Assembly (NCBI GenBank): GCA_041640595.1
Contig: JBEPZY010000003.1
Span: 593,311-657,310, forward strand
Length of the DNA stretch: 64,000 bases
Direction of reading: 5' to 3'
Origin: Gemmatales bacterium
Lineage (GTDB): Bacteria > Planctomycetota > Planctomycetia > Gemmatales > HRBIN36
Positions 1 through 64,000 of this stretch are shown piece after piece. Numbering within the stretch: position 1 is the stretch's first letter; each line of letters starts with the position of its first letter. The translations under genes and the position numbers were made by a program. The notes under the pieces are model-generated. The model was not told the DNA's origin. It made no database searches and saw nothing but the letters and a program-made list of their open reading frames with translations.

Positions 1-622
1 CACCGCCGGAATGGTTCAGAAAATCACCGATGGCGCGGGCGATCGAGGTTTTGCCGTTGCCGGGCGGCCCGTAGATGAACAAAGATTTGCCGCTGACAAT
101 GGCCGGACCCAGCGCCTGAAACAACTCCTCCGGCACCACCAGATGGGAAAAAGCTTCCCGCAATGCTTCCGGCGTGCAGCGAATGCCCGTGACGGCCTGA
201 CGATAGGTCTGTTCGACATAATCGAGCAAAGGCACCGGAGCCGGGCCTACGTAGCTGCATAATTTCATGGCGTCCCGTGCCCGTTCCCGGCCCATATCCG
301 TCAACGAGAAGCGGTAGGAAACCTCGCCAATGAGATCGCCAGCTGTTACCTCGATGCACTTCTCCTTCTTCAAAAAAGCCAGCACTTCCTCCAGACAGCG
401 GAAGGGCAAGCACAGAAAGCGTGCCAGTTCCAGACCGAGCATGCTGCCCCGTGTCAGCAGGGTGCGCAACACCAGATCGGCCAGAAACGCCAGAGGCAAC
501 CCCGTTTCCTCCAGGTTTCGCGGTGCACTGGGCGCTTCCGGCAGGTCGGAATTCTCCCATTCCAGTAACACACTCCGCGAAGAGGAAATCGGCAGTACCG
601 AGGTCTGATTCAGGCCATGCAT
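1..622 (-). CDS. AAA-family ATPase at the end of the Tad cluster (partial, runs off the window edge)
   Basis: Hand translation from ATG 622 (GGAG upstream): MHGLNQ...PRNLEETGL...YVGPAPV...LFIYGPPGNGKTSIA with a Walker A motif. No stop before the edge, so it is absent from the ORF track. Confidence 0.85.
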   Translation of the reverse strand, partial: MHGLNQTSVLPISSSRSVLLEWENSDLPEAPSAPRNLEETGLPLAFLADLVLRTLLTRGSMLGLELARFLCLPFRCLEEVLAFLKKEKCIEVTAGDLIGEVSYRFSLTDMGRERARDAMKLCSYVGPAPVPLLDYVEQTYRQAVTGIRCTPEALREAFSHLVVPEELFQALGPAIVSGKSLFIYGPPGNGKTSIARAIGDFLNHSGG

Positions 623-763
623 GGCAGCTTAGCTCCTGGTGCGTTGTTGAGGGTCATCCTCTGTCGCTGAGGGAAGCCTTGCTCGTGTCGGTAGCCATCC
701 CCGTCAGGAAAGCCCAGTCCATTTCGGCTCTTGCCTGTGAACGGGAATGGCGCGAGCAGGTTC

Positions 764-919
764 TTACTTTTTGACCAGTACCCAGAGGGCGAGCAGGACG
801 GCGATGGCACTTACCAGCACCAGCCGCTGCTGACTATGCAGCGCGTCCAGCGTCAATTGCCATTGCTCGTTGAGCCAGTTCGTCCACGAAGCCAGTAGAG
901 CAGCGGTGTATCCTGCCAT
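764..919 (-). CDS. Small 51-aa membrane protein
   Basis: MAGYTAALLASW...VLVSAIAVLLALWVLVKK; AGGGAG RBS upstream; C-terminal hydrophobic helix; same strand as the Tad genes. Confidence 0.5.
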   Translation of the reverse strand: MAGYTAALLASWTNWLNEQWQLTLDALHSQQRLVLVSAIAVLLALWVLVKK

Positions 920-1073
920 CGGAGTGGACTCCCTAAGTGCCGGTTGGCATTCATCCCTGGGCCATCGGCAGTGGATCGCATGAAGTCAGACGCGGATGGC
1001 CGGGGTGGACGTCGGGCTAGCCTGTCCGCGTGAGCGAGACGCCAGCCGCCAGAAAAATCGCGGGCCGACAGCC

Positions 1074-1712
1074 TCAGCGCGAGCTGCTACCGCCCGCTGT
1101 GCTGGTGGAAGTAGTGGTCGTGGCAGTGCCTGCACCGCCGGCACCGGTACCGCTCCCGGTGAAGCTGGTAAAGACGGCCTGCCCGGTGGCACCGCGATGC
1201 ATCGAGCGGACAATCTGCTCGGCTTCCCGACCATGCGTGCGAACCTCAGGCGGATCGTGGACAGCCACCTGAAATGCCACCTCCGGCCGAATCGTTCGCA
1301 GATAGGCCTGCACTGCCTCGACTCGTTTGCGATCGAGTTCGGCACGCTGGCTGGCCCATTCTTGTTCCTTGCCTCGTTGCAGTGGCAGATCGTGAGCGGT
1401 TTGCACGAAGACATACGGGACAGGTTCCGGTTGCCGGCGTGCGAGTCGGCTCAGGTGAGCCATGCCCGCGGGAGTTAATTCATCGGAGCCGGCCCGAAAA
1501 TGGCTGACCCAGACCGTTTGTTCCAGGGCTAGTCCATTGCCGGCTTGCCGCAAAAGCGGGGCAGCTACTTCCTGTCGGGCCAGGGCGCTGTAGCGCGGTA
1601 ATCGGCATGGGTCGGCCAGATCGTTGAAGCAGTGGTAGCCGCAGTTCACGCAGCCAACCTGGGGCGTGATCAGTGCGGCCAGGCCAAGTCCGAGCCATTC
1701 GCGTTTGCCCAT
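1074..1712 (-). CDS. Tad-cluster-associated exported/lipoprotein-like hypothetical protein
   Basis: AAGGAGG RBS before ATG 1712; N-terminal hydrophobic segment followed by VGC; low-complexity Gly/Thr tail. Confidence 0.75.
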   Translation of the reverse strand: MGKREWLGLGLAALITPQVGCVNCGYHCFNDLADPCRLPRYSALARQEVAAPLLRQAGNGLALEQTVWVSHFRAGSDELTPAGMAHLSRLARRQPEPVPYVFVQTAHDLPLQRGKEQEWASQRAELDRKRVEAVQAYLRTIRPEVAFQVAVHDPPEVRTHGREAEQIVRSMHRGATGQAVFTSFTGSGTGAGGAGTATTTTSTSTAGGSSSR

Positions 1713-1809
1713 GTGCGACCTCCTTTTCGCCGGGTTGGGCACAGTGAAAATTTCGCCGGCCATGCATTCTTTTGTTTCGTCGCTAGCCGGGCCAGTTCGG
1801 GTATGCCAG

Positions 1810-2778
1810 TTATTTGAGCATGATGTTGTAAATCTGAATCGCCGCCGGTCCCACCAGCACCACGAATACTCCCGGAAAGATGAACAGCACCAGCGGGAAA
1901 ATGAGCTTCACCGCAGTTTTCTGGGCGCGTTCTTCGGCCAGCTGGCGTCGGCGGACTCGCATAGCGTCGGATTGAACGCGGAGAGCCTGAGCGACGCTGG
2001 AGCCGAATCGTTCGGCCTGAATGAGAATGGCCGCCAGGCTTCGCACGTCATCCACGCCAGTGCGGACACCGAGATCGTGCAGAACATCGCGGCGAGGTCG
2101 GCCCACCTGCATCTGGAAATTGCACACGGCCAGTTCCTCGCAAATCGCAGGCGCCACCGGTTTCATTTCCTCGACAACTCGCCGCATGGCTGCATCCAGA
2201 CCCAATCCGCTTTCCACACACACCACCAGCAAATCGAGAACATCGGGCAGCGTCAGGAAAATCTGTTCTTGGCGTTTTTTCACCAGCCACCACAATACCA
2301 CATCGGGCAGGAATAATCCGACTCCCGCGAAGATCGCCGCCCATTTAACAACGTCGAGTCCCAATCCGGTGGCCGGCATAAAAATCACCGTCCCCAGCAC
2401 TCCACCCAGCAGTAACGACAGAAACTTCAAACCGATAAAAATGGGAACAGCGCTCTCCTGTCGGAAGCCGGCGTTTGCGAGTTTGAGACGCAGCTTGTTT
2501 TGTTCCAGCTCGGATTTGGGCATTAACGGTTTGGAGAACGCCGCCGCTTTTTCCAGCAATTCCTTGACGCGGAGATTCGGCGTGGAAGTTTTGGAGGAGG
2601 GATCCGGTAACTGAATTTCCGCCTGACTGGCGGCACGACTGAGGCGTGCGAGTCGGTCTTCGACGCGCGATTCGCTACGGCGAGCCAACCACGATAACAG
2701 CAGCCACACCGCACACGCCGTGCCAGCAAACGCCAGCACCGTCAGCAAATCCTGCGGGTTCACCAGTTCGTTGAGCAT
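1810..2778 (-). CDS. tadC: Tad pilus assembly protein TadC (T2SS F family)
   Basis: LPDVLDLLVVCVESGLGLDAA and AEERAQKTAVKLIFPL motifs; operon context. Confidence 0.93.
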   Translation of the reverse strand: MLNELVNPQDLLTVLAFAGTACAVWLLLSWLARRSESRVEDRLARLSRAASQAEIQLPDPSSKTSTPNLRVKELLEKAAAFSKPLMPKSELEQNKLRLKLANAGFRQESAVPIFIGLKFLSLLLGGVLGTVIFMPATGLGLDVVKWAAIFAGVGLFLPDVVLWWLVKKRQEQIFLTLPDVLDLLVVCVESGLGLDAAMRRVVEEMKPVAPAICEELAVCNFQMQVGRPRRDVLHDLGVRTGVDDVRSLAAILIQAERFGSSVAQALRVQSDAMRVRRRQLAEERAQKTAVKLIFPLVLFIFPGVFVVLVGPAAIQIYNIMLK

Positions 2779-2785
2779 GGCCGCT

Positions 2786-3757
2786 TCACACCTTGATGTT
2801 CACGATCTTGCGGATCACCAGCGCCCCAAATATCTGCATCAACAATCCGAACAGGCTCATTTTGATCCCCATTTCCGTTTTCCAGAGCATGGAGATGTAG
2901 TCCGGATTCAGATACAGCATGACCAGGAACAGAACGAACGGCAGAGCGATAAGCACGACGCCACTGAGTCGGCCTTCGCCGGTCAGTGCCTTGACCTGGT
3001 TCTGAATGCGATAACGTTCGCGGATGAGGGAACTGATTTTGTCGAGGATTTCCGCCAGGTCACCGCCGGTTTGACGCTGAATGACCACGGCGGTGGCGAA
3101 AAAGCGCAAATCGAGATTGGGCACGCGGTCGCATAGGGATTTCAGCGCATCCTCGATGGCAACACCGAGGTTCTGTTCCTCATACACCCGTCCGAATTCG
3201 GTGCCGAGAGGCGGCGGCAATTCCTGCGCGACCAGGTGAAAACCAGAGGCCAAACTGTGTCCGGCTCGCAACGCCCGAGCGATAAGTTCCAGGGCATCGG
3301 GCAGCTGAGCGGCAAATTTTTTCAGGCGCGTACGGCGTTTGTTCCATAGCCACAACCATGGTACAGCGAACAATCCCAGACCGACCGCCAGGGACAAAAA
3401 CAGCGGTGTCCCGACCACGGTCAGGAGCACGCTACTGCCCAGCCCCAGAGCTACCGCAATACCGAGTAATCGCGCCGGTGGAATGCCACAATCTGCCTGC
3501 AGGAAAAGCTTTTCCACACGCGGCATCGCCTGAATCAGCCGCGTCCACAGGGATTTCTTGTCTTCTTCAAACGGAATTTTCCGCCAGATTTCGATCGGCT
3601 CGGAAACCGAGGGTGTGCTGTGTACCGTTTTGGTCGAGGCGAAGACGGACAGGCGATCTTCTACGGAAGCATTCGGGTTGCGCACCAGATACGCCAGCAG
3701 CACGATGGTGCTGCTCACCAGAATAAAAGCAAGAAAACTGGCCAGCATGGCGTCCAT
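2786..3757 (-). CDS. tadB: Tad pilus assembly protein TadB (T2SS F family)
   Basis: QLPDALELIARALRAGHSL and QRQTGGDLAEIL motifs. Confidence 0.93.
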   Translation of the reverse strand: MDAMLASFLAFILVSSTIVLLAYLVRNPNASVEDRLSVFASTKTVHSTPSVSEPIEIWRKIPFEEDKKSLWTRLIQAMPRVEKLFLQADCGIPPARLLGIAVALGLGSSVLLTVVGTPLFLSLAVGLGLFAVPWLWLWNKRRTRLKKFAAQLPDALELIARALRAGHSLASGFHLVAQELPPPLGTEFGRVYEEQNLGVAIEDALKSLCDRVPNLDLRFFATAVVIQRQTGGDLAEILDKISSLIRERYRIQNQVKALTGEGRLSGVVLIALPFVLFLVMLYLNPDYISMLWKTEMGIKMSLFGLLMQIFGALVIRKIVNIKV

Positions 3758-3848
3758 TGTTCGCGTCGCTCGTGTTTGCAGATTCCGGGTTGCTCAGCTC
3801 AGGAGCCAGGCCTGCGGATGCCTGGCTTTGCCACAGTCACCAGGCGTT

Positions 3849-5213
3849 TCAGTCGCGTAGCAGGACTCGCTCCTGGAAGAGATTGGCCGGCAATCGGATA
3901 CCCGCGGCTTCCAGCCGATGCATGAAAGTGGGGCGCACTCCCGTCGCTTCAAATTGACCGAAAGCCCGGCCGTTCTGGTCAATCCCCAGCTGACGGTAGC
4001 GGAAAATGTCCTGCATGATGATGATGTCCTGTTCCATGCCCACCACTTCGGTGATTGAAGTAACTTTGCGCGGGCCTCCTTGCAGACGGTTGGCCTGAAT
4101 GATCAAATCCACCGCTGAAGCGATCTGCTGTCGCATCGCTTTAACGGGTAACTCAAAGCCAGCCATCATGATCATGGTTTCCAGTCGTGCCTGGGCATCG
4201 CGCGGACTGTTGGCATGGAGCGTGGTGAGTGAACCTTCGTGGCCGGTGTTCATGGCTTGCAGCATGTCGAGCGCTTCCGGACCACGGCACTCGCCGATGA
4301 TGATGCGATCAGGGCGCATGCGCAGAGCGTTGCGGACCAGGTCGCGCGTGGTCACCTCGCCTTTGCCTTCGATGTTGGGCGGTCGTGTCTCCAGACGGAC
4401 GACGTGCTCCTGTTGCAATTGCAATTCCGCAGCGTCCTCGATGGTGATGATGCGTTCCTCGGCGGGGATGAAACTGGAGAGCGTGTTCAGCAAAGTCGTT
4501 TTACCGCAGCCGGTACCACCGCTGATGATGATGTTGAGCCGGGCCTTGATCGCCGCTTCCATGAGCATGGCCATTTCCGGCGTGAAAGCTTTGAGATTGA
4601 GCAGGTCTTCGAGTTTGAGCGGATTGGAACCGAATCGGCGAATGCTCAGGCAAGGCCCATCGAGAGCCAGAGGCGGAATGATGGCGTTGATGCGGGAACC
4701 ATCGGGCAAACGAGCGTCCACCATCGGCGAGGTTTCATCAATCCGCCGACCGACTTTCGACACCATGCGGTCAATGATCTGCATCAGGTGCTTGTTATCC
4801 CGGAATTTGACATCGGTTTTCTCCAGTTTTCCTCGCCGCTCCACGTACACCTTGTACGGGCCGTTGACGAGAATATCGCTGACGGTCGGGTCTTTCAGGA
4901 GCACTTCGAGCGGGCCGAAACCGAACGTTTCGTCCAGCACCTCGTCAATGAGGCGTTCCCGTTCCATGCGGTTCAGGAGCGGGTTTTCCGTGTCGCAGAG
5001 GCGTTCGACAACGAGACGGATTTCCCGCCGCAACACATCGCCGGCCAGGTCGGAAACCCGCGACAGGTCGAGCTTCTCGACCAGCTTGCTGTGAATGAGT
5101 CGCTTCAGTTCTTCGAAACTTTTCTGCGCATCCCGCGGATTGGCCGCAGGCGTGGTCACGGGTCGGCTCGGCGTTTGTGTCGCCGGAGTATTACCGCGAA
5201 TCAGTGGGGGCAT
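3849..5213 (-). CDS. cpaF: CpaF/TadA pilus assembly ATPase
   Basis: Walker [28 protein letters not shown] and [14 protein letters not shown] motifs. Confidence 0.97.
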
Positions 5214-5531
5214 GGGTGCTTGCTCCTGCGTTGGCTGGGGAGATCGGCTCGAACGGTGAATAGGATTGACGGCCAGGTTATCGCCCTGCCGCGCTTAGGC
5301 GGTAAAGGTTTCCCGTCTGGTGCTGGTTCCTGCTCCTGGCGGCTGGGAACTTGTCCGCTGCGATTCCTTGAAAAAGTGAGGGATCACCCTTCCGTCGCAG
5401 GACAGCTGAGCAGGGGCACATGGCGAAAGCTTCCAGGCGAGGTATGCCGAATCGCTCACGGGCAAGCCCACTGCTTCAGCGTTTCCGCCTTCCCTGGTCG
5501 AACCATCTCCGCGGTATCCCAACCGCTGCGG

Positions 5532-6743
5532 TCAGGAGAAGAGGGAGAATCCTTTGCGTGCTTTCTTGACGGTGGCAGCTTCCGGAGAGACCGGTTCGCC
5601 GCACAAAGCGCGTGCCAGGTCCTGAATGCTTTGCCAGACTTTGGAACGCGGTGCCTGCTGCAATAGAGGCACACCGAGATTGCGGGAGGCCAGCATCGCC
5701 TTCGCGTCGTTGGGAATCTGCCAGAAGATGGGGCGGCCCAGAGTTTCCTCGGCTTTTTTCACCGTGATTTCCTGATGATCGGCACCCACGCGGTTGAGGA
5801 TCACCTGCACCCGCTGGTCCAGCCCATCCAGACTTTGCAGGGACATCAGCAGCCGCACCGCGTTCCGCAAAGCTGTCAGTTCCAGTTGCGTGATCAGCAG
5901 GATGACATCGGCCTGACGCAGGGCAGCTAGGTCGGTCTGGCGGTATCCTTTGCTGAGGTCGCAAATCACATGAGTGAACGCCGCCCGCAAAAGGCCGAGC
6001 ACACGATTGATTTGTTCTTCCTGGATCGCCGCCGCGTCTTCGAGTTGCACCGGATGCGGTAATAACGACAAACCAGTGCTATGCCGGATCAACGATCGCC
6101 TGAGCAAAGTCATGTCCAGTCGTTCCACGCTCAAGGCGATATCTGCCAGCGTGTAGCTGGGAATCAGGTCGAGGGTAACGTCGGCGTCGCCCAGGGCGAG
6201 ATCCAGGTCCACGAAGACCACGTTGTGCTGCGGATTCTGGGCCAGCGCCACACCGAGATTGATGCCGATGCTGGTACAACCGATACCCCCCCGCGAGCCG
6301 ATGAGCGCGATCACCCGCGAACTCGAAGCGTGGGACACTCCGTTGTTTTCCGCAGGAAGCAGCTGCTGCCTTACTCGTTGCAACGCCGCTACCAGTTCAT
6401 CCATCGCCACGGGCAGGGTAAGAAATTCTCTGGCACCGCTGCGGAGGGTCTGAAGGATGAACGGCCCATCGGTGCGTGAACTGGCGGCGAGAATCCCCAG
6501 TTGTGGAAATTCCTGAGCCAGTTGCTGAATCAGAGACAGGGCCACCTGGGGATTGCTATCCATAGCCACCAGAGCGATGTCCGGCTGGGATTGCCGAACT
6601 ACATCTGCAAAAAACTCGTAGCGGGCGCACTCCGCTTCCAGCCAGACCGTGTCCAGCCCCAGCAGGCTATCCCGCAAGGCATCGCGGGTTTGGTCGCAGG
6701 GATCTACTAGCGCCAGGCGGACCCAATCAGTTGGCGTATTCAT
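5532..6743 (-). CDS. cpaE: CpaE/TadZ (receiver-like domain plus MinD/ParA-like ATPase)
   Basis: N-terminal REC-like domain, degenerate P-loop GSRGGIGCT, VDLDLALGD; start MNTPTD inferred. Confidence 0.9.
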   Translation of the reverse strand: MNTPTDWVRLALVDPCDQTRDALRDSLLGLDTVWLEAECARYEFFADVVRQSQPDIALVAMDSNPQVALSLIQQLAQEFPQLGILAASSRTDGPFILQTLRSGAREFLTLPVAMDELVAALQRVRQQLLPAENNGVSHASSSRVIALIGSRGGIGCTSIGINLGVALAQNPQHNVVFVDLDLALGDADVTLDLIPSYTLADIALSVERLDMTLLRRSLIRHSTGLSLLPHPVQLEDAAAIQEEQINRVLGLLRAAFTHVICDLSKGYRQTDLAALRQADVILLITQLELTALRNAVRLLMSLQSLDGLDQRVQVILNRVGADHQEITVKKAEETLGRPIFWQIPNDAKAMLASRNLGVPLLQQAPRSKVWQSIQDLARALCGEPVSPEAATVKKARKGFSLFS

Positions 6744-6796
6744 GTCTGTGCACCGTTGGCCATCGCGCAAGCGCGTGGGCAAGTGACACGGAGCTG

Positions 6797-8644
6797 TCAA
6801 TCTTCGCGCAAAGGACGATAAAGTGGCCGGGGAGTTGGTCGGCCAAGAGTAGCTCGCGGCGGTCCCGTAACGGTTGGCTCGACCACTACCGTCTCCGCTA
6901 CCGCCGGCGGTGGAGACGACTGTTCGCGTGGTTCCTGTTCCGTTCCGGTTGCGGTCATGGTTGGGAATGAGCTCACTGATGGCTCGACCGGCCGGGTATC
7001 CGTTTGAGGAGGCTTGTTCACCGGCGGTGGACTTTCCGGTAGCTGCTGCACCGCCGGTGCTTGCGATCCCTTCATTCGCGGCTGTCCCGGAGAGGTTTTC
7101 AAAGGCAGCGTGCCGGTCGGGCGATTCTTCTCGCTGCTCATGGGTTGCGGCGGAGGCAAGACAGACTCGGCAGGAGAGCTCATCTCGGCCTCGGCCAGCC
7201 CGGGAGTAAAATGCCAGTGGGCTGGACGATAGCAGCCATCTGGCTTGAGCGACCGCGGTCCCGGCGGCGCTTCGAGGATGCCTTCCAAGAATAGCTCAAA
7301 ATCCGTAGGTCGGCGTGTTTCCTGACCAGGAAAACAAGTTGGCCTTTGGTGCGGCCACAATCCATCTACCAGCCGCGGCGTGACCAGAATGATCAGCTCC
7401 TGCTCGCGTTCCTCGTACTGCACCCGACGGAAAGCCGTTCCGACAAACGGCAAGTCGCCGAGCACCGGGACCTTGTTCGTCGCCGCATCCACTTCCGACT
7501 GGATCAGTCCGCCGAGCACCAGACTCTGGCCGCTTTCCAAATCTACCGCAGCTTCCGCCTCCTGTGTCAGGAAACGAGGCACAACCGTACCCGAAATCAG
7601 AACCGGCTGGCTGAAATCGAGTCGGCTGACTTCCGCACGCACTTGGATGCGAATCCGCCCGTCGCCCAGCACTACCGGCAAGAATTGCACAATGGTACCA
7701 AATCGGCGAAACTCGACCCCTGGTGCCTGGCCAAGCGCGGCTGGCGTCGGATAAGGTTGTTCCCCGCCCACGGTGATACGGGCCGGACGACCACTCCGCG
7801 CCACGATCACCGGACTGGACAAAATTTTCGCCAGACCCTCGCGCCGTAACGCTTCCACAAAGCCCAGAAATGCCGAACTGGCATCGGTAACGCCGTACAG
7901 GAAATTCGTCGCTGCGTCGAAGATCGGCCGATCGGTAGCGAACGTGCTGACACCACCTCGCAGGTTGATCGTCTGCGGATTGATCAGCGAGCCAATCGTG
8001 CTACCGAAATAGTCAGCGCGGTCCGACCAGAGGAAGTTGAACCCGAATCGGCGCAGTTCCGTGCGGTCCACCTTCGCCACGATCACTTCCAGTTGCACCT
8101 GGTTGGGACCGGTGATCCGCAGGTTGTTGGCTACCCGACCCGTGCCGGCATAACCCTCGAGGAAACGCATGAGCGGCTCAATGTCTTCTGCCGATTCCAC
8201 GGTGCCGCCTACGATCAGGGTTCGATCGGGTCCCTGCGTGATTTCCAGATTGGCACGGGGGAACTGTTTGGCGACAGCACTGCGGATGAACTGCAAATCC
8301 GGTTCGACGGCCACCACTAGTGTGGTTACCTGGTCTTTTTCATCGGTAAGCGTGATGCGTGTACTGCCTACGCCTATGCCAACCACCTGCAAAACATGCG
8401 GTTTATTCTGCACGGGCCGCAGTTCCACGATACCGTCGCGGGAAGTGGCCGCCTCTTTGATTCGTAAGCCACTCCGTGCCCAAATGTAGATGGTCTCCCC
8501 GATAGTGAGCGTCTCGTCAGGGCCGCTTCCCCGAGCGGCAGGTGTGGCTGGAGGTTGAGCGGTAGCCAAAGCGGTCACCATCAGGGCCGCCAGTCCCGCC
8601 ACCGCCACCATGCCGACATGTTTCCTGAACAACTTCGGGCGCAT
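6797..8644 (-). CDS. cpaC: CpaC/RcpA secretin with a Pro-rich C-terminal tail
   Basis: Signal peptide; QVQLEVIVAKV, LESGQSLVLGGL, KVPVLGDLPFVG and ELIILVTP secretin motifs. Confidence 0.92.
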   Translation of the reverse strand: MRPKLFRKHVGMVAVAGLAALMVTALATAQPPATPAARGSGPDETLTIGETIYIWARSGLRIKEAATSRDGIVELRPVQNKPHVLQVVGIGVGSTRITLTDEKDQVTTLVVAVEPDLQFIRSAVAKQFPRANLEITQGPDRTLIVGGTVESAEDIEPLMRFLEGYAGTGRVANNLRITGPNQVQLEVIVAKVDRTELRRFGFNFLWSDRADYFGSTIGSLINPQTINLRGGVSTFATDRPIFDAATNFLYGVTDASSAFLGFVEALRREGLAKILSSPVIVARSGRPARITVGGEQPYPTPAALGQAPGVEFRRFGTIVQFLPVVLGDGRIRIQVRAEVSRLDFSQPVLISGTVVPRFLTQEAEAAVDLESGQSLVLGGLIQSEVDAATNKVPVLGDLPFVGTAFRRVQYEEREQELIILVTPRLVDGLWPHQRPTCFPGQETRRPTDFELFLEGILEAPPGPRSLKPDGCYRPAHWHFTPGLAEAEMSSPAESVLPPPQPMSSEKNRPTGTLPLKTSPGQPRMKGSQAPAVQQLPESPPPVNKPPQTDTRPVEPSVSSFPTMTATGTEQEPREQSSPPPAVAETVVVEPTVTGPPRATLGRPTPRPLYRPLRED

Positions 8645-8773
8645 CCATTCACCTCGCTTGTTGACAAGGAATTGCGGCGTAAATCGGGGCCACCAGAGCC
8701 AGCATGCGGCCGCGGGCAATGGTTACGGCACCGGTGCGCATGGGCTTTTGATCCGGCGCTGACCCAGGCCAGC

Positions 8774-9643
8774 TCATGGAGCATCTTCGGCGTCGTATTC
8801 GTAAACACGTACCTGTCCGTTGTTGATGATGGTTTGCTTGAAGCGCTGGCGGACACTCGGTTGCGGCGCCGAAGCAGGCAAGCTGGCTACCGCTGGTCGG
8901 GTTTCCGCAGGAGCTTCCGTAGCCAGTCCGGCCAGGCGTTTGTGCCAGCTCGGCGAGGCCCCACTCGTTTTCACCTCCTGTGCGTCGTCCGGTCGCCTCA
9001 CCACCAGCCGCAAGCTGCCGGTGTCCGCATAAACGCTCAAAATCTCCGCCTGTTCCAGCGTCACCCGCAACGTAACCCGATCATACGTCTTGGCGATGGT
9101 GCCTTCGGGAATCTGCGGTTGCTGGTCAATCGCCAGGACTTCGATGTTCTGCAAAATGGTGTGGGCATACGGTTGATTTCCCTCTCCTCGCATCTGCGTC
9201 GCCACCACATCCACCCGTGAACCGGGCAGAATGAATCCGCCCGCGGCACTATCCAGCGTAACTTTGACGGTCATCAGACGTTCGCCTTCACGGAGTTTGG
9301 CAACCAGCGGCTCCTGTCCCGGCGGCAACAGATCCTTTTCGGTGAGCACCTTCCCCGCCTCGATAGCCGCACGTAAGGTCCGACCGCGAGCTTTGCGAAT
9401 ATCGCCAATCGCGTCAGCGGGCACTTCACCTTTGGGGTAAGTCTTCAGCTCAAACCACTGTTTGGGGTCGTCGAGAGTGGTGTAACCGGGCACCCGCTGG
9501 GTTGCCACCAGCACGGTAACGTTTTCCTCCACCGGGGCCGGTTCCGCCTGGCGACCGAAGTATTTGCTCGTCGCCACGCTGGCGACCAGTCCAGCCAGCA
9601 CTGCTAATGCCACGGTCAGAATCATTTTGGGCTTGATTCTCAT
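8774..9643 (-). CDS. cpaB: Flp pilus assembly protein CpaB
   Basis: N-terminal TM helix, SAF-like region, GGFILPGSRVDVV and ILQNIEVLAIDQ motifs. Confidence 0.92.
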   Translation of the reverse strand: MRIKPKMILTVALAVLAGLVASVATSKYFGRQAEPAPVEENVTVLVATQRVPGYTTLDDPKQWFELKTYPKGEVPADAIGDIRKARGRTLRAAIEAGKVLTEKDLLPPGQEPLVAKLREGERLMTVKVTLDSAAGGFILPGSRVDVVATQMRGEGNQPYAHTILQNIEVLAIDQQPQIPEGTIAKTYDRVTLRVTLEQAEILSVYADTGSLRLVVRRPDDAQEVKTSGASPSWHKRLAGLATEAPAETRPAVASLPASAPQPSVRQRFKQTIINNGQVRVYEYDAEDAP

Positions 9644-9910
9644 GAGTCCGCCTCGTTTCCAGGGAGCTGGTCCAAGATGCACCGAGGGGATTACCTATCG
9701 CGCGGGGCAGGGTTCATTCCGACCGGACAGGGCTGGATTTACCCCTGGTCAGACCCTGCCCGATTTGTGCTTCGGCGAAAATCTAGCGAAGACTTGAGAT
9801 TTTCCGGTTCTGAGGAAAAAATCGAATTTGCCGGAGTTACCAGGTTTGCGTCGGTTTTGGCGGCCCCGCTGCTATGAAGCGGAGCACCTGCACGGCATGA
9901 TGCTGGCAAT

Positions 9911-10492
9911 TCACAAGGACAGGCCACGCCACGCCAGGTAGCCAAGAAAGCCCAGACACAGCGGCAGGCCGTAAGGAAGCAACACCATTCGCCGTTTGCG
10001 CTCCGCCGCCCGTTGGGTGATTTGCTGCCAGTTCGCAGCCTGTCCCAGGTCGCTGAGAATGTCGCGGGTGTTTTGCCGGTATTCCCGCCAGCGACCGTGC
10101 CAGAACATCATGGCAATGGCCAGCACGCCCCCGATCACCGCCGCCAGGCAGAACCCGTACAGCACGATCCAGAATCCCTCCGTCCAGCCATACAGGGCCC
10201 CGATCCAGGCACCGAATCCCATTTGCATTTTCACATCGCCCGCGCCCATGCCGCCGATGGCGTAAACTGGCCAGAGCAACACAAAGCCGAAGACCAGCAG
10301 CGCCAGGCTCGCTCCCAATCCCGACCAGCCGTGCCACCATCCTGCCAGACCCAAACCGCTCAACATCATGCCGAAGGTCAGCCAGTTGGGCACTTTGAGC
10401 TTCCAGCAGTCAATGACCGCGCCGGTTATCAGCAGGGCGCTGAGTAAAGCCAGGGGCCAGCTTTCGTAGAAAACGTTCACCCAGTCGGTCAT
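9911..10492 (-). CDS. cpaA: A24 prepilin peptidase CpaA/TadV
   Basis: D...KVPNWL and GGMGAGDVK catalytic Asp motifs; LPYGLP tail. Confidence 0.92.
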   Translation of the reverse strand: MTDWVNVFYESWPLALLSALLITGAVIDCWKLKVPNWLTFGMMLSGLGLAGWWHGWSGLGASLALLVFGFVLLWPVYAIGGMGAGDVKMQMGFGAWIGALYGWTEGFWIVLYGFCLAAVIGGVLAIAMMFWHGRWREYRQNTRDILSDLGQAANWQQITQRAAERKRRMVLLPYGLPLCLGFLGYLAWRGLSL

Positions 10493-10636
10493 GGAATGGC
10501 TCCCGAAGTGCCAGGTTGCTTTACCGTGAAGATTAGAAAAAAGCACCGATTGCAGACCGGGCAGCATCACTCGCGGAATTGGCCTCGTCGCTGACAATGT
10601 GCGCTACCGTGCACTCGCCGCAGCAACAGCCCGCAA

Positions 10637-10681
10637 GGGTTTCGCAGGCCGGGCTTGCATTGACCCGACCTGACGAAACCC
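10637..10681 (-). terminator. Long hairpin downstream of the flp genes (attenuator or mRNA stabiliser)
   Basis: GGGTTTCG(T)CAGGTCGGGT...GCCCGGCCTGCGAAACCC imperfect ~18-bp stem; no U-tract. Confidence 0.45.
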
Positions 10682-10759
10682 CAACAGGTCGCTGAATCAC
10701 GTGAGCCAGCGTTTCGGCACAGGGCCAGGTCAGCTCCAATGGACACGCCTGCCCGGACG

Positions 10760-10942
10760 CTACTGGGCGTTCTGGATGGTGTCGCTGACCAGCTGGAATT
10801 TGCCCTTAGCACTCTGGCCGAGGCTGGTAATGGCCGCGATGCAGACCACAATGATCAGGGCCAGCATCACCGCGTACTCGACGGCGGTCGGGCCATCTTC
10901 GCTTTGCACGAAGCGTTTCACCGCATGCAGCACAGACCTCAT
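10760..10942 (-). CDS. flp: Flp family type IVb pilin
   Basis: EDG|PTAVEYAVMLALIIVVCIAAI Flp motif; GGAGG RBS before ATG 10942. Confidence 0.95.
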   Translation of the reverse strand: MRSVLHAVKRFVQSEDGPTAVEYAVMLALIIVVCIAAITSLGQSAKGKFQLVSDTIQNAQ

Positions 10943-11013
10943 GGCAGTACCCTCCAGTTGATGGGTGCCCAGACTCATCTTTTCCCGGCAGACCGTCTGC
11001 CAGGCTCGATCGC

Positions 11014-11229
11014 TCACGGTGAAGGAGAAGGCGAGGGAGCGGGAGACGGCGGACCAAATCCGCCTTCGCTAATCACTCGCTGGAATCCCGAAAGAGTGGG
11101 ATTGCCGATACTGGCAATGGCACTGAAGCAGACCAGAATGATGAGCGCCAGCAGAATGGCGTACTCGATACTGGTTGTCCCATCTTCAGTTGACCGCCAC
11201 TTCCGTAAGCAGCGGACGAGTCGCGCCAT
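11014..11229 (-). CDS. flp: Second Flp family pilin with a Pro/Ser tail
   Basis: EDG|TTSIEYAILLALIILV motif. Confidence 0.85.
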   Translation of the reverse strand: MARLVRCLRKWRSTEDGTTSIEYAILLALIILVCFSAIASIGNPTLSGFQRVISEGGFGPPSPAPSPSPSP

Positions 11230-11597
11230 GCCAGGTTGCCTTTCGTGAATTGGACGGTTTTGTCGAGGCGATCCATTACGGGGAGTTTGGCGGTCAGCGG
11301 GGAGAAACTGCCCTTCCTGGTGCGAGGGGAGACAAACAACCGATAACCCGAAGCCTTCCAGCCACCGACTTTGTGGCCGGTGGTCCTGACGCCTCTGAGG
11401 GGATTTTTGTCTGGTCGAAAATTTTTGTCACCGATGCGGTTGGCGTCTGCTCGCTCGTCGGAAAGTTAGCTTACGTTTACACGCCTGTCAAATTCGGAAA
11501 ACTCATTTTTATCGCGGTCTTTGTTCGGCTGGGAATATTGCAACTGAACCGGGAATTTCCCACAATGATTGCAACCGGTATCACAGGAGGAATGGTT

Positions 11598-12464
11598 ATG
11601 CGGACGCGCTGGCAGCTAGCGGCAGTGCAAATGGCGGTTACTTTCGGCGACAAGCTCGCCAACCTGAACCGTCTGCGGCAGTCGATCCGCGAGGCCGCGG
11701 AACATGGGGCACAGCTGGTCATTTTCCCCGAGTGTAGTTTGACCGGCTACGCTTTTGAAAACAAAGCTGCCGCACTGGAGGTGGCCGAGCCGATTCCCGG
11801 ACCCAGTACGGTCGAGTTATCGCTTTTATGTCGGGAACATCAGCTTTACGTGATTTACGGCTTGCTGGAGCGCGACGGCGATCGCTTTTATAACAGCTGC
11901 GTGCTGCTGGGCCCGGAAGGAGTGGTCGCAACGTATCGGAAAATCCATCTGCCCTATATCGGAGCCGACCGATTCGCCACGCCCGGCGATCGGCCCTTTG
12001 CAGTGCATGAGCTTCCCGGTTTGCGGTTGGGGATGCACATCTGCTACGATGGCAGTTTTCCGGAATCGGCACGAGTAATGGCACTTCTGGGAGCGGATTT
12101 GGTCGTTTTACCGACCAACTGGCCGCACACCTCCATGTGCACGGCTCAATGCGTGCCGATCTGTCGGGCGATGGAAAACCACGTTTACTTCGTCGCCGTC
12201 AACCGTGTCGGCGAGGAAGAAGGCTTTCGCTTCATCGGCCACAGTCGCATCGTGAGTCCGACAGGGGATACGCTGGCGTTAGCCGATCACGACCGCGAAA
12301 CCATTCTCTACGCCGAGATCGAACCGAAACTCGCCCGCCAGAAACACCGTGTCCTGATTCCCGGCAAACACGAAATCAATCGCATCGCCGACCGCCGGCC
12401 GGAATTTTATTCCGTGATTACCCAGAAAGGTCTTCCACACCATGACGCCGCAGCTCATCGTTAG
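11598..12464 (+). CDS. Carbon-nitrogen hydrolase (nitrilase superfamily)
   Basis: FPE, YRKIHL and ICYD Glu-Lys-Cys triad; AGGAGG RBS. Confidence 0.93.
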   Translation: MRTRWQLAAVQMAVTFGDKLANLNRLRQSIREAAEHGAQLVIFPECSLTGYAFENKAAALEVAEPIPGPSTVELSLLCREHQLYVIYGLLERDGDRFYNSCVLLGPEGVVATYRKIHLPYIGADRFATPGDRPFAVHELPGLRLGMHICYDGSFPESARVMALLGADLVVLPTNWPHTSMCTAQCVPICRAMENHVYFVAVNRVGEEEGFRFIGHSRIVSPTGDTLALADHDRETILYAEIEPKLARQKHRVLIPGKHEINRIADRRPEFYSVITQKGLPHHDAAAHR

Positions 12465-12648
12465 CGGCTTTTTTGCGCTGATATGGTTAGCCTTGGGAAT
12501 TTATCTGCTGTGGCTTTACCACGGCCCGGAGCAAATCTGGCGTCTGGATACGCGGTTGATGGGAGTAGTATCATTGCTGCTGGCGGCGTGGAATCTCGTG
12601 CGGCTGACCATGGAATGGCAACGCCTGCGCAGGAATCGCTCACCATGA
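12442..12648 (+). CDS. Small two-TM membrane protein
   Basis: Two hydrophobic helices; ATGA-coupled to tsaB. Confidence 0.6.
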   Translation: MTPQLIVSGFFALIWLALGIYLLWLYHGPEQIWRLDTRLMGVVSLLLAAWNLVRLTMEWQRLRRNRSP

Positions 12649-13352
12649 CGCCCGCACCGAATCCGCGACTATTACTCCTGGAAACTTCAGGGCAGCCGGG
12701 ACAGGTCGGTCTCGCTCAGGGAAAAGTGCTCCTGGCCTCCGCAAGCCTGCCCATCGCCCGTCGGCATGCCCGCGACCTGGCCCCGACCGTTCAGCAACTC
12801 TTGCGGGAACAAGGCTGGCGTCCCGGTGATCTTCAAGCCGTCGCTGTTGGTCGCGGACCGGGAAGTTACACCGGTCTGCGAGTGGGCATCATTTCTGCCA
12901 AAGCGCTGGCCTATGCCCTGCAGATTCCCATCCTGGCCGTGGACACCTTTGCTATTCTGGCGTTGCAAGCCGGCCCGGGCCCCGAACTGCATGTCCTAGA
13001 AGACGCCCAGCAAAATAAGGTTTACGCGCAGGTCTTTCGCTTCGAGCCAGGCCAATCACGCCCCGAACCGATTAGCTCGTTGACCATTCAGCCATTCGCC
13101 GCCTGGTCTTCCACGGTGCCAGCAGGGGCACGAGTAACTGGCCCGGCTCTGGAAACGTTTGCCTCCGCACTGCCCGCTCACGTTACACCGCTGTTGCCAA
13201 CGCTGTGGCATCCACAATTGTCAGCCATGCTGTCGCTGGTGCTCGATTTGTGGTCGCGGCAGGAAACCGCGGACTTGTGGAAACTCGAGCCGCTCTATCT
13301 GCGTCCCAGCGAAGCCGAGGAAGCCTGGGAAAGCCGGCGTCCGCGAAGCTAA
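12645..13352 (+). CDS. tsaB: tRNA threonylcarbamoyladenosine biosynthesis protein TsaB
   Basis: LLLETS, GPGSYTGLRVG and LEPLYLR motifs. Confidence 0.93.
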   Translation: MTPAPNPRLLLLETSGQPGQVGLAQGKVLLASASLPIARRHARDLAPTVQQLLREQGWRPGDLQAVAVGRGPGSYTGLRVGIISAKALAYALQIPILAVDTFAILALQAGPGPELHVLEDAQQNKVYAQVFRFEPGQSRPEPISSLTIQPFAAWSSTVPAGARVTGPALETFASALPAHVTPLLPTLWHPQLSAMLSLVLDLWSRQETADLWKLEPLYLRPSEAEEAWESRRPRS

Positions 13353-13557
13353 CGCTGGCTTCAGGTTTTCTCGACGCCAGAACTGATCCGCATGGTTTTC
13401 CCGCCCAACGGTACATCCCGATTTGCTTCGACCGGAACGCCTCGCACTTATAGACGCCACACGAACTTCCAGCAGCGGCTGACATAAACAAGCCATGCAA
13501 ACACCAACGCAACTCCAGAAACGAACCGCCACCTGCAACAACTACCGCACGCCCAAC

Positions 13558-14042
13558 CAAGAGCGGCTGGCGTGGACCAGCCGTGGGACGCACGTGTTCC
13601 ACTCGGAGAAAAACGTCCGCGACTGCGGGTACGTTTGCGAACCACCGCGGGCTGACGCCCGCTGCTCTTGCACGGCCGTCACGTGGTCGCGTAAAGTGCA
13701 CGATTTTCGCCGCGCAGCGTTGGTTTCACCAAACCACGGCGGGCTGACGCCCGCCGCTCTTGGTCGAACGTGCGCTCGTGCACCGCAAAATCGTCGTTCT
13801 TCCGGTGGATGGCCGTTGTACCAGCGCCAAGAGCGGGGGGCGTAAGCCCCCCGTGGGAAAAGTATCGCTCTCGTCGGCGAGAATCGCCCATCTGCAACGG
13901 CGTCTGCACGTGCGACCAAGAGCGGGGGCGTAAGCTCCCCGTGGAGTGCATTCGGCGTGCGAACTCGCAATGCGGAAATGCAGCGCATTACACTTGCCGA
14001 CGCGGTTTGTCACCTACGGCGGGCTGACGCCCGCCGCTCTTG
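13558..14042. repeat. REP/BIME-like array 1 (6 hairpin nodes)
   Basis: Copies of CCACGG-N5-TNAC-N5'-CCGCTC in both orientations between convergent genes. Confidence 0.85.
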
Positions 14043-14049
14043 GAAGGCA

Positions 14050-16386
14050 TTACCAGTAGCGGGCCAGCAAATCACCCACCAATCCCACCAGCCTAGCCAC
14101 GGTGAGCACCAGCATCGTGGCCGTCCAGCCAACAGTAAGGATTTGCACCAGCCAATCACTCACACGCTCCCACCAATGGCGGTTGAAAAGCTCCCCCAGC
14201 CCGGTCTGGCCAGTGATCGGTGTGAGCGTTTCCGCGGTCGCAACTTCTCCGGCAGAGCTGGCCCGCATACGGACAGATTCGGGAGGACTATCAGCGTCAC
14301 TCCGGTGTTTCGCCTCATGCTCAGGAAGCTCGGCAGTCAGTTTTGTTCGCGGCGAAGCGTATCGGATTGTCAACGGCAACCAGACCCACGCCAGTAAACA
14401 CGGAAATAAATACCGCACCTGCATGCCGTAAATGAAGGGATACCGGGGCGGCGTAACCGCCAGGTACATGGTCAGCGCGGTCAGCACCCACGTGCCAGCA
14501 AACAGCAGCAAACCGATAACCATGACCACGACCAGTTGCAGCATCGCTTGCCGGTTCAGCCAGCTTGGGGCAAGCAAGAATGCCCGCAGCAGATCCACGG
14601 TTATCGCCGTAGCGACCAGTCCCCGCAACACGCCCAGATGATACGGGTGGAAATAGGTATCCACCCAACCGAGCGGCATGCACCATCTGTCGAAATGCAG
14701 GGGAATGTCCAGGGCTGTGGCTAGCGGCTGCTGCAGAAAATAACGCCAGCCGCCTTCCTGAATCAGAAACTCCAGCTGCTGGCGAAACTGGTCGGCCACG
14801 GGCAGTTCGTGCATCGCCCGGTAGGCCCGCCAGATTACCAGCACCAATAGTCCGGTCAAAACCAGCACAACCAATCCACCAATGCTCAGCACCAACTCCG
14901 GTCGCCAGCGCCGCCAGAAAGTCGCCCACAGCGGCAGCAAAAACAGACTCACGTAGATGGGCGGTTTCGCCAGAAAGGCCAGCAGAGCCATCAGCCACAA
15001 CGCTGCATAGCAGGCCAGCCAGTTTCGGCCATTTGCCGCTCCTTCATCCTGCCGACGCAGGGCCAGAAAAGTTAGTCCTGCCGACATGGCCGCCAGGTTG
15101 GCCAGCGTATCCGTACTGATGACCGTGCATTGCTGCTGCACATACGGAATCGAGAAAACGGCGAGCACGAAAGCCGGCAAATGTTCCCGACGCCAGAACC
15201 AGTACAGCAACGCCAAGATAATCAGCACCGGCAACAACCGGCACAAATAGTAAAAGACCAGCGCCTCGTTCACCGTCTCCACACGCGGGAAGCACCACGC
15301 TACCACCGCCACCATCGGGTAGGAGTGATACCAGGCGTAATTGACAAATTTCCGCTCGGTGATGGGCGTAATGTCCGCTCCCGTGGCACGGAACAGCGTC
15401 GGGGAAACTGCAGTTTCTGCCCGCCAGCGAACGCGATCAAAGCCGGTGATTTCCGGAAGGTTATACAGCAGCTTTTCCTCCACAGCATGACGCCGATAAC
15501 GAAGCAATGCGTCGCGCCAGTGGTCCTGCTCATCCGGGCCCTGAAACGGTGGTAGCCCGAAAACGGTAATGAGGAAACTGGCAGCGACAACCACCAGCCC
15601 GAATCCTTCCAGCATTTTCGTATGGATCACTCCGGGCCACAGCAGCATCGCCGCCAGTCCCGCACAGGTACAAGCCAGAATCAGCCCGGTCAGTCGCCAG
15701 GCACGCTGTTGCCACGCAGAAGCCGTCCACTTACCAGCATCGCCGGTGACCACTGCCTGCCAGCCGCCTATTCGCAACCGACAGAACTTCGGCAAGGCGA
15801 TCCGCACCTTCCTGGCCGGTTCTGGAAACCGCCAGATCACTCGCAGACCATCCTGCCACGTTTCCACTTCGCCACGCATCCGGTGCACATTAAGGAACGC
15901 ATCCAGACTCAAACAGAAGGCTTCCTGATCCGCATCGCTCACCGTCACCGGCACCCAGGCGAGTTTCCATTCCGGTACACAGGTACTGCCCGGTTCCAGA
16001 TACAATCGCAACTCTAGCATACCCCCAGCTACGGGACCAAACTCGAAGCTGCCGGCAGACTCTACGGTGCTGAGAACACGCTCGAAATCCTGGACGCCAA
16101 CGAAACGCCCCAGCGGAGCCTCCAACGGCGACCATTCCTTCAGGTAAAGAGCCAGACTATTCGACCCATCCGTGCCACGAGCCGTCGCGCTTGCATCCCC
16201 GGCGAAACGCTCGTGCACCCTCGGCACAATCAGCCCCAGAACCAATACAGCTGCAGCGGCAAGCACACGTGCTCGCCTGACCTGAATCCCAGTCATCCCG
16301 CAATCGCTCGTCGTCATTGCTTCGCCCACTTGCATACCCATACTATACCCCAACACCAGCCTGGCTAACCCTCTGACACTCAGCAT
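14050..16386 (-). CDS. DUF2142-like polytopic membrane protein (possible GT-C-type glycosyltransferase)
   Basis: PPFQGPDEQDHW motif, many TM helices, GMQVRYLFP; start codon uncertain. Confidence 0.75.
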   Translation of the reverse strand: MLSVRGLARLVLGYSMGMQVGEAMTTSDCGMTGIQVRRARVLAAAAVLVLGLIVPRVHERFAGDASATARGTDGSNSLALYLKEWSPLEAPLGRFVGVQDFERVLSTVESAGSFEFGPVAGGMLELRLYLEPGSTCVPEWKLAWVPVTVSDADQEAFCLSLDAFLNVHRMRGEVETWQDGLRVIWRFPEPARKVRIALPKFCRLRIGGWQAVVTGDAGKWTASAWQQRAWRLTGLILACTCAGLAAMLLWPGVIHTKMLEGFGLVVVAASFLITVFGLPPFQGPDEQDHWRDALLRYRRHAVEEKLLYNLPEITGFDRVRWRAETAVSPTLFRATGADITPITERKFVNYAWYHSYPMVAVVAWCFPRVETVNEALVFYYLCRLLPVLIILALLYWFWRREHLPAFVLAVFSIPYVQQQCTVISTDTLANLAAMSAGLTFLALRRQDEGAANGRNWLACYAALWLMALLAFLAKPPIYVSLFLLPLWATFWRRWRPELVLSIGGLVVLVLTGLLVLVIWRAYRAMHELPVADQFRQQLEFLIQEGGWRYFLQQPLATALDIPLHFDRWCMPLGWVDTYFHPYHLGVLRGLVATAITVDLLRAFLLAPSWLNRQAMLQLVVVMVIGLLLFAGTWVLTALTMYLAVTPPRYPFIYGMQVRYLFPCLLAWVWLPLTIRYASPRTKLTAELPEHEAKHRSDADSPPESVRMRASSAGEVATAETLTPITGQTGLGELFNRHWWERVSDWLVQILTVGWTATMLVLTVARLVGLVGDLLARYW

Positions 16387-17690
16387 TCTGTTTCATTCAT
16401 TGCTTATCCATACGCGTGCCCTGCCCACCCATACGGGCGGTACTCGTCTATCTGGCAGCCGGCATTTTGACTCATTGCTTACCCATACTGTACCCCGATA
16501 CCAACCCCTAGCCAGGAGGCCCAACCCCATCCACAATCTGCCCAACGAACACTTGCACGTCTCCAACCGCGCTTATTACCAGCCAGTTCCAGGCCAACAC
16601 GCACAGCTTTAAACTGCATCAGCGGTTGACCGTTATCATGCGGTTTAGTCGCATTCAACAGCCGTTACCTTTGACCTATTCCCAGCTTTCACGGAGGGAC
16701 CCCCCGCATCTACGGTCTTGGAATCATCCTGGTTACGTCGGCCGGCTTGTTATTCGGGGGCTTATCGAGCACGGAGAACCCGCGAGTGGGTGTCCCTGAC
16801 TTGGTGCAAGCAGACGTTTTTTGGGGGACAGTGCAAGCACGGAGAGAGAGTTGCCATGCGATACTCGCCAAGTTTGTGCCCAGTTTTTCGGGCACAGAGG
16901 GAGCACGGAGAGCCCGCCCAACTTACTTCGGGGGCTTGGAAAAGCTCCAGCTGGAACTGGGTCCGGTCTCCGTGGTAACCACGGAAAACCCGTCCGAGTT
17001 GCTTCGAGGCCCGCAAGGGGCTCGTTCATCGCCAGCACGCGGTTGGCTCCAATCGGCTGGGCCGAACGCCGCAACGTCGTGAGCGTGCGGTGTTCGAGGC
17101 TGAAAAAACGGGACTGTTCGTAAGCGGTTTTCCAGCCTGTGTTGGAAAATCGCCCGCGCCGAGCAAAGCTGGCGATGAGCCAGCACCCGCCACTGCCAAA
17201 ACTGGGCATAAGTCAGACCGAATACCGCTGGCGGTACATAGTCGGGATGGTCGAGTGCGAGTTATTAAGTCTTGAACTATTAGGAGCAAAACCAGAATCC
17301 GCTGGCGGTGCGTAGTTGGATGCTCGAGCGCTAGGCCGCTGGCGTTCCTGAATGATGGCCGGCTGAAACCGACGCCCAGCATATACCGTTCGCGTCGGCA
17401 TGTGGAACTTTATAGGTGCGTTGAATCGTACCCCTACATCGCAGTGGATGGCCCGGCGAAAAAATAGAGCCTGCCAGCCAAGCTCCGTACTCAGCAACGA
17501 CACAAATATGCCTATCTGGCCGGCGGAAGCGTTAAGCCTGCCACCCAAACCTCCACCCACGTTCAGCCACAATTGCGAGCCAGATACAAGCGGACGTTGA
17601 ACCATGAAGCGGCACTGCCGATGATGGCTTACGCCATTCGCCGCATATTTTTCACTCCACTCACGTTTTCGACATCAAGCCTGCTTCTTC

Positions 17691-18608
17691 TCAGCGGTCG
17701 GTGAAAGGGATGAATTTGGCGCGATCGCGGACGAGCGGGTGTTCGTCTGCGTGTAACTGCTTGACAAGTTCCGGCGTCCGCAGGAAGGGATATTTCAATA
17801 GCACATGCACCACATACCGCCGCGAATACCACGCCCCATCGTTAGCCAGCCGTTGCAAGTGATCCCGAGTCAGCTTGATCTCAGCAAACTGCCTATGTCC
17901 ACGCTGCATTCGCCACGCTGTCGTCTCAACCAGGTGGTTGGTCAATTCGACTTCCTGTAACGTGAAACGGGTTGAACAGGAATTATATACCGCCCATTCA
18001 TGTCTCCTAAATTCTTCCCAGGCTTCGCATGGGAGTTCCTCAAACAGGTATTCGATGAGCTCTCTTGGCACATCTTTTTTGTACTCCTGCAAAACCTGAC
18101 CGTAGGTTCTTCTTTTCCACTCCTTCGGAACATCTAGCTGATAAGGGCATTCAGCAACACTATCTACAAGGCGAAGCAGATAGTGAGCCGTGATTGCCAC
18201 AGACCTTCTCTCGTCCGGCTCCTCCGGGTCTCTCCACTTTTCCAGACTCCCATCAGGATAGCATGACAGATACTTCACCAGCTCGCTCCGCGCGTCGTCG
18301 TGATGGCCTAAAAGGAGCAAATGAACACCTTTGGCCTGCAGTTCTATAAAGGGAACCTTGTCGTGTGTTAGTAGGACCAGAACAGCCTGGATAAACTCCG
18401 CAGGACTGTCCAGGTAGACCTCGTTCAGAGTCCGAACGGGCACAGTGTCCTTCCCTGACATGACTTTATATGACTTTGTCTTCCGAACTTGTTCAACATT
18501 AAGTTTTGGCCGGTCTTGAGCCGAAGCTATGAGGAACCAGCCTAAACTCAACGAGCCTACGAACGCAAGCAGGAAATGCGGGAAATTTAGATGTGGGCCC
18601 CTGCACAT
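17691..18608 (-). CDS. Exported hypothetical protein, candidate immunity/partner of the hydrolase cassette
   Basis: GGAGG RBS; signal peptide ending ASA|QD; starts 32 nt after the cassette 2 stop; HEAT-like C-terminal motif. Confidence 0.75.
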   Translation of the reverse strand: MCRGPHLNFPHFLLAFVGSLSLGWFLIASAQDRPKLNVEQVRKTKSYKVMSGKDTVPVRTLNEVYLDSPAEFIQAVLVLLTHDKVPFIELQAKGVHLLLLGHHDDARSELVKYLSCYPDGSLEKWRDPEEPDERRSVAITAHYLLRLVDSVAECPYQLDVPKEWKRRTYGQVLQEYKKDVPRELIEYLFEELPCEAWEEFRRHEWAVYNSCSTRFTLQEVELTNHLVETTAWRMQRGHRQFAEIKLTRDHLQRLANDGAWYSRRYVVHVLLKYPFLRTPELVKQLHADEHPLVRDRAKFIPFTDR

Positions 18609-18639
18609 AAGTGTTCCTCCTGTTAGTCAGAAGCCAAAC

Positions 18640-20499
18640 CTAGCGCATATTCACACGCCCTAGAAAGCGGTTCCGAAGCTCCTCCTGAACAAATTGATCA
18701 TCATCAATCGCTCTGTGGTCTAATTGTTGGCCAGGATTGATCTGCGGGGCGTTTACATTGCGATCGACATTGCTACCGGGAACCGGCGCTCCTTGGGGTC
18801 CCCCCAATTGCTGATAGTAATTGGCATGAAACTGAGTCCGCCGAGGCAGATTGGTTTCCGCTCTCGGAGGAACGGACCCATGTTCGATGGCATCCACATA
18901 AGCAGTAAACGGAACCACGAAGTGGCGCTGGAATGGATTTTGTGGGTTGGCGAGGTCCTGGTCAATCCGTGCCAGAAGGTTGCGGGTCGCTCCGCCGCCG
19001 TAACTGAAACCCATCACTACTAAATTGTTGATATTGTGGCGATTTACCGCGCGTAGCGCCCAGTCATAAGCCAGCCCTGTACCGGCTTGGTCCCCTCCAC
19101 GCTGCTCGTTTTCACCAAACAGGTGCACGTCATAGCCATCCTCAGCATATAGCCGCTGCCTGGCAAAATTGAACAAACCGTTCCCTCTCTGATTCGTCAT
19201 CGGATCAGGATTTTGTGTGAAGCCGCCAATTACGATGACCGTGGTTTGGAAGCGATAGAACGTCAGGCTGTCGGACTGGCCCACCACCTGTCCGTTGGCA
19301 TTCCGTGCCTCGAAAGTCAACACCGCATTCACCGGCTGCTGCTGATCCCCTATCCATTCCACCCACAAGGTCGCCGTTCCCCCTTGCCCAAAATTGACCT
19401 TCACCTCATTAAGATTATTACCAAACAAACCGTTCCCGGGTTTCGCCGGCCCCGTCCAGACCTGCAGCACACCGGCACTCCGTTTCAAGTAATAGTCGAT
19501 TCCCGCCGGTGGTTGTTGCACGCCAAACTGCAAGTCTATCCGCACCAGGTCATCCTCACCCGCCACCCCGTTGTTGTCGCGATAATCAGCCATCCCATCA
19601 TTATCATCGTCATCGCCATTGAAGCGAATCCCCACGCCGGGATTATCCTCTTGATTGGCCGGTACCGGCGGCACCTGCTGCTCCTGCCGAGCTGCGTTCG
19701 GTGGCATAAACCGGTTGTACGGCCGATAGCCTGTCAGGTCTAATACTAAATTCTGAGGTGGCGGTTGCTGATTCGGCTTTACTTGCACCTGTACCTGAGC
19801 CACCGCAGAAGTGGCTCTACCATCGCTAACCTGGTAATAGAATTCATCCTCACCAGTGTATCCCGCTGCTGGAGTATAGACGAGCAATCCACCCAGGTCA
19901 ACCATCTCACCATGCCGCGGCCCAGTTATGATTGTGTAGCTCAGAAGATCACCATCCGGATCATACGCTGCCCAGGCATACTCTGAACCGAGTGCCGGTT
20001 CAGCCATGATGCTCAGACTAAACATCACGAGGGTATCCTCAACCGTCTCGATAGACATATCTACCGCCACCGGGGCCCGATTCGAAATCTCGATGGTGAC
20101 GCTCGCTATTTCACTAGCCGAGATACCATCCGACCAGTAATAAGTAAAGGTTTCCGCACCGACAAATCCTTCCGGCGGGATATAAGAGAAAGTTCCGTCT
20201 AATCCTAAGTACACCGAGCCCACGCCTGGTTCCGAATTCAAGAACGCATAAATCGGATCACCATCCGGATCATAACCATCCAGTTGGCCACTGACCAGCT
20301 GATTCCGATAAGTATGAACAACTGCTTGGTAAGCCACCGGTGCGCTGTTATACACATCTATCGAAACCGTCACCGTGTTGCCGGTGGTCAAGCCGTCCGA
20401 CCAGGTGTAGGTGGAACTGTCGGCGCCGATGTAGTTCGTGTTCGGTGTGTACGTAAAGGTGCCGTCGGGATGGAATGTTAGTTTACCGTTGGTCGGGCC
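18640..20499 (-). CDS. Orphan cassette 2: tandem Ig/cadherin-like repeats plus C-terminal alpha/beta-hydrolase; no credible own start
   Basis: YDPDGD/GTFSY/FTY repeats; GFSYGGG nucleophile elbow, YVD and DH residues; the frame stays open upstream of TTG 20391 to about 20499 (GPTNGKLTFHPDGTFTYTP). Confidence 0.75.
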   Translation of the reverse strand, partial: GPTNGKLTFHPDGTFTYTPNTNYIGADSSTYTWSDGLTTGNTVTVSIDVYNSAPVAYQAVVHTYRNQLVSGQLDGYDPDGDPIYAFLNSEPGVGSVYLGLDGTFSYIPPEGFVGAETFTYYWSDGISASEIASVTIEISNRAPVAVDMSIETVEDTLVMFSLSIMAEPALGSEYAWAAYDPDGDLLSYTIITGPRHGEMVDLGGLLVYTPAAGYTGEDEFYYQVSDGRATSAVAQVQVQVKPNQQPPPQNLVLDLTGYRPYNRFMPPNAARQEQQVPPVPANQEDNPGVGIRFNGDDDDNDGMADYRDNNGVAGEDDLVRIDLQFGVQQPPAGIDYYLKRSAGVLQVWTGPAKPGNGLFGNNLNEVKVNFGQGGTATLWVEWIGDQQQPVNAVLTFEARNANGQVVGQSDSLTFYRFQTTVIVIGGFTQNPDPMTNQRGNGLFNFARQRLYAEDGYDVHLFGENEQRGGDQAGTGLAYDWALRAVNRHNINNLVVMGFSYGGGATRNLLARIDQDLANPQNPFQRHFVVPFTAYVDAIEHGSVPPRAETNLPRRTQFHANYYQQLGGPQGAPVPGSNVDRNVNAPQINPGQQLDHRAIDDDQFVQEELRNRFLGRVNMR

Positions 20500-20518
20500 C
20501 GTTGGTGGGGCCGGAGGC

Positions 20519-20593
20519 TGATTACGCCGAGAAAACGCCGGGGCTTGAAAGCATTGGCACGGTAATAGCGTCGCCGTCGGGATCGTTGCCGTA
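20519..20593 (-). repeat. Junction repeat copy 2 (33 nt of Ig-repeat coding sequence plus the 42-nt stop-containing element)
   Basis: 70/75 nt identical to 23300-23374 by manual alignment. Confidence 0.9.
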
Positions 20594-20751
20594 TACGGAG
20601 ACGCTCAGTCCGTGATTAGTGGAGGCACAAAAAATGGGCTAAGGGAGTTAACTCTGCTTGGCCGATGCCGCAAAAAAAATCTGAGTGTTTCCTTGCCTTC
20701 TCAGTCCTGAGAGCGAATTGTTTATATAGTTGTTCGCTATAAGCGCGGTAA

Positions 20752-21573
20752 TCATTCAAGACCAATTAGCTTCAACTGCGACAGTTTCCAGGGCAGGTCT
20801 TTGGAGGCGGGATCCTCGGCCTTGCCAGAGACAAATTCTATATCACAGGGACCTATTTGGCATTGAATGATCCATTTTTCGGATTTCGCATCCCAACGCA
20901 GGTCGGTAAGTTTGATTCCCCGTCTTCCGAGCAGCTGTTGGGATTCCCAATCCGCAAGACCCACGAATAGAGAGAGTTTTTCCCCGAGCGTAATTTGTAT
21001 CGAGCCTTCAACGCTGATCGGCAAGCTGTGCTGCCAGATGCTAGAAAAATACCTATGATGAACGATACTTTCCAACTGCCGTTCCTCCGGTTTTGCAGGC
21101 AACTTTGGTGGTGCGTCCGGGTCCCTAAGTGTTTTGCTCAGATCAAGCTGGTAAAACGCAATCTCACTCGGTCCGGCGATGAACGCCAGGCCTATACGGT
21201 CGCGGTCTCGGGCTACCACTCGGAAGTCGCGGGGTATATATTTTGGCTTAGTAAATTGGGTGTCGCGATAATTTTCAATATAGTTAACTTTCCAGACCTC
21301 TCTGCGTTCCAATTCGCTACTAACCACTCCACGCAGCACCACCCAAATCGCCTTGTAGGTTGTCCCCGGCGGGGCACCGTAATCATACTCCATTTTAACC
21401 TCTTCCATGTAAATCTCGAACTTGCGATTATCAGGCAATGGAAACGTAGCCACAGGCTTATTCGGAGAGCTACTCACCGGCTTACCCTCATTCGGCAAGA
21501 GCCTAGTCGTGCAGGCGAGGAAGAAAATTAATCCTGACGCGAATGCTGCTAATTGTTTTACACCTCTCAGCAT
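20752..21573 (-). CDS. Exported/lipoprotein-like hypothetical protein, candidate immunity/partner of the transglutaminase cassette
   Basis: AAGGAGG RBS; MLRGVKQLAAFASGLIFFLAC lipobox-like signal; directly follows cassette 1. Confidence 0.75.
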   Translation of the reverse strand: MLRGVKQLAAFASGLIFFLACTTRLLPNEGKPVSSSPNKPVATFPLPDNRKFEIYMEEVKMEYDYGAPPGTTYKAIWVVLRGVVSSELERREVWKVNYIENYRDTQFTKPKYIPRDFRVVARDRDRIGLAFIAGPSEIAFYQLDLSKTLRDPDAPPKLPAKPEERQLESIVHHRYFSSIWQHSLPISVEGSIQITLGEKLSLFVGLADWESQQLLGRRGIKLTDLRWDAKSEKWIIQCQIGPCDIEFVSGKAEDPASKDLPWKLSQLKLIGLE

Positions 21574-21643
21574 GGTTGACCTCCTTAGCGGTTCGTTATG
21601 GTTGCAGTTGAGTGATGAGGCGTTCTGCAACTGCAGCTAGGAA

Positions 21644-23302
21644 TCACAACTCCACAAATCTTGTTTCTATCCTTTTAGGGTCGTTCTTCTTGTAAAAGGT
21701 GCCGCCAAACCTGTCCTGTCCGAATCCATCTAGAGAAGCGTTTTCCCAGGCGTCTTGCGTCCTAAATGGGCCAGTGCCATAAGACGGATCGTAGTATTGA
21801 CCTTTAAGACGCACAATATAATGGTTGTAAAAATTGCTAGGGGGATCATCGTTTCCTTGTCCAGGAACGCCTCTCAGTTCCGTTACGTCAGTAGAGCGAT
21901 AAATGTATGGTTTCGTCGCAGGCGAGGTCGGTTTGCCAAAGCGCCAGTTCTTTACTAGTATCCGAGTCTCGGCAGGCAGTCCGTCAGGCGTCATTGGACG
22001 GCCAGCAGCATTGACTGGTTCGTCTATGTTGAATACATGCACTCGTTTCACGTCGGTTATACCTTGGGCGAGCATGATATCCCTCAAAAAGTACGCCCAG
22101 GAGCCGCACTGCCCGTTTGCGTGGGCTAAAAGTTGCTGTGTGTTGACCGCAGTGGCCCTGCCGCCATCCCAGTACCTCAATTGAGTGCCATCCACCCGGC
22201 GGACTTCCCGATCAGTGAAATCACTCCAAATTGCTGAGATAACATCCGATTCGTTTGCTTTGCCGTCAGCGTTCTTCGAGCCCAGATGCACCAGGGTATG
22301 GTATAAGTTCACCCCTGGTTTGAGGGCAGGGTCGGCAAAAGTAAGGTACAAAGGATTTTGCGTGGTCCCGGCCTTCGTCCAGGTTGAGTTGGCGCGCTGG
22401 CTGTCGGAGGTGGCTTGCCAGTCCAGCCTGAAGAGATTTGCACCAACGTAAGCTTGCACCACATTCGGAAATGCCACCGGCGACTCCGTCTCGTCAAGCA
22501 CGAGTTCAGTCGGGTTCGTCGGGTCCACGCGCACAGCCTTCGGCCCTACGTGAATCTGGAATCCCGTCGCAGGGTCCGCCGGCCCCGTCGCCATCACATA
22601 AATCGGGCCGCCACCCCACGCAGTATCTAAGACGAACCGGGCACTCACTTTTAACGTTGCACCCCGGGTGTAAGCGTATGGCCAGCTATGCTCACCCGCA
22701 TCCTCCGCATCCCCGTCTAAGTTTGTGTCCAACCAGTGTTCCGAACTATAGGCCACGTCGGGAGCTATTGCTCCAGTCGGGTCCAGCTCCGGGTCCCGGT
22801 ACACGGTATGCCCGCCGCTGAACGTTACCGACCGGCTACCAAGGATTTTAGCCGTGTGAACAACGACCGTTTGTGTCGCCTCGGCAACGCCATCACTAAC
22901 GGTGTACGTGAACGAGTCGTCCCCAGTGTGGTCGGCAGCTGGATAATAAGCAAAATCACCGTTGGGATTCATCACCAGATGAGCACCGGATGGGAGTCGC
23001 ATCCACTGCGGGAGTGGCTGATCGTCAATCTTGACCACGCGTAAGCTATCGCCATCGGCGTCCGTATCGTTCGCCAGGACGTTTCCCCAAACGGCACTCC
23101 CCGCCAGGACGTAATACTCGTCATTTACAGCCTCCGGAGCAGTGTTATGAACAGCAATCCAAGCCATAGCCAGGCCTAAAGCTATACCATCCGTAAACCC
23201 AAATACAAAAGCATCCGTGCCAGTATAACCAGCCGCCGGTGTATATATAAATCTGCCATCATCATTCAATACCACCGTGCCATTCGTCGGAGCGGAGATT
23301 GA
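21644..23302 (-). CDS. Cassette 1: Ig-like repeats plus C-terminal transglutaminase-like domain, in frame with the stalk ORF behind a single TAA
   Basis: NDTDADGD repeat; GQCGSWA, NHYIV and YYDPSYG give a Cys-His-Asp triad; the frame continues directly from 23302. Confidence 0.75.
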   Translation of the reverse strand, partial: SISAPTNGTVVLNDDGRFIYTPAAGYTGTDAFVFGFTDGIALGLAMAWIAVHNTAPEAVNDEYYVLAGSAVWGNVLANDTDADGDSLRVVKIDDQPLPQWMRLPSGAHLVMNPNGDFAYYPAADHTGDDSFTYTVSDGVAEATQTVVVHTAKILGSRSVTFSGGHTVYRDPELDPTGAIAPDVAYSSEHWLDTNLDGDAEDAGEHSWPYAYTRGATLKVSARFVLDTAWGGGPIYVMATGPADPATGFQIHVGPKAVRVDPTNPTELVLDETESPVAFPNVVQAYVGANLFRLDWQATSDSQRANSTWTKAGTTQNPLYLTFADPALKPGVNLYHTLVHLGSKNADGKANESDVISAIWSDFTDREVRRVDGTQLRYWDGGRATAVNTQQLLAHANGQCGSWAYFLRDIMLAQGITDVKRVHVFNIDEPVNAAGRPMTPDGLPAETRILVKNWRFGKPTSPATKPYIYRSTDVTELRGVPGQGNDDPPSNFYNHYIVRLKGQYYDPSYGTGPFRTQDAWENASLDGFGQDRFGGTFYKKNDPKRIETRFVEL

Positions 23303-23374
23303 TTACGCCCAGAAAACGCTGGGGCTTGAAAGCATTGGCACGGTGATAGCTTCGCCGTCGGGATCGTAGCCGTA
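23300..23374 (-). repeat. Junction repeat copy 1 (contains the 42-nt element at 23300-23341)
   Basis: Minus strand GTGCCAATGCTTTCAAGCCCCAGCGTTTTCTGGGCGTAATCA. Confidence 0.9.
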
Positions 23375-24217
23375 GAGCTGGCCGACCAACTCGCGGTCGT
23401 GCAGCACGCTGAAGCTGGCGTCGTAGGCATACGGCGCGTTGTTCGTGATCAGGATGTTAACCATCGCGGTGTAGCTGTCTAAGTCGTCGCTAATCGTCAG
23501 GCTGAACGAGTCGGTACCAGTAAAGTTTGGCGGTGGGGTATAGCTAAATGTGCCGTCCGCCCATACGGTTAGCGAGCCACCCGACGGCAGGCTCATCGGC
23601 TCCCCGTAACTAATCGCCTGACCGTTGATGTGAGTAATGCGTATCGCGTCGCCGTCCGGATCATAAGCACCACTAAGTAAGTTGCCCATTAAGTCCCGAT
23701 CGTGCAGGATACTAAACTCCTGGTCGCCTAACTGCGGCATATTGTTGAACACATTGATAGTTACCCAGGCCGTGCTCTCAGATTCCCCGTCGCTGATCGT
23801 ATAGCTAAAACTTACCTGCCCCTTATATCGCAGCGTCGGCGTAAAGGTGAAACTGCCATCCTGCTCGACGGTGAGATAACCGTAAATCAAGTCGCCATCC
23901 TGCAAGGTAATCTGCGTGCCGGGTGTATAGGTCTGACCGTTGATGCGGGTGATGCTTAGTGTGTTGGCGTCGGGATCGTAATCGTTCGACAGGAGGTTGG
24001 CGAACAGTGTGGTGTCGTGCAACAGGTCGAACCAATCGTCCGCGGCGAAGGGCGAACTATTGCCTAAACCGTTGGGAGCATTGCGATCCTCTAACATTTC
24101 GACCCTCAACCGAACCTGACTCGGCGGACTTAGATGCCGATTGCGTTTGAGCCGACTCCAGAGTTCACACCACCAGGCGCGCAATCGCCCGTGTGTGTGT
24201 GTGCTCGTTCCAGGCAC
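23303..24217 (-). CDS. Exported Ig/cadherin-repeat 'stalk' protein with a planctomycete export motif
   Basis: RLRVEMLEDR motif; NDYDPDA, AYDPDGD and GYDPDGE repeats; the likely true ATG (24243) is out of frame. Confidence 0.8.
   Translation of the reverse strand: MPGTSTHTHGRLRAWWCELWSRLKRNRHLSPPSQVRLRVEMLEDRNAPNGLGNSSPFAADDWFDLLHDTTLFANLLSNDYDPDANTLSITRINGQTYTPGTQITLQDGDLIYGYLTVEQDGSFTFTPTLRYKGQVSFSYTISDGESESTAWVTINVFNNMPQLGDQEFSILHDRDLMGNLLSGAYDPDGDAIRITHINGQAISYGEPMSLPSGGSLTVWADGTFSYTPPPNFTGTDSFSLTISDDLDSYTAMVNILITNNAPYAYDASFSVLHDRELVGQLYGYDPDGEAITVPMLSSPSVFWA
24191..24203. repeat. (GT)6G / (CA)6C microsatellite in the 5' end of the stalk gene
   Basis: gtgtgtgtgtgtg read directly. Confidence 0.9.
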
Positions 24218-24360
24218 ACACAGCGGTCAACGAAGCTCATCATGGCTAGCCTCCTCTTGGGAACAGACCGAAGGGGAAATCTGCGTCGGGTCGCCTGATG
24301 CCCGCGTGCCCGACTCCCGATAGGCACCGACCGAAGTGGAGACGGCCACCAACCGCAGCC

Positions 24361-24444
24361 CAAGCGACTGCAATCGCAGGTAAAGCAACCGCAATCGCAG
24401 CTCAAGCGACCGCAATCGCAGGTGAAGCGACGGCAATCCAAGCT
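24361..24444. repeat. Four tandem 21-bp repeats
   Basis: caagcgactgcaatcgcaggt / aaagcaaccgcaatcgcagct / caagcgaccgcaatcgcaggt / gaagcgacggcaatccaagct. Confidence 0.9.
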
Positions 24445-24640
24445 GAAGTTACCAAAAACCACGCCGCCCTCCGGAGCAAACGACAAAAATTTTTACTGCG
24501 GCGGTAATTTTCGGCAAGTTGCGGACTGTGCATAGGTTACGGAGGCGGCGGACGGGCCCGATCCGGCAATTGTGCGAAACGCAGAAAGGGGACCCGACAA
24601 AGGGGCCCATAGCCAAGGCAAACTCTAATCCCGGGTCAGG

Positions 24641-24757
24641 GCGAGAAAGTGCTTTTCGACCGGTGCGGAATGTAAAGGGAGAAATACAGACCAACATGTC
24701 GAGCATTCATGGTCGCGAAAAAGTGTTATTCGGCCGGTGCGGAATGTAAAAGGAGAA
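24641..24757. repeat. Pair of 43-bp direct repeats (74-bp period)
   Basis: 24641-24683 versus 24715-24757, 5 mismatches. Confidence 0.8.
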
Positions 24758-24771
24758 CAGAGTCAGCGGGG

Positions 24772-26208
24772 CTAATACTTAGGGAGGATGTTTTTGATGC
24801 CTTCGTCGAGGGGCATCTTATCGGGCCAGCCTTCGGTTTCTTTGAGCAAGCGTTCTAATTCCGCCTGTAATTCAGCGACCTTACCGGCGTATTTAGGATC
24901 ATCAATCAGGTTATGGCGTTCCAGGGGGTCGCTTTTGAGGTGGTATAGTTCTGCCTTGTGTCGGTCGGGTTTACCGTCGCCGTGAGGATAACGGATGTAT
25001 TTCCACTCTTCGGTACGCACGCCGCGAACGTTGGGAGTATAGGGGAACTCTTTTTCGTAGTTATACTCGTAAAGCCAGCTGGTGCGCCAGGGAATCGCTC
25101 GCCCTTGCAGCAAAGGTTTCCAGGAGCGTCCGTGACAGTATTCCAGGGGTTTTGCGCCGCAGATATCTAAGATGCTGGGAGCAAGGTCTATATTGAGTAC
25201 CATCTGCTCGACAGTTGAGCCGGGACGTGCCAGTTTCGGATAGCGTACTAATAAAGGGACGCGGATACTCTCCTCGTACATAGTGCGTTTATCCACGCGG
25301 CCGTGCTCACCGAGAGCAAAGCCGTTGTCGCTGGTGAAAATGATCACGGTGTTGTCGAGCTGGCCGGTGGTTTTCAAGGTCTCGTAAATACGGCCGACAC
25401 TGTCATCCACGGAAACCAGCGTGGCGAGATAATAACGCACGAATTTCGGATACTCTTTCAAGCCGTACAAGGGGCCCCCGATACCATGCCAGGTAGGGCG
25501 ACACAATTTGAGCCATTCCGGTTTGCCGGTGTAATCATCGGCGGTAACCGGTCGTGAAACCGGTTGGGCGTCGAAAATCCGCTCATATTTAGGTTCCGGA
25601 ACGATCGGCCCGCCATGGGGAGCTTTGTGTCCGAGGATGAGCAGGAAGGGTTTGTTTCTTCGTTGCCGCAGCCAGTTGACCGCGTAATCGGTAATCACGT
25701 GGGTATAGTAGCCTTTGATGAGCTGACGCTGGCCATTGATGTTGAACTCGTTGTCGAAGTAATTTCCCTGTCCGCGATGGCTCATCCAGAAATCGAAACC
25801 CGGGCGAGGCTGATCCTCCTGTTCGCCCATGTGCCATTTGCCGATATAGGCAGTTTCGTAGCCGAGCTCGTGCAAACGACGGGGATAGCTGGGAAGGTGG
25901 TTGGGGTAATCGGTGAAGTTATTGAGAACCCCGTGGCGATGGGCATACAGTCCGCTCAGCATCGAGGCCCGACTCGGCGAGCATAAAGCTGTGGTGACAA
26001 AGGCATTGGTAAACCGCACTCCCTCGTGAGCCAGGCGGTCTATGTTGGGCGTCTTGAGAAACGGATGGCCGGCACAACTCATGGCATCCCAGCGCTGATC
26101 GTCGGTAATGATGACCAGCACGTTGGGGCGATCGGGTTCGGCTGCGAAAAGGCCGGTGGTTACCAGCAGCCCGCTCAAGAGCATTATCCAGGACACAAGC
26201 CGACGCAT
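24772..26208 (-). CDS. Formylglycine-dependent sulfatase
   Basis: Signal peptide; PNVLVIITDD, CSPSRAS and GKWH motifs. Confidence 0.95.
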   Translation of the reverse strand: MRRLVSWIMLLSGLLVTTGLFAAEPDRPNVLVIITDDQRWDAMSCAGHPFLKTPNIDRLAHEGVRFTNAFVTTALCSPSRASMLSGLYAHRHGVLNNFTDYPNHLPSYPRRLHELGYETAYIGKWHMGEQEDQPRPGFDFWMSHRGQGNYFDNEFNINGQRQLIKGYYTHVITDYAVNWLRQRRNKPFLLILGHKAPHGGPIVPEPKYERIFDAQPVSRPVTADDYTGKPEWLKLCRPTWHGIGGPLYGLKEYPKFVRYYLATLVSVDDSVGRIYETLKTTGQLDNTVIIFTSDNGFALGEHGRVDKRTMYEESIRVPLLVRYPKLARPGSTVEQMVLNIDLAPSILDICGAKPLEYCHGRSWKPLLQGRAIPWRTSWLYEYNYEKEFPYTPNVRGVRTEEWKYIRYPHGDGKPDRHKAELYHLKSDPLERHNLIDDPKYAGKVAELQAELERLLKETEGWPDKMPLDEGIKNILPKY

Positions 26209-26407
26209 AGTTCTCTCCTCCTGGCCAGTTGGTTTTCGGACATGGCTATTGTGTATGCGACAGGGCCAGTGGCCAGGCTCGGCACAGAGCCGCCGCATTT
26301 TGTTCCAAGCATGCCGCCTAACCCGAAAGGTACTTGTCTTGTGCGTGAGCGGCAATAACCTAAACGGTAGCGGCCAGTTCCGGCGGAGTACCACAAGGGA
26401 GTCAGCC

Positions 26408-26815
26408 ATGGCGCGGCGGTCGGGCAAGGCAAAGAAGCAGGGCAAGACAACCAGGGTATCCCGGCGGCGGAGCAAACGCCCTCCCTCAGACCACACAACG
26501 CAACCCCAACAGGAGCACGAAATGGAAGCTGAACCTCAATCCCCTTTGCAGGAAGCTCGTCAAGAAGAGACCGGTGAAGAAGCTGCCGCCACGAAGGTCA
26601 AGAAACCTCGCAAGGTGGCCAAGCCGAAAGCTGCTGTCCGGATGCGTGTGGTTTGGGGCGTGTTCAGCAGTTCCGTGCAGTGCGTGCAGACTTTTCCGTA
26701 TCCGCAGAAACGAGAAGCGGAGACGCTGGCCGCCAAACTGACCGCCGAGAAAAAATCGCCTTATTTCGTGCAACCGATCAAAGAACCGATCCCTGAAGAA
26801 TCTGCCGCCGACTAA
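26408..26815 (+). CDS. Hypothetical protein (basic/acidic N-terminus, compact C-terminal domain)
   Basis: AAGGGAG RBS before MARRSGK; protein-like C-terminus RMRVVWGVF...YFVQPIKE. Confidence 0.7.
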   Translation: MARRSGKAKKQGKTTRVSRRRSKRPPSDHTTQPQQEHEMEAEPQSPLQEARQEETGEEAAATKVKKPRKVAKPKAAVRMRVVWGVFSSSVQCVQTFPYPQKREAETLAAKLTAEKKSPYFVQPIKEPIPEESAAD

Positions 26816-26883
26816 AGCATTGGTCTGCGGCAGATACCGAGCGCCAGTAAATTTGCCGAGAAAGACGGTGCGGAGGAAGGGCG

Positions 26884-27720
26884 TTATTCCGGCCGCTCGG
26901 AGATGAGGGTGAGTATCCGCCGCAATTTGGGACCGATGAATAGCACGTTGCGCACGGTAAGTTCGTCCTGCGAGATTTCCGGAGAGCGCAGGCCGGGCAC
27001 CATGACCAGATCGCCGCTGCCCAGACCGAGAATGACATGGCGGAACAGGTCATCCCGCAGCTTATCGAAGTGCATACCGGTGGTGTCATAGGATTTGACT
27101 GCACCGGTCAACCACCAGATGTGCCGCACCTGTCCCGGGGCGATTTCCCAGTAACTGAGCCGGTCATAAATGAAAAACGCAACAGCCCACAAAATAAGCA
27201 GCACCGTTGAGAAAAACATGTAAAAGCCCATGTTCATGTGGATGGAAAGCAAGCCGAACCAGTCCGATATCTTGTCCCACCATCCCATCAGCGAGAAAAA
27301 CAATCCCAGCGCGATGACCAGCAACATCACCACCATCGAGTAAAGACCGCGCAACGGTACATTGGTGATGAAAATGACCAGAAGCAGCAGAATGGTGTAC
27401 AGCACGCCGGGATTTTTATCTTCCGTGACGCGCTCGCGCAACAAGAATTCGCGTCCCTTCTTTTGCTGGTCATCGGCTTTGGGGTCGCCCACTTGAGCGA
27501 TAATTCGGCTGCGGGAGTTTTCGCCGACCAGTCGCACTTCCATTTTGCCGTGCTCTTTCAGCTCGCGGGCGCGAACCGGCAGTAGATACGTATCGCTGAA
27601 CCAGGTGTAAATGCCGAACGCATAGCCGAAGACCCAGAGCGGCCAGAAGTAGAAGATCATGGAGTGGCCATAAATGCGTATGGTTTTCACTTCGCCCGGA
27701 ACTGCAGGTTTCTGGCTCAT
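26884..27720 (-). CDS. Hypothetical membrane protein
   Basis: About 4 TM segments; GGAG RBS before MSQKPA. Confidence 0.8.
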   Translation of the reverse strand: MSQKPAVPGEVKTIRIYGHSMIFYFWPLWVFGYAFGIYTWFSDTYLLPVRARELKEHGKMEVRLVGENSRSRIIAQVGDPKADDQQKKGREFLLRERVTEDKNPGVLYTILLLLVIFITNVPLRGLYSMVVMLLVIALGLFFSLMGWWDKISDWFGLLSIHMNMGFYMFFSTVLLILWAVAFFIYDRLSYWEIAPGQVRHIWWLTGAVKSYDTTGMHFDKLRDDLFRHVILGLGSGDLVMVPGLRSPEISQDELTVRNVLFIGPKLRRILTLISERPE

Positions 27721-27990
27721 GGTTGGCTCCGCAATTCGCCCCTTGCCGAGCCGGGCCGGGTTCGATCGCGGCAGGTCACCCGCCCGCGGCATCTGGGGCT
27801 GATATGCTCTTATGTTGCCGCAAAGCTGCGATTTGTCAAGGAAAAACCGCCATCAGGGATGCTCACTGGATCAATCGCCGATCGCCGGTGAAAATTGTCG
27901 GGGATGGGCCTGACCACGAAAATCCGCCAGAGGCAATCCCGATGGTGCTAAAATAAAAAGCGTGGCTTACCAACAACAGGAGCGAAGCGC

Positions 27991-29184
27991 ATGGGACTTT
28001 CTTTATCGGCGATGGCGCGGCAGATTCAACCGTCGGCAACGCTGGCGGCTGGAGCAAAGGCCAGGCAACTGCGAGCCAGCGGTGTGACGGTGTACGATTT
28101 CAGCCTCGGCGAACCGGATTTTGCCACTCCGGAACACATTTGCCGGGCCGCTTTCGAAGCGATGCAAAAAGGCTATACGCATTACACACCGGCCAACGGG
28201 ATTCCGGAATTGCGTTCGGCCATCGCCGCGTGGTACGACCGCCACTACGGTATCCGCTACAGTCCTGAAGAGGTGATCGTTTCCAGCGGTGCCAAACACG
28301 CTATTTACAACGTGGTAGCGGCTCTGTGCGGGCCGGGCGACGAAGTGATCATGCCGGCTCCCTGCTGGGTGAGTTATTGCGACATTGTTCGCATGACCGG
28401 GGCCCAACCGGTACTGGTGCCGACCGACCCGCAGGATCATTTCAAACTTACCCCGTCGCAATTGCGTTCCGCCCTTACGCCGCGATCGCGGTTGCTGTTG
28501 CTTAATTCGCCGAACAATCCGACCGGGGTGGTGTACACCCGTGCCGAGTTGCAAGCCCTGGCCGATGTCGTGCTCGATTCACCGCTGGCAGTGCTCAGCG
28601 ATGAGATTTACGAATATCTGGTGTACGACGGTGCCCAGGCCACATGCTTTGCGACCCTGCGGCCGCAATTGCGCGAGCGAACCTTCACGGTCAGCGGCGT
28701 GAGCAAAACCTATGCGATGACCGGCTGGCGTATCGGCTGGGCCTGCGGTCCTGCCGAAATAATCCGCGCCATGGGCAATATCCAGAGCCAGCAGACCGGC
28801 AATCCCTGCTCGATCAGCCAGTATGCAGCGCTGGCGGCATTGACAGGCGATCAGAGTTGTGTGGAGCAGATGCGCCAGGAAATGGCACGCCGAAAACAAT
28901 TTGTCTGCCAGCGACTGCAGGAGATTCCGGGAGTGCGGTTGATTCCGCCGCAGGGAGCGTTTTATGCGTTTTTTGATGTCTCGGCCCATTTTGGCAGGCG
29001 CTGGAACGGTCAGGTCGTGAACAACTCTGCGGAATTCTGTCTGGCGGCTCTGGAGCTGGCCCATGTGAATCTGGTGCCGGGCTCGGCTTTTGGCAGAGAA
29101 GGATATGTTCGCCTGTCTTTCGCCTGCCCGCTTGCCGATCTGGAGGCGGGTCTGGATGCGCTGGCAAAATTCCTGAAGCGCTGA
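27991..29184 (+). CDS. PLP-dependent class I aminotransferase (aspartate aminotransferase-like)
   Basis: GEPDF, NSPNNPTG, DEIY and SKTYAMTGWRIG motifs. Confidence 0.95.
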   Translation: MGLSLSAMARQIQPSATLAAGAKARQLRASGVTVYDFSLGEPDFATPEHICRAAFEAMQKGYTHYTPANGIPELRSAIAAWYDRHYGIRYSPEEVIVSSGAKHAIYNVVAALCGPGDEVIMPAPCWVSYCDIVRMTGAQPVLVPTDPQDHFKLTPSQLRSALTPRSRLLLLNSPNNPTGVVYTRAELQALADVVLDSPLAVLSDEIYEYLVYDGAQATCFATLRPQLRERTFTVSGVSKTYAMTGWRIGWACGPAEIIRAMGNIQSQQTGNPCSISQYAALAALTGDQSCVEQMRQEMARRKQFVCQRLQEIPGVRLIPPQGAFYAFFDVSAHFGRRWNGQVVNNSAEFCLAALELAHVNLVPGSAFGREGYVRLSFACPLADLEAGLDALAKFLKR

Positions 29185-29256
29185 TGATCGGGTTGCCGGG
29201 CAGGCGCGAACGAGAGTAAAACCGGGTCGCTCTCCACCGCACACGAGGGCACGAGC

Positions 29257-30240
29257 ATGCTTTACCTCACGGAAGCGGAAGTGCAACAAATCCTGAGCAT
29301 GGAGCTGGCTCTCGAGGCGGTGCGCGACGCCTTCCGCGCCTGGGGACTGGAAGAAGCGGAATGTACGCCGCGGCAACGGTGTCAGACCGATCATGCCATG
29401 CTGCACACCATGTCGGCGGCGATTAAGCGGATAGGAGCGGGAGGTGGAAGTCCGTTGCGGTCGGGCGGCTATCTCGGTTTCAAAGCCTACCTGACCAGTC
29501 GCCAGGGTGCCCATTTCCATGTGGTGCTGTATCAGGAAGGCACGCTGCGACCGCTGGCCTGGCTGGAGGCGGATTATTTAGGTCAGGTGCGCACCGGAGC
29601 GGTCAGCGGATTGGCCACGGAACTGTTAGCCCGGCCCGATGCCAGCGAAGTTGGAGTGTTCGGTAGTGGCCGGCAGGCACGCACACAACTCTGGGCCGTC
29701 TGTTGCGTTCGTCCGATACGCTGCGTCCATGTTTACAGCCCCCAGCCGGAACATCGCCTTCATTTCGCCGAAGAAATGAGCCGTCGGCTCAACGTCGAGG
29801 TGCATCCCGTTTCCCGTCCGGATCTCGCCGCCGCAGACAAGGATATCGTCATCACCGCTACCAGTAGCCGCGACCCGGTGCTGCGCGGGGACTGGCTGGC
29901 CGAAGGAACGCATCTGAACGTCATCGGCTCGAATTTCCTCAGCAAAGCCGAGATCGATCCCGTTACCATCCGCCGTGCCGATGTGATTGTCGTGGACAGC
30001 AAGGAGCAATGTCGGCGAGAAGCCGGAGATTTTGTCGCTGCTCTCGAAGAAGGTTCGCTTCACTGGTCGGATGTGTATGAACTCGCCCAGGTGCTCATCG
30101 GTCGCTATCCCGGACGCCGCAAGCCGGAACAGATCACGCTTTTCAAGTCGGTCGGTGTAGCTCTGGGCGATGTCGCGATTGCCGCCCGAATCTATGAACT
30201 GGCTCGGCAACAGCAGATTGGACGTGAGGTGCCACCGTGA
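29257..30240 (+). CDS. Ornithine cyclodeaminase/mu-crystallin family protein
   Basis: RTGA, GSGRQA and FKSVG motifs. Confidence 0.92.
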   Translation: MLYLTEAEVQQILSMELALEAVRDAFRAWGLEEAECTPRQRCQTDHAMLHTMSAAIKRIGAGGGSPLRSGGYLGFKAYLTSRQGAHFHVVLYQEGTLRPLAWLEADYLGQVRTGAVSGLATELLARPDASEVGVFGSGRQARTQLWAVCCVRPIRCVHVYSPQPEHRLHFAEEMSRRLNVEVHPVSRPDLAAADKDIVITATSSRDPVLRGDWLAEGTHLNVIGSNFLSKAEIDPVTIRRADVIVVDSKEQCRREAGDFVAALEEGSLHWSDVYELAQVLIGRYPGRRKPEQITLFKSVGVALGDVAIAARIYELARQQQIGREVPP

Positions 30241-31256
30241 CCGATGTACCTGCGGACCCCGGGAAACCGACTCCCCAGGCCGAACCCCGGCGTTCTGATC
30301 TTTCCCGCCCTTCTCCTCCTCGCTCGCCGCGGCAGACGCTTTCCTACCTGCGTGGTCTGCTCGAAGCACACGGTTTGCGTCCCAAAAATAAACTCGGCCA
30401 ATCGTTCCTGATCGATCTCAACTTCCTCGACTTCATGGTGCGTCAGGCCGAGCTCTCCAGAGCCGACCTGGTGATCGAAGTCGGCAGCGGTACCGGCAGC
30501 CTCACGGCAAAACTGGCCGAACAGGCGGGACACGTGCTGAGCGTGGAAATCGATCCCGGCTTCTTCGCGCTGGCTCAGGAAAACACCGAGCAATTCGACA
30601 ACGTTACCCTGCTGCTGGCGGACATTCTGGAGAAAAAGAGCCGCCTCAATCCTGAAGTATTGCAACATCTGCAACGCCTATTGCAATCGGGACACTGGCA
30701 ACGCTTGAAACTGGTTTCCAATTTGCCGTTCGTCGTCGCTACGCCGGTCATCGTCAACTTTCTGTTGACCGACCTGCCGCTGCAAATGCTCCTGGTAACT
30801 ATCCAGTGGGAATTGGCAGCGCGGCTGGAGGCATCGCCCGGCACCAAGGATTACAGCGCCGTCAGCGTCATCGTGCAAGCGCTGGCCGACGTGCAGGTGC
30901 TCAGACGAATGCCACCGCAATTGTTCTGGCCCCGGCCCAAAGTGGATTCCGCGCTGGTCAAAATCATACCGCGACCGGATAAGAAGGCGGCCATTCCCGA
31001 CCTGCCCTGGTTCCATCGCCTGGTGCGCGACATTTACCTGCACCGTCGCAAGAACCTCCGCAGTGCTCTCGAACCGCTTTACAAGGGTCAGCTCACCCGT
31101 GAGCAACTCGACGAGTTGCTTCGCCAGCACGGCTTCGATCCCCACGGTCGCGCCGAAGCCCTTTCCGTTGCCGAGCATATTCGCCTGAGCACAATTTTGC
31201 CACGTTACGAACATCCATCCGCCGAAAGCCAGGACGCGGACACCGAATCGGACTGA
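30237..31256 (+). CDS. rsmA: 16S rRNA adenine dimethyltransferase RsmA/KsgA
   Basis: LGQSFLID, EVGSGTG, SNLPF, FWPRPKVDS and RRKNLR motifs. Confidence 0.95.
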   Translation: MTDVPADPGKPTPQAEPRRSDLSRPSPPRSPRQTLSYLRGLLEAHGLRPKNKLGQSFLIDLNFLDFMVRQAELSRADLVIEVGSGTGSLTAKLAEQAGHVLSVEIDPGFFALAQENTEQFDNVTLLLADILEKKSRLNPEVLQHLQRLLQSGHWQRLKLVSNLPFVVATPVIVNFLLTDLPLQMLLVTIQWELAARLEASPGTKDYSAVSVIVQALADVQVLRRMPPQLFWPRPKVDSALVKIIPRPDKKAAIPDLPWFHRLVRDIYLHRRKNLRSALEPLYKGQLTREQLDELLRQHGFDPHGRAEALSVAEHIRLSTILPRYEHPSAESQDADTESD

Positions 31257-31303
31257 ACACCGGCCCCGTTCATGCCAGTTGCACCGAACAAACACCGCGC
31301 AAC

Positions 31304-33392
31304 CAGGAGCGGCTGGCGTGAGCCAGCCGTGGTTCGAGAAACGCGTTTGCAGCGGTAACACCGCAATTGTCGCGCAGAGGCCACCAGTCGGTGGTCTGTG
31401 CACGGACACCGTTGCAACTGCGTTACTCACACCCACGGCGGGCTGACGCCCGCCGCTCCTGCTGGTACGTTCGCGAGTCGGCGAACAGTGCTCGATTTTT
31501 GCGATAGCCCATTGTATCACCCGCCACGGCGGGCTGACGTCCGCCGCTCCTGGGAATGCGCGTTCGTGCATCGCACAAATCGTTTTTCCGCCGACAAACG
31601 TTCGCAACTCAACACAAGAGCGGGGGGCGTAAGCCCCCCGTGGTGCGGGAGCCGATTGTGCAGTGGCAAACGTAACCACTCCACGGAGATCGCTCGCCAT
31701 TGCAGATGCGTTTTTCGATACCACGGCGGGCTGACGCCCGCCGCTCCTGGGAATGTGCGTTCGTGCATCGCACAAATCGTTTTTTTCCCCGACAAACGTT
31801 CGCACTGCACCAAGAGCGGGGGGCGTAAGCCCCCCGTGGGATACAAAACGCCGTTGCAAATCGCAACCGCTTTTCTGCGGCAATCTGCGCGCGGGCAATC
31901 AGGAGCGGCTGACGTGAGCCAGCCGTGGTTCGAGAAACGCGCTTGCAGCGGCAACACCGCAATTGTCGCGCAGAGGCGACCAGTCGGTGGTCTGTGCACG
32001 AACACCGTTGCAACTGCGTTACTCATACCCACGGCGGGCTGACACCCGCCGCTCTTGCGAATGTGCGTTCGTGCATCGCACAAATCGTTTTTTCCCCGAC
32101 AAACGTTCGCACTGCACCAAGAGCGGGGGGCGTAAGCCCCCCGTGGGATGTTCTCGGTATGCGAACTCGAAACGCGGAAATCCAACGCGTTGCCGTTGCC
32201 AACGTGGTTTCCGACCAGCGGCAGGCTGACGCCGGTCTCTGAACGAAAGCGCCCGCAATTGCAATAACGTTACTCATACCCACGGCGGGCTGACACCCGC
32301 CGCTCTTGTTGGTACGTTCGCGAGTCGGCGAACAGTGCTCGATTTTTGCGATAGCCCATTGTATCACCCACCACGGCGGGCTGACGCCCGCCGCTCTTGG
32401 GAATGTGCGTTCGTGCATCGCACAAATCGTTTTTCCGCCGACAAACGTTCGCAACTCAACACAAGAGCGGGGGGCGTAAGCCCCCCGTGGGATGTTCTCG
32501 GTATGCGAACTCGAAACGCGGAAATCCAACGCGTTGCCGTTGCAACCGTGGTTTGCGACCAGCAGCAGGCTTACACCGGTCGCTGGACGAAATCGCCCGC
32601 AATTGCAACTGCGTTACTCATACCCACGGCGGGCTGACGCCCGCCGCTCCTGGGAATGCGCGTTCGTGCATCGCACAAATCGTTTTTTCGCCGACAAATG
32701 TTCGCCCTGCACCAAGAGCGGGGGGCGTAAGCCCCCCGTGGGAAACAAAACGCCGTTGTCAATCGCAACCGCTTTTCTGCAGCAATCCGCGCGCGGGCAA
32801 CCAGGAGCGACTGGCGTGAGCCAGCCGTGGTTCGAGAAACGCGTTTGCAGCGGTAACACCGCAATTGTCGCGCAGAGGCCACCAGTCGGTGGTCTGTGCA
32901 CGGACACCGTTGCAACTGCGTTACTCATACCCACGGCGGGCTGACGCCCGCCGCTCTTGCTGGTACGTTCGCGAGTCGGCGAACAGTGCTCGATTGTTGC
33001 GATAGCCCATTGTATCACCCGCCACGGCGGGCTGACGCCCGCCGCTCCTGGGAATGCGCGTTCGTGCATCGCACAAATCGTTTTTTCGCCGACAAACGTT
33101 CGCACTGCACCAAGAGCGGGGGGCGTAAGCCCCCCGTGGGATGTTCTCGGTATGCGAACTCGAAACGCGGAAATCCAACGCGTTGCCGTTGCCAACGTGG
33201 TTTCCGACCAGCAGCAGGCTGACGCCGGTCTCTGAACGAAAGCATCCGCAATTGCAACTGCGTTACTCATACCCACGGCGGGCTGACGCCCGCCGCTCTT
33301 GTTGGTACGTTCGCGAGTCGGCGAACAGTGCTCGATTTTTGCGATAGCCCATTGTATCACCCACCACGGCGGGCTGACGCCCGCCGCTCCTG
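31304..33392. repeat. REP/BIME-like mosaic array 2 (20 intact hairpin nodes, 3 decayed nodes, 6 recurring linker types)
   Basis: Manual parse; lies between convergent rsmA and an aminotransferase gene. Confidence 0.92.
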
Positions 33393-33415
33393 TTGGGCCG
33401 ACCTTGATTCGCAGC

Positions 33416-34654
33416 TTACGTTACCACCGATTCACTAGCGGTTTCACTGCGGAGGCAGCGGTGGATTTGCCGCAATGCCTGGCGTAGCCGCTGTTCATTT
33501 TCGACCAGTGCCAGGCGCACGTAACCTTCTCCCGCTTCCCCGAAACCGCGGCCCGGACTGACCGCGACTTCCGCTTCTTCGAGCAACTTCATGGCAAAGT
33601 CGAAGGAACTCAGATGCTGCCAGGCCGGCGGATATTTGGCCCAGACGAACATGCCCGCCTTCGGCGTTTGCAGTTCCCAGCCTCCTCGCCGCAATCCCTC
33701 CACCAGCACATCGCGGCGACGTTGATAAACCAGGGCCTGGCGTTGCACGGCTTCCTCGCATTCCCGTAACGCAACTATCGCCGCGATCTGAATCGCCTGG
33801 AAAATTCCGTAATCGTAATAGCCTTTGATGGTGGCCAGGGCGCGGATCATCTCGGCGTTTCCAGCACAAAAACCGATCCGCCAGCCGGCCATGTTGTACC
33901 CTTTGCTCATGGTCGTTGTTTCCACACCGACTTCCTTGGCGCCGGGCACCGAGAGAAAGCTTGGCGGCTGGTAACCATCGAAGCCGACATCCCCGTAGGC
34001 AAAATCGTGGATCACCATAAAACCGTACCGTTTCGCCAGCCTCACCACTTCCACGAAAAAGTCCCGTTCGACAACCGTTCCCGTCGGATTGTGCGGGAAA
34101 TTCAGCACCAGCAACTTCGGTCGCGGATAAAGATGCTCCGCCATCATGGCCACACGAGACAGGAAAGTCTCCGGCTGGGTGCAATCGAGGCTGATCACAT
34201 TGCCCGAAGCCAGGTACACCGCATACACATGGATCGGGAAAGAAGGCGCGGGCACGATGGCCGTGTCGCCCGGCCCGATCAAAGCCAGGCACATGTGGCT
34301 GAACGCTTCCTTCGAGCCGAGGCAGGCGATGACTTCCGTTTCCGGGTCGAGCCGAACCCCGTGTTTGCGTTCATAGCGCCGGGCCACTTCCCGACGAAGG
34401 TTGTACAACCCGGCACTGACGGAATAGCGATGATTGCGGTCATCGTGAGCCGCCTCGCAGAGTTTCTCGATAATCAGCGGATCGGGCACATCCGTCGGGT
34501 TGCCCATGCCCAGGTCAATAATGTCCCGGCCTTCGCGGCGCTTTTGATATTTCAGGGCATTGAGCTTGGCGAAAAGGTAGGGCGGCAGGCGTTTGACCCG
34601 GTCCGCTACCTGCACCACAAATGGCTCCGAAGATTCGTTCCTGGTCTGGCTCAT
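33416..34654 (-). CDS. Class I/II aminotransferase (AlaC / LL-diaminopimelate aminotransferase-like)
   Basis: DLGMGNP, GSKE, NFPHNPT, DFAY and [12 protein letters not shown] motifs. Confidence 0.93.
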
Positions 34655-34812
34655 GTTGGACTTTTTCTCCTGGCACGAAAAAGGAGACCGGCCCGCCTGG
34701 TATCGCAGTTGCTCGGCACATTACCGCGTGGGCCCGGAACACATCGCTATAATGCCGTTCGGACGAATCTTCCGAAAAGCATCCTTGGGCATTGTAGCTC
34801 GGAAGCGCAGAT

Positions 34813-35637
34813 ATGGCTGCCGTACACGTCCTGGTGCTGCGTGCTCCCGGGGCCAACTGTGACGAAGAAACGCAATTTGCTTTTCAACTGGCTGGTGCCC
34901 AGGCGGAGCGCGTCCATATCGGTCGGCTGCGCGAAAATCCCCGTTTGCTCCGCCATTACCAGGTTCTGGCCATTCCGGGTGGTTTCACCTACGGCGATGA
35001 CGTGGCCGCTGGCAAAATTTTGGCCAATCAGCTTCGTTTCTACCTCGCCGAGGAATTGCAGCGTTTTCGCGACGAGGGCAAGCTGATCCTGGGCATCTGC
35101 AACGGTTTTCAGGCCTTGCTTAAAGCAGGCTTGCTCGTTCCGCCTATTCGCGTCCCCAAGTCCGTACTGTGCGTAATCGGCGAAGCTGCGGATCAGGAAG
35201 AAGTGGAGGTGATCCCGGCGACGCTGGCGGCCAATGCGCACGGCCGATTCGAGGATCGCTGGGTCTTTCTGGCCACTCAGCCCAACCACTGTCCGTTTCT
35301 GGCCGGTTACGACCGCTGGCAGGCACCGGTAGCGCACGGGGAAGGCCGCTTTCTTTGCCCTCACCACAGCGTCTGGCAGGAACTGGAACGTCGTGGCCAG
35401 CTTGTGCTTCGTTATGTGGACGCCGAGGGCCAGCTCGCTGGTTTTCCCTTCAATCCGAACGGTTCCCAGGGCAACGTCGCCGGCATGTGCGATCCCACAG
35501 GCCGCGTTCTTGGACTGATGCCCCATCCGGAACGCCATGTCTTGCCGACGCACCATCCGCACTGGCCACGCCGCGGTCTTGCCGTTGAAGGTGACGGTCT
35601 GCGCCTCTTTCGCAATGCCGTTCGCTATTTCACCTGA
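34813..35637 (+). CDS. purQ: Phosphoribosylformylglycinamidine synthase I
   Basis: PGANCD, PGGFTYGD, GICNGFQ, AHGEG, NPNGS and MPHPER motifs. Confidence 0.96.
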   Translation: MAAVHVLVLRAPGANCDEETQFAFQLAGAQAERVHIGRLRENPRLLRHYQVLAIPGGFTYGDDVAAGKILANQLRFYLAEELQRFRDEGKLILGICNGFQALLKAGLLVPPIRVPKSVLCVIGEAADQEEVEVIPATLAANAHGRFEDRWVFLATQPNHCPFLAGYDRWQAPVAHGEGRFLCPHHSVWQELERRGQLVLRYVDAEGQLAGFPFNPNGSQGNVAGMCDPTGRVLGLMPHPERHVLPTHHPHWPRRGLAVEGDGLRLFRNAVRYFT

Positions 35638-35889
35638 TGTTATTCCCCCTCGATCGCCTCCAGTCTCGAAACTTGCCGACCGCTTCGGCCAGCTCGACCC
35701 GCCGCCTGCCTCCGTTATTTTTTCGCCCGTGCCCGAAACCAAGGTCGCCAACCTTATCCCGGCGGGCAAGCAACCTGCCAGACATTGCCCAGCGCCCTTG
35801 CTAAAATGCCCGGCGATCCAGCACAAATTTCGCCCAATAACCGATGCTGCTTCTGCAGCAGCCGTCGGGCCTTCTCTTAGGAGCTACCT

Positions 35890-37314
35890 ATGCCACGTGC
35901 AGTCCTTACCACCGCCTTGATTCTCGCTAGCCTATCGTGGGCAACTGCTCAAACCAGGCCACCCAACATTATTATCATCCTGGCCGACGACTTAGGCTAT
36001 GGCGATCTAAGTTGTTATCATGCCGCTAAATTCCGCACGCCGCATATAGATCAGTTAGCAGCCCAGGGAGTACGCTTTACTCACTGCTACGCTCCTTTCC
36101 CTTACTGTGCGCCTTCGCGTGCCACGCTCCTGACAGGCCGCTATCCTTTTCGTCACGGCCTGCAAGCCAATCCGTTTCCGGGTGGCGATCCCTTAGTAAA
36201 GAACGCCGATCACCTCGGCCTGCCCGCTTCCGAACTTACACTCGCCAGGCTCCTCCAGCAGAAAGGTTATGTGAGTTTAGCTATCGGTAAATGGCACTTA
36301 GGACATCAGCCTCAATTCTGGCCGACACGCTTTGGCTTTGATCATTATTTCGGCATCCCTTACAGCAATGACATGCACCCCGTTCGACTGTATGAAGACG
36401 AGAAGGTTGTTGAATACCCTGTGGTGCAGGCGACCCTTACCAGACGCTATACGGAAAGAGCTATCCACTTTATTAAGGAAAATGCCAGCCGTCCTTTCTT
36501 CCTTTATTTGGCCCACGCTATGCCTCATAAGCCCCTGGCTTGTTCCGAGGACTTTTACGGTAAAACGGGCATGGGACTGTATGCCGACACTTTAGCGGAA
36601 TTAGACTGGAGTTGCGGCCAGCTCCTCGACACCCTTCGCCAGTTAGATCTGGATAAACATACCCTGGTGGTCTTTACCAGCGATAACGGTCCCTGGTATG
36701 GCGGGAGTACGGGGGGATTGCGTGGCATGAAAGGACAAACCTGGGAAGGCGGTGTGCGCGTCCCGTTGATTTTCTCGATGCCGGGTCGGCTGCCGACCGA
36801 CCGCACCATTGACGTCCCGGTTATGCTCGGCGACATCTTTACCACCTGCCTGTACGCCGCCGGTGTGAATCCGCCTCAAGATCGCGTCATTGATGGTGTT
36901 AACCTCTGGCCTCTTATGGCCGAGGGTAAACCGCTGGCTCGAGAGGCGATCTATATATTCCGTGGCCCACAATTAATGGCTATACGGCAGGGAAAATGGA
37001 AATTGCATGTCGCAGCACCTCAACCGCCTAAATTCAAGGTCTATAAACCAGGCGACCCCTATAAAGACCCGCGGGGCCCTGACGGTGTGCGAATCCTTGC
37101 ACCTTATGAACAGCCTCATCCCAGCCAGTATCCAGGACTGCTCACCGGCGATCCGGTTACAGAGATTGGTTTATTCGACCTGGAAAACGATCCCGGCGAG
37201 CAGCATAACCTTGCCGAAAAGTACCCAGAAATCGTCCAGAAGTTAAGCGCCTTAGCTGACGGCGTGCGTAAGGAGATGCAGAAGGAAGCCAGGCAACGCA
37301 TGCGCCCTCATTGA
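35890..37314 (+). CDS. Arylsulfatase-like sulfatase
   Basis: Signal peptide; PNIIIILADDLGYGD, CAPSRA and GKWHLG motifs. Confidence 0.95.
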   Translation: MPRAVLTTALILASLSWATAQTRPPNIIIILADDLGYGDLSCYHAAKFRTPHIDQLAAQGVRFTHCYAPFPYCAPSRATLLTGRYPFRHGLQANPFPGGDPLVKNADHLGLPASELTLARLLQQKGYVSLAIGKWHLGHQPQFWPTRFGFDHYFGIPYSNDMHPVRLYEDEKVVEYPVVQATLTRRYTERAIHFIKENASRPFFLYLAHAMPHKPLACSEDFYGKTGMGLYADTLAELDWSCGQLLDTLRQLDLDKHTLVVFTSDNGPWYGGSTGGLRGMKGQTWEGGVRVPLIFSMPGRLPTDRTIDVPVMLGDIFTTCLYAAGVNPPQDRVIDGVNLWPLMAEGKPLAREAIYIFRGPQLMAIRQGKWKLHVAAPQPPKFKVYKPGDPYKDPRGPDGVRILAPYEQPHPSQYPGLLTGDPVTEIGLFDLENDPGEQHNLAEKYPEIVQKLSALADGVRKEMQKEARQRMRPH

Positions 37315-37450
37315 ATTGAAAGGATCAGTCGCCTTTTCCGAGTATTTGGAGCCTCAACCTATCAGGCGGACTTTCCTATGTGCAGCTCGATGATGCGAAT
37401 TCTATCTAAGCATGTCCTATAATTGCCGACTGTGTGATTAGACGCGGAAA

Positions 37451-39088
37451 GTGCCGATGAGCAACTTCGTAACCCGGTGGCAGGAAATCCTGGCCGATCT
37501 CGAAAAGCAAGAAGCGGACTTACGCTTAGGAGGCGGGCCAGAAGCGATTGCTCGACAGCATGAGAAAGGCCGATTAACTGCTCGCGAGCGCATTGCTTTA
37601 CTTTGCGATGCCCTGGATATTGATGGACATAAACATGCCATCTTCTGGGAACTGGGATTGTGGGCCGGCTGGCAGATGTACCGCGACTGGGGTGGAGCTC
37701 CCGCTGGCGGTGTGGTTACCGGCATAGGCGCGGTTCAGGGCCGATTGTGTATGATCATCGCTAACGACGCGACGGTAAAAGCGGGCGCATTTTTTCCAAT
37801 CACGGCGAAGAAAGTTTTGCGGGCCCAGCGCATTGCTTTAGAAAATCGCCTCCCCTTGATTTACCTCGTGGACAGTGCCGGCGTATTTCTCCCGCTGCAG
37901 GATGAGGTGTTTCCTGACGAAGACGATTTCGGCCGAATTTTCCGCAACAACGCGGTTCTAAGTGCTGCCGGCATACCTCAACTCGCCGCGATTATGGGCA
38001 ATTGTGTGGCCGGTGGCGGTTACCTTCCCGTTTTGTGTGACGTCCTGCTTATGACCGAGGGTTCGGGACTATATTTAGCGGGGCCCGCCTTAGTCAAGGC
38101 GGCGATTGGCCAGCAGGTTTCCCACGAAGAATTAGGCGGAGCACGCATGCATGCCTCGATTAGTGGCACTATTGATTTCCGCGAACCTGATGATCGCAGT
38201 TGCCTGAACCGCCTGCGCGAATTGGTTGCTAATTTGTCCGAAGATGCCGGATTGCCTCCCCTGAATGCTGGCACTACAGAACGTCCACCCGAAAGCATTT
38301 ATCAATTCGTCGATCCCCAGGGAATTCGTGAATACGAAATACGCGATGTGATAGCATGTATAGTGGATCAAGGCACCTTCGAGGAATATAAAGCCGACTA
38401 CGCACCGACTCTGGTATGCGGTTTTGCCAGGATAGGGGGAATGCGTATCGGCATCGTTGCTAATCAACGTCACCGCTGCCGCGATGCACATGGTCAGTTA
38501 CAGTATGGCGGTGTCATTTACGTGGATAGCGCTAACAAAGCAGCCAGGTTCGTTATGGTCTGCAATCAGTTGCGAATACCGCTTGTTTTCTTGCAAGATG
38601 TAAATGGATTTATGGTGGGTCGGGAAGCGGAGCAGGCAGGCATTATTCGTGCCGGAGCTAAGCTCGTCAACGTCATCAGCAACAGCGTGGTACCTAAAAT
38701 CACCATTATCATCGGTGGCTCCTTCGGTGCGGGAAACTATGCTCTGTGTGGCAAGGCGTTCGATCCCCGTTTTATTTTCGCCTGGCCGAATGCCCGCTAT
38801 GCCGTCATGGGAGCGCACCAGGCCGCCAGCACGTTGTTAGAAATTACCATTAATCGCCTTGCCCGCGAGGGACGAAAAGTCGAGGCAGAAGAAATAGCCT
38901 CCCTCCGTCAGCGTGTACAGTCCGCCTACGAAGAACAGGCGGATATTCGCTACGGTGCAGCTCGCCTCTGGGTAGATGGCATCATTCCACCAGCCGACAC
39001 TCGCAAGACCTTGATCTGGGCTTTACATATAGTCTATCGTACACTGCCTGACACAGGGCACTTTAGAACCGGTGTTCTGCAAGTATAG
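37451..39088 (+). CDS. Acyl-CoA carboxylase carboxyltransferase (beta) subunit, MCC-like
   Basis: GRLTARERI, ANDATVKAG, VDSAG and GGSFGAGNY motifs. Confidence 0.93.
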   Translation: MPMSNFVTRWQEILADLEKQEADLRLGGGPEAIARQHEKGRLTARERIALLCDALDIDGHKHAIFWELGLWAGWQMYRDWGGAPAGGVVTGIGAVQGRLCMIIANDATVKAGAFFPITAKKVLRAQRIALENRLPLIYLVDSAGVFLPLQDEVFPDEDDFGRIFRNNAVLSAAGIPQLAAIMGNCVAGGGYLPVLCDVLLMTEGSGLYLAGPALVKAAIGQQVSHEELGGARMHASISGTIDFREPDDRSCLNRLRELVANLSEDAGLPPLNAGTTERPPESIYQFVDPQGIREYEIRDVIACIVDQGTFEEYKADYAPTLVCGFARIGGMRIGIVANQRHRCRDAHGQLQYGGVIYVDSANKAARFVMVCNQLRIPLVFLQDVNGFMVGREAEQAGIIRAGAKLVNVISNSVVPKITIIIGGSFGAGNYALCGKAFDPRFIFAWPNARYAVMGAHQAASTLLEITINRLAREGRKVEAEEIASLRQRVQSAYEEQADIRYGAARLWVDGIIPPADTRKTLIWALHIVYRTLPDTGHFRTGVLQV

Positions 39089-39132
39089 TGCGGTAGCGAT
39101 GAACCTGGCTCATCGGATGCTGGGGTGAAACC

Positions 39133-40491
39133 ATGACCATGCAGCGAATTCGTGTTGGCAATGGTTGCGGTTTCTGGGGCGATCAGCCCGATGCACCGGT
39201 TTTCTTAGTTCAGCATGGCCACTTAAATTTTCTCACCCTGGAATATCTGGCCGAGCTTACTATGTCGATCCTTGCCCAGCAGCGCCAGCGCGATGCTGCA
39301 CTAGGATATGCCACCGATTTCGTCGAAGTATTAGAACGTCTCGTTCCACTGTGGTGCGAGCAACCGCAGTTGCGGATCATTACTAACGCTGGGGGACTAA
39401 ATCCGCTTGGTTGTGCGAAACGAGCCGCGGAAATTATCACCCGCCAGGGCTTACACAAACGTATCGGCGTGGTACTGGGCGATGACCTGATGCCACGCCT
39501 CGACGAACTGTTAGCAGCTGGCCATGCGCTAAATCATCTCGATACCGGCGAGCCACTGCAGCATGTGCGTGACCGCGTGGTTACTGCCAATGTATATTTA
39601 GGCGCGGAACCGATAGTTGCGGCGCTAGTTCAAGGGGCAGATTTAGTTATTAGTGGTCGGGTGGCCGATGCCTCGCTTACGGTGGCTCCCGCAGTCTGGG
39701 CCTTTGGCTGGTCGTGGCAGGACTACGATAAACTCGCTGCCGCTACAGTAGCTGGGCACCTGATCGAATGTGGCGCCCAGGTGACTGGGGGACTATATAC
39801 CGACTGGCGGGCCGTTCCAGACTTATGGAACGTCGGTTATCCCATCGCCGAATTAGAATCCGATGGCACGGTGCGAATACTGAGACCGGAAGCAAGCGGG
39901 GGTTGCGTTACTGTAAACACCGTGCGCGAACAATTGCTATACGAAATAGGCGACCCGACTGCCTATATAACGCCCGACGTCGTTGCCGATTTTACTTCTG
40001 TGCATTTACGTCCTTTAGAACCAGACGGTGTTGAAATTACGGGTGCTCGCGGTCGCCCAGCTCCTTCGACTTATAAAGTGGCGATCACCTATCGTGATGG
40101 TTATACATGCACCGGACAGATCGTAGTGACCGGACGCGATGCTGTGGAGAAAGCACATCTGTGTGCAGATATAGTGCGGCGACGGTTACAACGAGCCGGC
40201 CTGCAACCGCAGGAATATCACGTCGAATGCCTGGGTGCCGGCGACAGCGTTCCGGGAGTCTGGCCACGATCCCAACCTTATGAAATCGTGTTGCGAGTAA
40301 GCGTCTGGGACACCCGTCGCCAGGTCCTGGAACGATTTGCCCGAGAACTCGCTCCGCTGGTAACCAGTGGACCTCCTGGCGTAACAGGCTATGCTACAGG
40401 GAGACCTCCTATACGCGAGGTCTTTGCCTACTGGCCTGCGCTCATTGCTCGCTCGACTATTCGGCCGGAAATCCATATTTTAGAAACCTGA
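39133..40491 (+). CDS. AtuA/DUF1446 family protein
   Basis: GFWGD, EYLAELT, GRVAD, GHLIECG and EQLLYEI motifs. Confidence 0.9.
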   Translation: MTMQRIRVGNGCGFWGDQPDAPVFLVQHGHLNFLTLEYLAELTMSILAQQRQRDAALGYATDFVEVLERLVPLWCEQPQLRIITNAGGLNPLGCAKRAAEIITRQGLHKRIGVVLGDDLMPRLDELLAAGHALNHLDTGEPLQHVRDRVVTANVYLGAEPIVAALVQGADLVISGRVADASLTVAPAVWAFGWSWQDYDKLAAATVAGHLIECGAQVTGGLYTDWRAVPDLWNVGYPIAELESDGTVRILRPEASGGCVTVNTVREQLLYEIGDPTAYITPDVVADFTSVHLRPLEPDGVEITGARGRPAPSTYKVAITYRDGYTCTGQIVVTGRDAVEKAHLCADIVRRRLQRAGLQPQEYHVECLGAGDSVPGVWPRSQPYEIVLRVSVWDTRRQVLERFARELAPLVTSGPPGVTGYATGRPPIREVFAYWPALIARSTIRPEIHILET

Positions 40492-40504
40492 ACGAGGGCA
40501 ACCC

Positions 40505-40870
40505 ATGCGCCTTTACGATGTGGCCACGGCTCGCAGCGGCGATAAAGGTAATCACGCTAATATAGGCGTGCTGGCACGCTTTCCGCAAGCGTATGATTTT
40601 CTTAGACATTATTTGTCAGCGGAGCGAGTGGCACATTATTTCGCAACGCTCCATCCCCGGCGCGTAGAGCGTTACGAGGCCCCGAATTTGCTGGGACTAA
40701 ATTTCGTACTATACGACGTGCTGGCCGGTGGTGCGGCTCGATCATTGCGACTCGATAGCCAGGGGAAAACACTTGCCGGGGCATTATTAGAGATGGAAAT
40801 TCCAGACGAACTGGTCGCTATCCATCTATCCGGTCGTGGAAGTGAAACTTCTGCACAGGCGAAGTGCTAA
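40505..40870 (+). CDS. Small AtuA C-terminal-like protein
   Basis: ARSGDKGNHANIG and LDSQGKTL motifs. Confidence 0.88.
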   Translation: MRLYDVATARSGDKGNHANIGVLARFPQAYDFLRHYLSAERVAHYFATLHPRRVERYEAPNLLGLNFVLYDVLAGGAARSLRLDSQGKTLAGALLEMEIPDELVAIHLSGRGSETSAQAKC

Positions 40871-40893
40871 GCTTTATCGGGAGTGAGTATGCT

Positions 40894-42117
40894 ATGAAGT
40901 ATGCGATCATCATTCCGGATGGTGCCGCGGATGAGCCTCAGGCCGAATTAGGCGGTCGCACGCCATTGCAGGCGGCTCGTAAACCGAATCTCGATCGGCT
41001 GGCGCAGATGGGGCGATTAGGCCTCTCCAACAACGTGCCGGATCAGTTTACACCCGCCAGCGATGTGGCGACGCTTAGCCTTTTCGGTTACGATCCAGTG
41101 CGTTACTATACCGGTCGAGCTCCTCTGGAAGCTGCCGCTCAGGGAATATCGCTTGGTCCTCATGACTGGGCTATACGTTGTAATCTCGTTTACGTGGAAA
41201 ATGAAGAGATGCGCGACTTTACTGCCGGGCATATTAGTTCGGAAGAAGCGCGGGAATTAATGGCCACCTTACAGCAAGCATTAGGCACCGCGAGCTGGCA
41301 ATTTATCCCTGGCGTAAGCTACCGTAATCTGCTTATCTATCGAGGCAGTGAGAAGCCTCTTTTCGGGCCGGATACTAAGACTCAACCACCTCACGATATT
41401 CCTGACCGACCGATTGCCGGCTATCTTCCCACAGGACCGGGAAGCGAATGGTTGCGCGATCTAATGACGCGCAGCCGTGAGGTGCTCCGCGATCATCCGG
41501 TCAATGCCCGACGCCGACAATCAGGCAAGCGTCCAGCTACGCAAATCTGGCTGTGGGGATTAGGTCAGGCACCGTCTCTAACACCGTTCCAGCAACTGTA
41601 CGGGAAACGCGGAGCCATTATCACCGCCGTGGATTTAGTGCGCGGTGTGGGCGTTTTGCTCGGCTGGAAACGTATAGATGTTCCGGGAGCCACTGGATAT
41701 ATAGATACCGATTACGCAGCCAAGGGAAGATTCGCAGTATCGGCTCTGGCTGATTATGACTTAGTCTGTGTCCATATCGAAGCACCGGATGAGGCTTCCC
41801 ATGAGGGGAAGGCAGACGTCAAGGTATGGACAATCGAGCAAATAGATGAACATATTGTCGGCCCAATCGCTGAAGCGCTGGCGCAATACCCATCCTGGAG
41901 AATCTGGGTTTCTCCTGACCACCGCACCACTTTACGAACGCGAGCCCATGCTCGAGGATTCGTGCCCTGGGTTATGGCAGGCACTAATATTTCAGCGGAA
42001 GGATTTAGAAGCTACGATGAAAGCGAAGCAGAAAAAACACGCTGGCGCTTCGATCAAGGGTGGCAAGTGATGCGAAAGTTCCTGGGACAGGAGAGCGACC
42101 ATGAAACTCCTTTATGA
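40894..42117 (+). CDS. apgM: Cofactor-independent phosphoglycerate mutase (ApgM type)
   Basis: PDGAAD, TPLQAA, GRAPLEA, EAPDEASH and PDH motifs. Confidence 0.9.
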   Translation: MKYAIIIPDGAADEPQAELGGRTPLQAARKPNLDRLAQMGRLGLSNNVPDQFTPASDVATLSLFGYDPVRYYTGRAPLEAAAQGISLGPHDWAIRCNLVYVENEEMRDFTAGHISSEEARELMATLQQALGTASWQFIPGVSYRNLLIYRGSEKPLFGPDTKTQPPHDIPDRPIAGYLPTGPGSEWLRDLMTRSREVLRDHPVNARRRQSGKRPATQIWLWGLGQAPSLTPFQQLYGKRGAIITAVDLVRGVGVLLGWKRIDVPGATGYIDTDYAAKGRFAVSALADYDLVCVHIEAPDEASHEGKADVKVWTIEQIDEHIVGPIAEALAQYPSWRIWVSPDHRTTLRTRAHARGFVPWVMAGTNISAEGFRSYDESEAEKTRWRFDQGWQVMRKFLGQESDHETPL

Positions 42118-42922
42118 TCAGATTCAGGAGGCGGTAGCTGCAATCCGGAATCAATGGCCTGGCCAGCCCCGCTTCGGTATTATTCTCGGCACCGGTCTGG
42201 GCGGCGTAACTCAGGAAGTGGAAGCAGAAGTGGTTTTGCCTTACGAAACGATCCCTTATTTTCCGCGTGCCACCAGTATTAGTCACGCCGGCAACCTGAT
42301 CTGCGGGTACTGGCAGGGGCGTTGCGTTGTACTCATGGAAGGACGGTTCCACTATTATGAAGGTTATACGATGCAGCAGATTACTTTTCCGGTGCGGGTG
42401 ATGCGTGCCCTGGGTTGCGAAATCCTTATTGTTACCAATGCCTGCGGTGGCCTGAATCCGCAATGGCAAAAAGGTGACTTAGTCTTGATCGAAGACCATA
42501 TCAATCTCATGGGCGATAACCCCTTAATTGGCCCGAATGATGACCGACTGGGGCCACGGTTTCCGGACATGTGCTACGCCTACGACCGGGAGTTATTAGC
42601 CCTGGCTGAACGAATCGCCTTAGAAGAACAGATTCGGGCCCATCGCGGAGTGTATGTAGCCCTGACAGGGCCGAACTTAGAAACGCGAGCGGAATATAGG
42701 TTCCTGAGGATTATCGGTGCCGATGTGGTCGGCATGTCCACGGTGCCGGAGGTGATCGTGGCCGTGCATTGTGGCCTGCGCAGTCTCGGAATTTCCGTCA
42801 TAACCGATATGTGCCTGCCGGATGCCTTGCAGCCGGTTTCGGTGGCGGAAATTCTTGCCACCGCAGCCCAGGCGGAAAAACCTTTACGCACCTTGATTCG
42901 GCGGGTGGTTGCGGAAGCCTGA
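42101..42922 (+). CDS. punA: Purine-nucleoside phosphorylase (trimeric type)
   Basis: ILGTGLG, GRFHYYEG, TNACGG and VGMSTVPE motifs. Confidence 0.93.
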   Translation: MKLLYDQIQEAVAAIRNQWPGQPRFGIILGTGLGGVTQEVEAEVVLPYETIPYFPRATSISHAGNLICGYWQGRCVVLMEGRFHYYEGYTMQQITFPVRVMRALGCEILIVTNACGGLNPQWQKGDLVLIEDHINLMGDNPLIGPNDDRLGPRFPDMCYAYDRELLALAERIALEEQIRAHRGVYVALTGPNLETRAEYRFLRIIGADVVGMSTVPEVIVAVHCGLRSLGISVITDMCLPDALQPVSVAEILATAAQAEKPLRTLIRRVVAEA

Positions 42923-43034
42923 GCCGGAACCTAGACCAGCAGCGATGTCCTGATCGGCCTGGCCAGAATTGTGACCAGATTGGGCAATCTAATTCTCATC
43001 AGCACATTCGAGAAAATCATCTAAGCATCTGCCC

Positions 43035-43745
43035 ATGCGAATACGTACTTGGATTTTCTTTGGCTTTACGCTGTTTTTCCCCTTGGTGGCGGCACTCTTC
43101 TATTTTGTGTTTTTTGCGGGCAGTGCCTGGATGAGGCCCACGTATATCGTGGCGAAAGTGGTTCAGTTTTCCTTTCCTCTCGTATATAGTCACTGGATAG
43201 CCCGGCGATCGATCAGCGTTCGTGCGCCGGAGCGACGGGCTTTGTTAATCGGCCTGCTGTTAGGGGTAATTCTGGGCGCTGTGATCCTGGGTGCATATTA
43301 CGGCCATTATAGCCGCCAGGAATGGATGCAACAGGTCGCTCAGGAGGTATGGATTAAAATCACGGAGATCGGTGTGGAAACGCCTCTCCGATTCCTCGGC
43401 CTCGCTTTATTCCTCAGCATTGTCCATGCGCTGTTAGAAGAATATTACTGGCGATGGTTCACTTATACGGAGCTATCGCGCTTGCTGTCGGCGTGGCTCT
43501 CTGCCCTTATTACCAACGTTGCTTTCACCCTGCACCATATAGTCGTGCTGGCTGTTTATGTACCGGCGATGTACTTCTGGCCCCACGGCGTGCTGTTCAG
43601 TCTTGGCATATTAGTCGGTGGCATTATCTGGTCGCTCCTTTACCGATATACTGGTAGTATTTATAGTGCCTGGTGCAGTGATGCAGTTGTGGACCTGGCG
43701 CTTATGTATATCGGCTACGATCTTTGTCGGGGATACTGGCGATGA
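43035..43745 (+). CDS. CPBP (Abi/CAAX) family intramembrane protease-like protein
   Basis: EEYYWR and FTLHH motifs; multiple TM helices. Confidence 0.85.
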   Translation: MRIRTWIFFGFTLFFPLVAALFYFVFFAGSAWMRPTYIVAKVVQFSFPLVYSHWIARRSISVRAPERRALLIGLLLGVILGAVILGAYYGHYSRQEWMQQVAQEVWIKITEIGVETPLRFLGLALFLSIVHALLEEYYWRWFTYTELSRLLSAWLSALITNVAFTLHHIVVLAVYVPAMYFWPHGVLFSLGILVGGIIWSLLYRYTGSIYSAWCSDAVVDLALMYIGYDLCRGYWR

Positions 43746-44308
43746 ACGAGCTATCGGCGATGCGGCAGCGCTTATTAGAGCTGGTGCGACGACGGGCGTT
43801 ACGCTTGGGCGAGATCGTTTTGGCTTCGGGCCAGAAAAGTTCCTTTTATATTGATTGCAAGATGGTATTGCTGCAGTCGGAAGGTGCAGCGCTGGTTGGC
43901 GAGCTGGTTTATGAAATGACGAAAGATTTAGAATTGGATGCGCTCGGCGGGCCGGAAGTGGGTGCGATCCCTATCACGACGGCAGCGGTAATCGCTTATC
44001 ACCGTCATGGGCGCAGCATGGAGGGATTTTTTGTCCGTAAGGCCGTGAAAGAGCATGGCACACAGAAAAAAATCGAGGGCCAATTCGAGCCCGGTTATCG
44101 TGTCTGTCTGCTGGAGGACGTAACTACCACGGGCACATCTTCGCTGCAGGTTGCTGAGACCATTGAGCAGGCAGGAGGGAAAATCGTTTGCGTGGTTGCC
44201 GTGCTGGATCGGGAACAAGGCGCTGCAGAACGATTCGCTGCCCGAGGACTAAGCTTTCTGCCGATTTTGCGGCTGCATGAACTGGGACTGTCTCCAGAAA
44301 CTAAGTAA
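43742..44308 (+). CDS. pyrE: Orotate phosphoribosyltransferase
   Basis: LASGQKSSFYID, RKAVKEHG and LEDVTTTGTS (PRPP-binding) motifs. Confidence 0.95.
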   Translation: MNELSAMRQRLLELVRRRALRLGEIVLASGQKSSFYIDCKMVLLQSEGAALVGELVYEMTKDLELDALGGPEVGAIPITTAAVIAYHRHGRSMEGFFVRKAVKEHGTQKKIEGQFEPGYRVCLLEDVTTTGTSSLQVAETIEQAGGKIVCVVAVLDREQGAAERFAARGLSFLPILRLHELGLSPETK

Positions 44309-44383
44309 TCTGATCTGGTGCACTAAAGCCCGAGCTACTGGGGTAGTGGTCAGAGAGTCAGTGACGGCAACTAAGGAGGGCTT

Positions 44384-45727
44384 ATGAGGACTAAACTTTT
44401 CAGCCCGGTGGCTATGTTAGTTTTGTTCGGTCTGGCTGGCCTGGGTTCTTATCACATTCTGGCCGAGCAGGAATTAGAGGGTCAAAAAGCAGTGTTGTCA
44501 TCGGCGGAAAAACTGTTGCCGTATTTCGCGGAGGCTCCCGATGCGAACTTGCCTAAGCATTTCACCAGCACTTTCGTAAAGGCGATCTCAGCGGCACAGA
44601 TAGACTTAGCAGCTATATTCCGCGACTTATATGCTAAATATGGTCGGGCTCAATCGGTGCGACTGGTACGCATGGTAAAACCTTATCGGGGGGAGGTGGA
44701 ATTTGTCTTTGAGAAAAACGTCGTTGTCCCGGCTCTTATCGAGGTGGAGGCTCAGCCGCCGCATGCGATTGCCACACTGTATTTTCGCGGCGCCCAGCGT
44801 GATCAGGAAGATGGGCCGACGCTCCTGCGTGAACTGCAACGGTTGCCCGGGCGGGTGAGTTTCTGCTGTCAGCGTTTGCATCCCGAACCGCTGCGGGTCC
44901 TGGAGTATCAGGCCGACGAAACTTTAGCAGTGGGATCGGTGTTCAAACTGGTGGTGTTGTCGGCGGTGGCAGAGGAAATTCAGTCCGGTCGTCGGCAGTG
45001 GAAGGATGTCGAACAGGTTCGGAAAGCCTGGGCTTCGCTACCGGCGGGCTTATTGCATGACTGGCCAGACGGTGCACCGCTCACGTGGTTTACCCTGGCC
45101 GCTCTGATGATAAGCCAGAGCGACAACACAGCGGCAGACCACGTCATGCACCTGCTGGGTCGTGAACGCATGGAGCAGCAGCAACGTCGGCTGGGCGTGC
45201 GCCATCCGGAACGCAATCAGCCGTTCCTGACAACGGCGGAACTGTTCAAGCTCAAGCTGGTGTTGCCCCCGGCCGAGCTGGAAACTTATATCCAGTCCAG
45301 TGCCGAGCAGCGGCGAAAGTTTCTGGAGACTAAGGTAAGACCGCTCTCGCTGGAACGGCCTCGACCGCTGAGTGAGCCGCAACGAATTGAGGAAATCGAA
45401 TGGTTTTACTCGGCGGCGGATGTGTGCCGCATCCTCGACCATTTGCGGTGTCAGAGCGAGAAAGTGCCGGAAATCCTGGACATTCTCGCGCTGAATCCCG
45501 GTCTGCCGGTCAACCGCCGCTACTGGGAATACGTGGGCTATAAAGGCGGAGCGGAGCCGGGCGTGCTGGCTTACGCATTGCTGTTACGCAATCGTAGCGG
45601 GCACTGGTTCAGTTTCGCCCTGATATGGAACAATCCCCGCGAAGCCGTGGAAGCCACACAACTGCACACGCTGGCACTACGGTTGCTCCGCTATGTCGAG
45701 CAGAACTATCCGCTGACCAACAAATAA
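44384..45727 (+). CDS. Exported serine hydrolase with a class A beta-lactamase-like fold
   Basis: SxxK (GSVFK), SDN and KGG motifs; N-terminal signal and extra domain. Confidence 0.88.
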   Translation: MRTKLFSPVAMLVLFGLAGLGSYHILAEQELEGQKAVLSSAEKLLPYFAEAPDANLPKHFTSTFVKAISAAQIDLAAIFRDLYAKYGRAQSVRLVRMVKPYRGEVEFVFEKNVVVPALIEVEAQPPHAIATLYFRGAQRDQEDGPTLLRELQRLPGRVSFCCQRLHPEPLRVLEYQADETLAVGSVFKLVVLSAVAEEIQSGRRQWKDVEQVRKAWASLPAGLLHDWPDGAPLTWFTLAALMISQSDNTAADHVMHLLGRERMEQQQRRLGVRHPERNQPFLTTAELFKLKLVLPPAELETYIQSSAEQRRKFLETKVRPLSLERPRPLSEPQRIEEIEWFYSAADVCRILDHLRCQSEKVPEILDILALNPGLPVNRRYWEYVGYKGGAEPGVLAYALLLRNRSGHWFSFALIWNNPREAVEATQLHTLALRLLRYVEQNYPLTNK

Positions 45728-45787
45728 CGGGCTCGGTTCGGACAGTATCGTCGCATGAACAAGTCGGCATCGTCGCGGACTCATCAA

Positions 45788-45873
45788 TGCCGAAGGTGGG
45801 AGTCGAACCCACACGGGGTGTAAGCCCCACCGGATTTTGAGTCCGGCGCGTCTGCCAATTCCGCCACTTCGGC
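45788..45873 (-). tRNA. tRNA-Leu(CAA)
   Basis: GCCGAAG acceptor stem, CCGGA-CTCAAAA-TCCGG anticodon arm, long variable arm, GTTCGA T-loop; CCA not encoded. Confidence 0.96.
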
Positions 45874-45884
45874 TCTCGGTGTTA

Positions 45885-45893
45885 ATTATAGCA
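45885..45893 (-). promoter_or_regulatory. Extended -10 promoter of tRNA-Leu
   Basis: TGCTATAAT 11 nt upstream of the tRNA. Confidence 0.6.
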
Positions 45894-45920
45894 ACGGGGA
45901 AATACGTGGGCAGGCGAAGT

Positions 45921-46013
45921 GTGTGGCTTTTACTGTGGGATCGGCTGGGGTTAATCAAAAGCCCTTTTCGTACACATGCCAGCAACAGTGTGGCTTTCAC
46001 TGTGGGATCGGCT
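45921..46013. repeat. Pair of 26-bp direct repeats (67-bp period)
   Basis: GTGTGGCTTT(T/C)ACTGTGGGATCGGCT at 45921 and 45988. Confidence 0.85.
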
Positions 46014-46077
46014 AAGGGGTGCTGCGAAGAGGCGGAGTTCAGGTCACCGCTGGTGCGGTGCTGATACTGGCGGCGTG

Positions 46078-47472
46078 CTAATAGGCGTTGCGGTGCAGCA
46101 GGCCTCGCCAGATCGTCAACCACAAAATCCGCAGATCGAACCAGGGGTTCCAGTGAGTGAGGTAATACAGGTCGTATTGCAGCCGTTTGCGAAGCGAAGT
46201 ATCGCCACGCCAGCCGTTGACCTGGGCCCAACCGGTGATGCCGGCTTTGACGAGATGGCGAGCCATGTAGTGGGGAATGGTTTTGCGAAAGCGCTGGACG
46301 AAACAGGGACGTTCCGGGCGAGGCCCGACCAGACTCATATCACCTTTGAGGACGTTGAACAGTTGCGGAAGTTCATCGAGACTGGTTCGCCGCAACAATG
46401 CTCCGAACCACGTCCGTCGCGGGTCGTTGGGCCGAGTGAAAACCGGGCCGGTCTCCTTCTCGGCGTCAACTCGCATGGTGCGGAATTTCAACATTTGAAA
46501 AGTCTTGCCATCCAGGCCACAACGCTCCTGCCGGTACAACACCGGGCCGCGACTGGTCAGCTTGATCATGACCGCGATCAGCAGCATGAGCGGCGAGAGC
46601 AGAATAATCGCCAGCAGTGACAGCACGATGTCCATGAGCCGTTTGACGACGCGATTCAAACCGAAATAAGGACTTTCGCGGAGGTGTACCAGGGTCATGC
46701 CGTCAAACTGAGTCGTGTCCAGGGAAAACGGAGCCAGGCTGGGCGTGTCCACGACCAGACGCACTTCCGCAAGCGAATCGGCCAGCAGGGCGAACACCCG
46801 ACGAGCGTCATCAAATCGGTGGAAGGGGAGAGCAATAAAGACCTGGCGAATCCCTTTTTCTTCGACCAGCCGCGGCAGATCGGCAATGGTTCCGACCAGA
46901 TACAGGTCGCTAATCCAGCGGCTGGGCCGATCGTCCACATAGCCATACAGCCGCAGTCCCGTCCAGCGATGGCGAACCAGCGCCCGGGCAAATCGCCGGG
47001 CAGTGCGTCCGGTACCGACAATGACCACCGGAACGGTGTTGTATCCCCGTCGGCGTAAGGCTCGCAGTCCCGCCCAGACGCTGCGGCGACCCAGCAGCGT
47101 CAGGCCGAACAGGAACAGTCCGAAATAGGCCAGGGTCAGGCGCGAATCGTATTCCTGCTTGGTAAAAAAGAGCAGAGCCAGAACGAATAGCACCGCCAAA
47201 GTGGTCCCGCGAAGCAACCCCACCAGCTCTTCCCGAAACCGGCGTAAACGCTGAACCTCGTAAAGCCCGGCGACCCGGAAGGCGAGCAAAGTGGCGACGA
47301 CGACCAGCGGCGTTAGTCGCCAGCAAATCGTCCACGACGGAGGTGCGTGAAACAAGGGAACCGGCCAGCCGACAATCCGCAGCGCATAAGCCAGCAACCA
47401 GGCGGCTGCGGTCAGACAGGCGTCCAGCCCCAGCAATACCCACAGGAGGGTTTGACTGACCTGGCGAATCAT
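46078..47472 (-). CDS. wcaJ: Undecaprenyl-phosphate glucose phosphotransferase (WcaJ-like)
   Basis: [26 protein letters not shown] and [10 protein letters not shown] motifs. Confidence 0.93.
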
Positions 47473-47546
47473 CGGCTTGGTCCGTAATCGGTGATTAGTA
47501 TCGGTCGCGCTGCTTGCTCGTGCTCATCAAGCCGCCCGAACCGGCC

Positions 47547-47661
47547 GTTGCGGTAAGCAGCGGGGAAATGCCGGTCGCGCCGACTCAACATCTTCCTTTG
47601 TTGCCCGCGAGTCGCTACGTAGTTGCGGGAAGCAGCGGGGCAATGCCGGTCGCGCCGACTC
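47547..47661. repeat. Pair of 40-bp direct repeats (75-bp period)
   Basis: GTTGCGG(T/G)AAGCAGCGGGG(A/C)AATGCCGGTCGCGCCGACTC at 47547 and 47622. Confidence 0.85.
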
Positions 47662-47761
47662 GTTGTTCGCGTCATCAGCCGGGCACCATTTAGCGGCAAA
47701 CAACCAAATCTGTCAATGCCGCCCGGCCGACGGGGCCATTGATTTTTGCGGGAGTGGTTGA

Positions 47762-47775
47762 TATACATATGTACA
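47762..47775 (+). promoter_or_regulatory. Candidate LexA/SOS operator upstream of recA
   Basis: AT-rich palindrome TATAC-ATAT-GTACA about 40 nt before the recA ATG. Confidence 0.5.
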
Positions 47776-47815
47776 ACAGTCCTGCTTACCACCAAGCGGC
47801 AAAGGAGGAAACGGT

Positions 47816-48889
47816 ATGGCCACGGGAAGCAGCGGTGCGGACAATCGTGAACTCAAGCTGGCGTTGCAGCAGATCGAGAAACAGTTCGGCAAGGGGGCGA
47901 TCATGCAGCTAGGCGAGACCCCCGCGACCGACGTGGCCGGGATCAGCACGGGCGCGCTGAGCCTGGATATTGCCCTGGGCGGTCGGGGTCTGCCTCGCGG
48001 TCGCATTATCGAAATCTTTGGTCCTGAATCGAGCGGCAAAACCACCATCGCCCTGCATGCCATTGCCAACGCCCAGAAACAGGGAGGCGTGGCCGCCTTC
48101 ATTGATGCCGAGCATGCTCTCGATCCCGCCTGGGCCAAGCGTATCGGCGTGGACCTGGAAGGGCTGCTGGTCAGTCAACCTTCGTGTGGCGAGGAAGCTC
48201 TGAAGATCGCCGAGATGCTCGTGAAATCCAACGCGGTGGACATTATCGTCGTGGATTCCGTAGCGGCGCTGGTGCCGAAAGCGGAGGTGGAAGGCGAAAT
48301 CGGCGATTCCCATGTCGGTTTGCAAGCTCGACTCATGAGCCAGGCTCTCCGTGTGCTCACGCCCATCATTTCCCGCACCCGAACCTGCATGGTCTTCATC
48401 AACCAGATTCGCCAGCGGATCGGCGTCATGTTTGGCAATCCCGAGACGACGTCCGGCGGACTGGCGTTGAAGTTTTACAGTTCGGTGCGGCTGGAGGTGC
48501 GGAAAGTCACCAGCATCAAGGAAGGCGAAGAAGTGGTCGGCTCACGCATCCGTGCCAAGGTGGTCAAGAACAAAATCGCTCCGCCTTTCAAGAGTGCCGA
48601 ATTCGACCTGATGCACGATTCCGGTATCAGCCGCGAAGGCGATGTGCTCGACCTGGCCCTGGAAGACAAAATCGTGGACAAAAGCGGTGCGTGGTTACTT
48701 TACGGCCAGCACCGGCTTGGTCAGGGTCGGGAAAACGCCAAAGCCTTCCTCCGCGAACATCCGCAACTGCTGGAAGAACTGGCACGCAAAATCCTGCAGA
48801 AGCGGGGCCTGCTACCGGAAAGCACCGGCGATGGCAAATCCGAAGAAGCCGGCACCCGCTCACGCAAAACCGCCGACCGTTCCAGCTGA
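47816..48889 (+). CDS. recA: Recombinase RecA
   Basis: [29 protein letters not shown] and FINQIR motifs. Confidence 0.99.
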
Positions 48890-48922
48890 CCGCACTTCGT
48901 CCCGCCACCGACCGATGGAGCA

Positions 48923-49912
48923 CTAGCCGGAACCAGCAGCAGTTGCTGGCCAGGCGACCAAACAGCATGGCCCGGGGGTGTCGCCGGTGAGCGTGGCTTG
49001 CGGTGCACAGGCCGGGAGTAAAGCGGCATGACCGGGGGGCAGTCGCACCGCATGGCCGTTCGCTGCGATGTTCAGGCTGTGCGACAAGGCCACAACAATG
49101 ACCGGAGCCTGTAACCGGTACGGTTCACGCAGATGCAGCCGATACAGCGTGAAATACGGACATTGCACGAGTTCCTCCAGACCGTTGCCGCGATCGATCG
49201 GCGTGGTAGGCCCGGCCTGGGGAGTGGACTCGTGTAGGACGGCCAGCCCAGCTTCGATATGCAGCGGTCGCGGTTTGCCGGAGGCGTCCACGCGGCCCCA
49301 ATCGTATAACCGAAAAGTGGCGTCGCTGGTTTGCTGCACCTCCAGCACACACACGCCAGCGCCCAAAGCGTGCACGGTACCGGCTGGCACAAAATAGCAC
49401 TGGCCCACCTTCGCCGGGTAAGTCTTCAAGCACAACGGCAGCGTGCCCAGAGGCAGTTCGCGTTGCAGCACTTCCCGAGTGATACCGGGTTTGAGACCGA
49501 GATAGATCGTGCCCTGCGGATCGGCATCGAGCACCAGCCAGGCTTCGGTTTTCCCGCCTTCCTGCGGTGCCCAGACCCGCGCCGCTGTATCGTCGGGATG
49601 CACCTGCACGGAAAGATTGTCGCGGGCGTCAATGAGTTTGACCAGCAGTGGAAAGCGCCGGCCGGGATAACCGAGAACAGCGACCGGCCAGCGTTGCACC
49701 AGTTCGCGCAAGCTAACTCCCGCTTCCGGAATGTTCACAATCCGACTGAAATGCAACGGGTGATCGCTGACCAGCCAGGCTTCGCCGATCGGTTCGGGCG
49801 ACGCCGGTCTGGCTAACCATTCGGCCAGGCGTGTTCCTCCCCACGGCATCGGGCGTAAGTAAGGCTCCAAAAGCAATGGCTGCCGAAGCCAGTCCGGTAA
49901 GCCTTCGCTCAT
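48923..49912 (-). CDS. manA: Class I mannose-6-phosphate isomerase (cupin)
   Basis: WGG, GEAW, LSVQVHP, KTEAW, GTVHA and EVQQTSD motifs. Confidence 0.9.
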   Translation of the reverse strand: MSEGLPDWLRQPLLLEPYLRPMPWGGTRLAEWLARPASPEPIGEAWLVSDHPLHFSRIVNIPEAGVSLRELVQRWPVAVLGYPGRRFPLLVKLIDARDNLSVQVHPDDTAARVWAPQEGGKTEAWLVLDADPQGTIYLGLKPGITREVLQRELPLGTLPLCLKTYPAKVGQCYFVPAGTVHALGAGVCVLEVQQTSDATFRLYDWGRVDASGKPRPLHIEAGLAVLHESTPQAGPTTPIDRGNGLEELVQCPYFTLYRLHLREPYRLQAPVIVVALSHSLNIAANGHAVRLPPGHAALLPACAPQATLTGDTPGPCCLVAWPATAAGSG

Positions 49913-49955
49913 GGGCCCACTCCCCGGGTTGCTTTCACCATGTCCGCAGCGAGAT

Positions 49956-50056
49956 TGCCTCGCGTCAATCCATGCGTGCGGGCATTTCCTGGCTGAAGAT
50001 GCCGGGATGTATCAGCCGACTCTGCCTCGCGTCAATCCATAGGTGCGGGCATTTCC
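49956..50056. repeat. Pair of 34-bp direct repeats (67-bp period)
   Basis: TGCCTCGCGTCAATCCAT(GC/AG)GTGCGGGCATTTCC at 49956 and 50023. Confidence 0.85.
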
Positions 50057-50194
50057 CCTTCTGACTGGGACGGGGTGCGCCACACCGCTGCGAGGATCAC
50101 GGTCGTTTATTTGCACCAGCGATCCAGTGGCCGCCTCGACCAGCGACCCGCGTTGCACCGGCAGAGCACGAAGGGTTTACGTTTCGCGCTGACG

Positions 50195-50938
50195 TTACCG
50201 CCATTCCATTTCGTCGGCGAAGGGATGGATGGGTCCCGGCACTTTGGGCCTGGGCAGTGCTTTGAGGATCGCCTCGGCCAGGATCAAATCGGTTTTGGTG
50301 GTGATCTTGATGTTCGTGGTCGCGCCTTCGACAACCTGCACGGAGTACCCAGCCGCTTCGAGTAACTGCGCATCGTCAGTGATTTCTCCACGGACTCGGT
50401 CGCGCTGGGCATAGGCGGCCAATAACCAGTCTTTACGGAAAACCTGCGGTGTTTGTGCCTGCCAAAGTCCTTCGCGATCAAGGGTGGCTTCGATGCGGTT
50501 GCCTTTGCCGACTTTTTTGAGCGTATCGGCAACCGGCACCGCCAGGATGGCCGCTCCGTGTTGCACCGCCGCGTTGAAGACGGCGTCCACCAGTTCCGGC
50601 GTGGCGCAGGGCCGAGCGGCGTCGTGGATGGCCACGAATTCCGCTTCCTCCTTGACTTTCTTGAGGGCATTAGCCACCGAATCGGTCCGCGTAGCACCCC
50701 CTTCGACAATCTGGGCGTTCATCAGCGCCAGGTTGGCCATGTACCGCCGCAGAAACTTCTCCCGGTCCTCCGGCGCAATCACCACCAAAAACTGGCACAC
50801 ATCCGAACGAGTGATAAACAATTCCGCACAGCGGAGCCAAACCGCCCGACCGTCTATGTTAGCGAATTGTTTTTTCTCGCGGTCTTTGAAGCGGGTGGAT
50901 TTCCCCGCAGCCGCCAGAATCACCGCAAATCGCGCCAT
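50195..50938 (-). CDS. ispD: 2-C-methyl-D-erythritol 4-phosphate cytidylyltransferase
   Basis: AAGKSTRF, HDAARP, QTPQVF, TDDA and NIKIT motifs. Confidence 0.95.
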   Translation of the reverse strand: MARFAVILAAAGKSTRFKDREKKQFANIDGRAVWLRCAELFITRSDVCQFLVVIAPEDREKFLRRYMANLALMNAQIVEGGATRTDSVANALKKVKEEAEFVAIHDAARPCATPELVDAVFNAAVQHGAAILAVPVADTLKKVGKGNRIEATLDREGLWQAQTPQVFRKDWLLAAYAQRDRVRGEITDDAQLLEAAGYSVQVVEGATTNIKITTKTDLILAEAILKALPRPKVPGPIHPFADEMEWR

Positions 50939-51088
50939 GGCTTTTCTCCTCACCGGGCGAGAACGGCCCAGGTATGCCGCAGCCGCAATGCTACCTGGCC
51001 AGCATCTACCGCCATTGTAACCGTCCGGCCCCGAAATCCCAGAGGCCCATCCCCGACCCAGGTGCCGTTTCCGTTGCTGACCGGCGGA

Positions 51089-51097
51089 TGATATAAT
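51089..51097 (+). promoter_or_regulatory. Extended -10 promoter of tRNA-Arg
   Basis: TGATATAAT 11 nt upstream of the tRNA. Confidence 0.6.
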
Positions 51098-51108
51098 AAT
51101 TCCGCTCA

Positions 51109-51182
51109 GCGCCCGTAGCTCAACTGGATAGAGCATCGGTCTTCGGAACCGACGGTTGGGGGTTCGAGTCCCTCCGGGCGCG
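51109..51182 (+). tRNA. tRNA-Arg(TCG)
   Basis: GCGCCCG acceptor stem, TCGGT-CTTCGGA-ACCGA anticodon arm, GTTCGA T-loop. Confidence 0.96.
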
Positions 51183-51221
51183 CTAACCGACACCTGGAGC
51201 GCTGCTGGTGAAATCCGCATC

Positions 51222-52508
51222 ATGAACACCAGTAATCCCGGCAGTAGTGGCTTGCCCGCGGACACTCCAGCTCCGCAGGGTAAAGCAAATGTGCCTGCCG
51301 CCTGGCCGCCTCAGACCGATGGGACAGTGCAGGTTTTCCTGTTTCACCTGATGAGTTGGCCTTATCTGCCTGCGGATTTTGCGGAGCGCTACGATTCCGC
51401 CTGGGTATGGTGCCCGAACAGTTTGTACGATCCGGTTCGCGGCCACGAGCTATATCGCGAATATCTGGCGACGCTGGCGCTGGCCGAACCGCTGGGCTTT
51501 GACGGGGTCTGCGTCAATGAGCATCACCAGAACGCGTATGGTCTGATGCCCTCGCCGAACCTGATGGCGGCAGCTTTGACGCAGTTGACGCGGCGCATTC
51601 GCATTGCCGTCATCGGGGATGCCCTGCCTCTCTATAATCCGCCGTTACGTGTTGCAGAAGAATATGCCATGTTAGATGTGCTGAGCGGTGGGCGACTGAT
51701 TGCCGGTATGGTTATCGGCAGCGGGCCGGAATATTTCTCCTATCAAGTCAATCCCACCGAAGCCCGGGAGCGTTTCCGTGAAGCCCTGGACCTGATTATC
51801 AAGGCCTGGACTACTCCGGGGCCTTTTCTCTGGAATAGTCCGCACTATTTCTTTCGCTATGTCAATGTCTGGCCGCGACCGTTACAGCAACCGCATCCGC
51901 CTATATGGATTCCCGGCATCGGCAGCTTAGAAACTATAGATTTAGTCGCACAGCGCCGGTTTGCTTATATGGGGCTGCCTTATTTCCATATAGAGACGAA
52001 TAAACGAGTGTTCGAGCGATTTCGGGAGGCTTGCCAGCGCTATGGGTACCAACCTAAGCCGGAGCAAATGGGCTGGGGCGTGGCCGTTTATGTGGCCGAA
52101 AACGATCGCCAGGCTTATGACGAATTCTGGCCGCATTTTCAGTATTTTGTACGCAACTGCCTGAAAGGTATAGGTCTCATTCCGCCGGGCTATACATCGG
52201 AGCGATCTATGCTTGCCATTGCCAGGAGCCGGAATGCGTTTTTATCGCCCGAACTAAGCTGGCGGGAGATCGAAAGCGGTTATTATGCCATCGTGGGCAG
52301 TCCGGCAACCGTGCGCGATAAGTTGTTACATTGCCTCGAATATTTAGGAGTGGGAGTGCTTATGTTAGGTTTTCAGGCGGGTTCTCTGCCGCACGAACTG
52401 GCGCGGAAGAGTTTGCATTTGTTTTCTCAAGAGGTGTTGCCGGCGTTGAAGTCGGCCAGAATCGCCACACCAGTGCCGCAAGAATCAAGCCCCCACCTAT
52501 CCAGGTAG
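51222..52508 (+). CDS. LLM-class (luciferase-like) flavin-dependent oxidoreductase
   Basis: GFDGVCVNEHH, EEYAMLDVLSGGR and PRPLQQPHPPIW motifs. Confidence 0.93.
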   Translation: MNTSNPGSSGLPADTPAPQGKANVPAAWPPQTDGTVQVFLFHLMSWPYLPADFAERYDSAWVWCPNSLYDPVRGHELYREYLATLALAEPLGFDGVCVNEHHQNAYGLMPSPNLMAAALTQLTRRIRIAVIGDALPLYNPPLRVAEEYAMLDVLSGGRLIAGMVIGSGPEYFSYQVNPTEARERFREALDLIIKAWTTPGPFLWNSPHYFFRYVNVWPRPLQQPHPPIWIPGIGSLETIDLVAQRRFAYMGLPYFHIETNKRVFERFREACQRYGYQPKPEQMGWGVAVYVAENDRQAYDEFWPHFQYFVRNCLKGIGLIPPGYTSERSMLAIARSRNAFLSPELSWREIESGYYAIVGSPATVRDKLLHCLEYLGVGVLMLGFQAGSLPHELARKSLHLFSQEVLPALKSARIATPVPQESSPHLSR

Positions 52509-53322
52509 CCGGTGCGGGGATTTCTTCCGGTACTAATATATAGACCCAGAGCGGGTTCAGGATAGGTTCGATGAGACTAAGCATGCCAGCTTCATGGGCA
52601 GGCACCGTTTTCAGGCCCCGCGCCACCAACCAGTAAGGCAAGGCCATCTGGATCGCTCCAAACGCTAATAACACAAGAAGCTGTCCGAAGTGCGGCCAAG
52701 TATAGAAGCCGAGAACCGGAAGCAAACTTAGAGCGGCAACCGCATGATTCAACCAGGTAAGCCAGGAACTATCCTGCCTGCGAAGCAGTCCCAGACAGAA
52801 AACGACCCCGGCATAAGCCACGCCGCTGCCCAGGGCCACCAGGATTGCTAACAGGCTGGCAGTATCCGCCTGGGCATTGCGGAAGCCATCGCCAACAATC
52901 ACCCCGACGCCGCCCAGAGCCAGGCCCAGGGCCAACAATTCTCGCAGTCGGATTGGTTCGCGCAGATAGGTGATCGCGGCCAGGTACAGCCAGAACGGAG
53001 CGGTGTACTGCAAAATAATGGCATTGGCTGCCGTGCCCAGACTCAGGGCGGAAACGAACAGGGCGTTCATAGCGGCGAAAAACAAAACCATCAGCACCAT
53101 CAGCGGATGCCAGGCCATTCGCTGCCGACGTAAAGCCGGCATGAGCACCAGCGCTGCGAACAGGCAACGGTAGAAGGCGATAATCAGCGGATGTAACGGC
53201 GGTTCGGCCAAACTCCCCCCGACGGGATGACGCAGCAAGCGAACAAAGACACCACTCAAACTCCAGAGCACACTGGCCAGCACAATCAGGCATCTTCCCA
53301 GCCAAAGCGAGGAGGAGGACAT
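52360..53322 (-). CDS. DMT/EamA family transporter
   Basis: About 10 TM helices; LQYTAP and EPILNP motifs. Confidence 0.9.
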   Translation of the reverse strand: MSSSSLWLGRCLIVLASVLWSLSGVFVRLLRHPVGGSLAEPPLHPLIIAFYRCLFAALVLMPALRRQRMAWHPLMVLMVLFFAAMNALFVSALSLGTAANAIILQYTAPFWLYLAAITYLREPIRLRELLALGLALGGVGVIVGDGFRNAQADTASLLAILVALGSGVAYAGVVFCLGLLRRQDSSWLTWLNHAVAALSLLPVLGFYTWPHFGQLLVLLAFGAIQMALPYWLVARGLKTVPAHEAGMLSLIEPILNPLWVYILVPEEIPAPATWIGGGLILAALVWRFWPTSTPATPLEKTNANSSAPVRAAENPPENLT

Positions 53323-53338
53323 CGGAGAAAGGCGAGCG

Positions 53339-54841
53339 TCACCACAGGAGCCAGACCAGCAAGAGCAATCCCAGCAGCACTATCAGCAACGTACCCAGCC
53401 AGAGCCAGCGGCGCGACCAGGGCGAGCGTGATGGAAGGGAAGTTTTCCGCAGTGCCGCTTCCTGCAAGGCCGGGCGAAATCGGCGATAATGACTGAGCTT
53501 GTGAAACGGTCCTTCCGGAGAGGCAGCAATTTCATCGGCAGGGCCCAGTTCACCGCGTGCGATGGCTTGCAGAATCTGTTCCTGGCGATAACGCCGCTGT
53601 CGCCAAGCTCCGCTTCGTGTGCGGTAACGCACGTACCAGAAATTCGGTTGTTCCGTCGCCTCGCTCAGGTCGAGGAGGGTAACTTCTTCTAAAGCACGGG
53701 CACGGAGCCGGGCCACCGGATCACGGCGTGCCAATTCCTGGTCGGCAAAGCTGAGAAACTTCCCGGCCAGGCCGGTTCGCTCCACGGCCACGATCACCTC
53801 GCTTACCGTCTGGAATCGGTCTTCAGGCCGGCGAGCCAGCATGCGGTCGAGAATGGCACTGAGGTCCTCCGGAATTTCTGGATTGACTACGTAAGCCGGA
53901 GTGTAGATGCCCTGCTCCTTCTTTTCCAGGATTTCAATTTGATTTTTGCCATCGAAAGGAACCCGTCCGGTGAGCATGTGGTAAAGGGTGGCACCCAGGG
54001 CGAAAATATCGGAGCGGGCATCGGCATCGCGAGCATTGATCGCCTGTTCGTAAGGCATGTAATACGGCGTGCCGAACCCCTGCCGCATCCCGGTCAGCAC
54101 GGAGGACTGGTCGGTTTGCTTGGAAAGACCCAGGTCGGTGAGTTTGGCAACACCACTGCGGGTGATGAGGATGTTTTCCGGTTTGATGTCGCGGTGAATG
54201 ATGTTGTGGGCGTGGGCGTATTCCAGACCGTGAGCGACATCGAGAATAATGTGCAGGGCATCTTCAATGCTGAATCGTCCGTGCCGGTCGAGGTACTCCT
54301 GGGCACTGATGCCATCCACGTACTCCATGACGAAATAACGCTGACCGCTCTGCTCGTCTCGCCCCATCTCGTAGCCGCGTACCAGGTGGGGATGGTTGAG
54401 TCGGGAGGCCAGTTCGGCTTCCCGCTGGAAACGTTCTACCAGTGAGGCGTTTTCTTCGAGATGTTTGGCGAGTATTTTGATGGCGACCGGGCGATTTTGT
54501 TGCGGGTCATGGGCGAGATACACTTCCCCCATCGCCCCTTCGCCGATTTTGCGCAGCAAACGATACCGACCGAGTTGCCGGATGGGAGTCTGGCCATCGC
54601 TGTCAGCAGGGGCAGGAGTTGTCGGCTCGGCGACCTGAGTGCGGTCGAGTTCCTGGCGCAGCTGTTCGGCCAGATCACGCGGCAGGAGTTGCTCCTCCAC
54701 GAACACTTCGAGCAGGTCCTGTTCGGGGCGTGTGCGGCGACGCTGTAACCACCGGGCGCAGACCTGTCGCACCCGCACTGGATCAGCGCCGAATCGGCTG
54801 ATGGCGAGTCGGGCTATTCGCCGCTCCCGCGAGTCCAACAT
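53339..54841 (-). CDS. Hanks-type Ser/Thr protein kinase with a C-terminal TM anchor
   Basis: IGEGAMGEVY, VAIK, HRDIKPEN, DLG and GTPYYM motifs. Confidence 0.95.
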   Translation of the reverse strand: MLDSRERRIARLAISRFGADPVRVRQVCARWLQRRRTRPEQDLLEVFVEEQLLPRDLAEQLRQELDRTQVAEPTTPAPADSDGQTPIRQLGRYRLLRKIGEGAMGEVYLAHDPQQNRPVAIKILAKHLEENASLVERFQREAELASRLNHPHLVRGYEMGRDEQSGQRYFVMEYVDGISAQEYLDRHGRFSIEDALHIILDVAHGLEYAHAHNIIHRDIKPENILITRSGVAKLTDLGLSKQTDQSSVLTGMRQGFGTPYYMPYEQAINARDADARSDIFALGATLYHMLTGRVPFDGKNQIEILEKKEQGIYTPAYVVNPEIPEDLSAILDRMLARRPEDRFQTVSEVIVAVERTGLAGKFLSFADQELARRDPVARLRARALEEVTLLDLSEATEQPNFWYVRYRTRSGAWRQRRYRQEQILQAIARGELGPADEIAASPEGPFHKLSHYRRFRPALQEAALRKTSLPSRSPWSRRWLWLGTLLIVLLGLLLLVWLLW

Positions 54842-54916
54842 TTTCCCACCCGTCTGGCCTGCCGCCCGCAGACTTCCTACAGCCTTACCCCGCTCCCAGT
54901 CGGAGGTAAAATCCCG

Positions 54917-54942
54917 CCATGGCGGGCTTACGCCCGCCGCTC
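54917..54942 (+). repeat. Solo REP-like hairpin of the same family
   Basis: CCATGG-CGGGC-TTAC-GCCCG-CCGCTC. Confidence 0.8.
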
Positions 54943-55287
54943 GTGACTGGTCAGCGGCAATTTCGGATAGTTTACGCTAACCGCGGTTCATCCTCAAGGG
55001 GCGGACTGAGCCGGATCGCAAGTTAATGTCGCAGCGCACGGAACCGCTTCTGGTTGGAAGCCTCCTTGCATTGGCTCACTACGAAATTGCCACACAGAAC
55101 GTGGCCGCAATTGGGTGCACCAACGTCAGCGAAACGCAGTTTCCGAAGCCCGTTTCGAAGTGCGTGGCCAGGAGCTCCTGGTTGACACTCAGCCAGTGGC
55201 GAATGGTGAGTTGCTGATAGCGAATGGCAAGTCGTGAGTGCAGAAGGACGAACCGCACTATGGCTCGGCTGGCACATGCCCGACGGT

Positions 55288-56232
55288 TTACGCGGGCGCG
55301 GGTGGCGGCGTGGTAGCTCCGGGCGGAGTGTAATTGGCGATTCGCTCCAGCGCCAGCATCAGGGCATGCGTTCCTTTTCGGCCATAACCCTGCGCCTTCA
55401 GCGCGACATAGAGTTGCTCTGCCAGTGCCAGTCCCGGTAACGGCAAATTCATCCGCCGTGCTTCTTCCAGAGCGATGCCCATGTCCTTGATGAAATGCTC
55501 AACGAAAAAGCCCGGCTCGAAATTGCGCTGAATGATCCGCGGACCGTAATTGAGCAGCGACCAGCTGGAAGCTGCCCCGCCGCCTACCGATTCCAGCACC
55601 CGCGTCGGGTCGAGTCCGGCTTTGTAGGCATACAGCAACGCTTCGCACACGCCGATCATCGTGGTGGCGATGAGAATCTGATTGACCATTTTGGTGTGTT
55701 GACCGGCGCCAGCAGGGCCCTGCAAAACGATAGTTTTGCCCATGCACTCGAAAATCGGCTTGACGGCCTCGAAAACCTCTCGGTCGCCGCCGACCATAAT
55801 CGAGAGCCTGGCCTCGCGTGCGCCAACATCGCCGCCACTCACCGGTGCGTCGAGCGCTCCGACTCCCTTGGCCTTGGCGGCTTCGTAAATCTCCTTGGCC
55901 AGGGCGGGTTCGCTGGTAGTCATGTCCACAACGATCATGCCGGGACGACTGCCGGCCAGCACACCGTTCGGCCCCAGGAAAACTTCCCGCACATCTTTCG
56001 GGAAACCGACAATGGCAAAGACGACGTCCGATTGCTCAGCCACTGCTTTGGGCGAATCGGCAAAGCTGGCACCCAGTTCCAACAGCGGTTGGGCTTTGTC
56101 GCGGGTGCGATTGTAAACGGTGGCCCGATAACCCTTCTGCATGACGTGCTGACACATCCAGCGCCCCATGACGCCGGTGCCGATCCAGCCGATGCGTGTT
56201 TTGCCGGGTGTCGCCTGAGCGAAAGGCATCAT
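55288..56232 (-). CDS. NAD(P)-dependent beta-hydroxyacid dehydrogenase (3-hydroxyisobutyrate / tartronate semialdehyde reductase family)
   Basis: [16 protein letters not shown] and KMVNQ motifs; GGGAGG RBS. Confidence 0.93.
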
Positions 56233-56348
56233 TTTCCTCCCTGGAGTATCCGTCGGTGGTGCAGGTTGCGGTAGGCAGAACGAAATGGGCCAGCGGCCAC
56301 GGTAGCCAGCTGGAGCATGCTGGCCGCTGTCGCCTGGTGGTGAGCGTT

Positions 56349-56702
56349 TTACACACCGAAAAGCTGGCGGCAAGTTGCTTCGTCGAAACCCACCAGAACT
56401 TTCTTGCCCACCAGTGCGGTAGGAGCTCGCAAATTGCCGGTCGGCCCGGCTAACAGACGCTGCAAATCTTCTGCCGGTACCTTTTCCTTTTTCAGCGAAA
56501 CAGTTACCGCCTGTTTTCCCTTGCAAACGTAGATTTCTTCCGCACGCCCCAGAAGCCGCTGGAGAGCCTGTTGCGGCTTCAAAGGCTCTTTGCGAGCGTC
56601 GTGAATGGCCTGGACGGGAATCTGGTAGCGTGCAAGAAACTCTTGCAGACGGCCACACGTTTTTCAGCCGGGACGATGATAAAGCCAGTCAATCTGAGGC
56701 AT
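56349..56702 (-). CDS. ArsC/Spx-like thioredoxin-fold selenoprotein (UxxC)
   Basis: [18 protein letters not shown]... reads in frame into the 77-aa ORF ending [10 protein letters not shown]...VGF; GGGGAG RBS. Confidence 0.85.
56625..56656 (-). promoter_or_regulatory. Candidate bacterial SECIS hairpin
   Basis: TGCAAGA-GTT-TCTTGCA stem-loop, with the G-first loop 23 nt after the UGA. Confidence 0.7.
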
Positions 56703-56803
56703 GGTTTTCTCCCCGTCCGTCGCGGTGAATCACCACGCCCACCGAAGCGTGTTCCCTGATATAAACTCAGGCCAAACAATTGTCCAGCCCTGCCGGGGGC
56801 GAT

Positions 56804-58186
56804 TCAAAACAGTGCGGTGATGGGTCGGCCATTGCTTATTCGCAGCGGTCGCCCCTGGGGATCGAAGACTTCCGTTTCCGGCGGCAGACCGAGGGCGTAG
56901 TAAATCGTCGCCAGCAGGTCCTCGGGCGTAACGGGATGCAGCGTTGGGTAGGCGGCGTGTTTGTCGCTGGCGCCGTACACCTGTCCGCCACGAATACCCC
57001 CGCCGGCCAGCACTGCGGATTGGCACGGTCCCCAGTGGTCACGACCGCCGGTGTTATTGATGCGGGGCGTGCGTCCGAATTCGCCGAACATCGCCACCAG
57101 TGTCTCCTTCAACAACCCGCGTTGCTCCAGGTCTTCCAAAAGCGCTGCGTAAGCCCGATCCAGCGAGGGTAGGCAATAAAACTGCTTGAGCATGTCGTAG
57201 CCGCTGATCTTGCCCAGCGATGGCGTACCGCCGTGATTGTCCCAGACGTTGGCCACGTTCCCATCCGGACACACGTAGTACCAGATGATGGTAACCAGCC
57301 GCACGCCCGCTTCGATCAACCGCCGCGCCAACAGGAAACATTCGCCGTACTCATTGCGACCATAGCGATCCCGCAGCCAGGGCGGTTCGGTATCGAGCGA
57401 GAAAGCCCGACGGGTTCTGGGCGAGGTAAGCAAGTCGTAGGCTTGCAGTCGCGCAGCATCCAGTGACGCAGTGGCCGGATGCTTGTCCAGGACGCGCTGC
57501 CAGGTTTCCAGTTGCCGCAGTAATCCCCGCCGCAGCAACACATCGTTTTGCGACAATCCGGCTGGCAAATCGAGCTGATGCGGTGCTGCCTCGTTCACCT
57601 CGGCAGGTGGCTGCAGTTCCAGCGGATCGAAACGCGGTCCGAGGAATCCCGCATGGGTCCCCGCATAGATCACGCCGTCATGGCCAATCGGCCGGGGAAT
57701 CGTAACCGCCGCGGGCAGACCATGGGGCGGGAAGAAATACGACACGATCCCCGCCGGGTTGGGAAAATCCTTGCGGCTGCGACGATTCCGCGGGAAAACT
57801 TTTTGCGCATCGGCTTGTCCGGTCAGCGTGATGTAACAACCTTGCCCGTGGTCGTTGAACGGATGGGTCAGCGAGCGGATGATCGCCATCTTGTCGGTAT
57901 GCTGTGCGGTGAGCGGCAGATGTTCGCACAGATAAATGCCGGGCGTGCGTGTGGCGATCGGCTTGAACAGACTGCGAATCCCGTCTGGGGCATCCGGTTT
58001 CATGTCGAACATATCCTGATGCGGTGGCCCGCCCCAGAGGTAAATGAGAATACACGACCGCGCGGTCGCGGATGAACGCGGACCGCTTGTCGCTGCGTGT
58101 GCACCTGCCCGCAGCAGTTGCGGCAGCGTCAACGCCCCCAGCCCCAGTTGTCCTAACCGCAGCATCGCTTCGCGTCGGTGCAACAT
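56804..58186 (-). CDS. DUF1501 domain protein
   Basis: Tat-like RR N-terminus; GGPPHQDMFDMKP, WDNH, GEFGRTP and GRDHW motifs. Confidence 0.93.
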   Translation of the reverse strand: MLHRREAMLRLGQLGLGALTLPQLLRAGAHAATSGPRSSATARSCILIYLWGGPPHQDMFDMKPDAPDGIRSLFKPIATRTPGIYLCEHLPLTAQHTDKMAIIRSLTHPFNDHGQGCYITLTGQADAQKVFPRNRRSRKDFPNPAGIVSYFFPPHGLPAAVTIPRPIGHDGVIYAGTHAGFLGPRFDPLELQPPAEVNEAAPHQLDLPAGLSQNDVLLRRGLLRQLETWQRVLDKHPATASLDAARLQAYDLLTSPRTRRAFSLDTEPPWLRDRYGRNEYGECFLLARRLIEAGVRLVTIIWYYVCPDGNVANVWDNHGGTPSLGKISGYDMLKQFYCLPSLDRAYAALLEDLEQRGLLKETLVAMFGEFGRTPRINNTGGRDHWGPCQSAVLAGGGIRGGQVYGASDKHAAYPTLHPVTPEDLLATIYYALGLPPETEVFDPQGRPLRISNGRPITALF

Positions 58187-58472
58187 GTCAACCCCCTCAT
58201 CGGGTCGGTTTTGCCCTCGATCTCGTTCTAAGAACTGCTGGCCGGAAGACAAGACAGAAGCAGTTCACCCGCACTAGCCGCATTTGAGTCTGCTTGTGAC
58301 CGCGTGCGGGACAAACCTGCCCGTGCGCGATGGCATTTTGTTTTCGAGGAGCGTCGCCTCGTGGGATCCGAGGAATGGATTTTGTGTCGTCTGGGAAGAC
58401 TGAGAGCGTTTCGTTCTCGGCGGGCGTTGTCCGGTCACAGCATGGGGGACGAACGCTGGGTAGGGGAAAGGC

Positions 58473-58661
58473 TCACGGCTTCGGAGGGGGACCCGGTGGG
58501 AGTCGGCCAGGACGGGAAGGTTGCGATGGCGGTGGTTGGGGCGATTGGTCACAACCCAGCGGCAGCTCGCTGAGCAACACCGCTGCCAGCACCAGCCCGC
58601 TCAACCAGCGACGGACGCCTCGGCGTCTCCGTAACCATTCCGTGGACAGCCATTCAGTCAT
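58473..58661 (-). CDS. Small Pro-rich lipoprotein-like partner of the DUF1559 protein
   Basis: Overlaps the DUF1559 stop; hydrophobic stretch followed by LGC. Confidence 0.55.
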
Positions 58662-59592
58662 CGAGACTCGCATTTTCTCCCCCGCGATAAGTGCTCAAAG
58701 CTCGCAGCACGCTGTTGTTGACGGAATAGCGAATAGACCGGGTATGGCAATCGGCAAACAGGAAGTTGGAGCCGACCACATGAAGTGCCCAGAAATGCCA
58801 GCGATGGATATTCTGCGGGTCTTGCAGCTGGCCCGGCCCGTACTGGTACCGCTGACCGGTGGCGGGGTCGTATTCGTTCACGCCCAGGACGACATCCGTG
58901 GCACCGAAGTACGGATAATCGCCGCTACCCGCGAACCACCAGCCGTACAACAGATCCACCGAAGGGGGACGCTCGCCGACGAGCAAGGTGTTGCTGCTTC
59001 CGTCTCCGGCGACGATTTCGCCCATGCTCACGCGAGCATTTACGTGCAGGATGCCGTCGAAGGCGAGTTGATCCGTGCCGTTGACACCCAGATACGCGGT
59101 CAGCGCTACCGGATGCCCGCCGTAGTTGGTGATGAGCTGCGATCGGTTGTCGGAGGGACACTGCATCAACTTCAAGGGGATACCACCCAGAGCCTGGCCA
59201 ACCCCAGCCTGACCACCGGAATACCAGCCATCCCACCACGGCCATTTCAGGTAATTGCCACCTTCCAGGTAGCGGTGAATGTTGTCCTGCTCGATGTAAG
59301 GTGTGATGCGGGCCATCCAGCTGTAGAAGTAATGGTAAGTGTCTTCCGTGTAGGCGGGCGGAGGGATACCGTAATTGTCACCGCGTAAACCAGGCGGAAA
59401 TCGGCCATAGGTATCATGCCATTGATGCAGTGCCAGACCTAGCTGCCGCAAGTTGTTCTGACAGCGGACACGGTTCATGGCCTCGCGTGCCCGCTGGATG
59501 GCCGGAAGCAATAACGCCAGCAACAATCCGATGATGGCGATGACCACCAGCAATTCAATCAGTGTAAAGCCCCGCCGATGCCGCGCATGCAT
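58654..59592 (-). CDS. DUF1559 prepilin-type N-terminal cleavage/methylation protein
   Basis: [29 protein letters not shown] and H-x-NFLFAD motifs. Confidence 0.95.
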
Positions 59593-59720
59593 GGTAACTC
59601 CTCCTGATGCCCCGAAGCCATAATAACCGCTCAGGCCCCTTTGAGCTGGGCCCTATACCACTAACATAGCCGGCCGTTTGTCGCTCAGCAAGAAAATTAT
59701 CGTGCCGCCCAAATCGCAGC

Positions 59721-60764
59721 TCACCGCAGCGGCGGATACAGAGCGTAGCCGGAAACGTTGACCGGAATGCGATAGATAGTTTTGCCGGCGGTCACATACA
59801 GGGTCTTCCGTTCCGGGCCACCGAAGGCGAGGTTGGTAATCAGGTCTTCCGGGATGGGGATGCGTCCGAGGAGTTTGCCCTGCGGGGAAATGACGTAAAC
59901 CCCTGGCGGTACCTCGTCGGTTTCGCCCGGTCCCCGTGGTCGCAATACCCCAGCACAGACCCACAAATTCCCCTCGACATCCAGTCGCATGCCATCACCA
60001 CCGCGACCGCGTCCGAAATCGAAGACCAGCCGCTGGTCGTTCAGGGAACCATCCGGCTTCACGCTGAAGGCCCAGATTTTGCGATTCCCGCCCGGTTGCG
60101 GATGGCTGTCCACTACATAAAGCGTTTTCGCATCCGGCGTGATGGCGATGCCATTGGGACGCTGAATCGCCGGTTGCGTCAGCACGCGGGTTACCTTGCC
60201 GTCCGGGTCAATGCGATAAACTGCCTCATGCCCCATTTCGAGGATGTGCCGGTCGGGGCCATAATACGGGTCGGTGAACCAGATTCGACCATGAATATCC
60301 ACGCAGATGTCGTTGGGGCTGTTATAACGTTTGCCTTCGTAGCGATCGGTCAGGACTTCGATTTGGCCGGTCTTGAGGTCGGTTCGGACGATGCGTCGCC
60401 GACCTTCGGCCGAACCCATCTCCGCTCCTTCGCAACTGAGCAAACGCCCCTGGGCATCGAAGGTGTTACCATTGGTGCGACCGCTGTTTTCCCGAAACAC
60501 CGAAACCCGACCGGAGGGGTCCATTTTCAAAATCCGGTTCCCGGCAATGTCGCTGAAAAACAGATTCCCCTCGCCGTCAAACGCCGGGCCTTCGAGAAAA
60601 CATACCGTCGCTGCCACACCGACCTGAGCATCAGCAGGAACCAGCTTCTCAGGCAAACCGACCTGAGCGAAGCGAGTTTTCTCCTGCGCTGGTACGTTTT
60701 CGGCCATACCAAGCATTGCCAGTAGCAGGATCAGTGCCAGCACATTGACCGTCGTGGACGCCAT
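59721..60764 (-). CDS. SMP-30/gluconolactonase/LRE family protein
   Basis: EGP, NSPND, PNGI, DGMRLD and TNLAFGG motifs; signal peptide. Confidence 0.93.
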   Translation of the reverse strand: MASTTVNVLALILLLAMLGMAENVPAQEKTRFAQVGLPEKLVPADAQVGVAATVCFLEGPAFDGEGNLFFSDIAGNRILKMDPSGRVSVFRENSGRTNGNTFDAQGRLLSCEGAEMGSAEGRRRIVRTDLKTGQIEVLTDRYEGKRYNSPNDICVDIHGRIWFTDPYYGPDRHILEMGHEAVYRIDPDGKVTRVLTQPAIQRPNGIAITPDAKTLYVVDSHPQPGGNRKIWAFSVKPDGSLNDQRLVFDFGRGRGGDGMRLDVEGNLWVCAGVLRPRGPGETDEVPPGVYVISPQGKLLGRIPIPEDLITNLAFGGPERKTLYVTAGKTIYRIPVNVSGYALYPPLR

Positions 60765-61667
60765 GGCAATTGCTCCTTTCGTTTCTCCAGCCCGTGTGCA
60801 GGCTCCATAAGTGCCGTTCTCGGCATGCCATGCCCGACGCGAGTCGGAACACTGACGTGTGCGTAGTTGGTGTCGCCGATTTTGCTGCCGGTCGCCCGCT
60901 CGCCGATCCCGGCAAGCCAATGCACAGTAGGGAGCACTCTGCAAATCGCTCACCTGCCAGGCCTTTGTAGCGGCTGTTCCAATGCGGGCGCGGTGCGGAT
61001 CGTCCGATCGTCCGGCCTCTCCCTTTGTCCGTTCAGCCAGGCTGGTGGCGATCGCACTCGACCGAGTATATGGATACGAAATCGGCAAAGCCGAAACACC
61101 CTGCGAACTTTCCCGGCTCACGGAAAAAGTCCGTATTTTCGACGCTCGCAAGGAAATTGCAGCACCCTTCGGACTCTGCCCCTGCCATCTTCGCCGTGAC
61201 GTGAGTTGTGCAGCTACCGCTGCGGGAACCAAGGTTTTTCGTGCCCGACTGCCACGCTTCCGGCATCCACTGCCGGCGAAATGAAGAATGGTCGGTCTGC
61301 CAACAATTCGCGGGGGTAAATGCGGCACGTCGCCGGAAGCTTATAGCAGCAGCGCTGAAACGTCTTCCGCGATTGGCGCTTCACCGAAACGCAGCGACTC
61401 ATTCCAGCGCTGGCCAGCCACCCCGTCGCTGACTGAGAACAAATCACATGGTGCCCGCCTTTGAGCAATCGGAACATTTCCTCACGGAGTGCCAACCTGC
61501 GCGCACCTGGCCAGCGGGACGCGGACATCCATGCCTTTCCGCTGTCCGATCATTCCCTCACGAGCTCCGTGCTGCAAGGAGGGACTTAATCGGCATCTTG
61601 GCCGGTCTTACCGCTTGCGTTGCCGTGAACCCCTCGTGATGCGTGTGGATTGCCGATGGCCGAATTA

Positions 61668-63422
61668 TCATTCCGTCTGGGCGTTGGTGTGCGCCATGTC
61701 GCCTCCCCAGGTGTACCAGCCAGTGAGACTGGGATCGCCCGTGTCAATGCAAACCAGGCGACCATTCTGGGTGCCGACGTAAATTCGCCCATCCACAATC
61801 GCGGGCTGCGAGCGGATCGGAGCACCGACTTTGTAGGACTGGTAAACGCTTCCTTTATCCGGGTCGAGGATTAACACTTCGCCGGCCACGGTAGCCAGCA
61901 CGATTTTACCACCCGCCAGCGCCGGCGGGGTTGCTAAATGGCCGCCCTCCTTGTGCAGGTCCCCTTTGACTTTGTGCCGCCAGCGTTCCTGCCCGTTTTG
62001 CGCTTCCAGGCACACCAGTTCGTCCCCCATGGAGGAATACAGCTGGTTGCGGAAGTACAGCACGCGCGAACCCTGGAAGAACTGCATCCCGGAGACGGTG
62101 GACTGCCCGATGTTTTGCAGGGCCGCTGGTGCATTCGCCGCTTCCGGAGCACCGCCGGCAAATCCGTTGGCTGCATCCAGACTTAGCAACTCGTTTCGCA
62201 AGACGCTCAGCCCCTGCACCTTGGCATCGAGATACGGCGCAGCTCGCACGTTGCCAAACGCTTGCACGGAATTGTTGCTCTTGTCCACGACCGCCACCGC
62301 TTCGGATACCTGACCTTTCTGGTCGGCTCGCTGACTCCAGTACAATTGGTTATTAGCCAGGGTGGGTGCTGAGGTTGCCCGACACCGATGCGCTGCCAGC
62401 ACGCTCCCATCCTTTTGCCGGAACCGATACACGGTGCCCGCAAAGCTCGTCGCGTAAACCTCATTGCCCACCGCCACCGGCGCAGAAATGACATCGCTAT
62501 CAATCCAGCGTTGCCACAAAATCCTGCCAGTTTTCAGTTCAAACGCGGCCAGCACATGGGAAGCTCCAGGCGGGCGCCTGTTGGTCTTCGCATTGTTCTG
62601 CGGCGGTTTACCAATCGCCGGGCCCAGGTTTTGAAATGGCACGGATATTGAGTCAGATTGTTCGGCCCCAGCAAAACGTCCCCTTGCCGGGTAGGAGGTA
62701 AACACAATTCCATTAGCGATGGCCGGAGTGCTGGTAAGCGGATCACCCAGCCAGTGCGACCAAAGATGTTTGCCGGTTTTCGCATCCAGGGCAAAAAGCG
62801 TGCACGATTCGGTGTTGAAAACCACGATGCCGTCCGCACAGACTGCCGAACTCGGGCCATCGTCGCTCAAATCCACTGACCAGAGCAACTCGCCGGTTTT
62901 TGCGTCGAAGCAGTAATACTCGCGGCTATGAAACCCGCCGCTCACATAGACCTTGCCCTGGTATACGGTCGGCGTTGCGATCGGCGCCCCGGACGGCAAC
63001 TGGATAGTAAACCCGTTTTTGTCCCGATGAATTTGCACACGCCGCTGCGACGGCTGAGCATTGCCCGGTCGAAATTGCCTGGGCGGTGCCGCAAACTTGT
63101 CCGAATTCATCTCCCGAACCTGGTCGGTTATTTCCTCCCCTGGAACCGAGCCTATCGAGGGCGAGCTACCGTTGCTTGTTGTTGACGAATTTGCATTGGC
63201 TTGAGTGGCTTGCCCTTCCTGGGAGCCGGTCTGTCCGGAACCTGACTGCTGCGAACCGCTTTGGGAATCTCCGTTGGGCACCATACCGCCCGATTCGACT
63301 GGCGTATCGGTTTGTGCCAGTTGTTGCGGATTGGGGCCGTTTCGATCCGGCAGCAGAGTCCAGAAAACCAGCCCAAGAATGGCCACGATCGCGCTTGCCC
63401 CGATCAAACCTCGTCGCAGCAT
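61668..63422 (-). CDS. PQQ-like beta-propeller repeat protein
   Basis: Repeated DAKTG..LW motifs; N-terminal anchor; Ser/Gln linker. Confidence 0.9.
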   Translation of the reverse strand: MLRRGLIGASAIVAILGLVFWTLLPDRNGPNPQQLAQTDTPVESGGMVPNGDSQSGSQQSGSGQTGSQEGQATQANANSSTTSNGSSPSIGSVPGEEITDQVREMNSDKFAAPPRQFRPGNAQPSQRRVQIHRDKNGFTIQLPSGAPIATPTVYQGKVYVSGGFHSREYYCFDAKTGELLWSVDLSDDGPSSAVCADGIVVFNTESCTLFALDAKTGKHLWSHWLGDPLTSTPAIANGIVFTSYPARGRFAGAEQSDSISVPFQNLGPAIGKPPQNNAKTNRRPPGASHVLAAFELKTGRILWQRWIDSDVISAPVAVGNEVYATSFAGTVYRFRQKDGSVLAAHRCRATSAPTLANNQLYWSQRADQKGQVSEAVAVVDKSNNSVQAFGNVRAAPYLDAKVQGLSVLRNELLSLDAANGFAGGAPEAANAPAALQNIGQSTVSGMQFFQGSRVLYFRNQLYSSMGDELVCLEAQNGQERWRHKVKGDLHKEGGHLATPPALAGGKIVLATVAGEVLILDPDKGSVYQSYKVGAPIRSQPAIVDGRIYVGTQNGRLVCIDTGDPSLTGWYTWGGDMAHTNAQTE

Positions 63423-63554
63423 GGTTTATCCCTCCGCCTGCGCTAAGGTCTCTCGATATGCTCTCTATAATTTTGACGACCGAAGCCAGCAAATGGTTTT
63501 CCCCCGCCGTTGCGGTCGGCTGACTATGGTCGGGTCGCGTTTCCCCCGGTACAC

Positions 63555-63960
63555 CAGGAGCTACTGACGTAAGCCGACCGTGGAAAACGTAACGCGGTAA
63601 GATATCGGAAACGCACATCTGAAGCAGCATCCGCATACGCAGCCAGGAGCGGCTGGCGTAAGCTAGCCGTGGCAAACAGTCCGCGCTTGCACTCGCACCC
63701 CCGTTTTATGATCCGCTACATTCGTTTCACCCACCCACGTCGTCAAACCCACGGCGGGCTAACACCCGCCGCTCTTTGTTGTGTATTCGTTCGCCACTGA
63801 ACAATGTACGATCGTCGCGGGACAGCGTTCGCATCACCGAACCACGGCGGGCTGACGAACGTCGCTCCTGTGAACGTGCGTTTGTGCATCGCAAAAATCG
63901 TTTTTCGCCGGCGGGTATTCGCACACCAACAGAAGAGCGGGGGGCGTCAGCCCCCCGTGG
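63555..63960. repeat. REP/BIME-like array 3 (about 5 nodes; may continue past the window edge)
   Basis: Same node consensus, more diverged; shares a linker type with arrays 1 and 2. Confidence 0.8.
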
Positions 63961-64000
63961 GTTCACTACCGCGACTGCACCGGCGTTCGTGAGCGCGCCG

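Follow-up and report, generated by a model that had tools for sequence, protein, structure and literature searches.

A putatively phase-variable Ig-repeat stalk with exchangeable enzyme heads and partner genes: a candidate polymorphic toxin-like expression site in a hot-spring Gemmatales genus

CdiA/CdiI, Rhs/RhsI and MafB/MafI are polymorphic toxin systems that keep orphan modules (Jamet and Nassif 2015, PMC4436062). The locus analysed here resembles them in having a constant N-terminal region with a putative trafficking role, a variable C-terminal enzyme and a cognate gene directly 3'. It is also like them in its strain-level variation and in its orphan modules, which pair a CT with a putative immunity gene and share a stretch of homology (PMC4436062). 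It differs from them in scaffold, which consists of a planctomycete-type export-like motif and Big_9 repeats; Pfam and NCBIfam found no Rhs/YD, haemagglutinin or MafB domain in it. Moreover, exchange also takes place within the catalytic domain, most cassettes lie in a separate island, the followers appear to be secreted, and the stalk gene carries a putative (CA)n switch. The haemagglutinin repeats, TPS domain and cdiB neighbour of a CdiBAI locus are absent, the open reading frames here matching only Ig/cadherin-type families, and no YD/RHS core family was found in the locus.

The T6SS pairs Tle/Tli and Tae/Tai combine a lipase-like or Cys-His-Asp enzyme with a periplasmic immunity protein, and their immunity paralogues occur in tandem. 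The present locus shares with them the enzyme class, a putative immunity gene with a signal peptide and tandem paralogues of such genes, whereas it lacks T6SS parts and carries its enzyme at the tip of an Ig stalk. Antigenic variation between an expression locus and silent cassettes is known from pilE/pilS and vlsE, and like these the locus has a single site with a start and a putative export signal, silent partial copies elsewhere and mosaic alleles; here, however, variation affects a catalytic tip together with the partner gene that moves with it, and the host is a free-living thermophile. The tract at its start recalls the slipped-strand on/off tracts of simple-sequence-repeat phase variation. 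Zhang et al. (2012, PMC3482391) describe Sec-exported toxins, Tox-TGase and Tox-ABhydrolase1-3 domains, HEAT-repeat immunity proteins and planctomycete hosts, and list ALF, ankyrin, beta-propeller, RHS, Sel1, TPR and tail fibre among the Sec-route repeats. The locus is akin to these T2SS/Sec-exported toxins in its putative export class, in its transglutaminase (TGase) and alpha/beta hydrolase domains and, tentatively, in HEAT-repeat immunity; unlike Tox-TGase and Tox-ABhydrolase, neither of its heads matches a Pfam family at E<=0.5, and the available portion of that text does not mention 'cadherin', 'Gemmata' or 'phase variation'. A literature search found no experimental work on polymorphic toxins of planctomycetes. 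We propose, with a probability of about 0.7, that the locus is the export-motif-bearing expression site of a polymorphic toxin-like system in a hot-spring Gemmatales genus. Toxicity of the heads and immunity by the followers are inferred.

The window, a stretch of 64,000 nucleotides from contig JBEPZY010000003.1, holds the locus on its minus strand, flanked by a sulfatase and DUF2142. Every part that the initial annotation had reported there was recovered in place, including the AGGAGG-type sites and hydrophobic N-termini of both followers and, as read by eye, the lack of a preceding ribosome-binding-type site at cassettes 1 and 2. An independent assembly of 17.4 kb (L026) is 99.5% identical over the entire locus, and contigs of run X2 tile positions 16000-26000 at a depth of 29-47, with no single piece spanning the locus; misassembly of Ig repeats, a concern raised at the outset, is thereby ruled out. 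Upstream of the stalk gene lies a 21-nt tandem repeat (24350..24454, minus strand) whose copy number differs among strains, with skips of 45-53 nt in runs X3, X4 and X8. A similar block precedes another gene at C3:268543-268662. Scanning for promoters and terminators, which is uninformative for a planctomycete, gave no promoter-like site 5' of the stalk ATG, and four loci examined contained no tRNA. RNA run X15 contains 46% of the words. A DNA search of 40 relatives returned matches to short Ig or follower stretches only, and 28 of 35 distinct loci were excluded because they had no match to the Ig-cassette family.

The stalk gene (23303..24243) starts behind a GAGGAGG site, read directly from the sequence (24241..24256; ribosome-binding site 24256-24250, ATG 24243), and its Ig repeats are Big_9/cadherin-like (Big_9, E 2.6e-33, Pfam). 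The planctomycete-type export motif claimed for its N-terminus is present as a pattern, LRVEMLEDR at 24077..24112, and its PF07595 score of 15.5 bits falls under the cut-off of 25.5. The pattern is common to long proteins of this genome; it occurs at 30 sites, of which only that of the stalk is followed by DxDGD Ig repeats. In G003 the export-motif match, L157, belongs to another protein. A 13-nt (CA)n tract (24191..24203), overlooked by the initial annotation, separates the start from the export motif and puts the ATG out of frame with the stalk (frame 24226-23303). It is one of only five dinucleotide tracts of at least six units in the genome. Five lengths were found between strains: natural alleles of 11 and 17 nt are in frame, and those of 13 (window), 15 and 19 nt are out of frame. 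On this comparison between strains, the tract is a putative phase-variation switch. Cassette 1 continues the stalk's reading frame behind a single TAA (23305-23303) in junction J1; stalk and cassette 1 are a single broken gene. With the tract out of frame and the stop in J1, the stalk gene is thus doubly off in the source genome. The other copies seen are broken as well: L026 has the tract in frame and the J1 stop, L038 has the tract off and a frameshift further on, L019 ends early after the export motif, and G002 has the tract off and several insertions. Since all five copies seen are broken, no intact stalk-head gene was seen in the genus. Comparison among relatives shows what the natural gene would be, namely export motif, Ig stalk and enzyme head, with the gene of a secreted partner next behind it.

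Cassette 1 (21644..23302) comprises two Ig repeats, a beta-sandwich and a transglutaminase-fold head, with catalytic codons at 22108 (Cys), 21823 (His) and 21790 (Asp) and a variable tip beginning at about 22114. The predicted structure (pLDDT 96) matches TG3 in Foldseek (E 2e-6), with VIA Z 8.6 (rmsd 8.2, 283 aligned) and TglA Z 6.9 (rmsd 2.9, 122 aligned). The triad is conserved in relatives (C 86/88, H 88/88, D 87/88), and the model places head 1 in the transglutaminase-like superfamily, with a papain-like fold and Cys-His-Asp. Follower 1 (20752..21573, 273 aa), a putative cognate immunity protein, matches no Pfam or NCBIfam family; a language-model atlas score of 0.82 is a lead only. Its start is signal-peptide-like. 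The earlier 'lipoprotein-like' label is doubtful, because the Cys lies within F-L-A-C, which is not the canonical lipobox, and is absent from the homologue, 29.5% identical, that follows the C4 copy of cassette 1. Behind TGase heads outside the source genome follower 1 has no detectable homologue, nor is it similar to the TGase follower of G003; other follower families lie downstream of TGase heads elsewhere. At TGase-head loci the downstream gene is tightly linked and has a hydrophobic N-terminus in 26 of 30 cases, a count made with no control set.

Cassette 2 (18640..20499; frame 20604-18640) is an orphan with three Ig repeats, a sandwich resembling the PAD middle domain, and an alpha/beta hydrolase head whose catalytic codons are Ser 19005, Asp 18894 and His 18717 and whose variable tip begins at about 19221. 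Its predicted structure (pLDDT 88) gives VIA Z 14.6 to lipase 6nkc (rmsd 3.0, 162 aligned), and the triad is kept in relatives (S 19/20, D 20/20, H 17/20). The model thus points to an alpha/beta hydrolase with GxSxG nucleophile, acid and His, so that both folds were guessed correctly from the letters. Z scores of 12.2 to the Tle4-Tli4 chain 4r1d and 13.1 to TleB 9j3f do not single out Tle, because many hydrolases are tied. Follower 2 (17691..18608, 305 aa) has a signal-peptide-like start and would be the immunity protein cognate to the hydrolase family; in the language-model atlas it falls near HEAT-like clusters (0.91-0.92, recognition below threshold), which weakly suggests a HEAT-like fold. 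Its family lies immediately 3' of the hydrolase at 13 of 43 loci; among those outside the genus the figure is 10 of 38. At 28 of 38 distant loci a script found no adjacent homologue, and for three follower matches the DNA retrieved upstream contained no head. When follower 2 was modelled in complex with residues 155-366 of the hydrolase, the score of 0.01 (mark 0.32) spoke neither way.

Head/follower and tip/follower pairs without promoters lie both downstream of the stalk and in a larger island on contig C4, a cassette reservoir that had escaped the initial annotation. The island has the order head-follower-tip-follower-tip-follower, with orphan tips of 159 and 142 aa. These tips, cassette 2, L146 and L148 are orphan modules that have no trafficking region and share a homology arm. 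Head DNA of cassette 1 is 96-100% identical to its C4 copy for 700 nt and then 45-67%, and against L020 it is 51-69% identical for 600 nt and then 86-98%; in both comparisons identity switches at the GQCG motif. The same is seen in protein relatives: before the tip, hydrolases P0003 and P0005 are identical at 128/130 and 129/130 residues and TGase P0024 at 225/242, and in the tip at 90/162, 58/127 and 75/143. Across strains, pre-tip regions are 93-99% identical and catalytic tips 46-56%. In L044, the pre-tip region is 97-100% identical over about 900 nt, and a full head bears the first orphan tip of G000 (96.6%). These alignments show variation on two scales: entire heads vary behind Ig repeats, and tips of half a domain are exchanged at conserved motifs, beside the catalytic Cys or before the hydrolase nucleophile loop, each moving with its own follower. 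An apparent inversion in L046 between the C4:208.9k and 238.9k copies was set aside; its switch lies in a shared near-identical tract on the upstream side of the insert, and an assembly chimera is as likely.

As had been expected of relatives, one N-terminal region is joined to differing C-terminal domains (L038 versus the window; the stalk of G002, which carries another head; tip mosaics). Conversely, each of the two heads is joined to differing N-terminal regions and ends proteins of many architectures, up to more than 2000 aa, and other head classes (HExxH, DUF3238, for which a literature search found no paper, and an unknown class) sit on the same Ig repeats. A co-varying cognate gene lies directly 3' for hydrolase and follower 2, and for TGase and follower 1 at both G000 copies. 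One of the two head families has 2336 representatives at 50% identity and occurs in 49 of 267 Gemmatales genomes. Heads were C-terminal in 130 of the 133 motif-bearing relatives among 150 listed. Tip/follower arrays also occur in Rhodopirellula and Kiritimatiellae MAGs. This head and tip variation, together with orphan arrays on C4 and in other phyla, agrees with the polymorphic-toxin-like organisation of exchanged orphan pairs first suggested.

The two junctions, J1 (23280..23374; insert 23341-23309) and J2 (20487..20593; insert 20560-20528, TAA 20524-20522, then directly a 13-nt duplication that frame-shifts cassette 2), form a direct repeat. Reported as 75 nt, it measures 95 nt, at 87% identity and 2781 nt apart. 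BLAST found three further insert-bearing copies in the 4.45-Mb genome, all on C4, and besides these five there is one further decayed copy. The 33-nt insert is missing from 15 other aligned Ig repeats, and L038 has the same stalk without it, reading into cassette 1 and a different head. The insert matches a permuted intact Ig repeat at 19 of 33 positions, a value reached by 15 of 100000 shuffles. The junction is an ordinary Ig repeat plus a probably duplication-derived insert and a stop, and J1 appears to be chimeric between the J2 type and the C4:208885 type. The idea that the junction is a scar of off-target CRISPR spacer insertion was rejected, as its extra length is 33 nt, or 46 if the 13-nt duplication is counted, where 65-68 or 72-76 would be expected, and a period scan of 17691-24256 found no such scar; a trimmed spacer scar is still conceivable.

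The initial annotation took the junction for the swap device, and it might indeed be the site at which a dedicated enzyme, such as the phage-integrase-family tyrosine recombinase in the C4 island, excises cassette 1 and fuses head 2 to the stalk. The insert does precede at least five different heads. We regard this as very improbable: the stop stands at the same place in both window junctions, and after a crossover between J1 and J2 the protein would therefore end there all the same; the insert is Ig-derived and decays freely, its short hairpin not kept between copies; many cassettes start without it; and the joints listed for four runs include no clean 2781-nt skip, the deletion of about 2.8 kb that had been predicted. 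The alignments place the crossovers in Ig repeats and beside catalytic motifs, not at the junction. Quite unlikely, in our view, is a once-functional toxin/immunity system now decaying in the genus, its cassettes, junction and tract alleles being debris that repeat recombination and misdirected spacer insertion have shuffled, while switching is not under selection. It is compatible with our proposal on origin and differs on present function. Every stalk copy seen is broken, 73-75-nt duplication-plus-filler scars mark Ig repeats of C4, L020, L038 and G002, and the tips and one follower have pN/pS values of 0.77-1.1, from small counts, that fit decay as well as diversification. Against it, pN/pS is 0.22 for the stalk versus L038 and 0.18 for follower B, both window followers and heads are open with full triads, and the tract position is common to another species; also, metagenome contigs break at repeats, so that intact alleles are under-sampled.

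Lipase-specific foldases are a model for dedicated follower chaperones, and the heads could be enzymes, secreted or on the surface, that vary and serve to modify matrix, process adhesins or scavenge nutrients, with followers as foldases or transit inhibitors and tip exchange tuning substrate range without any killing. The folds are generic lipase/esterase and transglutaminase folds, Ig repeats are typical of adhesins, and the distant relatives of the hydrolase are single proteins, secreted, with N-termini of many kinds and often without an array. This explanation, which we hold to be rather unlikely, has no lipase-chaperone Pfam match behind it, and head classes unrelated to one another, each paired with a different follower family, sit on one common scaffold. 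Furthermore, followers are retained behind truncated tips incapable of enzyme activity, and L096 and L101 have them as tandem pairs with no head nearby; such retention benefits an immunity protein, not a foldase.

In the polymorphic toxin-like reading, the heads would be surface-presented enzymes attacking the envelope of neighbouring, probably related, cells, the hydrolase as a lipase/esterase and the TGase fold as an amidase, protease or cross-linker. Exchange would proceed by homologous recombination or gene conversion, with no dedicated site, the junction insert being a decayed duplication scar from the 5' end of a cassette, carried along into the stalk. The followers may be periplasmic immunity proteins still translated from their own ribosome-binding sites; made in this way while the stalk is off, they would leave the strain immune but unarmed. 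More tentatively, and with the odds against it, this may be a live, undescribed weapon of the PVC superphylum that works like antigenic variation: a phase-variable expression site fed by a distant cassette reservoir would swap heads at Ig repeats and half-domains at catalytic motifs, create chimeric specificities, accumulate immunity genes and toggle between armed and immune-only states, while misplaced CRISPR spacer insertion recurrently kills silent stalk copies.

If the heads prove non-toxic, the locus would still be a clear case of enzyme and partner co-shuffling on an Ig scaffold. The analysis identifies two unclassified candidate families of envelope-acting toxins together with candidate secreted immunity families, and it documents, in natural alleles, how tips are replaced within a catalytic domain and how an on/off tract is placed in a gene of this kind.

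The layout of the locus, on the minus strand of the window (G000:C3:593311-657310), is genuine: the fetched locus L026 matches the entire region at 99.5% and contigs of run X2 tile it, no single piece spanning it, so the gene order of the initial annotation is borne out. The RBS and ATG of the stalk gene lie at 24256-24241, and its frame of Big_9/cadherin-like repeats ends at a TAA (23305-23303); 3' of it come cassette 1 (552 codons), follower 1 (273 aa), cassette 2 (a frame of 654 codons) and, last, follower 2 (305 aa). GC content, taken over 500-nt windows, ranges from 49 to 59%, the value for the whole genome being 57.6%; close homologues with names are Gemmatales MAG proteins, and the runs containing the stretch are mostly hot-spring or mat metagenomes. 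An upstream block (24283-24454) carries a 21-nt tandem repeat whose copy number differs among runs, and resembles (88%) a block at C3:268543-268662 that precedes another gene; REP/MITE-like short palindromic repeat clusters occupy both strands at 13470-14048 and 31275-32000.

The junction repeat (95 nt, two copies 2781 nt apart, 87% identical) had been proposed as the device by which heads are swapped. In an alignment of 23 segments of Ig-repeat type, a 33-nt insert is present in eight, one much decayed, and absent from 15; intact repeats have the motif YDPDGDAIT-AQLVSGPTNG, whereas in the junction 11 extra codons follow AIT, and the window junctions have TAA in place of the Gln codon after the insert. 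Set in tandem register against the intact repeat, the insert agrees at 19/33 positions, a level that 15/100000 shuffles attain, so a decayed duplication is its most likely origin; against 12 intact repeats, 14-21 of 33 positions match. A junction copy on C4, the contig with a second cassette island (C4:208885), has the insert without the stop, and the junction before cassette 1 joins a 5' part of the type found before cassette 2 to a 3' part of the C4:208885 type, a mosaic that suggests gene conversion. In the locus L038 the same stalk (91%) lacks the insert and reads straight into cassette-1 Ig sequence, so stalk and cassette 1 are a single gene, broken in this genome; after a frameshift, L038 continues into a different TGase-like (transglutaminase-like) head, in line with the expectation that other strains carry different heads behind the same stalk. 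The insert precedes at least five different heads, and a site-specific junction is nonetheless very improbable: the product of a crossover between the two junctions would retain the stop, and the joints displayed for four runs (three rows left out; contigs lose rare variants) include no clean skip of 2781 nt, so the swap device has to be given up. The insert is better read as a descent marker at cassette starts than as a switch.

Exchange is seen at the heads and at their tips, the variable catalytic ends. Compared per 100 nt, the TGase head DNA of the window and of the C4 copy is 96-100% identical for 700 nt and then 45-67%, and that of the window and the locus L020 is 51-69% for 600 nt and then 86-98%. 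The change in similarity falls on the GQCG motif (22114), which is also a break point of contigs in all four runs; the C4 TGase copy is followed by a 29.5% homologue of follower 1. The hydrolase relatives P0003 and P0005 agree with the window at 128/130 and 129/130 residues before the tip and at 90/162 and 58/127 within it, and in P0001 and P0002 both parts are close. In the C4 island, which runs from about 199.9 to 226 kb at a GC near 50% and includes a phage-integrase-family gene, Ig+hydrolase and a follower are succeeded by two orphan tips, of 159 and then 142 aa, each with a follower behind it. In the locus L044 the pre-tip of this hydrolase recurs at 97-100% for about 900 nt and ends in C4's first orphan tip (96.6%), and the first tip/follower pair is missing; the simplest reading is that in this genome, G000, a newer pair displaced the older tip. 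Assembly collapse as the source of the difference is ruled out by about 65 tip residues of L044 that are absent from G000. Further head classes on the same repeats are HExxH (C4), DUF3238 with a WD40 follower (L020) and unknown heads. Since the window's gene alone, 1/30 motif matches in this 95%-complete assembly, joins an export-like motif to DxDGD repeats, C4 looks like a silent reservoir.

Besides Ig+head cassettes and orphan tips, the low-GC island (C4:199900-226200; L053, L054) has numerous secreted follower-like genes and, at 216394-218223, a gene for a tyrosine recombinase; at its edge (C4:197296-199188) a Clp N-terminal-like region is, by eye, fused to an AAA+ ATPase, and more fragments lie near 234-239 kb (C4:234100-239300; L055). 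At L046:1500-2300 the cassette start from C4:208.9k is connected to the C4:239k flank, which would mean either a 30-kb inversion or a chimeric assembly across a common tract. In L020:1-3190, an Ig stalk ends in DUF3238 (PF11579, E 2e-6), which may be an additional toxin-like head, followed by a secreted WD40 protein.

Head 1 (22840-21647, minus strand; model pLDDT 96) is predicted to combine a beta-sandwich with a transglutaminase fold (Foldseek TG3 E 2e-6, TM 0.31; VIA Z 8.6, rmsd 8.2), and its triad is conserved across 88 rows (Cys245 86, His340 88, Asp351 87), agreeing with the annotated Cys-His-Asp head. The head 2 model (pLDDT 88) consists of a PAD-middle-domain-like sandwich and an alpha/beta hydrolase (Z 14.6, rmsd 3.0, 162 aligned), whose catalytic residues are conserved across 20 rows (Ser 19, Asp 20, His 17), and the hydrolase assignment likewise holds. 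A Pfam search of both head regions gave no match, and the predicted folds speak to chemistry rather than to targets. The head 1 family has 2336 representatives at E<=0.001, is present in 49/267 Gemmatales genomes, and is C-terminal in 130 of 133 YDPSYG-bearing relatives among the 150 matches listed. Ser replaces Cys in the L038 head, Cys replaces Ser in a C4 hydrolase head (L053:14139-16889), and the 755-aa P0015 continues from a hydrolase head into a follower-2-like domain (by eye), a fusion or gene-calling read-through.

Among 43 hydrolase loci, a follower-2 homologue is the next gene in 13 and within the locus in 15; outside the window's genus group (five loci dropped, three of them circular with the query), it is adjacent in 10/38 and within the locus in 12/38. 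Binatia, Acidobacteriota, Pirellulales, Victivallales and Kiritimatiellae MAGs are among the hosts, and the tip/follower array recurs in L146 and L148. The follower-2 family is rare (5/267 Gemmatales genomes); of its 14 matches, eight follow directly on a hydrolase ORF, three lie at contig ends and three lack such an ORF. In 26/30 TGase loci (window included; an uncontrolled count) a gene lying close downstream begins with a hydrophobic N-terminal stretch, and these genes are mostly from other families. In L096/L101 (G143:C240) two follower-2 homologues stand in tandem; the retrieved DNA contains no hydrolase, and the two resemble orphan immunity genes.

The stalk ATG is out of frame because the (CA)n tract at 24191-24203 is 13 nt long; it measures 11 nt in L026 and 17 nt in L019, both in frame, and 15 nt in L038. 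A +2 variant takes up the full depth in run X3, and a +6 variant 31/101.6 of the depth in X8. Just five dinucleotide tracts of at least six units occur in the genome, and in G002, another species, the stalk gene has its tract at the corresponding position, shorter and likewise out of frame. From these lengths we infer phase variation. Several Ig repeats (C4, L020, L038, G002) also bear 73-75-nt duplication-plus-filler insertions. In a genome scan, periods of 65-68 and 72-76 stand out as peaks where the background is a few per period; the duplications are most often 30 and 37 nt long, and the matches number 166 and 192, the second figure including true-array units (some 300 overall). Both size classes fit a pair of CRISPR arrays, one with 30-nt and one with 37-nt repeats, that lie beside two cas1 genes; off-target spacer integration is the probable origin, and the scars resemble such events (Nivala et al. 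2018, as cited in 10.1101/148544). In the window they lie at 24641-24757 (period 74), 16387-16490 (75), 16750-16930 (66-76) and 17217-17316 (74), and those seen within Ig-repeat coding sequence are of the 73-75-nt class throughout. They bear on this finding as a likely mutagen of silent stalk copies. The window junction itself was rejected as a spacer scar.

The locus has four of the architectural features of polymorphic toxin loci as defined in PMC4436062, and to this extent the proposed analogy stands, but not with the junction as swap site; identity with CDI or Rhs is rejected. PMC3482391 lists Sec-exported toxins, Tox-TGase, Tox-ABhydrolases, HEAT immunity and planctomycete hosts; 'cadherin', 'Gemmata' and 'phase variation' are absent from the first five sixths of its main text, and the remainder and supplements may list members. 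A literature search of listings and abstract openings, mostly outside subscription papers, found no description of the scaffold. The locus operates like a polymorphic toxin system and is a candidate member, its toxicity being putative.

A modular gene, exchange at two levels, co-moving followers, a variable tract and double inactivation in this genome are established, and we give the polymorphic-toxin-like mechanism as a whole a probability of about 0.7. Against a toxin mechanism count the breakage of all five stalk copies seen, the 28/38 distant hydrolase loci without an adjacent follower (script call) and a tip pN/pS of 0.77-1.1, on few changes. An enzyme with a foldase or inhibitor as its partner is an unlikely explanation of the same head-follower pairs; a decaying relic, which the broken stalks would suit, is more doubtful still, with purifying selection on the stalk (pN/pS 0.22) and follower B (0.18). 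Under the polymorphic-toxin-like mechanism, heads and tips would be exchanged via homologous recombination or conversion, the stalk protein would be exported through the planctomycete motif, and the heads would be putative envelope-directed toxins, the followers being putative periplasmic immunity proteins, for which we take Tle/Tli and Tae/Tai to be the models. This strain would then be in an immune-only state. Because in other planctomycetes (L070, L077, L138) a full-length export-motif and head gene that lacks Big_9 repeats is paired with a follower, the Ig stalk is a genus-level chassis on a wider head-follower pairing.
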